Shown here piece by piece: positions 1 through 64,000 of a stretch of 64,000 nucleotides of DNA. The notes below the pieces were generated by a model. It did no database searches, was not told where the DNA came from, and was given only the letters and a program-made list of their open reading frames with translations. The DNA is from Haplodiscus bocki. Taxonomy: Eukaryota. Location: positions 12,710,001 to 12,774,000 of the forward strand of contig OZ296656.1 in the NCBI GenBank assembly GCA_965655095.1, read 5' to 3'. Both the position numbers and the translations under genes were made by a program. Each line of letters starts with the position of its first letter. Position 1 is the first letter of the stretch.

Positions 1-2150
1 AAATCGATTACCTTCCTCAAAGAACCTGCGAATGTTATTCTCGACAATATGCGTTTAGCGACTTTGGAAATACTCTCAAACACAAGCCAAAAAGATCTTT
101 TCAGCGAAACTTTGAGGCTAGAAATTGAAAATAAAACTCCAAAACAAGTTCGTTGATAACAGTATAACCCATGTTTAATTCCAGTAAAACAATTTACGTA
201 GTATTTACTTACCGTCCTATGTAAAGCTCGGAACTATTTTATTTCGCTGGCACAAGTCAAAATTGATGCAAATAACAAATTTAAAGTTTTCATATGCACG
301 CCGGAAAATAATAAAAGCAACCGCACTACAATATATCACAGTGCTCATTCCGAAAAACGCCCTTTGACAGGTGAGACTTCAAAGTTGTCGAAACTTCCTC
401 TCTATTTGAATATTGTCCAAATTCTTGCTGCTGTCAATAAGTTCGAGTCGTTCATCTCATAAATCTTCACCAGTAAACTTGAACTTTTTATTGATGTCCC
501 TTCAATCAAAATTTAACTATGTGCTACGCTCTCAAAAGAACTAACAATTTCTTTTTGCCCACTCACAAAAGAGCTTGAATGGTGTATGTATCCGGTCAGT
601 CTCACAATTTGAAAATGCATATTTAAGAGGTTTTTCCTCGTCATCAAACTCACGATTGTGCACGAACGACAAATTCATATCTGTACTCACATAGCAGTCA
701 GAGGACCAATAAACTTATGTATCAAACACATTCTGTTGGCGCTAGTCCACGCCATGACAAGTAGCATGACGATTAAGCCTCAAGATGAAAACCAAAAATT
801 TGTTTAGAGACACTGGAGCAAAGAAACATTAAAATTTTCAAACTTGTGTAAACTTGTTGAAATCATTGAACCGCAAGGAAATGATGACCCACTCACAGAC
901 TTAGGATATTTGGAGACTACTGACAGCAGACTTGAAACTTGGCCCACATATACCAGCACACATAAGGACCCTAACAATCATGGTAACAATCATGCATCGT
1001 AAATGCAACACCAATTACCTGTTATCAGTGAATTGACCACAATCGAATCGTATGTCGTGTAAATAGGAAACATACAACTTAGATATCGTGTACAACTTAT
1101 TTTGAGATCACGTATACACTCATGTATCGTATAAAACAAACGAGGAGCATAAAAAACTTAGATAAATCAATTGTAGACAGCAATTTTGAGCAATTTTTCA
1201 AGGTTCTCAGTCCTCGTTCTGTTGCGCCGATTCGAACATCGAAAACTGCCTTGCAAAAAAAGTCTCTCAACGGACCCTGAACTGGCAGGTTCAGATAGAA
1301 AGTGAAAAACCACAGTTCCAAATATTACTTAGAGCACCGCTTCTTTCGAACAAAAATATTGGATTATTGGAAGCAATCGAGTCAGCCTCCAGATCGAAAG
1401 GCTTTCCAAGATTTCTTGCTCCTTTGGTGACGACAGCAAAATCGCTGAGTTTGCTCCTTCTGGTCTCATTGGTATCGTTACTTGCACTTTAGACTTCGTC
1501 GTTATCTTGAAGTTCTTTATTGAAGTAGTTCAAAACCAAATCATATACGTTTAGCCTGGAAAACTGAAGAACATGTCATCATCTGGTTCACTGCAAAAAT
1601 CAACTTGACTCCTTGGTTCAAAACATTTGCGATAATCGTGATAAGAAAACCTTCTAGAATTTCGAACATTTTCTGGAGACTACTTGTGAAATGATCGTTA
1701 CTGCAATTGACAGCGGAAAAATCAATTCTAAAATGTTGAAGAGCAGTTTCAAGTTGCTGTATTGTGGGAATAAGTTTTGTCAACATGGGAGTTTTTTTCG
1801 GCTTGCGAAGTATCCTTCTCTGAAAAAACCAAAGTAACAGACTACGTCTTTGATAAATGCTGACTCCATTGATTTCAGAAACGAAAAAAGACGAATTATC
1901 ACAATCATTATGGCAGTTACCCAGAACATTGATCAAACTTCGATAGATGTACCAACACAGTCAGGCGTTTTGTTCCGTCGGCATCGCATATTTGACAGTT
2001 CTTTTTTCAGCCCTTCTTCTATTTTCTCTGATTTTTCGGAGATATTCTCGTAAGATAACATGGCGTCTGAGACGCCGGTTTTATAATTTTCATGAACGTC
2101 CGGAAATGTTCATACTCAACAATTGTAACTGGAAGCCCTTTTAGGGTGTA
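1..2150 (+). pseudogene. Heavily degraded Cys-containing ORF remnant ending in a transmembrane anchor; possibly the env-like gene of an LTR retroelement
   Basis: ORF 1947..2144 has a hydrophobic segment followed by a basic stop-transfer (VGIAYLTVLFSALLLFSLIF-RRYSRK). Upstream frames are broken by many stops. The family assignment is inference only. Confidence 0.3.
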
Positions 2151-4049
2151 AAAAAAGATACTGTTAGACAAAACTCCCTATGGAGTGCTCCCCATTACTT
2201 CTTGCTTCCCCGCAGACTTTACAAACCTTTACGATTTTTTCATCTTTGACAGGAAGAGTTGGAAGAACTTTGAATAATCCCATTCGCGGAGCCATAATTT
2301 TGAATGTAAATCAGGCTTAGTTAAAAGTGATATGTATGAACAATCCATTTATCAATTGGTTAATTTATGAAATTGCATTAAGTATGTTTTCTCTGTGACT
2401 TCAGCACTTCTGTCCGCATTTAAGGTCAGTTGTTCTAGATCAAAACTTGACTATATCCTTTTATCAAAAGTCGCCGTACGATTCCGCGTTTCTCTTCCAA
2501 TTTTAGAGGCTGCGACGAGTAAGCTTTTTTTCTGCATCCAATAAAATTCATGTGAATCATATCATATTTTCATTCTCGTATGATGTCGTTTTTCGCGTCT
2601 ATATTTGCCCGGTCGTGTAATCAATACCTATATCGTATTTTGTGTTTAATTCACTGCCTCTCACACGTATCAAATTTCGGGTCAATTGGTGCAAATATAA
2701 CAATCCTGAAATACACTAATGACAGTAGTTTCCTTAAAAAGCCAAGTCAACCTATGATACTGTCATAGTGTACACAATTTTCGAGGCTACAAAAAAACGT
2801 TGCACGAGTAATCATTTTTTTACTACCAGTAAAAATTTGACTTTAGATTTCTACATTAATAATGCATTACACTCAATTATCCACTACTCATAAATAATCA
2901 TTGTTCTTATATTTAATCAAAGAATGTGAACTAAACTTAGACCATAAATTTCAGGAACTGTAATAATTGCCTAGCTCTAGTTTAGTTGAGTGCAAATACG
3001 ATTTTATTCTCATCCACTTCTCAATCTCTTCGAATTTTCTGAACTTTTAGCACCGTTGGACAGTGTTCAACGCGGCTCTCTTCAGAACCTAGCGAACGGG
3101 AATGGCATCGCAAAACAAGGGCGATTTGATTGGAAGAACTGAAGTTTTATTTAGCAACAGTAGTTGAAGAAAATAAACTACTTTATTTTCCAATTGATAG
3201 AGAATTCTTCTACTTCCGCATGGAATGGTGACGGATTTATGGCCCATTTCATATATCATCCCACAAGAGCGCCACTGATAATTGAACAAGGTGAGGTCGA
3301 ATATTTACTTCAAACAGTACAAACAATGCAAGAAGGTTGACGATTTTTATGCTATTTTCGTTGAATGAAAAAATCCGCAAAATTGCGAAGGATAATCGTT
3401 TTTTGGAGCTGCTGTTCGGTTAATGTCAATTCACCAATAACTTAGTTCGCTGAAGAGTAGGTTGTCCAAGTCCTGCTACTATTGGTTGATGAAAAAAGTA
3501 GATCCCAAAGATGTAAAAATTTGAAAGAAGCCCGATAACTCGTTTCTCATACCCGGGTTCAAATAATCTCCAATTCCTACCGGGAGCAGCAATCCCCCCG
3601 TACTCAAAGACTGAGCAGTCGATCCTTGGTCCGGAACCCCGAAGGGTAGGATGGACAAGGACCGAACGAACAGAGAGCGCAAAAACTGGCGACTGAAGCT
3701 CCCGGTAGAAAAGAACAGAAAACTGAAAAAATAGGAAAAAAACAAAGACAAAAAGTAGATCGTTTTCAAGGGTAAATCAGCCGCAAAATTTAGGCAAAAA
3801 AGAAAGAAAACGAACCGCAAAGATGAGCTTAATTGCAGATGTTGTGAAGAAGTTCATGAGTCCTGAATACGGAGTGCTTCAAACAATTGATGTCGCTATT
3901 CTTCAAAAAAATGAGACGTGAAAAGCAAGCTGAGCAAAGGATGATGATTTTTCTCCAAAACATTATATAGCTTACCTACGCTATGAATAGGACTTGTTCA
4001 TCCCCATTTGTTTCAGCTAAAAGGTGACGCGTCTTTTCTTGAGATTTTT

Positions 4050-7000
4050 TCGGCATTGTTTGTATCCATCGAATTCCAATGGATGAGTTCAGAAAAAGCT
4101 ACTCAGGCAACGTTTCAGAAAGTTACTCAATTCCATCACATAAAGCTCCTGTGGCATTAGAACAAAAAATTCATCCAAGATTCTCGAAAAATGATCAAGT
4201 TTTTTTTTGCTGAAGATGAATGAATTTTTTTCTCGTTGTGAATGAAAGTTTTGTAAATCAGTCTTCGACGAAGTTCCATAGGTCAAAATTCCGTATGTAA
4301 TTATTCGTTCGATATATTGCATGTATATCCTCACCAACAATTTTGTGGATCTTACTTTTCGTATCCTATGAAATGTACTGCCAAATGTTTTCATTTTCAA
4401 ATGTCATGTGGCTTTTAAATGAGAATTTCTCATCATTATTAAGTCCCAGGTACTTTGTTTCATTTGATATTGAAACTTCCTTGTTAATCAGTACTAAGCG
4501 TGATTTATCTTTTCCGAAACAAATGCTGGTTGTCTTATCGATGTTTAGACTTACTTTGTTTTTTTTTCTACCAGCCATCCAATGTTTTTATATCTGTGTG
4601 TGCTGCTGCTTGTTTCGGGCCGCAAACTAGAGCCGTATCATACGCCATGTTGATTGTTTGTATTGAAAGCAAACGGTCAGTAATATGTTTTATATGAATC
4701 AGAAAAAGCAATGGGTCGAGAACAGATCTTTGAGGTACTCCAAAATCTATAAATGACAATCCTGAAAATGTTCTATATACTTCTGTGTATTGATATCGAC
4801 TCGATAGATTACTTTCCAAAAAATAAACACATTTACCCGCAGCTCATACTTGAGCAGCTTTTCCAGTTTTAGTGAATGATTTACTGTATCGAATGCTTTC
4901 CGAGAATCAAGCAACAAAGCAACCAATCTTTTATTATTATCCTTTGCCTCGAGAATTTCTTCACTGACGATTGATAGTGCATCGACTTTGCTTCTATTCA
5001 TCCGGAATCCGAACTGGTGATCATTCAAGATTTTGAGTTTTTCGAGAAAAGTATACACTTTTTGATCAGGGAGTTCTTCGAATACTTTGGAGATAGTGTT
5101 AATCAATGCTATTGGTCTGAAATTCCCTAGCACTTTTAAGCAACCAGACTTGTGTAGTGGTACAAGTCTAGTATATTTCATCTTTGAAGGAAAACACTTT
5201 TGATCAATTGTCGTTGAATAATTCTACCAGCAATAGTACAAGAGCAAACGAAACTTTTTTCAAGAAATAGTTCAGTATTTCTGAGTGATCGATTGATTTT
5301 TTTTGTAAACTGATTTATTGGGTTGTAAACCTGATTCACACTAATTTCCTCCTGAAAAATCGACTGAGAGATAATTTTACTTGGGTTCAGATTCACAGGA
5401 ATGTTACTTACATTAATGGCAAGACTTTTTGATGCAACAGAAAAACCATTAGCTTTATCGGTTTGTACTTCAAGCTGATTTTTTGTATCTTTATTGTTGA
5501 GATAGATTTGACTTAGTTTTAAAAAATTTCCATTCTGCAGGTTAGTTTCCATATGCTCAGTGTTGTAAACTTTTTGCTTTGTGTAATAAGGCCTTTTGCG
5601 TAGTTCTTCAGTTCTGTGAGCACCTTTCTTCTGTGTGCCCTGGGGTCTTCGAGGTATATGCTTCTTAGTCTATTTCTTTTTTGAATGATTTTAAGTTAAC
5701 TATAGAACACGATTCCTGTTTTGAACTGTGATTTTTGTGATCGGTGGACAGTATTTATCAATAGTATGAACAAGATAGTTAGTCAACTCGTCAAGATTCT
5801 GATCCAAAGAGAAACTATTGGGAGACTTTTTAAGAAAAATTTGTAGACAAAACACTTCTCCGCCTGAACTTTCGGGATTTTCAAGTTTTCGATAGTCCCC
5901 AATCTTAGCATGATGTTTTAATTAACCATGTACGATTACAACATAAACCATTTCGTGATCACTGACTGTGCTGGAAACTATTCCACTTTTCCTTATTTCG
6001 CAATTTGAGAAAACAACATCAAGACAGGAGCCTGACCTTTATGGTTCAACCTTGTAGTGGCTTCCGCAGTTTTCAAGGTCACATCAGAACAAGCTAAAAA
6101 GTTTTCCACATTTTGACTCATAAAATTTGCTTTCAAGAAGTCAATGATCAGCTCATCACAAACAAAATGATTGGTAATTCCTACCAGTAAAGGATCAGTT
6201 AAACACTCTTCAAGTTCATTTTGAAATGTACTCTTATTCCTTCCATTGGCGTATACGGTTGATACAAAAAAAGTAGGGCCGTTGATTCTTTCAACTTTGA
6301 TGGTTATAAATTTTGAGACGCTGGTTGTTTTTTTCAGTACAAGTTTCACATCAAAGTCATCTCTCACACAAACTCTTATACCTCCGCCTCTTCCATGTCG
6401 ATTACAGCAAACTATATCCCGATACTTACGTAGTTTCTGAAGGAAACAGGATGTTTTTGTCATTCAACCAAGTTTCGGATAAGGCTATCGCTATCGGTGA
6501 TCGACTCAGACCTTCTATTCCGGCTTTGAATACTTCAAAACTTCTTAGTAACGACCAACAATTCAAATGAATTAAAGCCCTCGACCAACATATCGTTTCA
6601 TAATCTATGTTGAAAAGGAAATAATTTCAAGTAGCCTCATCATCAGCGCAGGCGTTTATTTTTCATTTTTGAATTTCTTTGGATCAGAAGTTGATAAGAT
6701 GTTTATTAGCAGCACCGTTGCCTCAATGAGGTGTTTGTACTTCATAATAATTCGATTCGGGGCCTCTATTGTTCCAAGTTTTCCTACATGGGGGTTCAGT
6801 GGGGTTGTTTATCCTGCTTCCTGCTCTATTTTCTAAAATCATTGCTCCTTCGGATATGCTGCTGTCTTGCTTGCTTCTTTGCCACTTCGAGTTTCTTCAG
6901 GTCAATTTGTTTGCAGACTTTTCGACTTCCTTGATTCACCAACACTTGACAGTTGTAGTGATGAGATTCATATTGCAGGAGCTTTTTTGATCCCAGCATG

Positions 7001-7210
7001 ATGATACGGGAGTCTTTCTGGGATGAAGACCGGTTCCTCATTTAGCGGAAGTTGATATTCAGATAAAGTTTTGCGTAGACTGTATAGTGTCTTTCGCACT
7101 AAAGTGAACAAATTTCTGTATCATTGCTGGTGGTGCTCTTTCATCCTGTTACTTTTTCAGTAAATGGCATGCTTTCAGGGATTTTTCGTCGATTCCACAA
7201 ATAAAAAATA
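4050..7210 (-). mobile_element. Degenerate non-LTR retrotransposon (LINE, CR1/L2/Jockey-group-like): ORF1 remnant, APE endonuclease and reverse transcriptase
   Basis: Minus-strand fragments occur in the expected order. ORF1-like KACHLL..APPAMIQKFVHF (~7100-7200); APE motifs IALSETWLN, RHGRGGGIRVCV, VSTVY (5993-6570); RT motifs PLHKSG..NFRPIALINTISKVFE, HQFGFR, LLDSRKAFDTVNH, GVPQRSVLDPLLFLI, AYDT (degenerate YADD), KYLG (4089-5181). Many frameshifts. Confidence 0.88.
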
Positions 7211-7639
7211 AAACTTGCCACAAACTTGAAAGTGAGCTAAACCTGATACGCTGGGGTTCCTTATCAGCTGGAGGGTTAAATTTAGCGGAAGAGGGGTCTA
7301 GTATCGTTTCGTTTGATAGTAAAAGGGCGGTTAAATAAAAGAAGGGGGAGGGAGTTCAAAAATGAAAAACTGTGAAATTTTTTTCATTCTTTTCAGCTCA
7401 CAAAAACTTGAAAATCTATAGTATGAAGAATGTGTTTCTTCAAACAGTAAAAGTTTGTGAAAACTCCACCTGCACATATTTGAATTTCTCAAGAAAAAGA
7501 AGTGTTCAAACTTTCAGCGATACACTCCCGAATATTCACTTTTAAAATAAGGTGGGAGTTAAATTAGCGGCGGGTTGGTAATTTTAGGTCTAGAACATTA
7601 CGCGGGGGCATCTGCTAATTAGCAAGTGACAAATGTGAA

Positions 7640-8230
7640 ATATTGGCAAGCTGTTTCAGACTCCGGAGTCATTCAGATTTCATCGAGACGATTGAATATG
7701 TCGAGTCCTTTGGCTTCCTCGGAGCTGGAATATCAAGTAACGGCACCAACGGTACAGAAATTTGGAAGATTGAGAAAAGCTGGTCAACTCTGAAGCAACT
7801 GATCTATGGCAGACAAAGATCAGCAGAAACGTGCAAGTACAACTTTTCAATTCCGCTGTGATGTGTAGCTCTTGAAGTTTAATTCACGGAGAGAGTGAGA
7901 ATTTAAACACTTGCTGAATTGGAATGATCAAACGCCTGTAGCGGACGATATCGAGAACAAGACTTGAAGTATTTCAACACATTTCGAGAATACCAGATTA
8001 CCCCAACCACAACCTCCCCAATGATTCTTGACCCATTCAACATCACGTTGGGAAAGACTGGCCACTAACGAAGCTCACATTTGAACGGCTCCTGAGACAG
8101 ACAATTGAAATAATTCTTTAGAGTCTGCTAATAAAAGTAACGAGGCAAACATTGAAATTTGGGAGAGATACTTTCTTGGAGGGACATACTGAACAAGACC
8201 AAAACTCATTAGCGCAACGAAAATTTGAGA
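7640..8230 (+). mobile_element. LINE RT C-terminal fragment (RTE-like)
   Basis: IEYVESFGFLGAGISSNG..EIWKIEKSWSTLK resembles the IEVVDxFxYLGSxIS..EIxxRIxKA motif at the RT C-terminus of RTE-clade elements; degraded. Confidence 0.55.
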
Positions 8231-8727
8231 AAAATCATTCAACGAAAAAAAAAGGTGTCATTTGCCAGAGCAGAAAAACATATAACTGCAAACTTCGTTC
8301 AATTTGTTGCAACTACGAGTAAAATGAAGGCAAGGACAGGGTTAACAACGATGTGAAGTTAAAATTGAGAACTAACTTCAATTTCACTTTCAAAAAACGT
8401 AAATTCTTGATGAAAGGAAGCGGAAAGTTTGGTTCCTACACTTTTTCCGACGAATCCTTAGAACTGTTTTTCATGACCGCGTTTTCCGATGCAAAATCGG
8501 AGTTTCAATAATAAAATAAAATATTGCTGTACTATTAAAAAAGTAATAAGATTCAAAGCGGCAGACCCCAGTTTTTTCTGACTGCTCTGAAGAATCTGGC
8601 GTCACCACTGTTTGTTGTGCCCACTCATCAAACTTCTCTGGTTGTTTCAAGTAGCGTTACTCTTTTTCAGTTTAACGTTTTACTTTTGCTGGTTTTGCGT
8701 ATTCTTACTTTACTTCCACTCCACAAA

Positions 8728-10165
8728 ATGCCGTTTCGAGTCCGCTAAAAAGCATTGGCCTATCATAAATTTTTGAAGATTCATACTGAACAAACACCGA
8801 TCTCCTGGCATTTTGCGATTTATGCACAAAAACTTTCAAATGCCAAAAATCCAACCACGTGGAGGATCATATGAACGGCAATAAACACAAGGGAAATGCC
8901 GAATTTAAAAAAACCGCGCCAACAACAGCTTGTTACCAAAATTAGCGGACACGCTGAACTAGTTTCAATTATGAATTCGTGGAGATTTGGATCGGAACTG
9001 GTTTCCCTATTTCCGCACTTAAAAACAAAAAATTGACAAAATTCTTGGAACAAAATTTCAAGAGCGTTTTACCTAGTTACACAACCCTTGCGCAAAATTA
9101 TGCAGAGGACGTACATTCCAAGAATATAGAAGCACTTAAATTGAAGTTATCTCGAATGGAGAATTGCTGTATTATTTTCAATAAAGCGGCTTTTCATGGG
9201 GAAAAGTTCTTTATACTCCTGATTTCAGAACTTTCGAACGAGGGACCCCAAAAACCTTATTTACTGAATTCCTCTATAGGGCTTTTATGCCCAACCGCAA
9301 CGATTGTTCACCAAAAAGTTGTGGCAGCTTTATCCAATCAAAAGATCTTGGGAAAATTTGATAGTTTCAAGGTATTTTTAACTGATGGGGCCGCTTACAA
9401 TATTTTGGCCGGAAAACAGCTAAAAGCTATGTACTCAAAAATGGTACATATCACAAGTATCAGTCATATGCTTGCCCTGTTGCCACTGTCATCCTGGAGC
9501 AAAAATCGAAAACGAAGATTCGGTCTCTGATGAAGGCGTTCATCAAAATTTTCAAGAGTTCGACCAACGTGAACAAATGGAAGAAATTTGATGGAAGAAA
9601 ACGACAAGCACATACCATGCCGTGTGATACACGCTGGCGAAACTGGCTCTCTTGCGTCGCATTTCTTACCCAAAATTTCAAACCTTTACTTGCGTTTTTG
9701 AAAACATTAGAACAAGGGGCTTACGTTGAAAAGGCAGTTAATTTGATGGGGGACAGCGCTTTTATCACAGAAATGGGGCTTATTTATTCTTTGGAATTTG
9801 TGGAAAAAGCTATTACTTTATCCGAGGCCTCCGATTTTTCAGTCTCAAAAGATTCTGTTCCAGTTAGTTTATTCCAGCTTGAAAGATACGGCTGAAACTG
9901 GAAAGCCTATTGCCGACAGAGCCCTTCGAAATTTGATAGACGTTCATGAAAAAAATGCTGGTCTCAAACAAGCACTTCTCACTTCCGGCGGTACGGGCGC
10001 GGAGGAACCTATGCTAGTATCAATTTTCAAAAATGCCCCGTGTTCTTCGGTCGATATGCAGATTTTGCTCCGTGCTGAAGCACTTCAAGATCAACAGACC
10101 CATTATTTTGCCTGAAACTGCAAAAATTGACGTTCATTAAATATAACGCACATATTTTAGTGTAA
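8728..10165 (+). pseudogene. Frameshifted hAT-superfamily transposase, CGGBP1-like type
   Basis: N-terminal C2H2/BED-like finger FCDLCTKTFKCQKSNHVEDHMNGNKH (~8810-8890); DDE-domain motifs FLTDGAAYN, HITSISHML (degenerate CxxH), PCDTRWRNWL and C-terminal APCSSVD. Split over ORFs 8979-9530, 9530-9895 and 9798-10115. TIRs not found. Confidence 0.8.
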
Positions 10166-10699
10166 TTGACGTTTTGGCCGAAAAATTACCTTCCTAATCG
10201 CTAGCTCTCAGGAAAACCTTGGTTGAAAACGAAAAATCAATACTGAGAAAATACTTTCTAATTTGGGGATTTTTCGAGAATTTTGCAGTAGAGAAAGAGA
10301 GTATGCTATCATTGAAATCCTCCAAAAAAAAAACGTTGGCTATATATAGTGTTCCACAGAGACCAATCAATAAAAAGATTTCGGAGAAGTCCTGGTTGAA
10401 TTAAATTGGATGGGTTTTTGAAAAAACTCATTTGGTAACTTGCCTAGATTCAACATCAATTACATCTAGAGCAAACTTTGGACAATGATTTCGAGAAAAT
10501 TATAAATGGGACCAAAAAACTCCACCAATTCAAACCATCTACCTCTAGTGTGCTTCCAATTAAACAGGAGACCACGGAATTAAAAGCGTAGCTTAGGAAC
10601 TAAATCAAATCACTATCAGCGTTTTTAGTCCCAACAGGCAGTAATATTTCAAATGAAAAGGCAAAATATGTTCCACTTTTGGATCGCTGTCTCCAGATT

Positions 10700-13600
10700 A
10701 GTGCCTTCAATGAGAACGTCGGATCAAAACTTTTTCAGGGAAGCAATTCTCTGACTTTTAGTAGTACTAAGAAAAACTGCTACTTCATATACTTCCAGAA
10801 CACAACTTCGGAAATTACTTTCTTGGATTATCGGAAAAACTTATCGAGAAGGAAATGAACACACCATCAAAAAAACTTACTCTATTTTCAAAAAACGGGC
10901 TTGATGCCAAAAAGAATGGTGATCATTAAAACAAATACGCCCTATGACAAAACCATATTGATTTGTAAAATAGATTACGCCAATTAAAGGTACTTCCACG
11001 CATTCAGACATTTACCCGCCGAAATTCGTGCGCCAAGCAAACAGCGCCCAAACGCAAAGTGGAAGCTATCGTGCAATTTCATAGTTGTTTATTGTCGGAG
11101 AAAAGAACCACCATATCTGTTTTCATGGAAATTGCTTTCGCAAAAGCAACACAGAGGTGAAGAGGAAGCCGTTAAGCATTCAACCCAGAAGGATCCAAAT
11201 GTTTGAAAGCTTGAAACTTTACAGCAGGTTACAGAAGAACAATAAATTGTCTTACTATCACAGAAGCTTGTCAATACTTTTCCAGCAAACCGGGATTTTG
11301 ATAGAGAATTTGAAAACGTAGGCACTAGGGAGTGTAGTTCCACGCTCGCCAGAGAAACTCTTGAGCAGTGCAAGAAAATCGCCGTTTTTTGAAAACTTCG
11401 GAAGATCAAGGATTGGGTATCAATCTAAAATGTTGATTTCAACAAAGTATCTTGAAAATACAACGATTACGTTTTTCATTTCGTGAAAACCTCAAAAACA
11501 TTAGCCTTACCGCAACGAAGTAAACGTATGTGATAAATAGCAGTCTTCTTCTCCCTGACTCTGGAAAAGAATGATTTTTCTCAGACACTTCATTCAGGAT
11601 GAGGGATTACAAAATGACTCTTCATTAGTGAAAAAAACATCGATTGGCAGTGTTATTTTTACTGAGAAAGAAGCCGAAACAATATAGCAGCAATTGATTC
11701 ATTGAGCCTCGTTGATATTTCTATACGAAATAAAGTTGATTTTCAGATTTACGACCGATGCTTTATGAGAAAAAAATGACAAAACACTTGAACTAATCAA
11801 TTTTCAATTTCTTTCACCAAGCAACAAATCAAAAACCTCAATTGCAGCAAACAAACTTCAGCATACGAAAGACTGTGGTCATTTTCCATAGATCTGGAAG
11901 AGATTCTATAAATTCGTACGCATCATCGAAGATAAAGGATTGAAATTTGGCAAAATATCTTCGAAAAACCGAAAAACATTATCAGGTTTTCTCTCGCCAA
12001 AAACCCAATTCAACATTTTTCTGGCTCCATTGGAAAGCCACCTGAAAAGCTACTCTAGTTCCCTAGTTGAATTTCATGCCAATAATGGTCATTTTCAGAC
12101 TTAAATTCCCGAATATAGCTCTAAAATAGCAGAAAAAAAATTCTGAAGCCCCATTTTAAGGTTTCTTTCAAAAACGCAGAGGCCTAAACGTTTTTGCATA
12201 CGACCGAATTGACTTTTCATTAGACAACTAACAGCTCAGCAACAACTTTTAACTAAGGTCTGATATCAATAAATGAACAAAAAGAATAGTAATTTCAATT
12301 GAACAATACTATGAAATAGAATAATCCAACTCGAAAACGGATATCGGTTAAATCAAGGTACGCACAATATGAGAAAGCCCCAAAAGAAAAAAAATTGAAA
12401 CGATAGTTGCGTAAAATACGTTCCAGAAATCGAGCAATCTCGACAGTTTGTCGCATTAAAAGATTCGGATAAAAATTCAGTGCAAGTGAAACCAATTTGC
12501 AAAAATGCTTGAATTACAGCTAACAACAGAAGAAACTTCCGATTGAGTTCGCAAAAAAATCGATCGGTAGTTCAAGAAATACCTTTTTTGAATAGTGACG
12601 ACGACAGTTTATGCCTGGGTGATGAGAAGCCCCAATGCGAAAAGTCCCAAAAATTGACAACCTATGCCTTTGAAGCAGCGCTTCCGTGATCAATTTCAGA
12701 AAATGAAAGGAGACCTCCAACAGGATCCACTTGAGTCAACCTAGATAAAGAGCCGTGGACTATGCTTTAGACTGAAGAAGTTGAAAGAGTAGCCAGGGAG
12801 AACCATTCTGAAATCGACAGAAAATGCTTTCCAAGCGATGTTTGGACCGTCGAAAAACACCCTGAATGAAAAAAGCGCCACTTTGGAGAGAGGAATTGAG
12901 CCGGTACTTTCAGCGTAGAAGCATCTGAAGAATTGACTGAAATCGAAATCATATGCATGTGTAGCAAAATTTGGAACATAACTTTGAGAAAATAGAAAAA
13001 TAATGCAGAACTAATCACACTGAATTCAAATCTTTCGGCGCGTCGACTAACATTTGAGTGAAACGAATTGAGCGGGTACTTTGAGAAAAACATCATTCGT
13101 GAAATTGACTGAAATTGATATCATGCACAAGAGAAGAAATGTTGGGATCATCACTTCTACAATACACATCAAAACATCGATAATATTCTCAACGTAAACC
13201 AACTCACATCCGAAAAACTGTTGATTGAGTCACAAAAAAGAAGCATTGGGTCAAAAGTTTGGGAGAAAAAGCATTCGAAAAACTGACTAAAATCGGCATC
13301 ATATGCATTCAGGAGACTACTGGCATCATAAATTTTGGAATAAGGAGAAAATCTGGTACAGAAATTTCAGTTAATTCCATCAACTGCCTTAGATTAAAGG
13401 AATTGAGCCATTAGTTTGAGAAAAAGCATTGCAAAAAAACATCAGATGCAATTGAAGCAATGTTTGGACCACTTCCAGGAAACAAAACAAAATCTGAGAA
13501 AAGTGTTCGACCCATACAACCTAGACACAAAAAGGATTTCGATGAAACCAACAGCCATTTGTTTACAAAAGGATCGCCTTCAAATTGGTCTCACAGCGTT

Positions 13601-16090
13601 GTAAGCGTTTTTTGTCTAAACAATAATTTTTCGCTTTTAGACGATCATGAGATGACGACAAAAAAAACTCCGAAATCGGATCGACTTAAACTCTTCTTCT
13701 TTTTGCTAGCTTTCACCAAAACCTTGGTTGAAAAATAGAAACTTAAAACCATTCCTAAAACGATGAGGTAAAAAACTTCCGGTCAGTAGCCGAAAGTATG
13801 TCGAAGATCAAATTTTATTTCACAAAAGACCCATCGGAAGACTGCCAGACCGCAACCAAGAATTAATAGCTGATAGATTATAGATTTGTCCAAGCGTTTC
13901 TGCAGAAAAAGAGTCATCCAAACAGGTAAAGAAATAGCTAAAAAGGTAAAGATCGTAGAAAGATTACTCGGAAGATAGATGTTTTCGGAGCGGGTTGAGT
14001 GAGAAACACCAGAGCTTTCAATTTTTGAAAAAAAGATTTGTTCTTGGAATTCTAGTAGACGACAGGAACAATTCCAAGAAACAAGGCAGAAAGTGCGAAA
14101 GCAAAAACGAGCTCACTTTATGAAGTTTTCAATGAGAGTCCTGTCAGGCAACACAAATAGAAATGTGGAGCGTTGCGAGCTTGGAAAATACCAATGCAGA
14201 GCTACGATTCCGAACTGCCGGGAGACTAAAAAACTATTTCCAACAATCAGTTATCAGAACAAATCTTGGAATCTCATTCAAATTAATGAGAGCTAGCTAA
14301 GTTTAGCGCTTCCAAATTTTTCCGCCAAAAAAGTAATAAAACAGGTAATGCTTTATTGGTCTTTAGCAGTTCTACCTGCTCATTGTTTGGAGGAGCGTGC
14401 GAGGAGCCAGATTTCAACAATCGCTTTCGAGAAACAAGGCAGGTGTAACCCAACGTTTTTCCAAGGACGTCAAAAAGTCCCTCGGGATTTATAGAAAACC
14501 ACTCCGGTCACTCAACAGAAGCTTTAAGGAACAAGTCCTCGATACAGCATTGGATACACATGATAGGAGATGTAGTCTCAACGAAAATATTTTCGAAGAA
14601 GACCCGCCACGGAAAACGCGCGTGAAACCTTTTCTGACAGCCCAATTACGAGTCACGAATTTCCGCAAAAAATAAATGAAACAGGCGCTCTCTGCTACTC
14701 CACTGGGCCACAAAGTTGCGGACTATAATATACCATTCAAATTAGCAGTAACTTGAAGCAATCTAAGCAAAGATGTCCCAGTGAAAAGAAATGTGATCTG
14801 ATGAAAAACGAGAGCGAAATAACGTTCATTTTATTGAATTTAGCAAAATCGCAATCAATGGTCCAAAAAAATCGCTACAACTAACCGAGACTTGCAGGTT
14901 CGGTGTACTTGGATTAGCCCTGGGTGGACGCAACCTAGCCCAAAGTCCAACAGAAAGACAATTTTAATTGATGCCGCAGCCAAAAAATTGCTAACTGTTT
15001 CGATTACAAGCCAAATATTTTTGAGATGAACGTTCAAAAACAAATCAATAGAAGCAGTTTGACCACCAGTTATCCAGAGGAAGACTCGAGTGGCTATGCT
15101 AGCGAAAAAAAGATTGATTCACCGATTACAAAGCAGAATCTTCCGCACGAAACGTAACGCCTAGGCACTCCTTGCAACTCGGTAGGGACCTCAAAGCAGC
15201 AATTACTGGATCGACAATCAACTTAGCGCTAAGTGGATGCAAAACAATGCATGGTTTTCAAGGAAAATACGTTCAGCCGACGCAAGGAAAAAAAAACAAA
15301 TTACTTTCCAATTATGGGTCAAAAACCTTTGCAAGTTCCAGACAAGACCACCCCTGCTACTCGACAGATGCTCCCGAAAGTATGTAGTTGAAACAGTGCT
15401 AGTTAGATTCAAATCTCACAAAAAAGCGAATTTCAGGCTTGAGAATCAGGATATAGAAATTCGAAAATGATGAAGTACCGATAGAACAACTATATCATTT
15501 TCAAAATTCTGTCGTAGAAAAATGGACCGAAAAACTTTCGAACCGAAAGGAAAAACTGTCATCGCACCAAAATGAAGATTGCTATCACCTCGAAAAACTT
15601 GAAAAAAGTAGGCGAAGTGCAAGCATGTGTGTCAAAGTATTGCACTTCGAAAACTGGCCAAGCAGCCAAAGAAGCTCGTTAAAAATCCTATCGTCAAAAC
15701 CTATCGAAATTTTGGGAACAGCACGAAATATTGAAAATTTATCAAAAAGATTGTTCTCGAGGACCCTTCGCAAAACTTAGGAGATTTGGAGGCCTACGTG
15801 CCGAGACAGAACAAGATAAAAAGGATTAAACATCGACGATACAGCCAAGTCACCTCCAATCCTTCGTGAAAAGACACCACCCAAAAAGTTCCATCTCACC
15901 TGAGAGTTCACGTATCATCAAAAGAACCACTTTGGGGGCTCATTTGTAAAATTCAGGCCAGTATTGGCGTGAGTGCCAAGATTTGAAACTTCGGAAAAGT
16001 CGATTTAACGACAAAACAGCTAAATGAACTCGATTTGACAAATTTATGGTGAAGAAAAACCCGATCGAAAAGTTTTGGGACCGGAAGGAA
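10700..16090 (+). mobile_element. Very degraded Ty3/Gypsy-like pol remnant (RT, RNase H, integrase order)
   Basis: Weak motif echoes only: RNase H-like DDSLCLG..YAFEAA..ENERR and ENHSEIDRKCFPSDVWTVE (12590-12860); integrase-like C..C and YLLIVW region (~14170-14750). Boundaries approximate. Confidence 0.4.
12820..13475. repeat. Diverged tandem repeat, ~155-180-bp unit, about 4 copies
   Basis: Motif GAATTGAGC..TTTGAGAAAAA..CATT..AATTGACTGAAAT..ATCAT(A)TGCA recurs from ~12893, ~13065, ~13243 and ~13399; ATGTTTGGACC occurs at ~12838 and ~13460. Confidence 0.6.
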
Positions 16091-16095
16091 AAACT

Positions 16096-16598
16096 AACAA
16101 GAAGGCCAGCTACCACTGGCAAACTTTGCGCCTTAAACACGCAATTTCAAAAGATGAAAGCGTTTTTTCCTCAAAAAAAACACTTCATATTTTCTAATTT
16201 TTCCAGCGTTCAAAGTTTTCTGATTTTTTGCCAAAAAAACCTCATATTGAGGGCGGAAAGGCCATTTTTAAAAAATATTACCATATGATACGCACTCTAC
16301 AGCAAATTTACCACCTTTAGCGATTTTAAAAAATTTCAAGATTTTTTTTTCGAAAAACCCATCTATTTTTTCAAGAAAAACCCCAAATTTTGAACATTTT
16401 GAGAAATCTTACTATTTCAGTCGCATTTTACGGCAAATTTGCTACAGTTTGATGAAAAAAATTGACATTCAGACACGTGAACAACCGATGTTGGCTCGTT
16501 TAGCGCGAGCTCAATTGGCAAACATCGGGTAAAAAAACGCACCTATTTGAGAGGAAGATTTTGCTTTCCATATTTTCAATATGGCGCAAAACAATAAT
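16096..16598 (-). mobile_element. Non-autonomous Helentron-associated (HINE/DINE-1-like) element, copy 1
   Basis: Homologous to 28657-29164. Asymmetric sub-terminal inverted repeat TTTGCGCC (16125-16132) / GGCGCAAA (16583-16590); hairpin GCCAG-ctacca-CTGGC (16105-16120); minus-strand 3' end CTTGTT. Confidence 0.75.
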
Positions 16599-16940
16599 CC
16601 GTCAATAGAAGTTTATTGTTATAACCGTGCGAAATGGACGTGTGCGTGCCAAAATAGAGCACTTGAAAATGAATAGGTATCGACGAAATATCCCAAAGGA
16701 AAACCTCACGGGATTCTGATGAAAATTGGTTGACAAAATTTTATTTTGGCGTCTATGGGACCATTGGCTCTTTACAAGAAAAATTAGCGTATAATGAAGC
16801 GCACAATTGACGAACGAAACAAGCTACGTATCTCAACCTCAGTGGATTTCATATCTTGTCCACATAAACCAGGTCTGCAAAAAATCGGACACGAACCTGC
16901 CTTAACAAAAACTTCTCCACCCGTTTCGATACTTAAAACT

Positions 16941-17069
16941 GGTGACAGGTCAAAATCTCCTAAGTCAAAATCTCCTAAGTCAAAATCTCCTATGCCAAAA
17001 TCTCCTAAGTCAAAATCTCCTACGCCAAAATCTCCTAGGTCAAAATCTCCTAAGTCAAAATCTCCTAAG
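16941..17069 (+). repeat. Left TIR of the MULE: 8 x 15-bp unit (TCAAAATCTCCTAAG)
   Basis: Directly visible tandem array 16950-17069; inverted match to 18858-18983. Confidence 0.95.
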
Positions 17070-17304
17070 CTGAATTAATCACCCAGTAATTTAATAATTA
17101 GCTAAGTTCCGTCTTCTTGTCGATTAACAAGTAAGCCTAATTTACATTCACAAGTGACAATTAAAGTAAGTAACTAAGAGAGTACTATGCCAAAATTAAC
17201 ACCCTCCACAAATCACACGCTAAAAAGGTGACAAAATGAAGCTGCGAAAGTTACTGAAATTCCAATCAATCTAATCATTCATTTAAAAATCATTTGCTGC
17301 AGAT

Positions 17305-18358
17305 ATGAGTTTCGAGTACGGTCTTTCAAACAAAAACAAAACCACCTTAATTTATAATGGCTTCGAGTATACGAAAAAACAGTCAACCAAAACAACTGTT
17401 CATTGGATTTGCCGGTATGTAAAACAGTTTAGCTGTAAAGCGACTATTATCACCTGCGAAGATACCATCATTAGGTTTCCGAAAGAACACTGCTGTCGAT
17501 ATGTTCCCGGAGGAGCAGAAGCCAGAAAAATAGTGGCCGCTATGAAGGAGACCTCGCTGTATACAGGCAATACTGACGCGATTGCCACGAGCTTAGCGAG
17601 TGTCTCTGAAAATGTCTGTGTTCAGTTATCGATGCCCAAAAAAACCCTAATCACGCGAACACTCAATCGCCACCGCCAGAAAAACAACATGAACGATTTG
17701 CCGGTCTTACCTCACACCAAAAAGTTTGAAGTACCCGAAGAATTCAAAGATTTTCTAATATTCGACTCGGGCACAGAAGACCCAGAACGACTTTTGATTT
17801 TTGGCCAACAGACGCTGCTAGAACTATTAGAATCAACTCAACACCTATGGCTCGCTGATGGAACTTTCAAACTTTGCCCCGAAATTTTCTTTCAGCTTTT
17901 CACCATCCACACATCCATTAACGGATACAACCCGCCGTGCATATACGCTCTGCTACCAAATAAACGCGAAAAAACATATGAACGTTTGCTGATAGCTGTT
18001 AAAGAAAAAATTCCAAATAGCAGACCTACAAGAATTTTGGTGGACTTCGAAAAAGCTGTCATGAACGCTTTTCAAAAAATTTTTACGGATGCAACTCTAT
18101 CGGGGTGTTACTTCCACTTGGCATTTTGGATTGCAAGCGCTATTTCAGGGATCTCATCCTAACATTTGGATATTTCTTCGGCAGCTTAAAAAAGACTCTT
18201 TAGTTCGTAAATTTAATGCCATTCAAGGACTTGCGGGTGCCGAGAACCCCACCCGAAAAAAGTACCGTTTGCTAAACAACCGAGTGCAAAATATCTGTCG
18301 GGAGTACAAAACTGCAGAAAAAATTCACTTCTTGAGAGCTATCGCTCATTTGCAGTGA
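17305..18358 (+). pseudogene. FLYWCH + MULE transposase with internal deletion/frameshift
   Basis: FLYWCH: LIYNGFEY..HWIC..CKA..H. MULE core: WLADGTFK, FFQLFTIH, PCIYALLPNK, VDFEKAVMNA, GCYFHL. Immediately after FH the frame shifts to the C-terminal WHFGLQALFQGSHPNIWIFL (ORF 18089-18358); the segment carrying the third catalytic residue (Glu) is missing. Confidence 0.9.
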
Positions 18359-18857
18359 AGAAAGACTTTATGGGAAGAATGAAAACGTTTTTGTTTGCAA
18401 TTTGATTTTCGAATTCTAGTTCCAGTTTTCCATTTTTAATTCAACACTTTTTTTTCAGTTGATGTTTTCACTGAGTTACAATTAACGGGCGCCCGGTTGC
18501 GTCCTCCCCCGGGTGCCAAAGTTGCGCACTACCCCTCATTACTGCTCTTTTATGTAGCCATATTAGAACCATGCCCATGAAACTACAGAGCGTGACAGAG
18601 AGCGTCATTGTAACATTAGTCCTAATGTTATTCAAAATCGACTACAGCTGCGTTGATTGACAGCGCGCACAACAGCGCAAGAAAAGCAGAAGTCTTATAT
18701 TACGTAACTTTTGAGCGCACTGCGTTGACTTGATTCATTTCGCTTTGTTTATTGTTACGCATCAACTACGAGGTTAGCTGTTTTTGAATTACGAACAACT
18801 TTCAACTCTAAGAGATAAAGAAAGTTGTTTTCCGATGATTTTCCTTTTGTTCTTTAA

Positions 18858-18983
18858 TTTAGGAGATTTTGACTTAGGAGATTTTGACTTAGGAGATTTT
18901 GGCGTAGGAGATTTTGACTTAGGAGATTTTGGCATAGGAGATTTTGACTTAGGAGATTTTGACTTAGATTTTGACATGTAACC
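18858..18983 (-). repeat. Right TIR of the MULE: 8 x 15-bp unit, outermost unit lacking 3 bp
   Basis: Reverse complement of the left TIR, with the same variants (..TATGCC.., ..TACGCC..) at units 3 and 5. Confidence 0.95.
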
Positions 18984-21900
18984 CTTAAAACTAGCATCTT
19001 ATCAATTAGTTAACAAACGCGTCGTCACCATACTGTTTGGCTATTCATGCTTACGAAAGAAAGTCATCGCGTTCGTCAGCGGAAGAATGAATATGAACGA
19101 GAATTAATACAAGTACGTGAGCAACAAAAGAATGTCACCCAGGTTACAATGTTAAACTTCCAAAAGTAATTCTACAGTAGTTTGAAGATTTCCCTTTACA
19201 TGTAATAAAAAAGCTGCCTCGTTTTTCATCAAAAATTTCGCCGTTTGTGTACCTCAAACTTCTTAACATTTACATTATCTTTTCTTACAAAAAGTCGCGG
19301 CACTTCTGATCGCAGTTAAAAGTAGCCAGATGTTTGTTGTTTACACTGACCATGAACATCAACAATCTGTGAGAACCAATTGAACCAACATGTATTCAGG
19401 TTTCGGTGTAATAATAGTTCAGACGGATTGTTCATTTTTATGGACAGTGTAAGCAGCCGCCAACTTTTGAGTCCGATCAGAAGGTTCCGGGCATTCTCGG
19501 AAAAAATAAAGTCGAAGTAAAAATCAGAGGCATTTTCTTAGAAAAAAATTTCAAGTTTCAGCCACACAAAACGGCTGAAGCTGTGATCCAAAACGAGACT
19601 CCTATTTTATTTCAGTTAACTAAGAATCTTCAAACTACTTTATTAATATTCCTAGAAGTTTCAAACGAACATAATTGTTATCTTAATGAAATTCTAGGAA
19701 TCTTTCTTCAACGCACTACCTATGAAGACCAATTGTTTGAGTATTACGCGAAAATATGTATCGTTCCCTTCTTGTGTCCCAAAAAGGGGGTCACTTTTTA
19801 TTTATCACAGTCCTTCAACCTTCCCTGGCTTCTTCGCTATGACGAGCAGCGACAGATTTGCATAAATTTGCAGAGAAAAGTTAACAGCTCAAGGTGATAG
19901 CAAAACATTAGCCTCGAGGATGCTTGCTATTAGGATTTTAGCATAGTAAAACTAGAGGAAGTGAGCGAAGTTCACACAAACTAACCGGATTTTTAAGAAG
20001 GGATTCAATGCTTATGAGATGGAAACTTCGAGAAAAATTTAATCACATGGCAGATTCCAAAGTGAACTGGATTATTTTGCACAGCTCATGCAAATTATCA
20101 CGGATGCGACGCGGTGCGTCGCAAAGCCGGCAACATGTTAGCAGCCAGGATTGAACATTTGCCGATTAATATTGTTCAACCAAATCACTTTGGAGGTCCA
20201 TCTCCTAATTCCAAAAATTTAGATATGAAGTTTAGACATTTTCCGCACAAAATAAGAAAATTGAGATCCCTGGCTTCAACCAAAATTATGCAATTGAGAG
20301 TAGTTGGATTAACAGCGGAGGATTGCCATCCAATCAAGAGTGTTCAGGATAATTCCTTCTAAAAACATTGTGCCAAAAAATCTAAATCTCGAAGTTAGAC
20401 ATGAAAAATTTTCCAGAAAAAAGGCCCCTGGCGGAGATCGAAGAAGCACAAGAATTGAAAAACCGCATTTTGAGGCTACCAAATAAAATGGCCAAGTAGG
20501 CAACAAGGCCCCTTTGGTTCAGAAAAGTAGATGATACAACAAGTTAAAGATTGAAACAATTGTTGAAGGTAATTTTTACGGTAGCAAGTGCGTTTTTAGC
20601 CTACTTGTTGCTTTTGTAGTTATAAAACTGGTTTGTAAAAGCGAAATTTCAGCAAAAAAATTGCGAAACTAGTTATTTTGGCTTCTCAAAAATGTTTTCC
20701 CAATACCTTGAAAAAAATTGAGAAAGTAAGCAAAAAATATAAAATTGTATCGGCTTCTAATTGAGTTATAGCAGAAGATTGAATTGTAAGGCGAAAGACA
20801 ATTTCCCGGCGAAAAATCGATTATTTTTTGGTCATGTTCAAAGCACTCACATAACCTCAATTGAGAAATTTTTATAAATCCTCCAAATTAAGCATAGATG
20901 TGTCTTAGTACTGATTTTACAAGGACTAGTAGCTAGGAAATTAATCCAATTTTCAGAAGTGCGGGAAATAACAGAATTACTGGCGAAATTATCGATTTTT
21001 GACGAAGTAGAGGGCACTAGAAAACGTCCTTTTTCAATAAAATTTACATTCTGCGAAAATTTATAGAAATTATCCTGTTTGATTTTTTCATGCTAAATTC
21101 ATACCCAAAAGTTGAACTGGAAGGCAGAGAGGCGAAACTTCCAGAAAAAAGCATTTCTGGGCAGGTTTCAGGGGTACCAAAACTAATATTATAACGAAAG
21201 TTTTAGGATTCTAAGAAATCCACAAAAATAACTTTTGTATGGAATTCAGAGGGTTGCGTAGTAGAGAAGCTGATTTGGAAGGCAAAGCTTTTTTGCTAAC
21301 TCGGTAACACTGAAATAAATTTTTGCGACGAAAAACCTCAATTCTTGTTAAAAACTGCTCAAAATGGTTCGTCAGCAAAGACTTAAACTGCACTTTTCGA
21401 AACTCTAAAGAGCAGATGTAGACAGAGGAAAGCGAAACTTACGCAGAAGTCGAAAATTTAGCTATTTCTTTTTTACTCTAAAAAACAGTAAACATTAATA
21501 GTCAAAAAATTCTGAAGAAATCAGCATCATTTTGTTATCTTTAGGCTGCTGTATTGTCGTAGCTTCGACTAGTAACTAGATCTCATCGACAAAAAGAGTC
21601 AAAAAGTCAGGCCAAATCACGAAATTTCTTACATACAAAAGTAAAGCGCCAAAGACTTTCAAAAAAATCAAGCTGATACCGTGTAAAGAGCATCTCAAAC
21701 ACAAAACTTTCAAATGCCAACGATCAAACGCGTGCAAAAATAAATGTTTCCAATTCTACAACTTCTAGAAAGCAACTAAAAATCCAAAATACTCAGACTG
21801 CTGACTTTTTGCAATAAATTTTGCGTCAGAAAAAAAATGAAATCGTCGGTTGGCAGTTCAAAAGAGCAAAAAACGGTGAAAATTACGCCGAGCGAACGTG

Positions 21901-22940
21901 TCTCTTGGAAAACTCTGGGAGATTTAGTTTGCTGTCAGACCCTTAGTAGGGCTACACAAAAATGTTGAATCACTAAAAAAAATCAAGAAACTATGTGGGA
22001 ATTTAACCGGCAAGTATTTCAATATATTCAGAAATTGGCTTTCGTAACATTTATTGTCTATCAATATTCAAAATGTTTGTAAATTGAGTCTTCTAGGTTC
22101 AGAGAAAGAATTCATGGGCCCAGTATCGTCGTCTATGAAACTCTGTGCAGGGGAATGATGTTCAGAGCTGTTCGGATTCATGGGACTGCCTGAATACAGT
22201 CAAAACCAGTTAATCACACATCGATAGTTTCCCAAAATTTTGTGCTGCAAAAAAAACAATTAGTGCTGCAAAATGAGCCTTGTTTTTTTTTAAGTTCACA
22301 ACGAATCGTCTACTTTTCCCCTGATTTTTCCCTGGCATATTTAATGCAAGCAAGTACAGTCTATAACAAGGGCGGGCAAGTACTCTTAAACACCAAAAGG
22401 TGATTTCTACAAAATTTTTCGGCACTGAGACAAAAAAAAATCTTCGTGCAAAAATCGTGATAACCCACCCCCTTATGTATCAAGTTTTTCAATACCAGAA
22501 ACTTTCAGAAACACCAAAGGCCCCCCTGCAAAACTTTTTGGTACTGTGATACCCCCCAGCCCCCCCCCCCCCATTGGTTGACTCAAATTTTTGCGCCCGA
22601 CAGATAGACAGTGCCAACCTTGAGCTGTTCTCAGCTCGTATAACTAGGACGCTCCAAATTCCTATCACATCATTAGCTTTAGGACGTTGAAATGAAAGAT
22701 TCGCCGCTTCAAAACACTGCTCGGGTTTGGCACAATTATACAATTATATGTAGTTGATTTAATGTGTTCCTAATAGACAATTTTGATCGGAATTTTGCAA
22801 AAATTACGTGTTATTATGCTGTTAGTGTAATAAGGAATTGTGTGACTAAACAACTAAACGACGTTTTTCATTCCAAATGAAAGACGAGTCGTCGTAATTT
22901 AGCGTTATTAAGCAGTTTGCGTTAAAAAACAATGTGTGAT

Positions 22941-24396
22941 TCAGTGACTCCTACTGTAGTTGGAAGGTGGCATTAGATGCCTTATAGGATTTGCAGCTGT
23001 CCGAAATGGCGCGCTCCCTCTGGCAGGATTAAAGGGCGCATAACATCTACCATGGGCTGCAATAGGTCTAGCCGGTGTCATACCCATATTTGCATTTCTA
23101 TGCCCCATTGGCCGCGGAGCAAAAGACATACCCATTGCAGCACTAGTTCGCTGCATACTGTGGATATTGCGAATCATTGGCATAGGGTAGTTGTTTCTTT
23201 GACCCAACATAGCAGCATGTGGTCGCATGTTAGCGGGCACATTCTGCGATTGCTGATTGACTTGGAGTCTCGCAGTAGGTACAGCAGCCGGTTGTCTGCT
23301 TCGAGCGAAGGGAGGAGGATTGCTGATATTGCTTGAGGCAGCAGGTCTGGGATCCAAGTTTGGACGAACACCTCCAAGTTGCGGAGCGTAGAACCTCAAA
23401 GCTTTCGATATTAACTGAGTTTCAGGAGTGTATCGGGGTCTGTATGTCGGAGCTCGCATTCTGGTGGGATTACTTTGCAGCAATTGTGCATTTTCAGTAC
23501 TCTTTACAGAAGAAGCATCCGAAGCAACAGCAACATTCGAACTTGTACTTCCGTCAGTTATATTTTGATTGACATGTTTAGAGCCTTCAGACGGGTTGCT
23601 TTCGAAAGTACTGAACTTCGGGAATGATTGACATATACTTAAAGATTGCACAGCATTATAACTAGGTTGCAAGGATTCAGAATCGCGAGGAACGGATTCA
23701 GATTTTGTTGGACTTTCGGAGGTATCTTCATCACCACCTGCCATTCCGCCCAAAATTCGGCTTTTATAAGCTTCCAGATCTAACTGCTTTGTCACACCTT
23801 CCTTGCTTTCATCACTAGTTTTAACATCCTCTTTTTCAACCTCTGTGCAATTTACTTTATCATCCGACACCGGCACTTTATCAGTTACCAATTGATTGTT
23901 CTGAATCTGATCAAGTAATCCTCGCATGAAGTTTTTCGTTGACATTTCTTCCTCTTTCGCTTCCATCAACTTCATTTTTTTCTTGTCTTTTTCTTTCTGC
24001 GTTCGTCTGCTACTCGCATCTTTAGAACCAGACCTCCATCTATCATCACTTCCATTCGACAACTCTTTCCAATTCCGTTTTTTGCAACGATCTTTCCTGC
24101 TCCCAGAACTGTCTCGTTTTCTGCGTCCGGGTGATGACATTTTATCCCTGGATTGGGAACGTCTCCAGTTCCGATTTCTGTAGGGAGATTTTGACCGGGA
24201 AGACTTCTTTTTCTCTGCATAATCTCGCTCACGTTTAGCAGATCGTTCTTTCCTTTCACGTCTCTTCTCCGCGCTCGTGCTTCGTTCGCTGCTTACGTCA
24301 AGAAGCGAGTCACGTCTGCTTTTGACCTTCATATTGCTCGATTTTGAGCTTCTAGGACTTTCGGGACTGCGGTATCTCTCTCGTGACGTTCTAGTC
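22941..24396 (-). CDS. Terminal coding exon of an Arg/Ser-rich, then acidic/Ser-rich, then Pro/Arg/Met-rich disordered protein (SR-related)
   Basis: Stop-free 463-aa ORF with RS/RD dipeptides (SRSKSPYR, RRSQSRD). The frame stays open upstream to the acceptor TTTTTAG|G (AG at 24398-24397, phase 2). Confidence 0.78.
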
Positions 24397-24886
24397 CTAA
24401 AAATTGATAAAGATGAAAGTTCTTAAAAAATTGTTGCCAACGTCACCGTCGAAAATTTCAGAAAAAAACCATTAGTTTTTAAAGCTGAAAACATGATTTA
24501 ATTTCGAAGGAAGCTAAGACTGATGAATGGAATTGCCTTTCAAATAGACGCCGCCAATATGAACTAACCAAATCGAACTGAGCATGATTACAAATTAACA
24601 GTAAATTAGTGAATTTCCTGTCATTTAAAAAAAAACGACAAAGTAGTTTAAATCCTCATTAAGCCATATACAGTCAGCGTTGAAGTTTCAAACTTGCTAA
24701 GTACTCAACGTTCATTTTATCTATAGAAAAATAATTATCATAATTTAAAGAGCTTTTCACGTAATAGAACTTGATGATGTAACATAGCTGAATGCTGAAA
24801 GTTTCTTCGAAACCCTTAACTAGGATCAATTATACAATGCTTTTTTCTTCATCAATATCAATTTTTGCGATCCATGATTTATTACG

Positions 24887-25126
24887 TCAATTAAACAAAT
24901 TTTTGTCAACAAACCTTTTTTCAGCAAATTCCTTCTTTGTTCCACGATCTTTGCGACAAGAATCGTATTTCTTTGCCTCCTCCTTTGAAAGTTCACCGAG
25001 CTCCTTCCTGATTCGATCCATTTCTCTCTTTAATTTTTCTTCATCAGTATCACTATCACAATTTTCAGTGCAATATTTGTCAGAATCTCGGTCACAAGAG
25101 GCACTACTTTTTTCTCTATGACTCAT
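24887..25126 (-). other. Charged (K/E/D/R-rich) ORF, possible additional or decayed exon of the same gene
   Basis: 79-aa ORF with composition like the neighbouring exons; no clean splice sites identified. Confidence 0.25.
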
Positions 25127-25173
25127 TTTTTAATCTACCATCAAGATTTTTCAATTTGCAAAGAGTGAATAAA

Positions 25174-25534
25174 TTAATTAATTTTGGCGAAACATGTTTC
25201 AAAACCGTTATTTTCGCAAGGATCACGTTTCTGTTTTTTTTTGTTCACAAGTTTGAGAGAAATGTATCGATCATTTCCTGACTTTTTATTGGACAAGGAA
25301 GCGGGCTCCTTACGATTGTAAGCTGAGCTGCCATTGCCAGAAGAGATATGATCTTTGCTTCGAGAATTGTTTCTATGGGATCTCGAATCATGTTTAGAAT
25401 CCCCATCTTTGATTCGATCAGATAATCTTCTCGAGTCAAACGATTTCTCTCGTTTGAAATTTTCTTCTCTAAGATTTTTTTTCATTTGTGTTTCTGTGGA
25501 AGATTTTCTACGCGCATCATCGTTGTTTCGATAC
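25174..25534 (-). CDS. Possible alternative terminal exon (R/S/K/D-rich)
   Basis: Acceptor TTAAAG|G (AG at 25536-25535, phase 2), then open YRNNDDARRKSS..DSRSHRNNSRSKD to a stop at 25174; phase-compatible with the donor at 29529. Confidence 0.4.
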
Positions 25535-28500
25535 CTTTAATAGATAGTGTATGTTTAACGCAACCTAAGAAAAATATAATATTCGTGAAGGAATATATGT
25601 AATAAAGGAAGTAATTTTACCCATTAAATTTACGTGCAACTCACAATCGATTCTCCTTCATGCTGCAAAAATAACATACTTTTCAAAAACTAACCGTTGA
25701 AAGCAACAACGAAGAAGTTTGCGCACTAAAATTTTGAAAAATTCCCCGGATTTACATTTGAAAATCTCAACACTTCCGTTAAAAAAGCGCATCAAATCTA
25801 ATTTCTTTGGCAATTTGTCGAGTAACTGCCTCTTACAAGTCGTACTGTACTTTGCAAAACAATTTGAGTTGAAAGTTTGAAGACTTTCGAAATGCTTCTG
25901 AAATTGTTAATTTAACTGGAGATCCTATACGGAACGCGCACCGTTGCTTCCTAAAGCATGTTTTTTTCATTCAAATACTCGGAACTGTTTTCACACTCGG
26001 AAGTAAAAGTGCCGCCAAACATTTCCAGTGAGGATAATTTTCATGCGTTTACGCTTTCCAGGAGTTTCAAAGTTTTAAAGGAGACCAATAGCTGCATAAA
26101 AGCATTAGTAAGGGGAAATTTTGAATACTTCACATATATCACAAGCTGTCTGAAAGTTCTAGGCAAAACCACCAAAAAATAGAATACCATAGGCATGAAG
26201 GATGCTAGCTAGCCTTTAAGCGTTAAGAATTTAGCAAAATGAAAAACTTGGGGTTAAGAGAATTTAGGGAAAAATCCAACCACCTCGAAAAATTGCACGC
26301 TATTCAGAGTTGATAATTCGATTTCGATGGCGGCCTGCTGATCAAATTCTTACGTTTTGAATAGTTTGCCATTTTTCACGCTTTGTGAATCAACGATTTT
26401 TTTTTACCCGATGAATGGTCTCCATTTTGAACACACGCGAAAGCGAACCCCGCAACACATTCTGACTGGTCAGTTGAGATCATGGATCCACAAAGTATTT
26501 TGAACCATGATCGGAGATATGATTGACATTTTCAGCTAAACTACACCAACCAGCTGGCAATCAAGAGTTTGATCGGAAAAGTCAAATTGAAACAAGTACC
26601 TGTACCAGGTTCTCATACTCCAAATTTGAAAGCTCAATCATGCTTTTTCAGCTTACACCATTTTGCCGCCCAATATTTAGGAAGTTTGCACAGCAAACTG
26701 CGAAAATGAACAAGTACCTGCCAAGAAAGCCGATTTTGACCGTTTTGTACACTAGATTCCGTCATAACGTCAAAAATGCAAGTTTTGGACAGTATATAAC
26801 TAAGAAAACTAAGCATGAGCCGTTGTCAAAAAACATTTTTTATTTCAGTCAGAATGTTTCAAAAGCGGAAAATGCGAATTACATTAACAAAATTGAGAAA
26901 ATTTGAATCAAGTGTCCGAAATTTAGGAGTAAAAAATGACGTTCTGTCCAGCTCAGGGAGACCGAAAAAAAGTAAACAACGAAGAAAAAGTCAAATAATC
27001 AGAAGAATTATCCGGTTCACCGTAGCTGTCAGTCTCATTCAGTCGGTCAATCATGCCAGCGTTCGCGGAGCGCGAAAACATTTTTTGCAGAAATTAAGAT
27101 CCACCCAACTTTTTGACAGTTGTTTCATTGAAAATATTCAATGAACTGTCAAACAAGCTAGTTCAGAATGGCTCAAATAGTCTTGCCATTGAAAAATGTA
27201 GGGCTTCGTTTTCAACAAAGCTCCCATGTTCTCCAATCGCTAGCCCTGTCTGTAATTGGAAGCCCTTGTTACAGCTTAAAGCAGACTTTGTTTAAAACTT
27301 TGACACAATAATAATTTCATAATATTCTGAAACTTCTGAGCTATAGTCTCCTAAAATTAAAATGGTCCGTCCAACAATCAGCTTCAAATATGAGTCCGGC
27401 GGCATTCTTCCTTCTGGTGGAAGTTCAAAACTAAAAAAAATGCTTCAGAAAATAAAGGTCTGAAGATTCATCTTATGGAAATAGTATCCAGGGAAACCAC
27501 ACTGCATGTGAGGAAACCTGTTTTGAATTGTCTTTTTTACAACGATCATTATTATTGCCTGATTGATTCAAATGTATTCTCCATGGTTTCGACATAACGT
27601 TCATAAGGTTACTTAAAACATTCAAGTATGGCTACGGTAACCCTCTGGCATTGTAGCCTAACTCACGAAGCCTATCAGGTCTCGAAGCTGGTCTCTTAAC
27701 GCCCTCGGGCACCCAATAAGAATGTTAAAATATACTAAACTATCAAACCAGTGACATAGAGGAAACTCATAATTTTGAAGGTATCATTTAGATTTTTATC
27801 CAACCAGCTTAAATTGGGCAATAATTTCAAGTTTGATCTTCTCAGATGGACAAAATTCAGGTAAGTTTGATCGCTATTTCCAAATAAATAGCTTTTTACC
27901 TCAAAGTCAAAGGTTTTCTCTAACGTTGCTTCGATGCGTAACGTGTCTAAACTCAGAAATTTTGACGCTGACAATTTTTAAAACTTACCTCATAATTTGA
28001 ATGAAAGGTGGTCTCAAACAAAAATTACTCCGAATTCAAAAACTGCCACAATCTGAAAATGCAAAGAATACCTAGACTATGGTACCCTTCTCCATCAGAT
28101 ATCAGATTTCAACTGCAAACCGGAGTCCGCCGGTTCTTGCGGACTTCTGGATCATTCAAAGCCAAAATCATAACAGAAGCGAAGGGGAACTTCGCAACAC
28201 ATTCTGACTATTCAGTTGATATCAAAGACGAAATCTACACATCAAGGGTCCAGAGAGACATTCGAGCCTTCATCGCATACATGATTGAGCTTTACAAATA
28301 CTGCACCATACGTCTATCAAAAGATTGTTCGAAAAATTAGAATTGATACAAGCCCTTGTCATGTTGTCTAATACTCGAAAAGTTGATCTGTCAACTTTAT
28401 ATCTTATTTTAGATTCATTTTTCCGCCCAATGTTTTGAAAATTTACATATTGAACAACGCGAAAATAAACAATACTAGGTTTCCCAAAAAACGTTACATG

Positions 28501-28656
28501 AAAAACAAATTCGAGCTTCCAAAATGACTAATATTAGTCAATTTTGGACAAGTCAATCATGAGGACTTGTGACTCTTTAATGAAACATCAAACAGAAATT
28601 TGCATGAATTCGGTCACATAAGTGAAAACAACTTTCATAATCTGAACCTAAATTTT

Positions 28657-29164
28657 AACAAGACACCCGGCTACCTCCGGGAAATTTTGCGCCCTCCAAC
28701 ATTGTTAAAGATGCCTTTTAGAAGGATGGAAGCGTTTTTTTTAAAATACTCTGTTCATCATATTTTCTAACTTTTCCAACTTTAAATTTTTTCTGATTTT
28801 TGTCAAAAAGCTTCAAAAATAAGATGGAAAAACATTTTCAAGAAAAAATATCATTTGAACCGCATTCTAGAAAAAAATTGTCACATGTAGCGATTTTGAA
28901 AAATTAGAAGTTTTTTTCGAAAAAAAAACCAATCTATTTTTCCAAAAAAACTCATTTGCGAAATCCTACTTTTCCAGTCGCATTCTACGGCCAATTTGCT
29001 ACAAATTAGTGAAAAGAACATTTCACGTTCAGAAACGTGAACGAACATCGTTTTAGTGAGAACGCAATTGGCAAACATCGGGTTTTAAAAAAAAAACGTC
29101 AGAAATAGCCCATTTGAGAGGAAGATTTTGCTTCCATATTTTAAATATGGCGCAAAATAACAAT
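28657..29164 (-). mobile_element. Non-autonomous Helentron-associated element, copy 2 (in a predicted intron)
   Basis: Homologous to 16096-16598. Sub-TIR ATTTTGCGCC (28684-28693) / GGCGCAAAAT (29149-29158); hairpin CCCGG-ctacct-CCGGG (28666-28681); terminus AACAAG at 28657. Confidence 0.75.
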
Positions 29165-29529
29165 GAGATTCAGGGCATGTGTCAATTTCAAGAAATCGCA
29201 ATTGTTACATGCAACGTTTTGTGGGGATACCTAATACAAGTTCACATTGTCTTATATTTAGAACATTATCATCTGAAAACATTGCCTTTTAGATGGCTGT
29301 TGTTATTTTTTCAGACTCATTTTCAAAAAATTTGCACTTTTCACGACGCGAAAACAAACAAGTACCAGCCAAGATGTTTCAAAAATGATCTTTTTTGACC
29401 GTTAAACTAGATAACTTAACCCTCTGGTGCCGTCACAGAATGCAAGTTTTGGACAGGATCAAAAAGCCATGCATAAGCAGGTTTTCAATACATTCTTCCT
29501 TTCAGTCAAATAGTGTGAAAAATTATTAC

Positions 29530-29951
29530 CGGTCGGAAAGACTTTGAGATGTTTTAACAACAGCAGGAGAAACTCTCTCAGCCTCTTCGTTCTTGTGCTC
29601 TGACCGATAATACCCGTTATGAACAGAATTCTCTCGGTTATCCCTTTGCATGCTCTGATCCCCGTGAGAATTTTGATCCATATCTTTCGTTTCGGTACCC
29701 ACAAAAACTTTCGACACAGAACTTCCTCCAAAAAGAGACCAATGTCGCGTCAACACATAGTTTTCGCTTGCTTCCTTTATGGGGGCAGCAGGTCTAAGAT
29801 TTTCGGATTTGCGGGAAGTCGGGCTGCAACGAACTGGCGATTCTTTTGTTTCAACTGCTCGAGGCGAGTCTTTCACATTTGAGGATTTTCGAGAGTCGTG
29901 GCTTGAGTTCCTGCTGCTTCGATTCTCCTGCATGAATGAAGAACTAGTAAA
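29530..29951 (-). CDS. Internal coding exon, Ser/Arg-rich with SP motifs
   Basis: Acceptor TTTCTTCCTTAG (AG 29953-29952, phase 0), open frame FTSSSFMQENRSSRNSS..QSLSD, donor CG|GTAATA (GT 29529-29528, phase 2). Confidence 0.65.
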
Positions 29952-30679
29952 CTAAGGAAGAAACTCATTTCGTACAAAACAGGGCCAAGGATCCACAAAA
30001 TATGCGAGCGGGAAAATCCACGGGGCAACTAACAAACAATTTCTGTTGAGTTTTGAAACCGATTTTGCTCCAATTCATTCAGATAAGAAGCTAGCAATAA
30101 AATTGACACTTGAGGGGCATAGAATTGCAAACCCAACAACATGATTATTTTTCTCATTCAGTGCAATATAAAAATACTCTATCGTCGGTCGCTTTTTGTT
30201 CAAGTAAACTAGCCATTGCACAGTTTTGAGATTATCTTAATTTTTTTCGAATCGAAATTGACCAAAGATTACGAGCAAAATCATAATTTGTGGTCGAAAA
30301 CTTTTTAAAGTTTTTTTCAAACTAAAAGTCGTCTTTATCGAAAAATTCTTATGTTTGAAGACAAGTTAATTTTTGAATAAGTTTTGGGCATATCAACAAA
30401 CATTTGAGCATCAGATATTAAAATTTTGAAATTTTTGAAAATAAATAAAATTGGTAGTTTCTTTTATTTCAAAGATTGGCAAAAAAGTCACTGAAAAAAC
30501 CCAGGTGATTTGGTTGTCATCCATATCAATTGAAAAAACCTTGAAGCTTCCAAAAATTCTGCGAAAAAAATTTAGCTCGAAATTTTTACAGAATCTCTAA
30601 ATCAAGCTTTCAAGAAGTGCACTGTTTTTGTAATGATGAATAGACCTCTCCCTATAAACACAGCACAATTCGTCTGCAC

Positions 30680-30750
30680 ATGAATGCTTTATTTTTCACA
30701 ATATATGAATGCTTTATATTGCAAAATATAGAGAATGCTTTATTTTTCAC
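30680..30750. repeat. Three tandem copies of a 25-26-bp unit
   Basis: GAATGCTTTAT at 30682, 30707 and 30733. Confidence 0.7.
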
Positions 30751-33226
30751 TCACCTACAGTACTGATATTAATAAAGTGCTCTGAGCAAATATTGAGAAA
30801 TTTTCTAGCTCATTTTCTCAAAGCACAATGATTTTACGAGGAAACAGTAAAAGCAAAATATCTTCGATTTTTCATTTAATTTTATTGGCTCCAAAATCGG
30901 ACCAATAGTTGAAAAGTTATGACAACCCTGATTTTGGACATTTTCGAAAAAAATTGAGGTTTTTCCTGAAAACCTCCGGAAGAAACACAAAAACATTCAG
31001 GACCATTTTTGCAGCGTTGAATCTCTCTCTAAATCTTTGACTTCTACAATTTTCTGGAAAATGAAGTCCTTAAAAGTTCATAACTTGACTGGAATGAAAT
31101 TTCTATACATTGTTTAAGAAAGTTCATCGGTTTTTACAGTTCAGATCTCAGAAAATTTTTAAGAGCAAAAGAGATTCAAAGCTGTAAAATGGTGCATGTT
31201 GAGTTTTTCTGCCTCCTTTGAGGGTTAAAATTTTTAGTTTTGATGCATGGATAACAATACTTCATAATCTTGGAAGCGTTGTAAAAAAAATTTGGACCAA
31301 TTTGCTCATCATGGTTTCGGGTGGATTCTAAGGTTTCATTTGAACCCATCAAATCAAATCTAGATTATTCATCCAATTAGGTGCTTAAAATCTGCAAAAA
31401 GTTCAACAATTGGGGTGTCAAACTCTTTGAAATTTGGTCCAATTTTCACCAAACAAAAACCTTTAAGATCATATCAATATTCCAAAAAAAAAATATTTTG
31501 TTCTCACTACTTTTTCTTTAATTTTTTTTGGTTTTTGAGCTTTGAAAACGTTAATTTTTGCTCAGGCGTTCACTTAATTAAAATCAATACTGAAGTTAAC
31601 ACTTTGGGAGAGAAGTTTCAGACACGAACATATATCATGGAATTTACATGTACATAATGGTGGATAGGAAGCAAAATAATAAATTTAATGTAGAATTCAC
31701 TTTAAGAATTTTAGGATGAATCCAAATAAGAGAAGCGCGCTCTTTCTTCAATAACAACAAGTATGAAAGTTTCACTCCACAGATCCAATCGTTGAAAAAT
31801 ATCGAAACTTTCATAAATTCTCTTAAAAATCTTTTACATGTAAACAAAAGAAAGAAAAGAAAGATTATGCGAGATGTGACAGATGAACGTTACGTAATTC
31901 CACGTTTTGTTGAGCGCAAAAGGTTTTAAAAACTTCCAAACAACTCACACAGTAAAAATGGTCTTGTCAAAACACTGATCTCTACATTTTTTTCTTGCAA
32001 CGAAACTTGAAAACTAGTAAACTAAAACTCGAAGTAGAAAAACTCACCTGTCAAAAAACTTCAATAATTTTACATGAAATTTTCAGACAATTCTTTCTTC
32101 ATATCCATGCTATATTTTTTTCAATGCTCCTGGAGATGAATAATTTCGAGGCTTCTGCCTCGAATTTCAGTTTCAAAATGAGACCTCCTTCGTTTCGAAC
32201 CATCCGCATGCGAACGAGTGGTTGTTTTTACATCACCACGTCTAGAACAAGATTGAGCATGCGGGTTTTTTAAATTATGCTTCTTTCCACTTATTTTGTC
32301 CATTCTTTCCAAAATTTTAACCGTCAAAAATAGTAATGTTCAAACGTAAAATAACAGAATGTTCTTTAAATATTTGACAACTTCAAAATTTGATCGAAAA
32401 ATCAAAAATTAGCTCTAGTGCCAATTTATTTATGCTAACACTTGTTTAACAATATGTTGAAACACAAAAGGCTTTTAGAAAAGTAGCTCGAAACAAAAAA
32501 AAACAGATTCTTCGCAACAAAAGCCGAATGCTTGACACGTGTCAATAGTTGTACCAGAGGATTGAGGTTTATATCAGGGGCTCGCACTCTTCGCCACCTC
32601 TCCTGGGTTAATTGGAGTTTTGTGTGGGAGAAGCAGTGACAGTATTCACATAGGATACTCCATGTGCAAAGTATGTTCTCAAGGTAGCAGTAGTCAAAAT
32701 AATCCCAGTATCATTTTATGCATTCGAAGCTCAAATTGTTTGGTATGTCTATCATTTCCCACTAATTTACACTATAAAGTGCGCCAAAAAAGACACTCAG
32801 TATTATTCTATTTCTCCCAGATTGTGGCATTGAATTGCACAAGTTTGCACATAGACAAATTTTAAATTGGTTACCCAATGGTACTGGCTTTAACATTTCC
32901 GATGAATGTCAATTTCAGAAATTTTGGTAGAAATAAAGTACTTGAAAGGATGATTTCGGTCACTAAAAGTATAGAAGGATCGATTGTATGCAGGTTTGTG
33001 AAATTATTTGTCAAACATAACGAAAAAAAACTCGAATTTCAAATATTTAGATTGATACGGTACATTGTTGAAATCATGAAGAGATTTCGGACAACAGAAC
33101 GGCCCCATATGGATTTGAAAAGATAACTTTTTTCTTTCTTCCAGTGTATGAAAGAAGTTCCCAGATTTTACAGAAAGAGCGCGCTTAAAGCAGGTTAAAA
33201 TTAACTCCTGCAAAATATCAAAAAAG

Positions 33227-33955
33227 TCAACAGAAAATTGTCAAACGTGACAGATTTTTTACCCGCTTTCCTTCGTTTGACGATCGACCTGCTACAACGT
33301 GCTGTTTCATTTCGGCCATTTTTTCTCCATCGGAACATCTCTCAGTTTGGTTTCTTCTTTTATCCAGCAAAACTAAATGATCTAGATACAACTGAAGTTG
33401 TATTGGGTGTCCGCGCGCCGCTGCAAATTTTTCTATAGCGAGTGTTGGAGACCACCCATAGTTACAAATTAAATATTTGCAAATAAGAAACCCCGTTTGG
33501 TTCACACCAGTCAGACAATGCACTCCAATATGAGATGGTCTGTTCTGCATTCCAAGAAATTTATCTACTCTGTTAGCAAACAGCTCATAAACGTACTCGT
33601 CAGGAAGTTCATTTTCTTCTGAACAATACAGACGACAGTATTCAATGCCTCTGCTTAGTAAAATCGATTTGTCGTAGAACGAAGTTTGTGTCAAGTCGAT
33701 AACTAATCCTATTGTCACCGATCGGTCCTGCAAAACACTGAAAAGATGATCCCAAGAAAAATCAAAGCGTTCTTCATGATCATAGTTTGTATCCTGAGGA
33801 AGAGGAGCTTTAAAAGGCACGAAAATATCGAGTTTGTCTCCAAGATTTGAGTATTCATACCATTCTTTTGGACACATTTGGCAGCCCTTCTCATTTGCCA
33901 TGATCAACTTCTGAAAAATGGCAACAACTTTGCGATCCACTGATAAGTTATTCAT
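33227..33955 (-). CDS. DUSP11: DUSP11/PIR-1-like (baculovirus PTP / capping-enzyme triphosphatase family) cysteine-phosphatase domain with non-canonical active site; likely first coding exon
   Basis: Family motifs PKEWYEY..G..FVPFKAPL, IGLVIDLTQT.FYD, GIEY, LPD, IGVHC..G.N.TGFLICKYL, AIEKFAAARGHPI..YLDHL. The P-loop reads HCLTGVNQTG rather than HCTHGxNRTG. In-frame TGA directly before the ATG; candidate donor CGG|GTAAAA at 33262. The symbol denotes family membership, not proven orthology. Confidence 0.9.
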   Translation of the reverse strand: MNNLSVDRKVVAIFQKLIMANEKGCQMCPKEWYEYSNLGDKLDIFVPFKAPLPQDTNYDHEERFDFSWDHLFSVLQDRSVTIGLVIDLTQTSFYDKSILLSRGIEYCRLYCSEENELPDEYVYELFANRVDKFLGMQNRPSHIGVHCLTGVNQTGFLICKYLICNYGWSPTLAIEKFAAARGHPIQLQLYLDHLVLLDKRRNQTERCSDGEKMAEMKQHVVAGRSSNEGKRVKNLSRLTIFC

Positions 33956-34859
33956 TCAACAGTAGCTACAAATACGGGACATCATAAACATGAAATCTGT
34001 GAAGAATTTCTAACCATGGAGAAAAACTGTATTGATTGACACTAGAAAAATAAAATAACACAATAGAATATTTCAAAAACAAGAACGAAAACTGAAGACG
34101 GCGTTGCAAATATTTTTTTTCATAAAGCAAAAACATGAACATTTTTCTCACTCTGTAATGCCCCGTTTAGCAATTGCTGGGAGAAACTAAGCTTGACAGC
34201 GCACCATCAAAAAATCAAATACAGACTTTCACATTACAAAACAAAAAACTATCCGCCGCAATATTGCAAAGCATGGGCAATAAAAGGCTCAGTGCTAGGA
34301 TCGCGGTAAAAGCTTCGCGAAAAAAAGCGAAAACTCGCCATCACTTTCTATTTGCAGCCTCGACGCCTCAAAAATTTGATTTAAAATATAAAAGAAAGGA
34401 CATTTAAAATTGCCTTTTCAATGAAGACAGAATTCCGAGTTCGTCCCGAAAAGCCTATCAAAAATGCTTGACCCCAACCAATAGAAAAAAATGTAAAGAT
34501 TCCCGACAAACTTCAAGATATTTTCCGCCTTCCCATTTAGGGAACAATCGTTGAAGGAGACCAGCGTAATTGGGAAATGTCAAAAAATTCAAAACGAGGG
34601 GCCAAAAAAGATCTTTTGGATTTTTTCTTCGAGAAGCCTAAATTCCCGCAATGGAAACATTTTTTTCAGAAAGGCTACAATATTAGATGAATCTACAAAG
34701 TTGGGAAGATTTGGCGAAAACTTTCACGGTGCAGTTTTGCAGATCATTCAATTCGCGAAGTTGATGAAAAAAAAATATTTTCAAATGGCACATCGACAAT
34801 TCTATGAATCATCTTCAACAATTCGTAGATTTAAGCCGAAGGGTAACACTTGCCAATTG

Positions 34860-35480
34860 AGTCCTAACTTGTGACTTTGATCTTTGTATTACTGGAACGT
34901 GGCTGACAAGTCATGTGCCAGACGGCGCATTTCTACCGAACTTTAACATCAGCAGGAGTGACAGATCATCAGAACAAACTGCACCTGTTCTCGGACGAGA
35001 GAATTGCGTAATTATATAGTTAACGAAAGATACTAGTATCATCCACGCTAGATTCTACAACGCCCTTATTCCAGTAAGGAGCAATGGGGAGTCGATGAAA
35101 TCGAAAATCGCATCTTCCTCTTGCTGGCAGAGAAAAATAACCGAGTCTGTGACTCCATCATTTTTACTGGAGCTCTGATCTTCTCGTTGACGGACTGGAA
35201 ATCAATAACATCAGATAACACCCAAGAGTTCGAAAAAATGAAAGACCATGCCAACCACAACTTCCAAGAGCATTCATTAAAGTATTAAATAGTTCAATGT
35301 GTGACGGGCCTGGCACACGAAGACATCTTTCTTCAAAATCAGGATGCCACCAGTGCAACAAAACCAAAAAAAACTGGCTGCTATGTCAAAGCTGCCAGAC
35401 GTGTCAGAGGGTGCTCGCATGGGCTTCTGGAATGAGTTAAACTTTCTTAAGAGATCCCCCATTTGTGGTCTTTCTGCGCA
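34860..35480 (+). mobile_element. LINE APE-endonuclease fragment
   Basis: LCITGTWL (degenerate ITETWL), FNISRSDR, FYNAPYSS, IIFTGALIF..DW (degenerate GDFN). Confidence 0.65.
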
Positions 35481-35617
35481 GCTTGTCTACCGGGTATTCT
35501 GAAGACAATGCAAAGTGAAAAACCTGCCCCTGAAAATACGGAAGTCGCAACCGACATAAAGCCAGACAGTCGAAGCTGTCGGATCCATGGTTGGAAAACC
35601 CGTGCACGATGACCAGC

Positions 35618-36620
35618 TGTTGTGCCCCGAAAGTGAGGAGTTAGCGCAACGCATGGTCATTTCTCGAACATGACGTTCACGCGTTCCAGCGGGTCCCATT
35701 CAGTCCGACCCGCTAACAGACCACATAAATCTACTCATCTGAGGATTGAGTAATTTGCTTGTTTGATCCGTTCGTTACTCAATGTGAGCGTCCATTCACT
35801 GGCAGACGTCTCGATCTCTTGAGGGTTCTTTTCTGATTCATGCCTCAGTCCTAAAACAATCGTATGAGAAGAACTAAAAAAAGTGTCCTGAGTGCCTGGT
35901 CCGTTTTCGTTTGGCCCATTGGCTGAGGTGAAAAGCTCGTTAATGTTGAATCAGTGAAGTTTTGCTGAAAGTGATTCGTGACTAAAATCAGTGTGGTATT
36001 GAAGCAAGCGGAACTACAGATGTACAAAAAACTAAAGTCAGAAAGAGGTTATTGTTAGGCCAAATGAGAATGTATTTCACGAAAATACAAGAGTTTGAGT
36101 AGCATAGTAACACCGGTTGAACCGTAGTCAGCGGTCAGTCAATGTTTTGTCAAGATTAGTTGTGCGGAGGGGTTATGGCTTACTTGCGGACGCAAATAAG
36201 TCAAGTGACAATTTGGGTGCCTCTCCTCGAAGCGCATATTCACACTTAAACTTCACATTATCAGCTGGCATCGAATATCCTTCTAAATGAAGCACTACTA
36301 ACGTCAAACCTTCTTCTCCTGATAAACTAGTTGCTTTTGACCACACGAGTAATATAAAGAAAGTGCGTCTAGTTGAATCAAAAATTCATTTCCTCACTGA
36401 AAACACTAAACGGCATCGATGGTGATTCCTTTGAAAGACAGAATTTACCTTTTTACGGATGACTGCAACTAAACGTGTTTTCTTAGCACCGGTGGAGAAA
36501 AGACTCGAAACAAACCAAGCAGTACGTCTACCACAATTTAAAGCAGTTTCCGGGCACAGTTTTTTGAAGAGCCCTTGAGTGATTTCTGCTGGAAATCCCT
36601 CTCAACATTGCACTACAACA
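35618..36620 (-). repeat. LTR-like direct repeat (3' LTR of the minus-strand element)
   Basis: Begins TGTTGT and ends ACAACA (1003 bp); alignable throughout with 49271-50275 (shared blocks such as CATCTGAGGATTGAGTAA and AGTGAAGTTTTGCTGAAAGTGATT). Similarity may extend ~25 bp further right. Confidence 0.8.
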
Positions 36621-37257
36621 GCGATGAAAAATGAACAATCGAGAATGAGGTGTGGTAAGGCTCAATCTCGTTGAAAATTTTGTTGACAAGCAACTTTAAC
36701 TGCAACCTGAATGATGTGCAAAAGGGCTCGATTTAACTAATGGTTTTGGGGAAAGATGGTACGAGCTGCACTATTGGAATAAAGAGTGTGTCGGCTTACT
36801 CTTATCAAAACATTTCAATGTTGCACCCAAACGCTACACTAAAGTGAAAATTTTTGCAGCTCAATTCCGATTGGTTGGAAATTGTGGAAGGAGTGCGGTT
36901 AAGTAGCACGGCGATGATCTGAAGTAAAGCACAACCTCAAAATATGATTGTAATTTATGGGAATGCACTGCGTTTTCGAGTGACTGGTGATGCAGCTCAT
37001 TCTACCATACAAAAGCCATAGAGTGTGATAAAACGGCAGCGATGAACACCACATCCCAATTATTACCTGATTTACGGAATATGGTGCATAACTTGGAGAG
37101 CATGAAAAGGGCCTGCTGAGTGTATTTCTCCAATCTCATAATTATAACATCATCGCATTCATAACGTTGAGGGAAAAAATCAAACCATATAATGGATAAT
37201 TTTCAAATGCTGCAAGTGTTTCATTGTATTGATTGATATTAAATAGATGTAGGGTCT

Positions 37258-37457
37258 NNNNNNNNNNNNNNNNNNNNNNNNNNNNNNNNNNNNNNNNNNN
37301 NNNNNNNNNNNNNNNNNNNNNNNNNNNNNNNNNNNNNNNNNNNNNNNNNNNNNNNNNNNNNNNNNNNNNNNNNNNNNNNNNNNNNNNNNNNNNNNNNNNN
37401 NNNNNNNNNNNNNNNNNNNNNNNNNNNNNNNNNNNNNNNNNNNNNNNNNNNNNNNNN
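37258..37457. other. N gap / masked sequence (200 N)
   Basis: Run of N. Confidence 1.
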
Positions 37458-39119
37458 CCGTTTGAGTGTTGGGGGTGTTCATGGCTAGAGCATAGTTGGT
37501 GTTCAAGCCACTAGGGCAGCACGGTTCAGTGAATGACAGCGGTGTTTTGTCTTCACCTGAAATGCTGTGACGTACTCGTGTTCGAGCCGTCTGCTAATCT
37601 TTTTCAGGGACGTTGAATGATGACAACATGTCATGAAGAAGTCACTGATGTGTTGAGTCTTCAGTTGAGGCTGAGGATATGCTAAAGATGAGTGACGAGG
37701 AGGCATCGAGTGCGAATGGGGTGTACAGGACCGATGCCGGTGTTCGAAAGAATACACCCATTGATTATTGTGCATTGGCAGCTTGTGACCTTTTGGACCG
37801 TGATTTCTTCGTTCTTATGGCGAGTGGTCTGAAAAATCAAGTTGTTTTCCCTGACACTTGATGGAGTAATCTTTCACTGTGTGTTCGTGTGTGCAATAGT
37901 GTGCAGCTTTTTGATCTAGCGTGGGGTTTGGTCGTCGATCTTCCCTACTATTCTACGCCGATTGGGATTTCTGTTTTTTTCAGTGCAGGTGCTACGTGAG
38001 ACTGTCTATCAACATTTCGAGGTTTTGCTGGTGATAGATGACATATGTGATGGATGCGGGATGCTCAGAATCCTAACACATTGTTTGCATGAGTTGTGGG
38101 CAACAGTTTTTAGTAGGAGTTGGGCAAGGGGTAGTCGTATTGTTTCGGGCGATAGAATAGAGCAGGTGAGGTTGGCGTCACAGAAGTGTCTTCTGCACGT
38201 GTGTATTCTTTGATTGCAGCAAGAGAAGATGCGACAGACTCAACGCTCAGCATGTCGGAAGAGGCCCTCAAGCATTCTCTGAGGACCATTCTCCGGGAAG
38301 TGCTGTCATAGTATCTGTTGGCAGCGGCTGTTGAGAAAAAGGGGACGGGAGTCCTTCTCCAGGTCGCCGATTTTCAGCCTTCGTTGTGTCAATACCGATT
38401 TCCAGCAGTGTGGATTCGGGTCGAGAGTTGTCTTCAGTGTTGAGGGTGGAGCCACTTGTTGATGAGGTGTTGTCAAGGCCAGAGCCAGATGCTCTTTTGT
38501 GAGTGCTGTTGTGAGGGACTCCCGAGGCAGCCTGCAGTCCAATCCAGTAGATTCAGTGGAGCCAGGAGGCCCAGCACTATCTTAATTTCGTCGTGTGCCT
38601 GATTCAGCTAGTAAGTAGCTAGCTACGACATGTTACGGCGTAATTAACTGTTCACTTAAGGCGTACTTGATTGACGCAAACGTCAGCGGGCGTGGCGCTT
38701 CAATACTGAGCGTTAAATTTATGGTACATGTTCTACTTCAAAGAGAGTGTCCAGCGTAAAAACGAAAGCGTTCAAGCCGTATTTTATCACTCAGGCATTG
38801 TGAGTTTTTTTGTGAGTTTCACAGATTACGTTGAGTGAAAGCCGGTCCGGTTTCACGAGATACCTGTTGTGTCGCATTGACCTGATTTTTGGGACAAGGG
38901 TTTTGAGGGCTTCACACCACAATTGACGAGGAGAAAGTCATCAGTCGCGTGAGATTCGATACAGGCTACATAGAGGGGGGACGCTGTAAAATCGTGATTC
39001 CATCTAGGCATCTGCCGCTGGGTGGGCTCGTTCAGTAGCATCGATGCAGGTGTCGGCAGTTGTCAGTCGGGAACCCATCTTTCCCGTCAGCAATGACGAA
39101 ATGATGGGTAAGGAGACTG

Positions 39120-39302
39120 NNNNNNNNNNNNNNNNNNNNNNNNNNNNNNNNNNNNNNNNNNNNNNNNNNNNNNNNNNNNNNNNNNNNNNNNNNNNNNNNN
39201 NNNNNNNNNNNNNNNNNNNNNNNNNNNNNNNNNNNNNNNNNNNNNNNNNNNNNNNNNNNNNNNNNNNNNNNNNNNNNNNNNNNNNNNNNNNNNNNNNNNN
39301 NN
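39120..39302. other. N gap / masked sequence (183 N)
   Basis: Run of N. Confidence 1.
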
Positions 39303-40114
39303 ACTGCAGATCAACTGTGGGTGATCTCCTTTTTGGACAGTTTCGTTATTGGTCCAGACTTCCCCGAGTTATGGTCGCAGTCTAGAAAACTTACGGACGA
39401 AGTATATGGCAGAGTTTCATCTCCATGAGTCACTGACAGACGAGTCAATGTGACAATTATCAATGCTTTTTGTTTTGTTTTTTATAAATTTTTTATATGT
39501 TCGTACCGTTGCAAAATGTTGTAGAACGAAAAATGAAGGTTCACTAAAAAAACAAAGGAAAACGAAAAATAAGATTTGTGATGGGGGATTCGGTATGAAC
39601 GGAAAGTGTTGGTTTAACCGGAAAGGATTGGCCAGGAACGTTGGGACAGAGGGGTTGCGGGTGGAAAACTTTGTAGGTCAATGACGTAGGCTAGGTGTGT
39701 GTGCAGTATGAAAGCAGAAAAGAGAACAGAAAAACAGGAAAACATGACTTTCTAATGAGAAAAAAAAGGCAACGGTTGGGTTATAATTATAAAAGTTTTT
39801 TGTGTTTTTGTTCAGAGCGTTCTCATGAACGGCCTGTTGCAGTTCGTCATGCACGAAATTATGGCACTATTGTCTGTCGATTGTCCATTTTCTCTGCAAG
39901 TGGGCCGAAACTGGGTTTAAATGCTGATGTGTCAACAGTTCGTGGACGTGGTCAGTGTACAGGCGGTCGTAGAATGTGCATTGCTGACCTACTACGGAGA
40001 AGCGTAAAAGGACGAGTTATTGCAACTGGCAGCCCGGAAGACCAATTTTAGGTGCGTGCTTCGTCTCTTCACTCATGATCGAGGAACAAGGTCGACGTGC
40101 GGACTTCCTGACAG

Positions 40115-40163
<49 letters not shown>
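40115..40163. repeat. (GA)n microsatellite
   Basis: Direct observation. Confidence 0.95.
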
Positions 40164-40165
<2 letters not shown>

Positions 40166-42533
40166 GTGTGGTGGATTTCCCGTCGCTGTGAAGAATGTGG
40201 ACTACAAGGCAGTTCTACTGGTGGCTCTGAAAGACAGTCAGAAAAAATCTGTGACATTTGAGCTAAATAGTGTGCTGGACCATCTCTAGTGGCGATTGAA
40301 AACTGGCCATCGTAAACATATTGCCGAAACTGAGATCCGTAAAAATCCACGTTTCTGAACGAACAAAAATCCAAAAAAATGGGGCCCAGTAGTATCAGGG
40401 GTTTGTTGCATCATTAGACTTGACTGGATTGATCGTTGTTTTGTGTTTCCGCAGAGTATCATGAAACTGCAATTGTCGTTATGGAGTGTGAGCCACCTGT
40501 ACCAAGATTTGGCAAAAAATTGGAAGGGCATGACGGTGTGGCTACTTGAGGGTGGTCTCCGTCAACTTGGTAATTCCGGAGCCCTTACTGGATGGGAGCG
40601 AGGGATCGTCCAAGACCAAAATCTACTTGAGTGCTTCGCTTTGATGGCCTATATTCTGAGTGCTGGTTAGTGTGAGTTCTAAGAGGGAATAATATTTTTG
40701 GTGGTGATGTGTATGTAGTGTGGGGGGAAGAAATGATCGCACTGGTGAGAAAAATAGAAAATAGTAAAAATTTCAAGTCGGGATAAGAGAGATTAGTCTT
40801 TTGCGGAACGTTGTTGTATGTTTGGCTGCACCCATGTCAACACGACTGGCCAGCAGCGTTCTTTTGTACTCGCTGATGCCTCATTTGATTGAGGAGTGTA
40901 GCGCAGATTGGGTCACTGGGGAGATGTCAAAGTGGACGGCGACCCTAGTTGTTCTCGGGGTCACAACAGAATTCGAGTCTCGGAATGTGCCCCATCATTA
41001 AGCTGCCGTTGTGAGGATTCTGCGGAAATGGCGGGGAGTGGGCAGCAAAATCGAAGTCATGACAAATTTCGGGCGATTTTGGTTAGACTGTGACAAGTGG
41101 TATTGGGAAATGCAGCTACACGATCAATTTCGGTGAAGTGGTGCCAGGTGTGATCGACCAGAATGAGAGTTCTTCGGAAATGCCTTTCCTGCCGAATTGG
41201 TTCTCTCGTGAGGGTCCATGGTTTGTACGGTGAACACTGATATTGTGGGGAGACCCAGCAGGGAGGCATTTTCTCAAATGAGCGGATATTGGCTCCGAGT
41301 GGCATGTCACCATGTGCGTTGGCAACCCTGGAGCGCTCGAGGAGGAGTACGTCAGCAACGGGTTGTGTCACGGGTCTCCCTTGAGGGCATTTGTGCAGGA
41401 CACTTATAAGTCAGCACCGTTGGCTAAGTTAGGTCCTGAGAAGAAGGGGCAATCAAAACCGCAGACCGGGTAGAGGTCGAAGTGCTCCCCCGAAACAAAA
41501 CAGACCTGTGAAGAAGGTTGCATCTCAGTTTGACGTTCTGCTAGCGGATCCTTCAAGTGATGAGTCCGATGACGTTGTGACGGGACAAAGAGCTCGCCCT
41601 TTTATCAGGCTAGATCCGATTGAAGTTCAAGACGGCAATAGACGTTGACTTCCTGGACTGTACAAATAAATAGACTCAAAAATGATGACAATTTTGACTG
41701 ATCCGATTTTTTGTAGAGAGCTGCGTTCCTGTTTTGTGTTTGGTCTTCTTGTGTTTGTTAATTGTATGAAACTGTTTTTAAAATATGCTGAAAACGAATC
41801 AACACAGAGAGTTTGAAATATTCCAAAAAACAACGAAAAAATGAAAAAAAAATGGAGAACCAAAAAACTCTAGTGATTACCGTTATGTGAAATTGCGATG
41901 GTAGAGAGAGCCATCGGTGAAAAGTTCGGCTCACAACTCTTGTGATTTTAGTCTTTATTCATTTTTGAAGGATCTTTGAACTTGAGGGTAGACCAGAATT
42001 TAGGCAAAACAGAATCTTTTGTGAGGGCAGCGAAAAAACTTGACAAAAAAGATCAGGAAGACTAGAGTAAAAAGTCTCTTGGTTTCAGCTCAAGGGGGTA
42101 AATTGCAAACAAGAAAGACGTTATTCTAATTTGATAGTGAGTTGTTACATGCAGCAAATGTAGGTACAGCAAAAAACTAGGGGGTCACTGACTTGAGTTC
42201 TTCCAGAATAAAAAGAAGAGAGTGAGTTGTAGTGGACCACCTTGACCTGTTGCTTTCTGTTTTTTTTCGCATGTTCTTCATAGTACAAACCTCACTCTCC
42301 GTCAGAGCTTTGTAAAAATCGCTGCATCTGCCTCATTTGTTACAATTGACAAATGTGATGGTGTGAGTCTTGCACGGCTGTGACAAGTTTTTGGACAAAA
42401 AGAAGATGGGAGTCCGACATTAAGCGGATAGCGTCAATATCGACGGTCGGATTGGTTAGGAAGAAGGGGGTGTGAAAAGTGCTGATGCGTTTTGGGGAAT
42501 TGTTTTCAAGATAATAAATTTCACAAAACGAAG

Positions 42534-42536
<3 letters not shown>

Positions 42537-42574
<38 letters not shown>
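42537..42574. repeat. (TG)n microsatellite
   Basis: Direct observation. Confidence 0.95.
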
Positions 42575-42576
<2 letters not shown>

Positions 42577-43599
42577 TAGCCACAGTTGGTGACTGGTGAA
42601 GTAAGGGTTTGATTTTCAGACGGCAGACTGCGTTATGTTATTAAGTTAGGGTTTGTGTGCTTGGTGACGGAAGATGTGAAAGAAGCGTAAGTAAGCACTG
42701 TGGTAGAACATTTTTTGAAGTGTTTGTGTTTCGGAGTCGACTAACAAAACTGACTTTCGCAGTGTTCGAACTGTCGATCAATGTACCTATTTTTAAGGCT
42801 ACACACTGGATGCGTTATACGGATCACCTGGTTCTCGATTTTTTACAAAAATTGTATTGATGAGGTGACATTTGGAGCACTTCTAAAGGGACCGAAGGAC
42901 TGTGTACAAAGGCAAATGAACTGACAAGACATCGAAATCATGGAGTTTGCCATGAAACTGTATGGCGAAACGCTCTCAGTTGAATAGATTTCTTTGTAAA
43001 GTCTTTTGCGAGAACTGGTTTACTGCTCACCTGGAACATCAAGTTGTCTTGATATGTTTTTGGAGCAGGGTTGTCTCGCAGTTGGTAGCGGGTTTTGTGG
43101 CTTTCAGGCAGTGATACCGCATTGGGAGTACTGTGAAGGGGACCGACTTGAAGTGAGTTGTGCGGCGTGACTGCATTTGGTGAGACACTATTGTGGTACT
43201 CAGAGTTCGTTGATTGTTTGGGAAAAGTCGTTGCGTTTCAGATTTTGGTTGACGTCGAGTATAATTTTTGTCTGGTGTTGAGACTGGCTCTGCATATGTG
43301 AATGTTGTTGGTGGTTCAAATGAAGGTGTTACATCAGGTGTTTGGGTTTGTTTGATGTAGGGGATAAATGTGTGACGAGGGTGGCGTGTGGTGTGAGTGT
43401 GCGTGTTCCAAGTATAGTTGCCTTGTTTTTAGAGTCGTCTGCGTCAGTGATGAGTTGGTTGCAATCCTGGTTTTCTGATGCTGAGGTTTGATGTGGTTCA
43501 CATGGAGGTTGAACTGTGCCAGAGACTGTTGTCTGTACGTGGCAGTGGAAAAAATTGTGGTCCTCGATACTATGAGGATCAGGGTAGTGCTGTGTGTCA

Positions 43600-46500
43600 T
43601 TTTTCTGTAAATCCGCGATTTACTCCTAGAATTTGAATTCTCTGAGAGGCATTCTGTGAACAGACAAATTTTTGTAAATGGCCACTGGCAAATGTTGTAA
43701 TTGGAATTTGACAGTACTTCGGTGATCTTATATGGCCCAGTCCAATGAAAAAAAAAAGAATTTGGATTTTGTCCGACTAGGTGGTGTCCTTGGGGTTGAG
43801 GTCGCCGAATTTGGGTTGTTCGGCTGCAGATTCGCTCTCGTAGTGACGTTTGAGTTTGTCAAAGGTTTTTAAGTTTCTTGCAGCTGTAAATTTGTACTTC
43901 TCGTTAAGTTTGTCAGTCAGTGTCGTGGAGTCCACCATTGCGTGGAGCCCTTGGATAGGTTTGGTGAAATTCAAACCAAGAGTGCTGAAAATTACATGAC
44001 CATAGACAATTTCAGTGTAGGACACTTGATCACTTGCTGGTACGTAATGTTATAAGCCATGACGGCAAGGTTGACGTACCTGTCCCGCTGGGGTGAGTCA
44101 CAGTCGATGTTGATCTTGAGTTTTTCCTTGGGTTTTCGATGTGACAATCCAGTGATGCCAGTGGTCTGCGCATGTTTTTTGTGGCATTTCTGATGTGGAT
44201 ACCTGAGGCGTCCATGAGATCTTTAATGAATTGCGATGTAGGGGCAGAGCCTTTGTTGGTGAACATGTGCCCGGGCACATACGCATGTTGTGTAAAAAAA
44301 TTGCTTCAGAGTTTTCACTACAGATGAAAAGTCTCGTTTTCGCATTGGAAATGTAAACAGATAGCGCGAGGAGACGTCGATGTCAGTCAAGATGTGTGTA
44401 AAACCGTTGGAGTTAGTTAACTCTCCGACTAAATCGATTTGCATGTTGTCGGGCGGCCGTTGCGCGCGTTGTAGAGTCGCTGTAAAGGGGCTTTGAGTTT
44501 ATTGTCCGCGTAAGGTCTTGCTCTGATACAATTTTCGCAGTTGTTGACGAAACGTTGAATTTCTTCGTTAAAGCTAGGAGAGTAGTACCGTTGGCGGAGG
44601 ACAAGTAATTTTTTGGATTTTTTGGATATGCCTTGTCTTGAAAAACTCATCTTTTGCTGTTTCCGGTAATACCGGTTTTTCGTGCGTTTTGTTGCTTAAA
44701 TAGTTGTACGACTAACAGATGAGAGATTCGTTAACAAAGTTGAGGCCATTTGTGTTTGTTAAGTTTTCGGAACAGCTGGCTGGCAAGGTTTATACGGTTC
44801 GGCGGAAGTTCGCCACAACGTAAGACGCGTATCATCTGATGTATATTGGGGTTCTTACGTTGTATGCATTCTAAATTAATGTCCCTGTGCAGACTTAACT
44901 GGCTCATTACCGGGTACCGTAAAGCGGTGTGCTGTTGGAACCTAATGAAATGGTTATGTTTCTCCCGCATAGATTTGAGGCTCAACTGGGCTGTGATTTG
45001 TTGTTAGCATTGTGCAAAGTGCTAATCAGCCACATCCTGTTGCTGATAGAGCATTTCCAACACTGCGTCAATGACGTCTTGGGATTATGGCGTCGTTTCA
45101 ATGTTCTCCTGCTCAAGTTCTTAATCGGTGTCACCATTGTCTTGTTTGAGTAAATCTGATGCGAGCTCACCGTCGAAAAGGTGAACTGGTATGCTTTCCT
45201 TGAGCTTGAACTGTAGTCTGTGCTGAGAATTGTTGCCAAAATGAGTTTACAAATCGGCAGTAGGATACCCTGCACCGGGTACATTTGCAGAAACGAAAGT
45301 AAGTGGTAATTCCTACTCACAAACTTCCATAGTTTCGGTGGAACCTGCTTTGCCTGAAAGAATCGTGCTAAGGCCTTCTTATCAGTCGTTACGATCGTGG
45401 GTTCCTTGACTCCCCACATTTTGTGGCTAAACTCATCGAAGGCCTGTGCATTGCCAAATACTCCTTAGCTTAAACAGCGAGTGACATTTGACCAGCTGTA
45501 AATCAACGAGAACCAAACAGAGTTTCTGTATATGCCTTGAGGGGGCCCTCCGCTGTATGCGTGTAGTATTCTGTCAGTATAACGTAGCCGGTTGCGTGCT
45601 CACTGGCGTCACACACTTTTATCAATTGCTCCTGGGAGACGCATTATTAAGGACATTTTGGCGGCTTGCGCCACATTTGTTTAATATCGGACATTGAGTC
45701 AAGAATGGTGTTACTTAGTTTAAACCTGAGGTCTTGCTGTTAAACTGTAGACAAGTGAATTTTTTTCTTGGTCAAGTTAGGTAAATACTGTTTATTAAAG
45801 TTAAAAACACCGTTGTAGCGTTGCATTGACTCCACTAATGCAATCAGTTCAAAATTTTTCGGAAACGACTCTGTTTTATGTTCCATGGGGCTGATGCCTC
45901 GAAAACTGATTGTTTTTTTCAAGGATTCAATCTTAGATTGCCCAAACGAGCACTTGCCGATTGAAAGCTTGAGATATGCCCGATCATTGGACTGGATGAC
46001 GAATTCGTTGATCCGGATTAAACCGTGTGATGTTCCTGCTGCGACGTCAATTCGATTAGCGTACTAAGCACGTCTGTTAGGCTCCACAATGGGGTTGATA
46101 ACTTCTCTGAAGAACTTCGTAAACGTTGATGAAGAACGGTTGAAACCGTGAGCAAGACATTTTGGGCAAACATCCGAGAACCCAAACCAAAGGAGATCAA
46201 TTGGATTGAATGCCCGTCTGCCATTCAGAAGCAGCTACTGGCCTGTGACCAATCCAAGTTACTGAAAACTTTTTTCCCTGCATTTTCTGACCGCCTTCGT
46301 TAATGGTTGTTACCGCATGATTACGTCCCTGATGGTTTTGTTTGATGACGTGGTTGATCCCTCTTTAAGCCAGGAGCAGACGGAGTTTACCAATTGGTTG
46401 CCGCCGGGCGAAAGTGGGAAAAGAGTACTTACTGAAAAGAAACACTTTTATGATATCTTAATACTGTTTTGTCAATAGTTCTACTTGTGTTTCATTTCTA

Positions 46501-47600
46501 AGGTTAGTCGTTGTAAACTAACACTGCGTACACCAAGTCCTTGTGCCTCAGAGCATGCCAAACCCTATGTTCATTGTTAAAACCGATGTGTAAACTATGA
46601 AGTGCAAAAAAGTTATAACAATTGACCAAAAAATGTTGAACTGCTGCCACCCCGTCGATTGTAAATTGCCAATCATCCCAGTTGAGTCGGCTGAGAAAAG
46701 TCGGTGTCTCTTCATCTGATATCGTCGGATCTAGTTTCTCCTGTTGCCACAGATTGACGATGGGTTTGGAGATGCTTCGCTCCAGTGCGTTGAAAGTCTG
46801 AGGGTCAAACAAGTTTCCGGTGTGGGTACGACTTCCTGCTGAAAGTTGTCGGCTCATCATGGAACAGTTGTTTGATCATGGTGGTTGCTTCGTCTGGTGG
46901 TTGCGTTACCAGGCTCAAATGTTCAGGTGCTACGGGTTTTAACTGTTTTGTTCCGTTAAATGAAACTACGTTGAAGTTCGCGAGGATTGCGACGGCATTG
47001 ATAGTATATATGTGGTTCATCTATACTATCAATATTTCATGGGCGTTAATTACTTCGAGAGTTGTGAAGCCCTTTTCCACTTTAAACAAGACGGGTGTGA
47101 CCAATAACGCTTCTATCATGGTGATAGCTTCTGCGGTACCATTGGTGGTAGCGATATCTGCGCTGGTGCGCATTGGAGCCAAAACCTGCTGGTATGGTGA
47201 AAGCGCCATTTTCTGGTTGGCTTGGAGTTCACCTTTGTCCCAGTTGTATCTTACGTTGGCCTTGCAAAAATTGAGAGACACAACGGGGAAGTGGATGAAA
47301 TGATACAAGATGTCCAACGTAACAGAGTTTTTTCTGAAAATTGATATCCCGAAATGAAGGCTTCTCAAGGTTAAGAGTATCTTGAACGTTCCTCCGAAAT
47401 GTTTTTCGGCAATAGTGAAGCGTAAAAAAGCTTGCTTTTAAATGCGTACTGTGTATCCATCGGCTATTTGGACCTTGAAACCCGGTGCCGGCATTTGTTT
47501 GATGAGGGCCATGGGTTTGACGGCTAGGCTTCATTGTAGTTATGTTTCAAACATGGCATTTTGGATGGCAGCTGAACCTAGTAGGGCTTGTTTTTCATAA
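43600..47600 (-). pseudogene. Gypsy pol (protease, RT, RNase H, integrase), fragmented
   Basis: Protease-end motif FGISIFRKNSVTLDI; RT-region fragments (~45700-46500); RNase H DASEHATGYV and TDKKALARFFQAK; integrase RQRYYSP..FVNNCENC, MQIDLVGEL..ILTDIDVSSRYLF, TNKGSAPTS; GPY/F motif WTGPYKI (~43730). Confidence 0.88.
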
Positions 47601-49230
47601 TGTTTTTTTAGATGTGCTTGTACAGCAATCGACTTACTTCAACTGTAGCGGTCAAGTGTCGAATATCAATTAGGTGAGCTGTCCCTTGAAACATTGATTC
47701 AGTTCTTTGTCTTTCACTAGTGAAACTTTTGTTGGTCTCTTCTTCACTTTGTGTGGTTCTTGTTGTACTCTCATCTGAAGGTGTCGTTTGCAACCTGAAT
47801 CACCGTTTACTTCACTGGCCTTCCTTTGCTGGCGTTTCCGTTTGCGTATGTTTGCGAACAAAGTGATAAATGTTGGCGGACACTCTTTTAAAGGTAAAAT
47901 TTTTCTTTGAGGTTTCCTTGTCGGAGGAAAACTGCCGACACTCCAATGGCTGTGTGACTTCGTTCTCTTGAGATTTTTCTGGTATTCACTGCAGTGTGAA
48001 AAGCTAGTCAATTTTAAAATTTGTATACTTCAATTGGCGCACGTTGATTGTTCTGCAGAGGATGGCGTGGCGATTCTGGTTTACAGAATCGGAGTGGTCT
48101 GTTTTATTTCCAAAGGCGTCGCTGTGGGCCTCGTCAAATTTTCTCGCTAGGATCTGTTTCTTATGTGCCTGCCTGAACCCTAATCGAAAGTCTGGATTTT
48201 CATCTGGGTTCTGGCACTGATACGGGATGCATCTGTAGGCACTAAAGTTTGGAATTCGCTGTCTGTACGTGAGGGCGGAGTGTCTTGTGCGGTCAAAATC
48301 TGACAAACCACTTTCCGAGTGCAGCTAAGTTCATCCTGCGCGGACGAGGTCTGCTTACGTTGTCGCCGATGTTCACTAGGCTCCGTGGCAGGTGGGTCAT
48401 TGTGAGATAGTTCCCTCTTCCTTGTGCTGCAATCGGGTGTTTTGTGCTCCTAATTGCCTCAGTGACATCATGTACTGCTGAGCTTTTGCAATTGTCTTTG
48501 GCTATCCTAGCGGGACGGTCACTTCGTCGTTTGTCTGTTCCTAAGGAGACTTCCTTGAAAAAATTTGATTTCTGTGTTCCCGTCAGCTGATGATACTAAT
48601 AAAACCGGTGCAGAAAACTTCTGACTTCATCAAACGTGGCATATTGTTTGCCTGTGACGCTAAAGTCATTCTGGATGGCAACTGGTAGCTTGCTGATTAG
48701 GAACGCATTGACATACTTGTTGGCTTTCGAGTCAAATGGTTGTGTAACTGTTTTCTTGAGGTGCTTCCGAAAGACAGAAAACGATTCGTGGTCGGGGTCA
48801 TTTTTGAGCTAGCTCCGTCTTTTTTGCGATTTTTACTTAAAGTCATCTCGAGCACACTTTTTGAGGAATATTTGTAGGACCTCCCTGAGTGTCGTGTCGG
48901 AAATCACTCCAACTCAATGCGCAAAATCACTAGCATCTCTTCCTAGCAGGCTTTTGAAAACTGGAGCTTCTCTTCTTTGTTGATTTCCACTTGGAAAGGA
49001 CGTTTGAGGTTCGGGAGGAGGAGTTTGAACTCAATAATTTGTTTTCTCTGTCATTTGAAGACTGGTCCTTGTACGTTGGGCAATTTATTTTTTTTGTGTT
49101 CCTCTGTATCATTTTGGGGACATTGGTGATCGCAATCATCAATTGCGTCATACTGAGTATATCGTCCTTGTCCTCAGGCTAGTCGTAATCATAATTTGTG
49201 AGGCTATCAATCATGGTTGCTCCATAAAGT
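47600..49230 (-). pseudogene. Gypsy gag remnant
   Basis: Fragmented minus-strand coding-like sequence starting just inside the 5' LTR and preceding the protease; positional call. Confidence 0.55.
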
Positions 49231-49270
49231 CGGTTGCGCCTTTGTGGGTTCTATTAGGCTCAGTTCATCA

Positions 49271-50275
49271 TGTCGTGCCGGTAGCACAAGGGGCTAGTGG
49301 AACGCATGGTCACGTCTCCAACATGACGCTTTGCTGTTTTCAGCTGGTGTAACTCAATCCGACCCACCAACAGAATACATATTCCATCTAATCATCTGAG
49401 GATTGAGTAAGTTGCTCGTTTCAGCCGTTCGTTAATCGGTCTAAGCGTCAATTCATCAGCACACGTCTCAATCCCTTGAAGGTCCACTTCTTGTTTTTGC
49501 CGCAGTCCCAAATGACTGGCCTCAGAGGAACTATAAAGTGTCTGAGTGCCTGCTCCGGTTTGGTTTGGCTCATTGGCTTGGTGGAAAGCCTGTTAACGTT
49601 GAAATAGTGAAGTTTTGCTGAAAGTGATTAGTAACTAAGGTCAGTGTGGTATTGCAGCAAGCGGAACTACATATGTAGGAAATACTAAAGACAGACTGAG
49701 GTCATTGTTAGGCAAAGCTGAAGAGACTATAACATTAGAAAAATGCAAGAAGTCTCGTAGCATAGTTGCACTGGTTGTGTTTTAGTCAGTGTTCACTCAA
49801 TGTTCTGTCAGGTTGGATGTTCGCAAGGTTTATGGCTCACCGGTGGACGCAATTTAGTCACGCGACTAGTTTGGTGCATCTCATGGAAGATCATCTTCAC
49901 ACTTAAACTTCACATTGTCATGTAGCATTGATTATCTTTCCCTTTAACGCATTTCTAACATCGCATTTTCTTTTTTTAAAAATTTTTTTTTGCTTTTGAC
50001 CACACAAGTTTTGTTGTGAAAGTCTCTCTAATTGAATCAAATTTTTCTTTCCTCACTAGAAGGAGCAAATGGCACCGACGGTTTTTGCGTTGAATGACTG
50101 AAGTGAGATTATTAAGGGTCACTGAAATTAAGCGTTTTTTCATGGCACTGCTAGGAAAAAACTTGAAATAATGCCAGCAACACGTCTACCATAGTTCAAA
50201 GCTACTTCCTTGCCTGTTTTATAAAAAACCGTAGTGTTTTCTGCTACAACTCTTTCTCAACATTGCACTACTACG
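49271..50275 (-). repeat. LTR-like direct repeat (5' LTR)
   Basis: Begins TGTCGTG, 1005 bp, homologous to 35618-36620, adjacent to the gag start. Confidence 0.8.
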
Positions 50276-50399
50276 GCGGTGAAGTTCTAGCATTCGAGAG
50301 TAATCAATATTGGATGATGCTAAAGACATATAGGGTCGTCATTGAAGGACAAAGACTAAATTCATGAAAAAACAAATAGGTCGTGTTTCGTTCATGTGA

Positions 50400-53292
50400 G
50401 TTTGATACAAGTGACCATCAAAAATAAGTAATTCAAAGTAGTTCAAAGCGTGAACTAAAATGCATTCGCAGGAAAAATATGCTGGAATTCTTGATTTGAG
50501 AACAAAACTCAAAACATTTTTGATTCGGAAACGCGGAAAGAAACTTTAAGTGTGGAGAATTAAACCTGGCAGGCAATGTGACATTCAACCTTTATGGAAA
50601 ACCTATAACGCATGTTATCAGTTTCCTTGGAGTTGATCTGGCTGAGATATCAACCTATCGTCGATTGGGTAATTACAATGATCAAGCTTCGCAACCCCAG
50701 TAAAACCTCGTGAAGTTCAAGCGCAGTCTTACTATGCACAAAAAGGCTTGGCGCTATGTTGACTTTGTATGAACCTTTGTTCACTGATCAAAAGTTCACT
50801 TTTTTGTTTCGAAGTCTCGAAAAATGAGAACAGGAAAAAGAACAAAAATTTTTCAAGGAACGAAGAGAATTACCAGATAGTGGCACAGTAGATCCTGAGA
50901 AAAGAACAATACGGAAAAAAGCCTTTACTTTGAAACGCAAACTTGTAAAACCCGACGAATCAGAATAGTTGGAGTAAAAAGAACTGATTATTTAAGAGAA
51001 CAACATCTGAAGGTTGTTTATGCAAGAAAGTTGTCAAAAGATTGCTAACGATTCTTTGGTTGAAAATGTTGGATAAGATGCTCATCGAAATACTGGTTGA
51101 CAAGTATAATACAAACTAAGTAACCTTCCTCCTAGACGACGGCATCACACGTTCAGACACAGAAAACGTCAACGGCAAGTTTTCATATGGCGGAACACGA
51201 ATTTGCGTTAGAATATTTCACAAAGCTAAAAAAAGTTCTGTCTGTCTTCCAAAAGCAATGGTTCGGTAGTAGCATGTAGAATGAAAAACAATGCGAAAAA
51301 ACTTGATCATTTTAATGTTACGCTACGCCAGATTAAAGCCCTTACTGCCATTGGGCCTAGGATTTTGCTGAGTTTACCCAATTGCTAACAGCTGTCATGA
51401 AAAACGTTGAAGATTTTTTATCGAAAAAGGATTTAAAACTCCGATCGTTTGAGTAGAATTTACAGCCAAAAATCACTTTTTGGTTCAATGTTTTCTGGAC
51501 ATCTTAGGTTCAAACCGTCTTGAGCAGAAAATTGGTTTTCTAACAGCAGCGTCAAAAATCTTTGATATTTTGTTTGTCAGCAGCAATATCCAAAAGTTGA
51601 ACTGAAGCCAATATGTACGAAATCTTAGCTTTGAACAAAGTGGAGTCATTTTCCTATCTGTCAAGTTGTTAGTGCAAGTATACAAACGTGGTGTTCGAAT
51701 CATTTAAACAGTAATTCAGTTTTTATTTTCTGAAGATGAAGTTGAAACTTTATAGAGGAAACGATCAGAAAAGAAAACTTTTCAATTTACTGCTGGTCAA
51801 ATATTGACTGTCTCTCGGATGATTGGAACAAATGGTTTCATGTTATCCTGCAGCAAACAGAATCTATACGAACACTGCACCGTGTTAAACTACCGCAGTC
51901 AATCAAAAAACTTCTCAAAACTTGAAATGCTTACAAACAGCACAGATATGTTACTCCTTGTCGAACAAGAAAGTGCAAAAACTCCAACTCTTCATTTTTT
52001 GCTTGAAAAAGTCATCGATTAGAACAGAAGCCATTTTAAAGAACAATTTTTCTCCACACATTCTTTTTCAAAACGTTTCAAAAGCTTTGTAGGCATCAGA
52101 AAAAAAATCGCTTTCGACATTGTTACATGGTCAAGTTCAAGTAATGCAGAAGCTGACAAATTGGAGGTACAACTTTTTGTCTAGTTTCTTCAAACAGTCT
52201 ACAAACAAACTTCAGGTTCCTTTGGAACATCCCAAAACAGTTGACAAGCCTACAAACGCCCAAATGCATCAACGAAGAAAAGGCAACAGAAGTCTGCAGC
52301 AATTTCGAGTTTACCGAAAACAAAACAGAGAACATATTACTTCCAAGTTTTTAGCCTTACTCATCTGTCAAAATGGCTAAATCGCAGAGTCATATCTATT
52401 GCGAATTACTTCAAAATTCAGTTGCCCCAACTTGGTTGAAAACAGTAAGAGTGAGTCAAATACTCAAAAAACGACACACATGTACAGTACACAGATCTCG
52501 ACCAGTTCCGCCAACACGATCTGAAACATTTGAAAAAATTCTGGCTGGAAGACTTAATAACCCGTCCGCCTATTATGGAATTAACCTATCCAAGTGAGTT
52601 TTCTAGGAGAAACAGTCTACATTTTTGCAAAATCTGGCTTTCCCAGATGAAATATTCTAGGATTTTGAAAACAACAAAACAGTAAGGATCTTTCTCCCAG
52701 ACATTAATAAAGCCTTCGATTGTGTTGATCATGGTTTGCTTTGCACGAAAATTTTAAAATACGGGAGTTGAGGAAAATACGTGCACTAGGTGAAAAATTT
52801 GATTGTGAAAAAAACAACTGTCAAAATAAAAGGATCACTGTACACAGCAAAATTGGTGACAAACGGAATTCCAGAGGGCAGTTTTCTGGGCCTAATGTTG
52901 TTCCTTCTTTATCTATATACCTTGCCAGTAACCTCCCATACTGCTTAGTCCCTGTTATTTGCTGTTAATGCAAATTTTAAAAGTATCCCTTGGTGCCAAG
53001 ACGTCTTCTAAAGTAGTTGATTGCCATATTTCAATCTAGCATGGACAGCAGGTTCTTTTAAACATCAACATTTGCTCTCTCATTGGAAATGGCAAAATTC
53101 GTGACCAATTTCGAATTTTATTTGGACAACATATTCGTCTCGAGACAACATCACGCAGTTTTTTTTGTATCACATAGATTGCAGGTTTCTGCTGGAATCA
53201 GCACATTGAAGAAAGGTTTTCGCAAGCAACGAATTTTTTTCACAAGATCAGAAGAACTAACTCCAATTTGAGTGGGAAAACAGAAGTGAATT
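50400..53292 (+). mobile_element. Degenerate LINE (APE endonuclease + RT)
   Basis: APE-like YWLT..ITRSD..YGG (51080-51210); RT motifs WLKTVRV..LKK..RPV..ETFEKIL, DINKAFDCVDHGLL, GIPEGSFLGLMLFLLY (52400-52970). Confidence 0.8.
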
Positions 53293-55714
53293 AGTAGTGG
53301 AAGGGGGCGGGGGGAAGGGTTAATGCACAGTTTAAACTTTCCGACAGCCTTGAAGAAAATTATCTTCAAACTTACATATCAAGGAAACAATTTTCTGATC
53401 AAATTTAGAAGCTAACTTCAATTTCAATGTTGATTTCACAAATATATAGTCCGTATAAGCAAGGATCTTGTCATAGAATTTCGGAACCATTCAACAATGC
53501 AAAACGTCACAGTCATCCAGCCAAACTGCAGTTTTGTTTCAAAAAAAGCACAAAACAAATACATCGGTTCCAAAGCCAGTGTGGCACCAATACGATTTAG
53601 CGCTCAACAAAAGCATACAATTCGTAATTTTGTAGGATCGAAGCTATTCAAAACCACTTGCGCTGCATCATTTTTTGTTTCCAAACCATTGTTGTCTTTT
53701 GATAGTTGACAAAAAAAAACCAAGTTTTGTCTCTAAAACCAAAGCAATGTTGACACCAACGCTATCGGGCGAAAAACAGCTGCGTGCAGTTTAAGCTTGC
53801 AGGAGAAAACAAGCAGAACGTGAACAAATGGAGCTTTTGAAAAATGTTGATTTTGTTTCGTGTTCCAAAGAAGTGAGGAGGAAACAACTTAAAATGAAAA
53901 CAGCACTACTGTGATCAAAGAAAGTTCTGAAAGGAGTTTTCCAAGTAAAACCGTCGTCGGGCAAGGCTTTGAAAATTTCCTACCTACAGAGTCCAAATGA
54001 CAAAAACGAAGAGAAACAAAATCAAAGTTGGAAACATTCGATGTTTTATTACAGCAAACTCAAGTCGCTTTCACTCCATCTCCAACAAACGCATTTAATT
54101 GGTTAATAAGCGTTTTGGCCTCCCAAAAAAGACTTCCGTGTTCAGAAAAGTAGCAGCAGAGTCTTGGTTTCTAATCCCAAAACCAAAGAAACAGTTTAAC
54201 ATGCCTCAGAAACCATCAACGATGATTCCTTTGAGCCTACAGCATGGAATCTATCACGCCTCGTTAAAAGTTTAGAGTTGAGTGGATCAGTAAAAAACAC
54301 AATCCGTTTACACAAAAGGTTAGAAGAACTAAGACAAATTGCAGGCATACTGCGAAAAATCCGAGTCGAGCCACTACCAAGTGTTTTTACAGTTGCCTCA
54401 AATGCAAGGGTAGAAAAAATTCAAATTGACTGTGCCCAAATGGTTTTCAGCTTGCCATGCAGCGTCTGCAAAAACACCAACTGTACTCTACTTCGAAAAC
54501 AATCCCAAAGCTGAAGTCCGTCGCCGCCACAAAATCCTTCAGGGTGAACGGCTCAGAAGGTTATTTCAGACAAAAAACATCAATTGACTTGGGCTGTAGC
54601 TTCAAAATTGCTCAGAAATTTCAGAAAAAGAACTCTCTGGCAGGTCAAGGTGAAGACAACGAGAAATGTCGGCGAATCTACAAAAAACTTCAGGAACAGC
54701 AGAAATTCGACGCAGGTTTCAATGATACGATTTTGTGTTTTTTTTGAGATTCTACAAAAACTTTGCTGGCGAAATCGCGCAAGTGACTAGAGTGTCATGC
54801 TGAAAATCGATCTAGGAGCAAAGAAAACAAGGTGCATAAGCTCGGGCTGCAAAAACACTGCGGAACGGAGCAAAATCAGAACCAGCGAAATTAATCAAAC
54901 ACACTTGTATTCTTTTTATGATGGGGAAACTTCGGATTCAATTCTTCAAATCACTTATACACGTTTACTCTTTTGATATCAGTTGGCTCTCTACGATCCA
55001 AAGTTTTCAAGTTTAGTCATATTTCAGGTCGAAAGAATCAGTCACAATTTTGTTTTGAAAAACCATACCATTCTCAAAAACATAACAAGCAGGAACGAGT
55101 TTTTGGCTGCCTGTCGATATATCGAACAAACGACAGAAGTTCACAAAATTAAGTATGATGCCCTTTTCAGTGGGAAGATTGGAACAAGAAACAGCAAGCT
55201 CGACAAACATTTCAACCACTATAAAAATTTCCGTTCACTCGCAGTTTTTCATGACAACTACGGCTACTGGAAGCGAGTGTACATTGTCGGCTGGACTGGG
55301 TTATGTATACGATTTAATGTATGGCAAAACATTCAAAAATTTTATGCTTTTGGGTCACGTCTCAGGTAAATGTTTTGGTTGTGCTTATTTTTTTTTGATT
55401 CCAAAAATGTTCAAAGAACTACGTTTCTGATCATTATTACTGAATCAAACCTAAACGTCGGTTGGTTCACGGACTCAGGAAACCCCTTTCTCGTTTTTTG
55501 TCTACAAAACTACTTTCGGTCTTAGTCGAGGCGAAGCCATCGGCCACGTGTCCGCTGATGCTACTCGAGAAAGCACTTGAACCAGAGTCTGCTAGTGGCA
55601 GCGAGTACAATCAGAAGCACGCTGTTTGTACCATTGACTAGCTATGAAGATTGAGTCAGGCTTTCCCACTGGTTATCAGTTGTTTGGAGTACAACAGAAG
55701 TTTCGTGCTTGACA

Positions 55715-56353
55715 ATGAACAAGAGAGATGATGAAATCTCGAGTGGTTACGACAGTGATGTTTCCCGGAGAAACGCCTACAACAATGACTTGGCAAAGTT
55801 ATCGAATATTAACTCGGAGACAAAACTTTTCGATGACAACAACGAGGAGAGGTTATTTTTCAAGTTAGAATGTTTTTCAGATCACCCGGTTGAAAGATCG
55901 TTTTTGAAAATTTCAGCTCACTGCAATGTTCTTCTCATCGTGATGGTAAACAGCATTACATTTTTAACAGTTTGTGACACAATCAACTATTTGGCTGCAG
56001 TCGTCTCAGCACTTTTTCCTACTTGCCTCGAAATGTGCTTTCTGGACCCAAAGGATGGACAACAACTAAACACGAAATCACAATGTTTCATTGTCGGAAA
56101 CAATTCTTTCGGGTCAGCCAAAGAAAGAACTGACCAACAGAAGCTTTTGCAACTGAGAAATAAAATTCAAGCCAAGTTTCATAAAATGTCTTTACTTTCA
56201 CAAACACTATTAACATCAGTACGACTCCATTTTTATGGAGTGCGAAGTGAGATGTTCCAAAATGGAACTCCTCCACGGATTCAACTGGGAAAACACTGCG
56301 ACAACCGAATCCTTGGAGCAAATGACGTTCATTATGGTCGACAAAAAACTTGA
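55715..56353 (+). CDS. Uncharacterised 212-aa ORF in the Polinton accessory region
   Basis: Longest stop-free ORF in the element; no family recognised. Confidence 0.4.
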   Translation: MNKRDDEISSGYDSDVSRRNAYNNDLAKLSNINSETKLFDDNNEERLFFKLECFSDHPVERSFLKISAHCNVLLIVMVNSITFLTVCDTINYLAAVVSALFPTCLEMCFLDPKDGQQLNTKSQCFIVGNNSFGSAKERTDQQKLLQLRNKIQAKFHKMSLLSQTLLTSVRLHFYGVRSEMFQNGTPPRIQLGKHCDNRILGANDVHYGRQKT

Positions 56354-56779
56354 TGAAATTAGACAAATCTGAAACTTTTTGAACTTGGTTTTTTTGTGTC
56401 GGCATCGAAACATGCGTTTGTTAATTCTGAAGCAAAATTTATATCAAAAAAACATGCACTCAACAATTAATGATTCGATTGTAACAAAATTGATATTTTG
56501 AAGCAATCATTGCGACGTGGAACAGATTGGAACCTTGCGTCGACGGTTGAACGAGAGGAACACTGAAATTGAAACTTACAAAAAATAACAGAACCCCATT
56601 TGTTAATACGTTGATCGATCTGGACATTCAGTGCCCCAAAGCTCTAAGATAGTGCATAAATTGTTCCGGTGACGAAACTACACTGTTTGTGTTTTCATCA
56701 TCCAAACTACAGCTTCCAATTGAAAACGAGCATGTAAAACTAGTATACATTTGACTTGTTTCAATCTTTCAGTCCTTTA

Positions 56780-57750
56780 AAAAAGCATTTAATTTGGAAC
56801 ATCCCATAAACAATAGACATTTTATTAGGACATGCATTTTCAAAGCTATCAGAGGAAAAAAATTGTAACAAAAATCTTTCAAGAAAAAAGAGGCACGAAA
56901 TAGCAGGCGAGGAAAAAATATGCTCCAGGAAAATCAACTTCAGCAAAAAAATGAAACTTTTCGACATCTGGCCATGGTTTTAATCTTTTGAATGTACGTT
57001 TACCATCAGTTCAGAGTCATCTGGAGAAGTTTCTTAGAATCAAACAGTAGCCTGCATGAGCTAGTCCCCATTACCAAAACTGAATATTCCCTGCTCACCT
57101 GCAAACGCAAAACCGACCTACCTCGATTACGTTGTTCCTGCGACACGGTCAAAAACTTCACCCAACCAACACGTTTTGGTCAAGGCTAACTGTGTTGTGC
57201 TAAGCGACAGCAACGTCGATACAAAAATCACTCAAGTAACACAATTGAATGTAATGTCGAGGTTTCAAGACAAGAAGAGCTCCCAAAAAATCTTGTCGAC
57301 AAAACCAGACAAACTTAGGTTCATCAGAACAGCAAAAAAAATATGATATTTTTTTAGGTTTCAGGAACAGCTGGCGGCAAAACAGAGTGGTTGCGATAAA
57401 AAAGGATAAAGAATGCCGAAAAGGACAAAGTATTTTGAGCGGAGACACTGAAACATACAAATTGACCAGTGAGACGCTGCAATAAAAGCAACAGAGTTCT
57501 TGCTACTACAGACGATCACAACAACATTGCGACCGAAGTACAAAACCGTTTTAGAGACACTACGTCTGCATAATACATGGTTCCCAATACACATGCCGAC
57601 ATGCCAAGCGAGTTGGACAATCCAACTCTCAACCAGACGGAACAACAGAAAGGGACGGTGATAACCAGAACACCTGTTTTCCTACAACAAAAGAAGAACC
57701 TAAAGCAAAATCGAAACAAATTCCAAAGAGTCAGATAATTTATTGATCCT
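56780..57750 (+). pseudogene. Two degraded Polinton conserved-hypothetical ORFs upstream of integrase
   Basis: CIFKAIRG..KICSRK..KKMKL, then ELVPITKTEYSLL and MVPNTHA, resemble the small uncharacterised genes that precede integrase in animal Polintons; recalled similarity only. Confidence 0.4.
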
Positions 57751-57942
57751 GTACTATTATGTCATCAAAAAACAACACCTAATTTTTCGGATTTGGCAGA
57801 AAAAATGTTAGAACGAGAACAATGTCAAGATTTCCGGTCTGGTGTCAAGTTTGTGGATGGATTGAGTTCAACTGCAGTGGTTGCGGAAAACGATCAACAC
57901 GGCATCTTTTCGTGCCAAAATTGTTTTGGAAAGTGAGTTTTG

Positions 57943-58930
57943 ATGAACGAACCTGAGATCGACAACGTGCACAGTAAAAATCACAGCAGTTACACAATCG
58001 TCCAGTAAAACGCCGCTGCTTTTGATAGCAGAGCAAATTTAATCAGAATTCCAGAATGCATTCCAGCTGAAATGGCTGAACATGTAGCGAAACTGTAGCG
58101 AAAACCACACTAAAGTCAAAAAGAATCAGAAGGAGTTTCGTAGATCGATAGTTGTACGATATCGACTGAACGAGATTTGGTCGATCGACTTAGCTGATAT
58201 GCCGCAGCTGGCCAGCAAAAATTGAATGATGGTATATCTGTTTTCAGCTGTTGACGTAATGAGTCGTTTTATCTGGGTGGACCAAATTGAAACTAAAATC
58301 TCTGTCCTTGGAAGAAGTTCTGCAGGTTATCAATTCGGTGAATGTGCGCAAAATCAACTCGATTGGATATGAGTTCAATCCTCTCAACCGGAAACACTTC
58401 GGGTTGATCCGGGCGATGAGTTGCGGCCGATTCCGGGATTTGTTGCAGTAATACAGTAGTGGCGATTTAGCTGACTTTTATTGAGATAGAATCTGCTCTT
58501 GATGGACAGAATATCAGGTCATTGGAAGTCTAATTTCGAAATTCACGCTCAAAATTGAGCGTAGCGTCTACTGTGTGCGCCTGGCCGACTTTGTGACTAT
58601 CATTAACAAGCGAGTCAATCCGATGACCTGACTGGCTCCGAAAACAATTGGTCAATCAGATATTCCCTATGTAGTTTCGTTTTGCCTCACAAACTCTATC
58701 TAGATACCAGAAATCAGTATCCGCATCAGAAGCAAAATTGAAACCATCCATTGTGGCTATCGAGTACAATTCACGGAAAAGTTTTTTCTTGGAAAATGCA
58801 AGTGCAGTCACAACACACCCACCAATATTTTTCGTGCAGGACTCTGAAGACAAAACCTTTCACTGCATTTTTTTGGATCAGAGCTAAATAGGTTTGACAA
58901 AAAAGCCAAATGACAAAAGATTGCAACAAC
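57943..58930 (+). pseudogene. Polinton rve-type integrase, frameshifted
   Basis: AAAFDSRANL, VVRYRLNEIWSIDLADMPQLASKN, YLFSAVDVMSRFIWV, PETLRVDPGDE, NIRSL, DFVTIINKRVNPMT.LAP, TTHPPIFFVQD. Confidence 0.9.
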
Positions 58931-58949
58931 AACACTGACTGCAAAACAA

Positions 58950-59970
58950 ACGCGAACTCACCATGAATTTGATTCCCAACGCATCAAACGATACCTTTCT
59001 CGAGAACACTTGGCTACTTCCACGACGCTTTTGAGCCTCCCAATAACCTCAGAAGGTACTGAAGCATGACACTCGTTGAAGATTGCTGGCTTGCTTTCGA
59101 AACAAAACACGTCGAGGTGAAATCAGAGTAGTTCCAGCAATCAACGTGGATAAAGCGGAGGATACAGATGGACATGGTAGTGATGATGACGATTCTTTTG
59201 ATGCACAAACAGAAAAATCATCACATTTTTTGCCTCACACGCACGTAATGATTAGTGGAGAAAACACAAAATTGATAAGAATGATACGTAAATGTAAAAA
59301 ATAACCAGACCAACTACTTGAATCATCAGCAGCAAAAAGGTTTCGACTGAAAAGCGGTTGCTCTTATGCAGCGGATTCGCTCATGACGTTTTCATCCAAA
59401 ATTCTATTTATTAAAAAACATTCGAACTTGTTTTCGTGGGATATTGACTGCCTCACTCAACACCTCAGAAAAAAATGCTTGTCCTGGCAACGCGAGGGTT
59501 CGTATATACGTCGGTTTTTTGGGGTTTCCGAGGTTATTTGGGAATGGACTGTATCTTTGATTGCCGTAAAGCCTCACAGGATCCAGGACACTAGAAAAAG
59601 ATCAGAAAGAAAAGGGGTAGAAGGAGAAACTTGACAAAAACATTACGGATATAACGGAAGGTATTGTTATCGCCAAGAGTCAATGAACCTCTACTGTGGT
59701 TGTGAACGGAAGATGTCACATTAATTTTTCCACTGTGACTTGGTTCAAAACAAAATGTTGGGAGACAGACAAACTGCTCTTGTCAGAGCTGTACCTTTGC
59801 ACGCGAATGACCGTTTATCGCTACTACAATATTCAAGGGGAGTGAGTTGTAAAGTCCTGCTTTCATTCTTCTCCTCTACGTCTCTGCAACTAAACAACTC
59901 AAATAATTTTCCTAAGTCAAACCAGGACCAACGTAACCTCTTTTTTCGAACCAACAAAAGAAAAAAAATG
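58950..59970 (+). pseudogene. Polinton minor capsid (penton) protein, frameshifted
   Basis: N-terminal TMNLIPNASNDTFLENT/LATSTTLL..PI (cf. LxSNxS..FPxNT..FxxxL) and C-terminal FHCDLVQNKMLGDRQTALVRAVP. Confidence 0.8.
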
Positions 59971-59974
59971 TGGT

Positions 59975-60509
59975 TACCACCAACACCAACACTACGATCA
60001 CCACCAAAACCACTACAAACGCCAAAACCACCACAAGCACCAAAACCACCACAAACACCAAAACCACCACNNNNNNNNNNNNNNNNNNNNNNNNNNNNNN
60101 NNNNNNNNNNNNNNNNNNNNNNNNNNNNNNNNNNNNNNNNNNNNNNNNNNNNNNNNNNNNNNNNNNNNNNNNNNNNNNNNNNNNNNNNNNNNNNNNNNNN
60201 NNNNNNNNNNNNNNNNNNNNNNNNNNNNNNNNNNNNNNNNNNNNNNNNNNNNNNNNNNNNNNNNNNNNNNNNNNNNNNNNNNNNNNNNNNNNNNNNNNNN
60301 NNNNNNNNNNNNNNNNNNNNNNNNNNNNNNNNNNNNNNNNNNNNNNNNNNNNNNNNNNNNNNNNNNNNNNNNNNNNNNNNNNNNNNNNNNNNNNNNNNNN
60401 NNNNNNNNNNNNNNNNNNNNNNNNNNNNNNNNNNNNCACTGCTATCACCATTACAAGAACACTCTGATGCTAATCTACATCTAAAACAAACACCACTTTT
60501 TCATCACAC

Positions 60510-60541
<32 letters not shown>

Positions 60542-60660
60542 TATCATCATCATCATCATCGTCATCATTGTCAACAGCACCATTTATGAGCGGCACCACA
60601 AACAATACCACCAACATCAACAACATCAAGAACACATTCATAAAATCAACCAACAGTAAA
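59975..60660. repeat. Low-complexity tract: ACC/AAC-rich repeats, 366-N gap (60071-60436) and (TCA)n (60511-60569)
   Basis: Direct observation. Confidence 0.9.
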
Positions 60661-60694
60661 AACCCTTGAAAAAACATTTTAACAATCAGACTGA

Positions 60695-61177
60695 TTCATG
60701 GGCAACCACACTCAGAAAAAAAGATCGGCATGTTTGAGTGCGTTTGCTGAGAGGTTCGGCCAAGTGGCTACTCCATTAGTTGGAAAAATGGCGCAATGGC
60801 GCCCAAGGAAAAAGGGAAACAACTTCTGAATGCTAAAACTCTACAACGAGGCAAACTTTTTCGGGAAGTAAGCGACCGTGAAAAAATTCCTGACAAACGT
60901 TGTGAAAAGTTCGGCGAACAAAGCCTCAAATAAAACTCACGGTCAGCCCAGCTGCAGCAGCTGCTCCAAAATTTCTCCGCGGTGCTGGCAACAAACCGCG
61001 CGGGCAGCGTGCAACCGAGTTGGCGATGGGCGGCTGCAAAGATATTTTCTGCAAATAACCACCACCAACGGAAACAAACAAAGGTCTTTCCAAAATCCTC
61101 TGCAAAGAGAAATTGACCCGATATTTTGTCTGGCGCTCAATATCGTAACTCACAACAACAACAGTAGCAACATTTGA
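60695..61177 (+). pseudogene. Small basic Polinton core-like protein remnant upstream of the major capsid gene
   Basis: Fragments SAFAERFGQVATPLV, KEKGKQLL, VKKFLTNVVKSSANK; position between penton and major capsid. Inference. Confidence 0.4.
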
Positions 61178-61206
61178 AGGAAAACAACTAAGCAGTCAAC
61201 CAAGCA

Positions 61207-62555
61207 ATGTGGCTTCGTATCACTTCGCAGGCAGTTCAATGGAAATTGCCAATCCTATGAAGCAGTTTGCTTTCGATTTTTTTGAAGAACCGAAAGTTTT
61301 GATCAATTATGAGGGAACCTACGATCAAGGAAAGTTTCCCACAATGGCAGTCGCTTACTGCATTTATTTTTCTTATCATCAGTCAAGAAAAAAAGCTTGA
61401 TGGTTTGATTGAATCTCACTCAGTGTTGAAGTCGCAATCTTTTGTCCAAAAACAGAAATTTCACTTGACGAATGCGAATTAGTGTTTCATAACAATACCC
61501 TTCCCACAGTATTCTCTCACGTCTAGTTGGAACTGATTGGTGAACTCATCTCACACAGCAACATTTATTTTTCTCACTTCGTTTTCATTCAGACAGAGTT
61601 GACAGTCACCAGAGACAGCGAAGATACTTGGATCAAATGCCACAGCTACAACTACCGCAAAAGCAAGACGCTAAATGGTGGAAAATTTACGTATTTGACT
61701 CGCCAATAGGTTGAGCCAATGAACGCATAAGAGGAGTCTAGGGAGCCTTGCACATTGACTTTTTCAAATGTAAATTAATTTTGGCAGAAAAAAATTTACA
61801 TTTGAGGTACTATCAATTTACCAAAAGCAAAGCTGCCTATCTTAAAAGCAGAGAAGAAGAGGCCCGGAAGCTTGATAGCAGAAATCTAGCTTCGATCGAA
61901 GAGGCCTCCTTTTTTCGAAGAGTTATTGTCACTCATAGCGTCAAACTTTGTTTTCAAAAGGCAGTACACGGAAGTTCCGCCGCTTAACCCTACGTCGAGA
62001 TTCTGAGCAAAATGTTAACTGGTCAACATAGCCCGAAATGTTTTTATCAAAAAGAACGTTTTCAGCGCAACGCCAATACGCCGCCTCAAAATGTACCTGC
62101 TAAAGAACTCGTGATTTAGAAGCACGCCGCTAAACTGCAGTCTTTTATCTCACAGGAAGTTCAATTTGGAAAACACAGAAATTCAAAAACTGGAATTGAA
62201 ATCCCACTTGCCGGCACACCGTTAGATACATGAAACAGCAGTAGATTTTCCTACATTGTCAACTTTTGTCATGGTTTTAAGGAAATCGAAGTAGCACTGT
62301 ATTGGAAAATTGTGAGACTGACCACTCTTTTCTTCTCTTTGCCGATACAATCCACAGAAGATGCAACGAAAAGCCTGCAGCTTCTCCCGAACTCACAGAT
62401 TCAAGCCGGACAATCAAAATTCAGTTCTGAAAAACTCTAAACAATTCAATTTGTTTTTGACTGCGGAAAGATGCAGCCTAGTGTTTTTTGGCTTTTCTCG
62501 GAGTGTAGCAAAGAACGCGAAGACTGATGGGTTCTTTCAGCATAACCAACAATAA
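61207..62555 (+). pseudogene. Polinton double-jelly-roll major capsid protein, fragmented
   Basis: FDFFEEPKVLINYEGTYDQ..FP, VFHNNTLPTVFSHV, ELISHSNIY..FIQTEL, HIDFFKCKLIL..LHLR, IEEASFFRRV, PYVE, PLAGTPLD, FLTAERCSLV. Confidence 0.85.
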
Positions 62556-62949
62556 CCAGATGTTTTGAAGCCGTTTGGTTTTCAAAACACGTTCTCAAAA
62601 GGGACGAACGCCAACACAAAAGGCAATTCTTACGAAGTATTTTCGACTTCTTACTCCACCACCACCTCCTTCTTGTTTTCCTCGCATCAACTGCTTTGCC
62701 TTCTTTTCATAATTTATTTTGAATCAATGAGCATTGTCATAATTGACAGTTGCTTTGCGTTCTTGAGATTCGAAATGCCTCCAAAATATTTGACTGAGGC
62801 CTCAAATCTATTTATGGGACTGTCTCGGGCTTTCCAATCTTTTCAAGGATTGTTTATACGGCAGACTGCTGCTTGTCTACAAAAGTTCCCTAACCCGATT
62901 ATACAAAGTCCAACGTCAAGTTTTTAGGGGTTGTATTGCTTGTATTTTA

Positions 62950-64000
62950 AACATTACCCATCGAAGAATCTTTTCAAGGCTGCCAGAGTTGACAAGAAAC
63001 AAAAGCGAACAAAAGAAGTCGCAGTTGTCGGATTCCTTGTGCGGTATGAACAACACTGATTTTCATTGCCTTTTTGCGGATAAAAAGAAACTTGCAGGGG
63101 ACTAAATTGTTAGGGTTTATTGTTCGAAACCAAAATTTTTTGTTTCACACTGACCCTAAGAAAGAAGAGTTTGCGCAAAAACTTTTCCCCTAACAACATA
63201 GTTTGCACATTAACTGGTGCAACTCTTCCGCCACCTCCTTGTCTGAACTGAGGCAGGCAGGCTCGTCAGTAGAGTCATCAACCGTATCAAAATCAATAAA
63301 AGGACAATTTATAGTGTTTTTAAACCGTTTTTCAGCTCCACGTTTCTGATTTTAATATGTCAGGTTTTCAGAAATGCAGAAATCCGACGGGTTCAAGCCA
63401 ACAGGGTTGTCGTCAGGGCGAGGAAAATACCTGGATCAATCGAATCTTTGAAACTGAAAGAAAACCAATTGAACGACACCTTCCAAACGGTTTTAATCAA
63501 AAGTTAGGTTTTTCATATTGAAGCCAATAAATTCATCCCTCTTTGTCCAAGGAATTTTTTCATTTCTCGGGTCGGAAAAGTTGTAATTTTTTCTATTCCG
63601 ATATGTCCCTTGGATGGGCGATGTTTTCCATGTCTGCATACAAGTCATCGGTTTCTACACGATACAGTAGAGTCACAGTCTTTGTAAACACCAGTCAATG
63701 CATCGCCGTATCAGGCTTTCATATTGACGAAATTGAAAATTGTACGAAACAGGTTTTGAAAATTTTAAAGTTGAAGCTCGTTCTAGCGTAGCCATGATCC
63801 ACACAAAAAATGTAGTTGAGAGGTTCACAGATACTATGTCTTGATTGATGAAGTTGAATGACAATTTAAGTTTGAAGATTACTTCTTTTGCCTGAGTTTT
63901 TTTCACAACCAACCTGATGTTGGGTTGATTCCTAAGTATTTCTTCGTTTTTGCCACAATGCGTTGGATATCAACCTTTAAAATTTTCATTCGAAAATCTA
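62950..64000 (-). pseudogene. Protein-primed family B DNA polymerase, C-terminal part, degraded
   Basis: FTKTVTLLYRVETDDLYADME..RNEK..KRDEFIG matches the YTDTDS-LxYxIETxDLYxDM..NKK..KFKDE region of Polinton pPolB; downstream GKSFAQ and IRKK..ISVVHT. Truncated by the window edge. Confidence 0.72.

Follow-up and report, generated by a model that had tools for sequence, protein, structure and literature searches.

The locus raises the question of whether a PIR1-like phosphatase exon and a downstream set of RS-rich exons belong to one gene. In the window, a 64,000-nucleotide stretch of Haplodiscus bocki contig OZ296656.1, the earlier note had joined three minus-strand segments (33955-33263, 29951-29530 and 24396-22941) into one 856-aa reading frame. 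Its description of these segments, with their GT/AG sites and phases, is correct (a slash marks the splice junction): donor CGG/GTAAAA at 33263/33262 and an AG before 29951, then donor CG/GTAATA at 29530/29529 and acceptor TTTTAG/G at 24397/24396. The pieces read without a stop as 231, 140 and 484 aa, with a single split codon in addition. Comparison with two related acoel genomes, those of a sister species and Convolutriloba macropyga, indicates that the PIR1-like exon is very probably spliced to RS-rich and Pro/Arg/Met-rich exons, and that this join is conserved in the three acoels. However, several boundaries of the three-exon model did not hold, and the revised model has six coding exons, each without stops (3042 nt, about 1013 aa), spanning ~11.8 kb from start to stop (33901-22068, minus strand). 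A 5'-UTR intron is probably also present. The features are as follows.

33263 to 33901, minus strand: coding exon 1 (639 nt, 213 codons), PIR1/DUSP11-like domain, apparently a pseudo-phosphatase
33497 to 33520, minus strand: P-loop HCLTGVNQ, with the Cys nucleophile retained and the signature Arg replaced by Gln
33249 to 33262, minus strand: 5' splice site of intron 1, phase 0, R/GTAAAAAATCTGT
33173 to 33262, minus strand: conserved non-coding block at the start of intron 1, including TTTGACAATTTTCTGTTGACTTTT, identical in the sister species
29928 to 30058, minus strand: conserved non-coding block at the acceptor end of intron 1, with a polypyrimidine tract, a branch-like ACTA and the motif TTTCCCGC
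29530 to 29927, minus strand: coding exon 2 (398 nt, phase 0 in, phase 2 out), Ser/Arg-rich
25283 to 25534, minus strand: coding exon 3 (252 nt, phase 2 at both ends), rich in Arg, Ser and Lys, beginning (R)YR
24915 to 25103, minus strand: coding exon 4 (189 nt, phase 2 at both ends), rich in Lys, Asp and Glu, R(I/M)RKELGEL being its conserved motif
22955 to 24396, minus strand: coding exon 5 (1442 nt, phase 2 in, phase 1 out)
22068 to 22189, minus strand: probable coding exon 6, encoding the conserved C-terminus ...FIDDDTGPMNSFSE...LNLQTF and closed by TGA (22070-22068)

The product of exon 1 matches DUSP11 (PDB 4mbb, E 2e-22) and, slightly under the cut-off, the Pfam DSPc family (E 9.5e-8), while its AF2 model (pLDDT 90.5) retrieves PIR1, BVP and capping-enzyme RTPase structures at TM 0.75-0.89. 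The earlier description of this domain as catalytically altered is borne out by the P-loop, which is identical in the sister species (HCX5Q, Cys kept, Arg lost) and reads YCLSGVDL in C. macropyga, where Leu replaces Arg and Tyr replaces His, against HCTHG(V/L)NR in canonical members of the family. Exon 1 shares 54% identity with its sister-species orthologue and 40% with aa 60-227 of C. macropyga XP_075260681.1, and purifying selection acts on the domain (pN 0.21, dN 0.25, versus a saturated pS of 0.86). In the tree, the window and sister-species domains group together (98/96), and with the fused domain of C. macropyga they form a clade separate from canonical acoel PIR1 (99/95), although the support for this clade is only moderate (83/93) and its C. 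macropyga member sits on a long branch. Judged from these sequences, the domain looks like a conserved pseudo-phosphatase. Since the same genome still has canonical HCX5R copies of PIR1 (L003, HCTHGVNR; L004, HCAKGVNR), the gene copy looks like a duplicate that abandoned catalysis.

The main alternative to a single gene is a pair of adjoining genes, a single-exon phosphatase ending ...KRVK(NLSRLTIFC)-stop and an independent SR-like gene, with the block after 33263 as a 3' UTR, the promoter or first small exon of the SR-like gene inside intron 1, and the C. macropyga RefSeq model as a read-through or merge artefact. The closing of the phosphatase ORF shortly past the donor in all three species (after 2 codons in the sister species and C. 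macropyga, and 11 in the window) would fit two genes, as would an E2F-like TTTCCCGC in the conserved block ahead of exon 2, a weak conserved patch at 31774-31728 that could be a tiny exon, and the absence of the locus from all public runs recorded as RNA for this organism. At the locus, four sequencing runs were compared, and their contigs are colinear with the genomic sequence and retain the introns, the pattern that DNA gives rather than transcripts. Against two genes, a same-strand phosphatase exon lies upstream of exon 2 by 3.3 kb in the window, 6.3 kb in the sister species (L006) and 4.2 kb in the C. macropyga-like locus (L008), and ends in each at a phase-0 donor, R/GTAAAA(A/T)AATCTGT. 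The sister species and C. macropyga both have GTAAAATAATCTGT as the first 14 bases of intron 1, with the window deviating at base 7 only, and these bases are shared although the neighbouring coding sequence has diverged beyond alignment. Exon 2 begins at a conserved AG in all three species, a phase-0 acceptor YAG/GAR (cag/GAG at 29928/29927 in the window, tag/GAG in the sister species, cag/GAA in C. macropyga), so that donor and acceptor phases are 0/0 throughout; from the acceptor onward it is open, and its indels are in frame. No in-frame ATG precedes the conserved coding sequence in exon 2 of the sister species (518 nt) or C. macropyga, and the sole ATG of this region in the window lies upstream of the conserved acceptor. 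No conserved coding block was found between exons 1 and 2 by blastn against the sister species. Furthermore, the computed RefSeq models XP_075260681.1 and XP_075260682.1 of C. macropyga combine the pseudo-phosphatase ORF with the middle and last exons of L007/L008, use two distinct phosphatase-exon donors with one common acceptor, and read ...ASESER/EVRPSKKKK... at the same exon join; the two ends of this orthologue match one strand of the window, at 33871-33365 (E 2e-28) and at 24317-22956 (E 1e-31). The fusion claimed earlier is therefore upheld by three-species synteny, the phase-0 donor and acceptor, an exon 2 without a usable start and the RefSeq junction; it is likely that the six exons form a single gene, and two separate genes are improbable.

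Both ends of intron 1 are strongly conserved with the sister species (blastn: 78% over 119 nt at the donor end; 78% over 136 nt, E 3e-24, before exon 2), which suggests, at the level of sequence comparison, regulation of this splice. Alternatively, the block before exon 2 could be a promoter and the one following the donor a 3' UTR. In two species GTAAAATAA stops the ORF immediately, two codons past the donor, and for this reason a phosphatase-only product may be made as well. A locus with two outputs, a phosphatase-fold-only protein of ~215-225 aa and the long fused protein, would be compatible with the single gene and add to it, the donor at 33263 competing with retention or with polyadenylation just inside intron 1. 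The conservation reaching ~90 nt past the donor, with 24 consecutive identical bases, and the alternative donors in the phosphatase exon of the C. macropyga model speak for such an addition, but the conserved block contains no canonical AATAAA and the TAA is lost in the window, whose 11-codon read-through tail differs; it can be entertained only tentatively. An alternative 54-nt intron, by which the earlier note allowed that the phosphatase transcript might end early, relies on an AG (33209) that is not conserved.

The single fused gene differs from the three-exon model at its start, its middle and its end. Its start codon is probably ATG 33901, which aligns with the start of the sister species and, like the starts of all three species, has an AG 0-10 nt upstream; the earlier choice, ATG 33955, is matched in neither of the other species, and a conserved acceptor-like tttttcag (33920-33913) lies downstream of it. 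The acceptor placed before 29951 has to be moved, as its AG (29953-29952) reads TTAT in the sister species and a conserved AG, also in phase 0, lies 24 nt downstream. A direct join of exon 2 to 24396 skips the conserved, frame-preserving exons 25534-25283 and 25103-24915, the counterpart of which is included in the RefSeq orthologue (...LSDR/YRSIDEN), and the stop at 22941 is probably intronic (donor A/GTAGGA at 22955/22954), a conserved C-terminal peptide being encoded at 22189-22068 (68% over 28 aa with the end of the sister ORF, tblastx). The exact 856-aa transcript would be the main product only against long odds, even though every junction is GT/AG and in frame. Exons 3 and 4 are multiples of three with phase 2 to 2, so skipping preserves the frame, and a minor isoform lacking them is possible.

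The sister species shares this exon structure, split codons (CGG, AAT, AGG) included, and the first donor, the exon 2 donor and the 24396 acceptor of the earlier model retain their phases and split codons there. Exon 2 carries the conserved motif WSLFGGSSVSK and terminates in QSLSDR. The acceptor (ttaaag/GTATCGA) and donor (AAAAA/GTCAGGAA) of exon 3 are kept in the sister species, whereas use of another conserved donor (GTGAAC, 25248) would put the exon out of frame in the window. Exon 4, homologous to ...AARIKRELRSI... of the C. macropyga protein, has alternative acceptors at 25115 and 25106, each in frame. Exon 5 begins RS-rich, with 22% R and 23% S in its first 125 aa, and continues with the conserved motifs KNFMRGLLDQIQNNQ, LDLEAYKSRILGG, SFPKFSTF and YRPRYTPETQLISKALRFYAPQLGGVRPNLDPR and then a Pro/Arg/Ala/Met-rich tail; its identity is 45-50% with the sister species and 33% with C. 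macropyga. A dispersed repeat lies in the 765-nt intron 22954-22190. Which donor ends exon 3, which acceptor opens exon 4 and whether exon 6 is used are uncertain.

The earlier statement that this architecture was not recognisable is too strong, since an orthologue is annotated in C. macropyga as an 'uncharacterized protein' (LOC142352165: XP_075260681.1, 1258 aa; XP_075260682.1, 1188 aa). It shares a degenerate-P-loop PIR1-like domain, RS/K-rich exons, the R/E first junction at the conserved donor and acceptor, the ...LSDR/YR... junction, and the C-terminal motifs KNFMR...QIQ, LDL.EYK.RILG, SFPK(F/Y)STF and YRPRY.PETQLI.KA.R.FAP.LGGVRP.LD, ending LN(L/I)T.(L/F). However, its identity to the window is only 33-40%, its P-loop is more degenerate (YCLSGVDL versus HCLTGVNQ), its RS region is far longer and more regular, a single exon corresponds to exons 3 and 4, and no intron precedes the C-terminal peptide. 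Long Arg/Ser- or Arg/Pro-rich tails on a PIR1 homologue are also seen in the acoel paralogue XP_075260387.1 (C. macropyga, 895 aa), Nilaparvata lugens LOC111044543 (687-1232 aa) and frog dusp11.2-like (623-1047 aa), in which an N-terminal PIR1 domain precedes hundreds of Arg-rich low-complexity residues. Unlike the fused gene, these retain a canonical HCT(H/T)G(V/I)NR; the tree places XP_075260387.1 and the representatives from Nilaparvata and Xenopus outside the pseudo-phosphatase clade, and the conserved C-terminal motifs are absent, as judged by eye, from the tail of XP_075260387.1.

Among characterized proteins, human DUSP11/PIR1 and C. elegans PIR-1, which are RNA 5'-tri/diphosphatases, share the fold (4mbb/4nyh, TM 0.79-0.89, rmsd 1.4-1.5). 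In DUSP11 the domain has Arg-rich flanks and a reported association with splicing factors, HCX5R is active and the C152S mutant is dead (PMC5785229); however, DUSP11 has Arg where the window has Gln, and a tail of ~130 aa against ~800 aa with its own conserved module. STYX and MK-STYX (STYXL1) likewise have a conserved DUSP-fold domain minus a signature-motif residue, but they belong to another DUSP subfamily, lose the nucleophilic Cys rather than the Arg, and have no RS-like tail. MK-STYX binds G3BP and alters stress-granule assembly (PMC2873733, PMC3586659); a dead phosphatase with an effect on RNA granules thus has a precedent. SR-related proteins of the SRRM1/SRRM2 type without an RRM share the long disordered Arg/Ser/Lys-rich region, but the window protein has no PWI or other known domain in its tail, and its RS dipeptide density is modest (29 RS/SR per ~1000 aa). 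Pfam and PDB searches found no homology of the tail to SR-related proteins, and the best matches of a language-model look-alike search, SRRM1-like and SRRM2-like clusters, scored only 0.79-0.80, at the level of a lead.

The N-terminal PIR1/DUSP11 RNA-5'-phosphatase fold, putatively dead in catalysis, may serve as a binding module for RNA 5' ends or a partner protein. After it would come a long disordered region rich in Arg, Ser and Lys, then a conserved module of unknown fold and the Pro/Arg/Ala/Met-rich tail. The RS-like region could bring the protein into nuclear RNA-processing assemblies, as in SR-related proteins, and the conserved C-terminal motifs could dock a partner; a role as a speckle or condensate adaptor might be imagined purely by inference. 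Databases already contain PIR1 domains that carry long Arg/Ser-rich tails; the fused gene is not a new kind of system, but a lineage-restricted, uncharacterised variant.

In H. bocki, a PIR1/DUSP11-like exon on the minus strand is, in all likelihood, fused to RS-rich exons as one gene, a reading drawn from comparison of genomic sequence among acoels. The earlier note had proposed a three-exon, 856-aa fusion of a PIR-1-like domain (33955-33263) with segments 29951-29530 and 24396-22941. The segments lie on the minus strand with GT/AG sites as stated and give stop-free translations of 231, 140, and 484 aa, and the model now reads as six exons:

33901-33263, minus strand: exon 1, PIR1/DUSP11-like pseudo-phosphatase domain
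33262-29928, minus strand: intron 1
29927-29530, minus strand: exon 2
25534-25283, minus strand: exon 3
25103-24915, minus strand: exon 4
24396-22955, minus strand: exon 5
22954-22190, minus strand: last intron
22189-22068, minus strand: exon 6

The six-exon model comprises 3042 nt and 1013 aa and has no internal stop when checked exon by exon, and the orthologous locus of a sister species (an acoel relative, ENA sample ERZ25074608) shows a matching exon structure and matching split codons in the same exon-by-exon comparison. The start codon is likely the ATG at 33901, the position at which the sister ORF also starts in the alignment; in all three species compared, the start codon is preceded by an AG at a distance of 0-10 nt. 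The acceptor AG proposed before position 29951 is not conserved in the sister species, whereas an AG 24 nt downstream, likewise in phase 0, is conserved (cag/GAG in the window, tag/GAG in the sister species; a slash marks the splice site). Two conserved exons sit between the second and third of the segments first proposed. The first of them, exon 3, starts with (R)YR as at the junction of a RefSeq orthologue, and its donor AAAAA/GTCAGG is conserved and keeps the frame in both window and sister; a donor GTGAAC at the end of the exon-3 ORF is also conserved but breaks the frame in the window and was rejected. Exon 4 carries a conserved RIRKELGEL-type motif. The stop at 22941 probably does not mark the C-terminus either: the coding sequence of a conserved C-terminal peptide (...F(I/V)DDDTG.MNSFSE...LNL.T(F/L)) lies 0.75 kb past it and can be reached through a phase-1 donor A/GTAGGA at 22955 and an acceptor ttcag/GC at 22189. 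This last intron is present in the window, and the other two species have no intron there. The window has long introns and a G+C content of 31-46%, with most 2-kb bins at 35-44%, in an assembly of 1.5 Gb. Two public ORF calls, P0003 (window 33991-33185) and P0001 (last exon), read TGA as Trp (…TIFCWLFW… and …SRSHWITH…); they were apparently called with a Trp-for-TGA genetic code, and their ORF ends are therefore artefacts.

In the sister species, the counterpart of the last exon (45-50% identity) lies on a 653-kb contig, along which the locus was traced upstream via small ORFs. The phosphatase exon was found there on the matching strand, 6.3 kb upstream of the exon-2 homologue (54% identity, E 2e-72), and its ORF ends in ...EEKR followed by GTAAAATAA, so that the donor is conserved; the frame closes two codons past the donor in the sister versus 11 codons in the window. 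Sister exon 2 is open from the conserved AG, with in-frame indels relative to the window, and contains no ATG before the conserved WSLFGGSSVSK motif; an upstream coding exon is therefore needed. Comparison of window and sister found no further conserved coding block between the phosphatase exon and exon 2. Within the sister phosphatase exon (L006, ~14680-15160, minus strand), the domain is separated from the conserved end of the exon by a tandem repeat of a 21-nt unit (HRSDQPQ), present in about 23 in-frame copies; this repeat is absent from the window. A second contig of this sample (L005, ctg181796) has a nearly identical copy of exons 3-5 with other intron sizes, perhaps a second haplotype or the product of a recent duplication; neither exon 2 nor the phosphatase exon was found in 10 kb of its upstream sequence.

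A profile of the last exon led to P0159, a more distant ORF in a contig from the C. macropyga-like sample ERZ25071359. RS/K-rich ORFs occur upstream of P0159 on the same strand, and a 337-aa DSPc ORF with the P-loop YCLSGVDL lies 4.2 kb upstream of the exon-2-like ORF, ending in ...SESER followed by GTAAAATAATCTGT. The first 14 intron bases are identical to those of the sister species, with the preceding coding sequence not alignable, and the exon following intron 1 starts cag/GAA, without an ATG. Three ORFs of this sample share a 90%-identity cluster with the RefSeq entry Convolutriloba macropyga LOC142352165, whose proteins are computed RefSeq models (isoforms X1 of 1258 aa and X2 of 1188 aa). 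The RefSeq junctions read ...ASESER/EVRPSKKKK...PTLSDR/YRSIDEN...KTYSQKW/LKDNF..., followed by the conserved C-terminal motifs, and ASESER/EVRPSKKKK is exactly the junction predicted from the comparison. Residues 60-227 of the RefSeq protein match window 33871-33365 (minus strand, E 2e-28), and residues 792-1200 match 24317-22956 (minus strand, E 1e-31). The agreement of both ends, strand, order, and junction positions, together with the placement of the domains in one clade (83/93), identifies the predicted gene as the orthologue of LOC142352165. The isoforms differ in the donor used in the phosphatase exon and share a single acceptor; in X2 (P0166 versus P0167), a donor 70 codons earlier (…SDIAD/EVRPS…) is joined to the common acceptor, an alternative 5' splice-site use in the annotation.

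No public sequencing run recorded as RNA was found to contain the locus. Contigs from four public sequencing runs carrying the locus are colinear with the genome, introns included, and are therefore silent on splicing. The alternative exit from the phosphatase exon named in the earlier note, a 54-nt intron at 33262-33209, has an AG that is not conserved in the sister species and was rejected. Conservation between species at the ends of intron 1 (window 33173-33262 and 29928-30058) exceeds that of the neighbouring coding sequence, extending over 90-130 nt at each end with one stretch identical at 24/24 positions; an E2F-like TTTCCCGC lies within these ends. Such unusual conservation at both ends suggests that the splice is regulated. 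The ends may serve to regulate splicing or may form an internal promoter, and a domain-only product may be made in addition to the fused form. Pairing across the intron between the donor-side block (TTGACAATTTTCTGTTGA) and the acceptor-side block (TCAACAGAAATTG) was not above background: the duplex in the window is the best at -19.9 kcal/mol but is tied with an unrelated site, and in the sister species and C. macropyga the pairing is equalled by 61-87% of background windows. Dispersed repeats lie inside introns at 22190-22954 (repeat ~22270-22642), 29300-29627, and 30776-31595; the last-intron repeat has more than 2600 candidate genome copies at 73-82% identity, and contig depth rises into the thousands over the intron-1 repeat stretches.

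Exon 1 clearly encodes a PIR1/DUSP11-type domain of the PIR1/DUSP11-BVP-capping-enzyme RTPase branch of cysteine phosphatases. By phmmer against the PDB it matches DUSP11 (2e-22), the capping enzyme triphosphatase (3e-22), and the baculovirus RNA phosphatase, BVP (3e-21), and its AlphaFold (AF2) model (pLDDT 90.5) matches 1yn9, 4mbb, 4nyh, 2c46, and 1i9s at TM 0.75-0.89. The P-loop in the window is HCLTGVNQ, the family form being HCTHG(V/L)NR. The nucleophile Cys is kept (HC at aa 128-129 of exon 1) and is invariant across a 42-sequence alignment. The "catalytically altered RNA-5'-end domain" of the earlier note is supported, as both window and sister species have Gln in place of the signature Arg of HCX5R, and C. 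macropyga has Leu; nearly all other homologues listed with a recognisable P-loop have Arg at this position. HCLTGVNQTGF is identical in window and sister, and the third species is substituted further (YCLSGVDL), while the domains of window and sister differ by a pN of 0.21 (dN 0.25) and a saturated pS of 0.86. Judged by these values, the change in the signature motif is retained across species under purifying selection, as in pseudophosphatases. The Arg of HCX5R serves in phosphate binding and transition-state stabilisation, and from this known role the domain should be catalytically impaired. The HCX5R motif is described in PMC5785229.

The domain tree places window and sister together (98/96), within the 83/93 clade that also holds the C. 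macropyga fused domain and multi-domain CX5Q proteins of metagenome contigs. Canonical acoel PIR1 forms a separate clade (99/95), which includes the two other PIR1-like loci of the H. bocki genome:

G000:C9:28268690-28269271 (L003): PIR1-like, intact HCX5R, one ORF of 437 aa that has an Arg/Ser-rich tail of its own
G000:C6:25682188-25682730 (L004): PIR1-like, intact HCX5R, ORF of 226 aa, placed on a very long branch in the tree

The separation from canonical PIR1, together with a pN well short of the saturated pS, therefore points to a conserved paralogue without the signature Arg. The closest named relatives of the PIR1-like proteins of this genome come from the acoels Convolutriloba macropyga and Symsagittifera roscoffensis. 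The metagenome proteins P0004 (L009, ENA ERZ27251856) and P0009, whose domains are the closest tree relatives of the window's domain, are intron-free, with two to four tandem PIR1-like domains that have altered P-loops (CX5Q or CX5H), one domain being more degenerate.

In composition the tail is SR-related. Exon 5 contains 22% R, 23% S, and 12 RS/SR dipeptides in its first 125 aa, five RS/SR occur in each of exons 2 and 3, and the last 175 aa of the tail are rich in P (15%), A (14%), R (12%), and M (7%). The RS domain of classical SR proteins is rich in consecutive RS/SR dipeptides. Long runs of RSRSR occur in the C. macropyga orthologue; the H. bocki tail is RS-like and not a canonical RS domain. 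Classical SR proteins have one or more N-terminal RRMs, whereas Pfam detected no RRM in any exon or orthologue. Searches of Pfam, Rfam, and the PDB (by profile) gave no match for the tail or the introns, and Atlas look-alikes of the tail scored 0.75-0.80, which is chance level. A word-based search of shorter proteins returned only the window's own ORF for the phosphatase exon, and only that ORF and the sister ORF for the last exon. The LOC142352165 isoforms emerged from the 90%-identity cluster. The architecture, which the earlier note had not recognised, is not unprecedented: it has an uncharacterised RefSeq orthologue, and PIR1 domains followed by long Arg-rich tails are also present in a paralogue from acoels, in a planthopper, and in frogs. 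A full-text literature search returned no description of a conserved dead PIR1/DUSP11 copy, its matches being three DUSP reviews, none on such a protein as judged by title; a conserved pseudo-phosphatase of the PIR1 type that carries a conserved C-terminal module of its own appears undescribed.

Among pseudo-enzymes, those of protein-phosphatase origin are well studied. Past the gene structure, every step is one that we infer. The protein would be a nuclear SR-like scaffold with the dead PIR1 fold as its binding module, because the tail composition is SR-related, human DUSP11 has Arg-rich flanks, a reported association with splicing factors, and a C-terminal region that contributes to nuclear localisation (PMC5785229), and MK-STYX, a dead DUSP that acts on RNA granules, offers a precedent (PMC2873733, PMC3586659). 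A more specific and rather improbable reading is that an acoel-specific duplicate of the RNA 5'-triphosphatase PIR1 now reads RNA 5' ends without catalysis, or acts as a decoy for the partners of PIR1, hard-wired to an SR-like disordered region and a new conserved C-terminal docking module, with regulated choice of the first donor switching between a free domain and a tethered form. The practical gain is a corrected six-exon gene model for the H. bocki genome, and at least two further acoel genomes are shown to have orthologues of the uncharacterised LOC142352165 with the same structure. If the domain still recognises RNA 5' ends or PIR1 partners, the gene would amount to a naturally occurring "substrate-trap" version on an SR-like scaffold, a form that could help identify the binding targets of PIR1-type domains. 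Were the reader or decoy with its donor switch real, the status of RNA 5' ends would be coupled to nuclear RNA-processing condensates.
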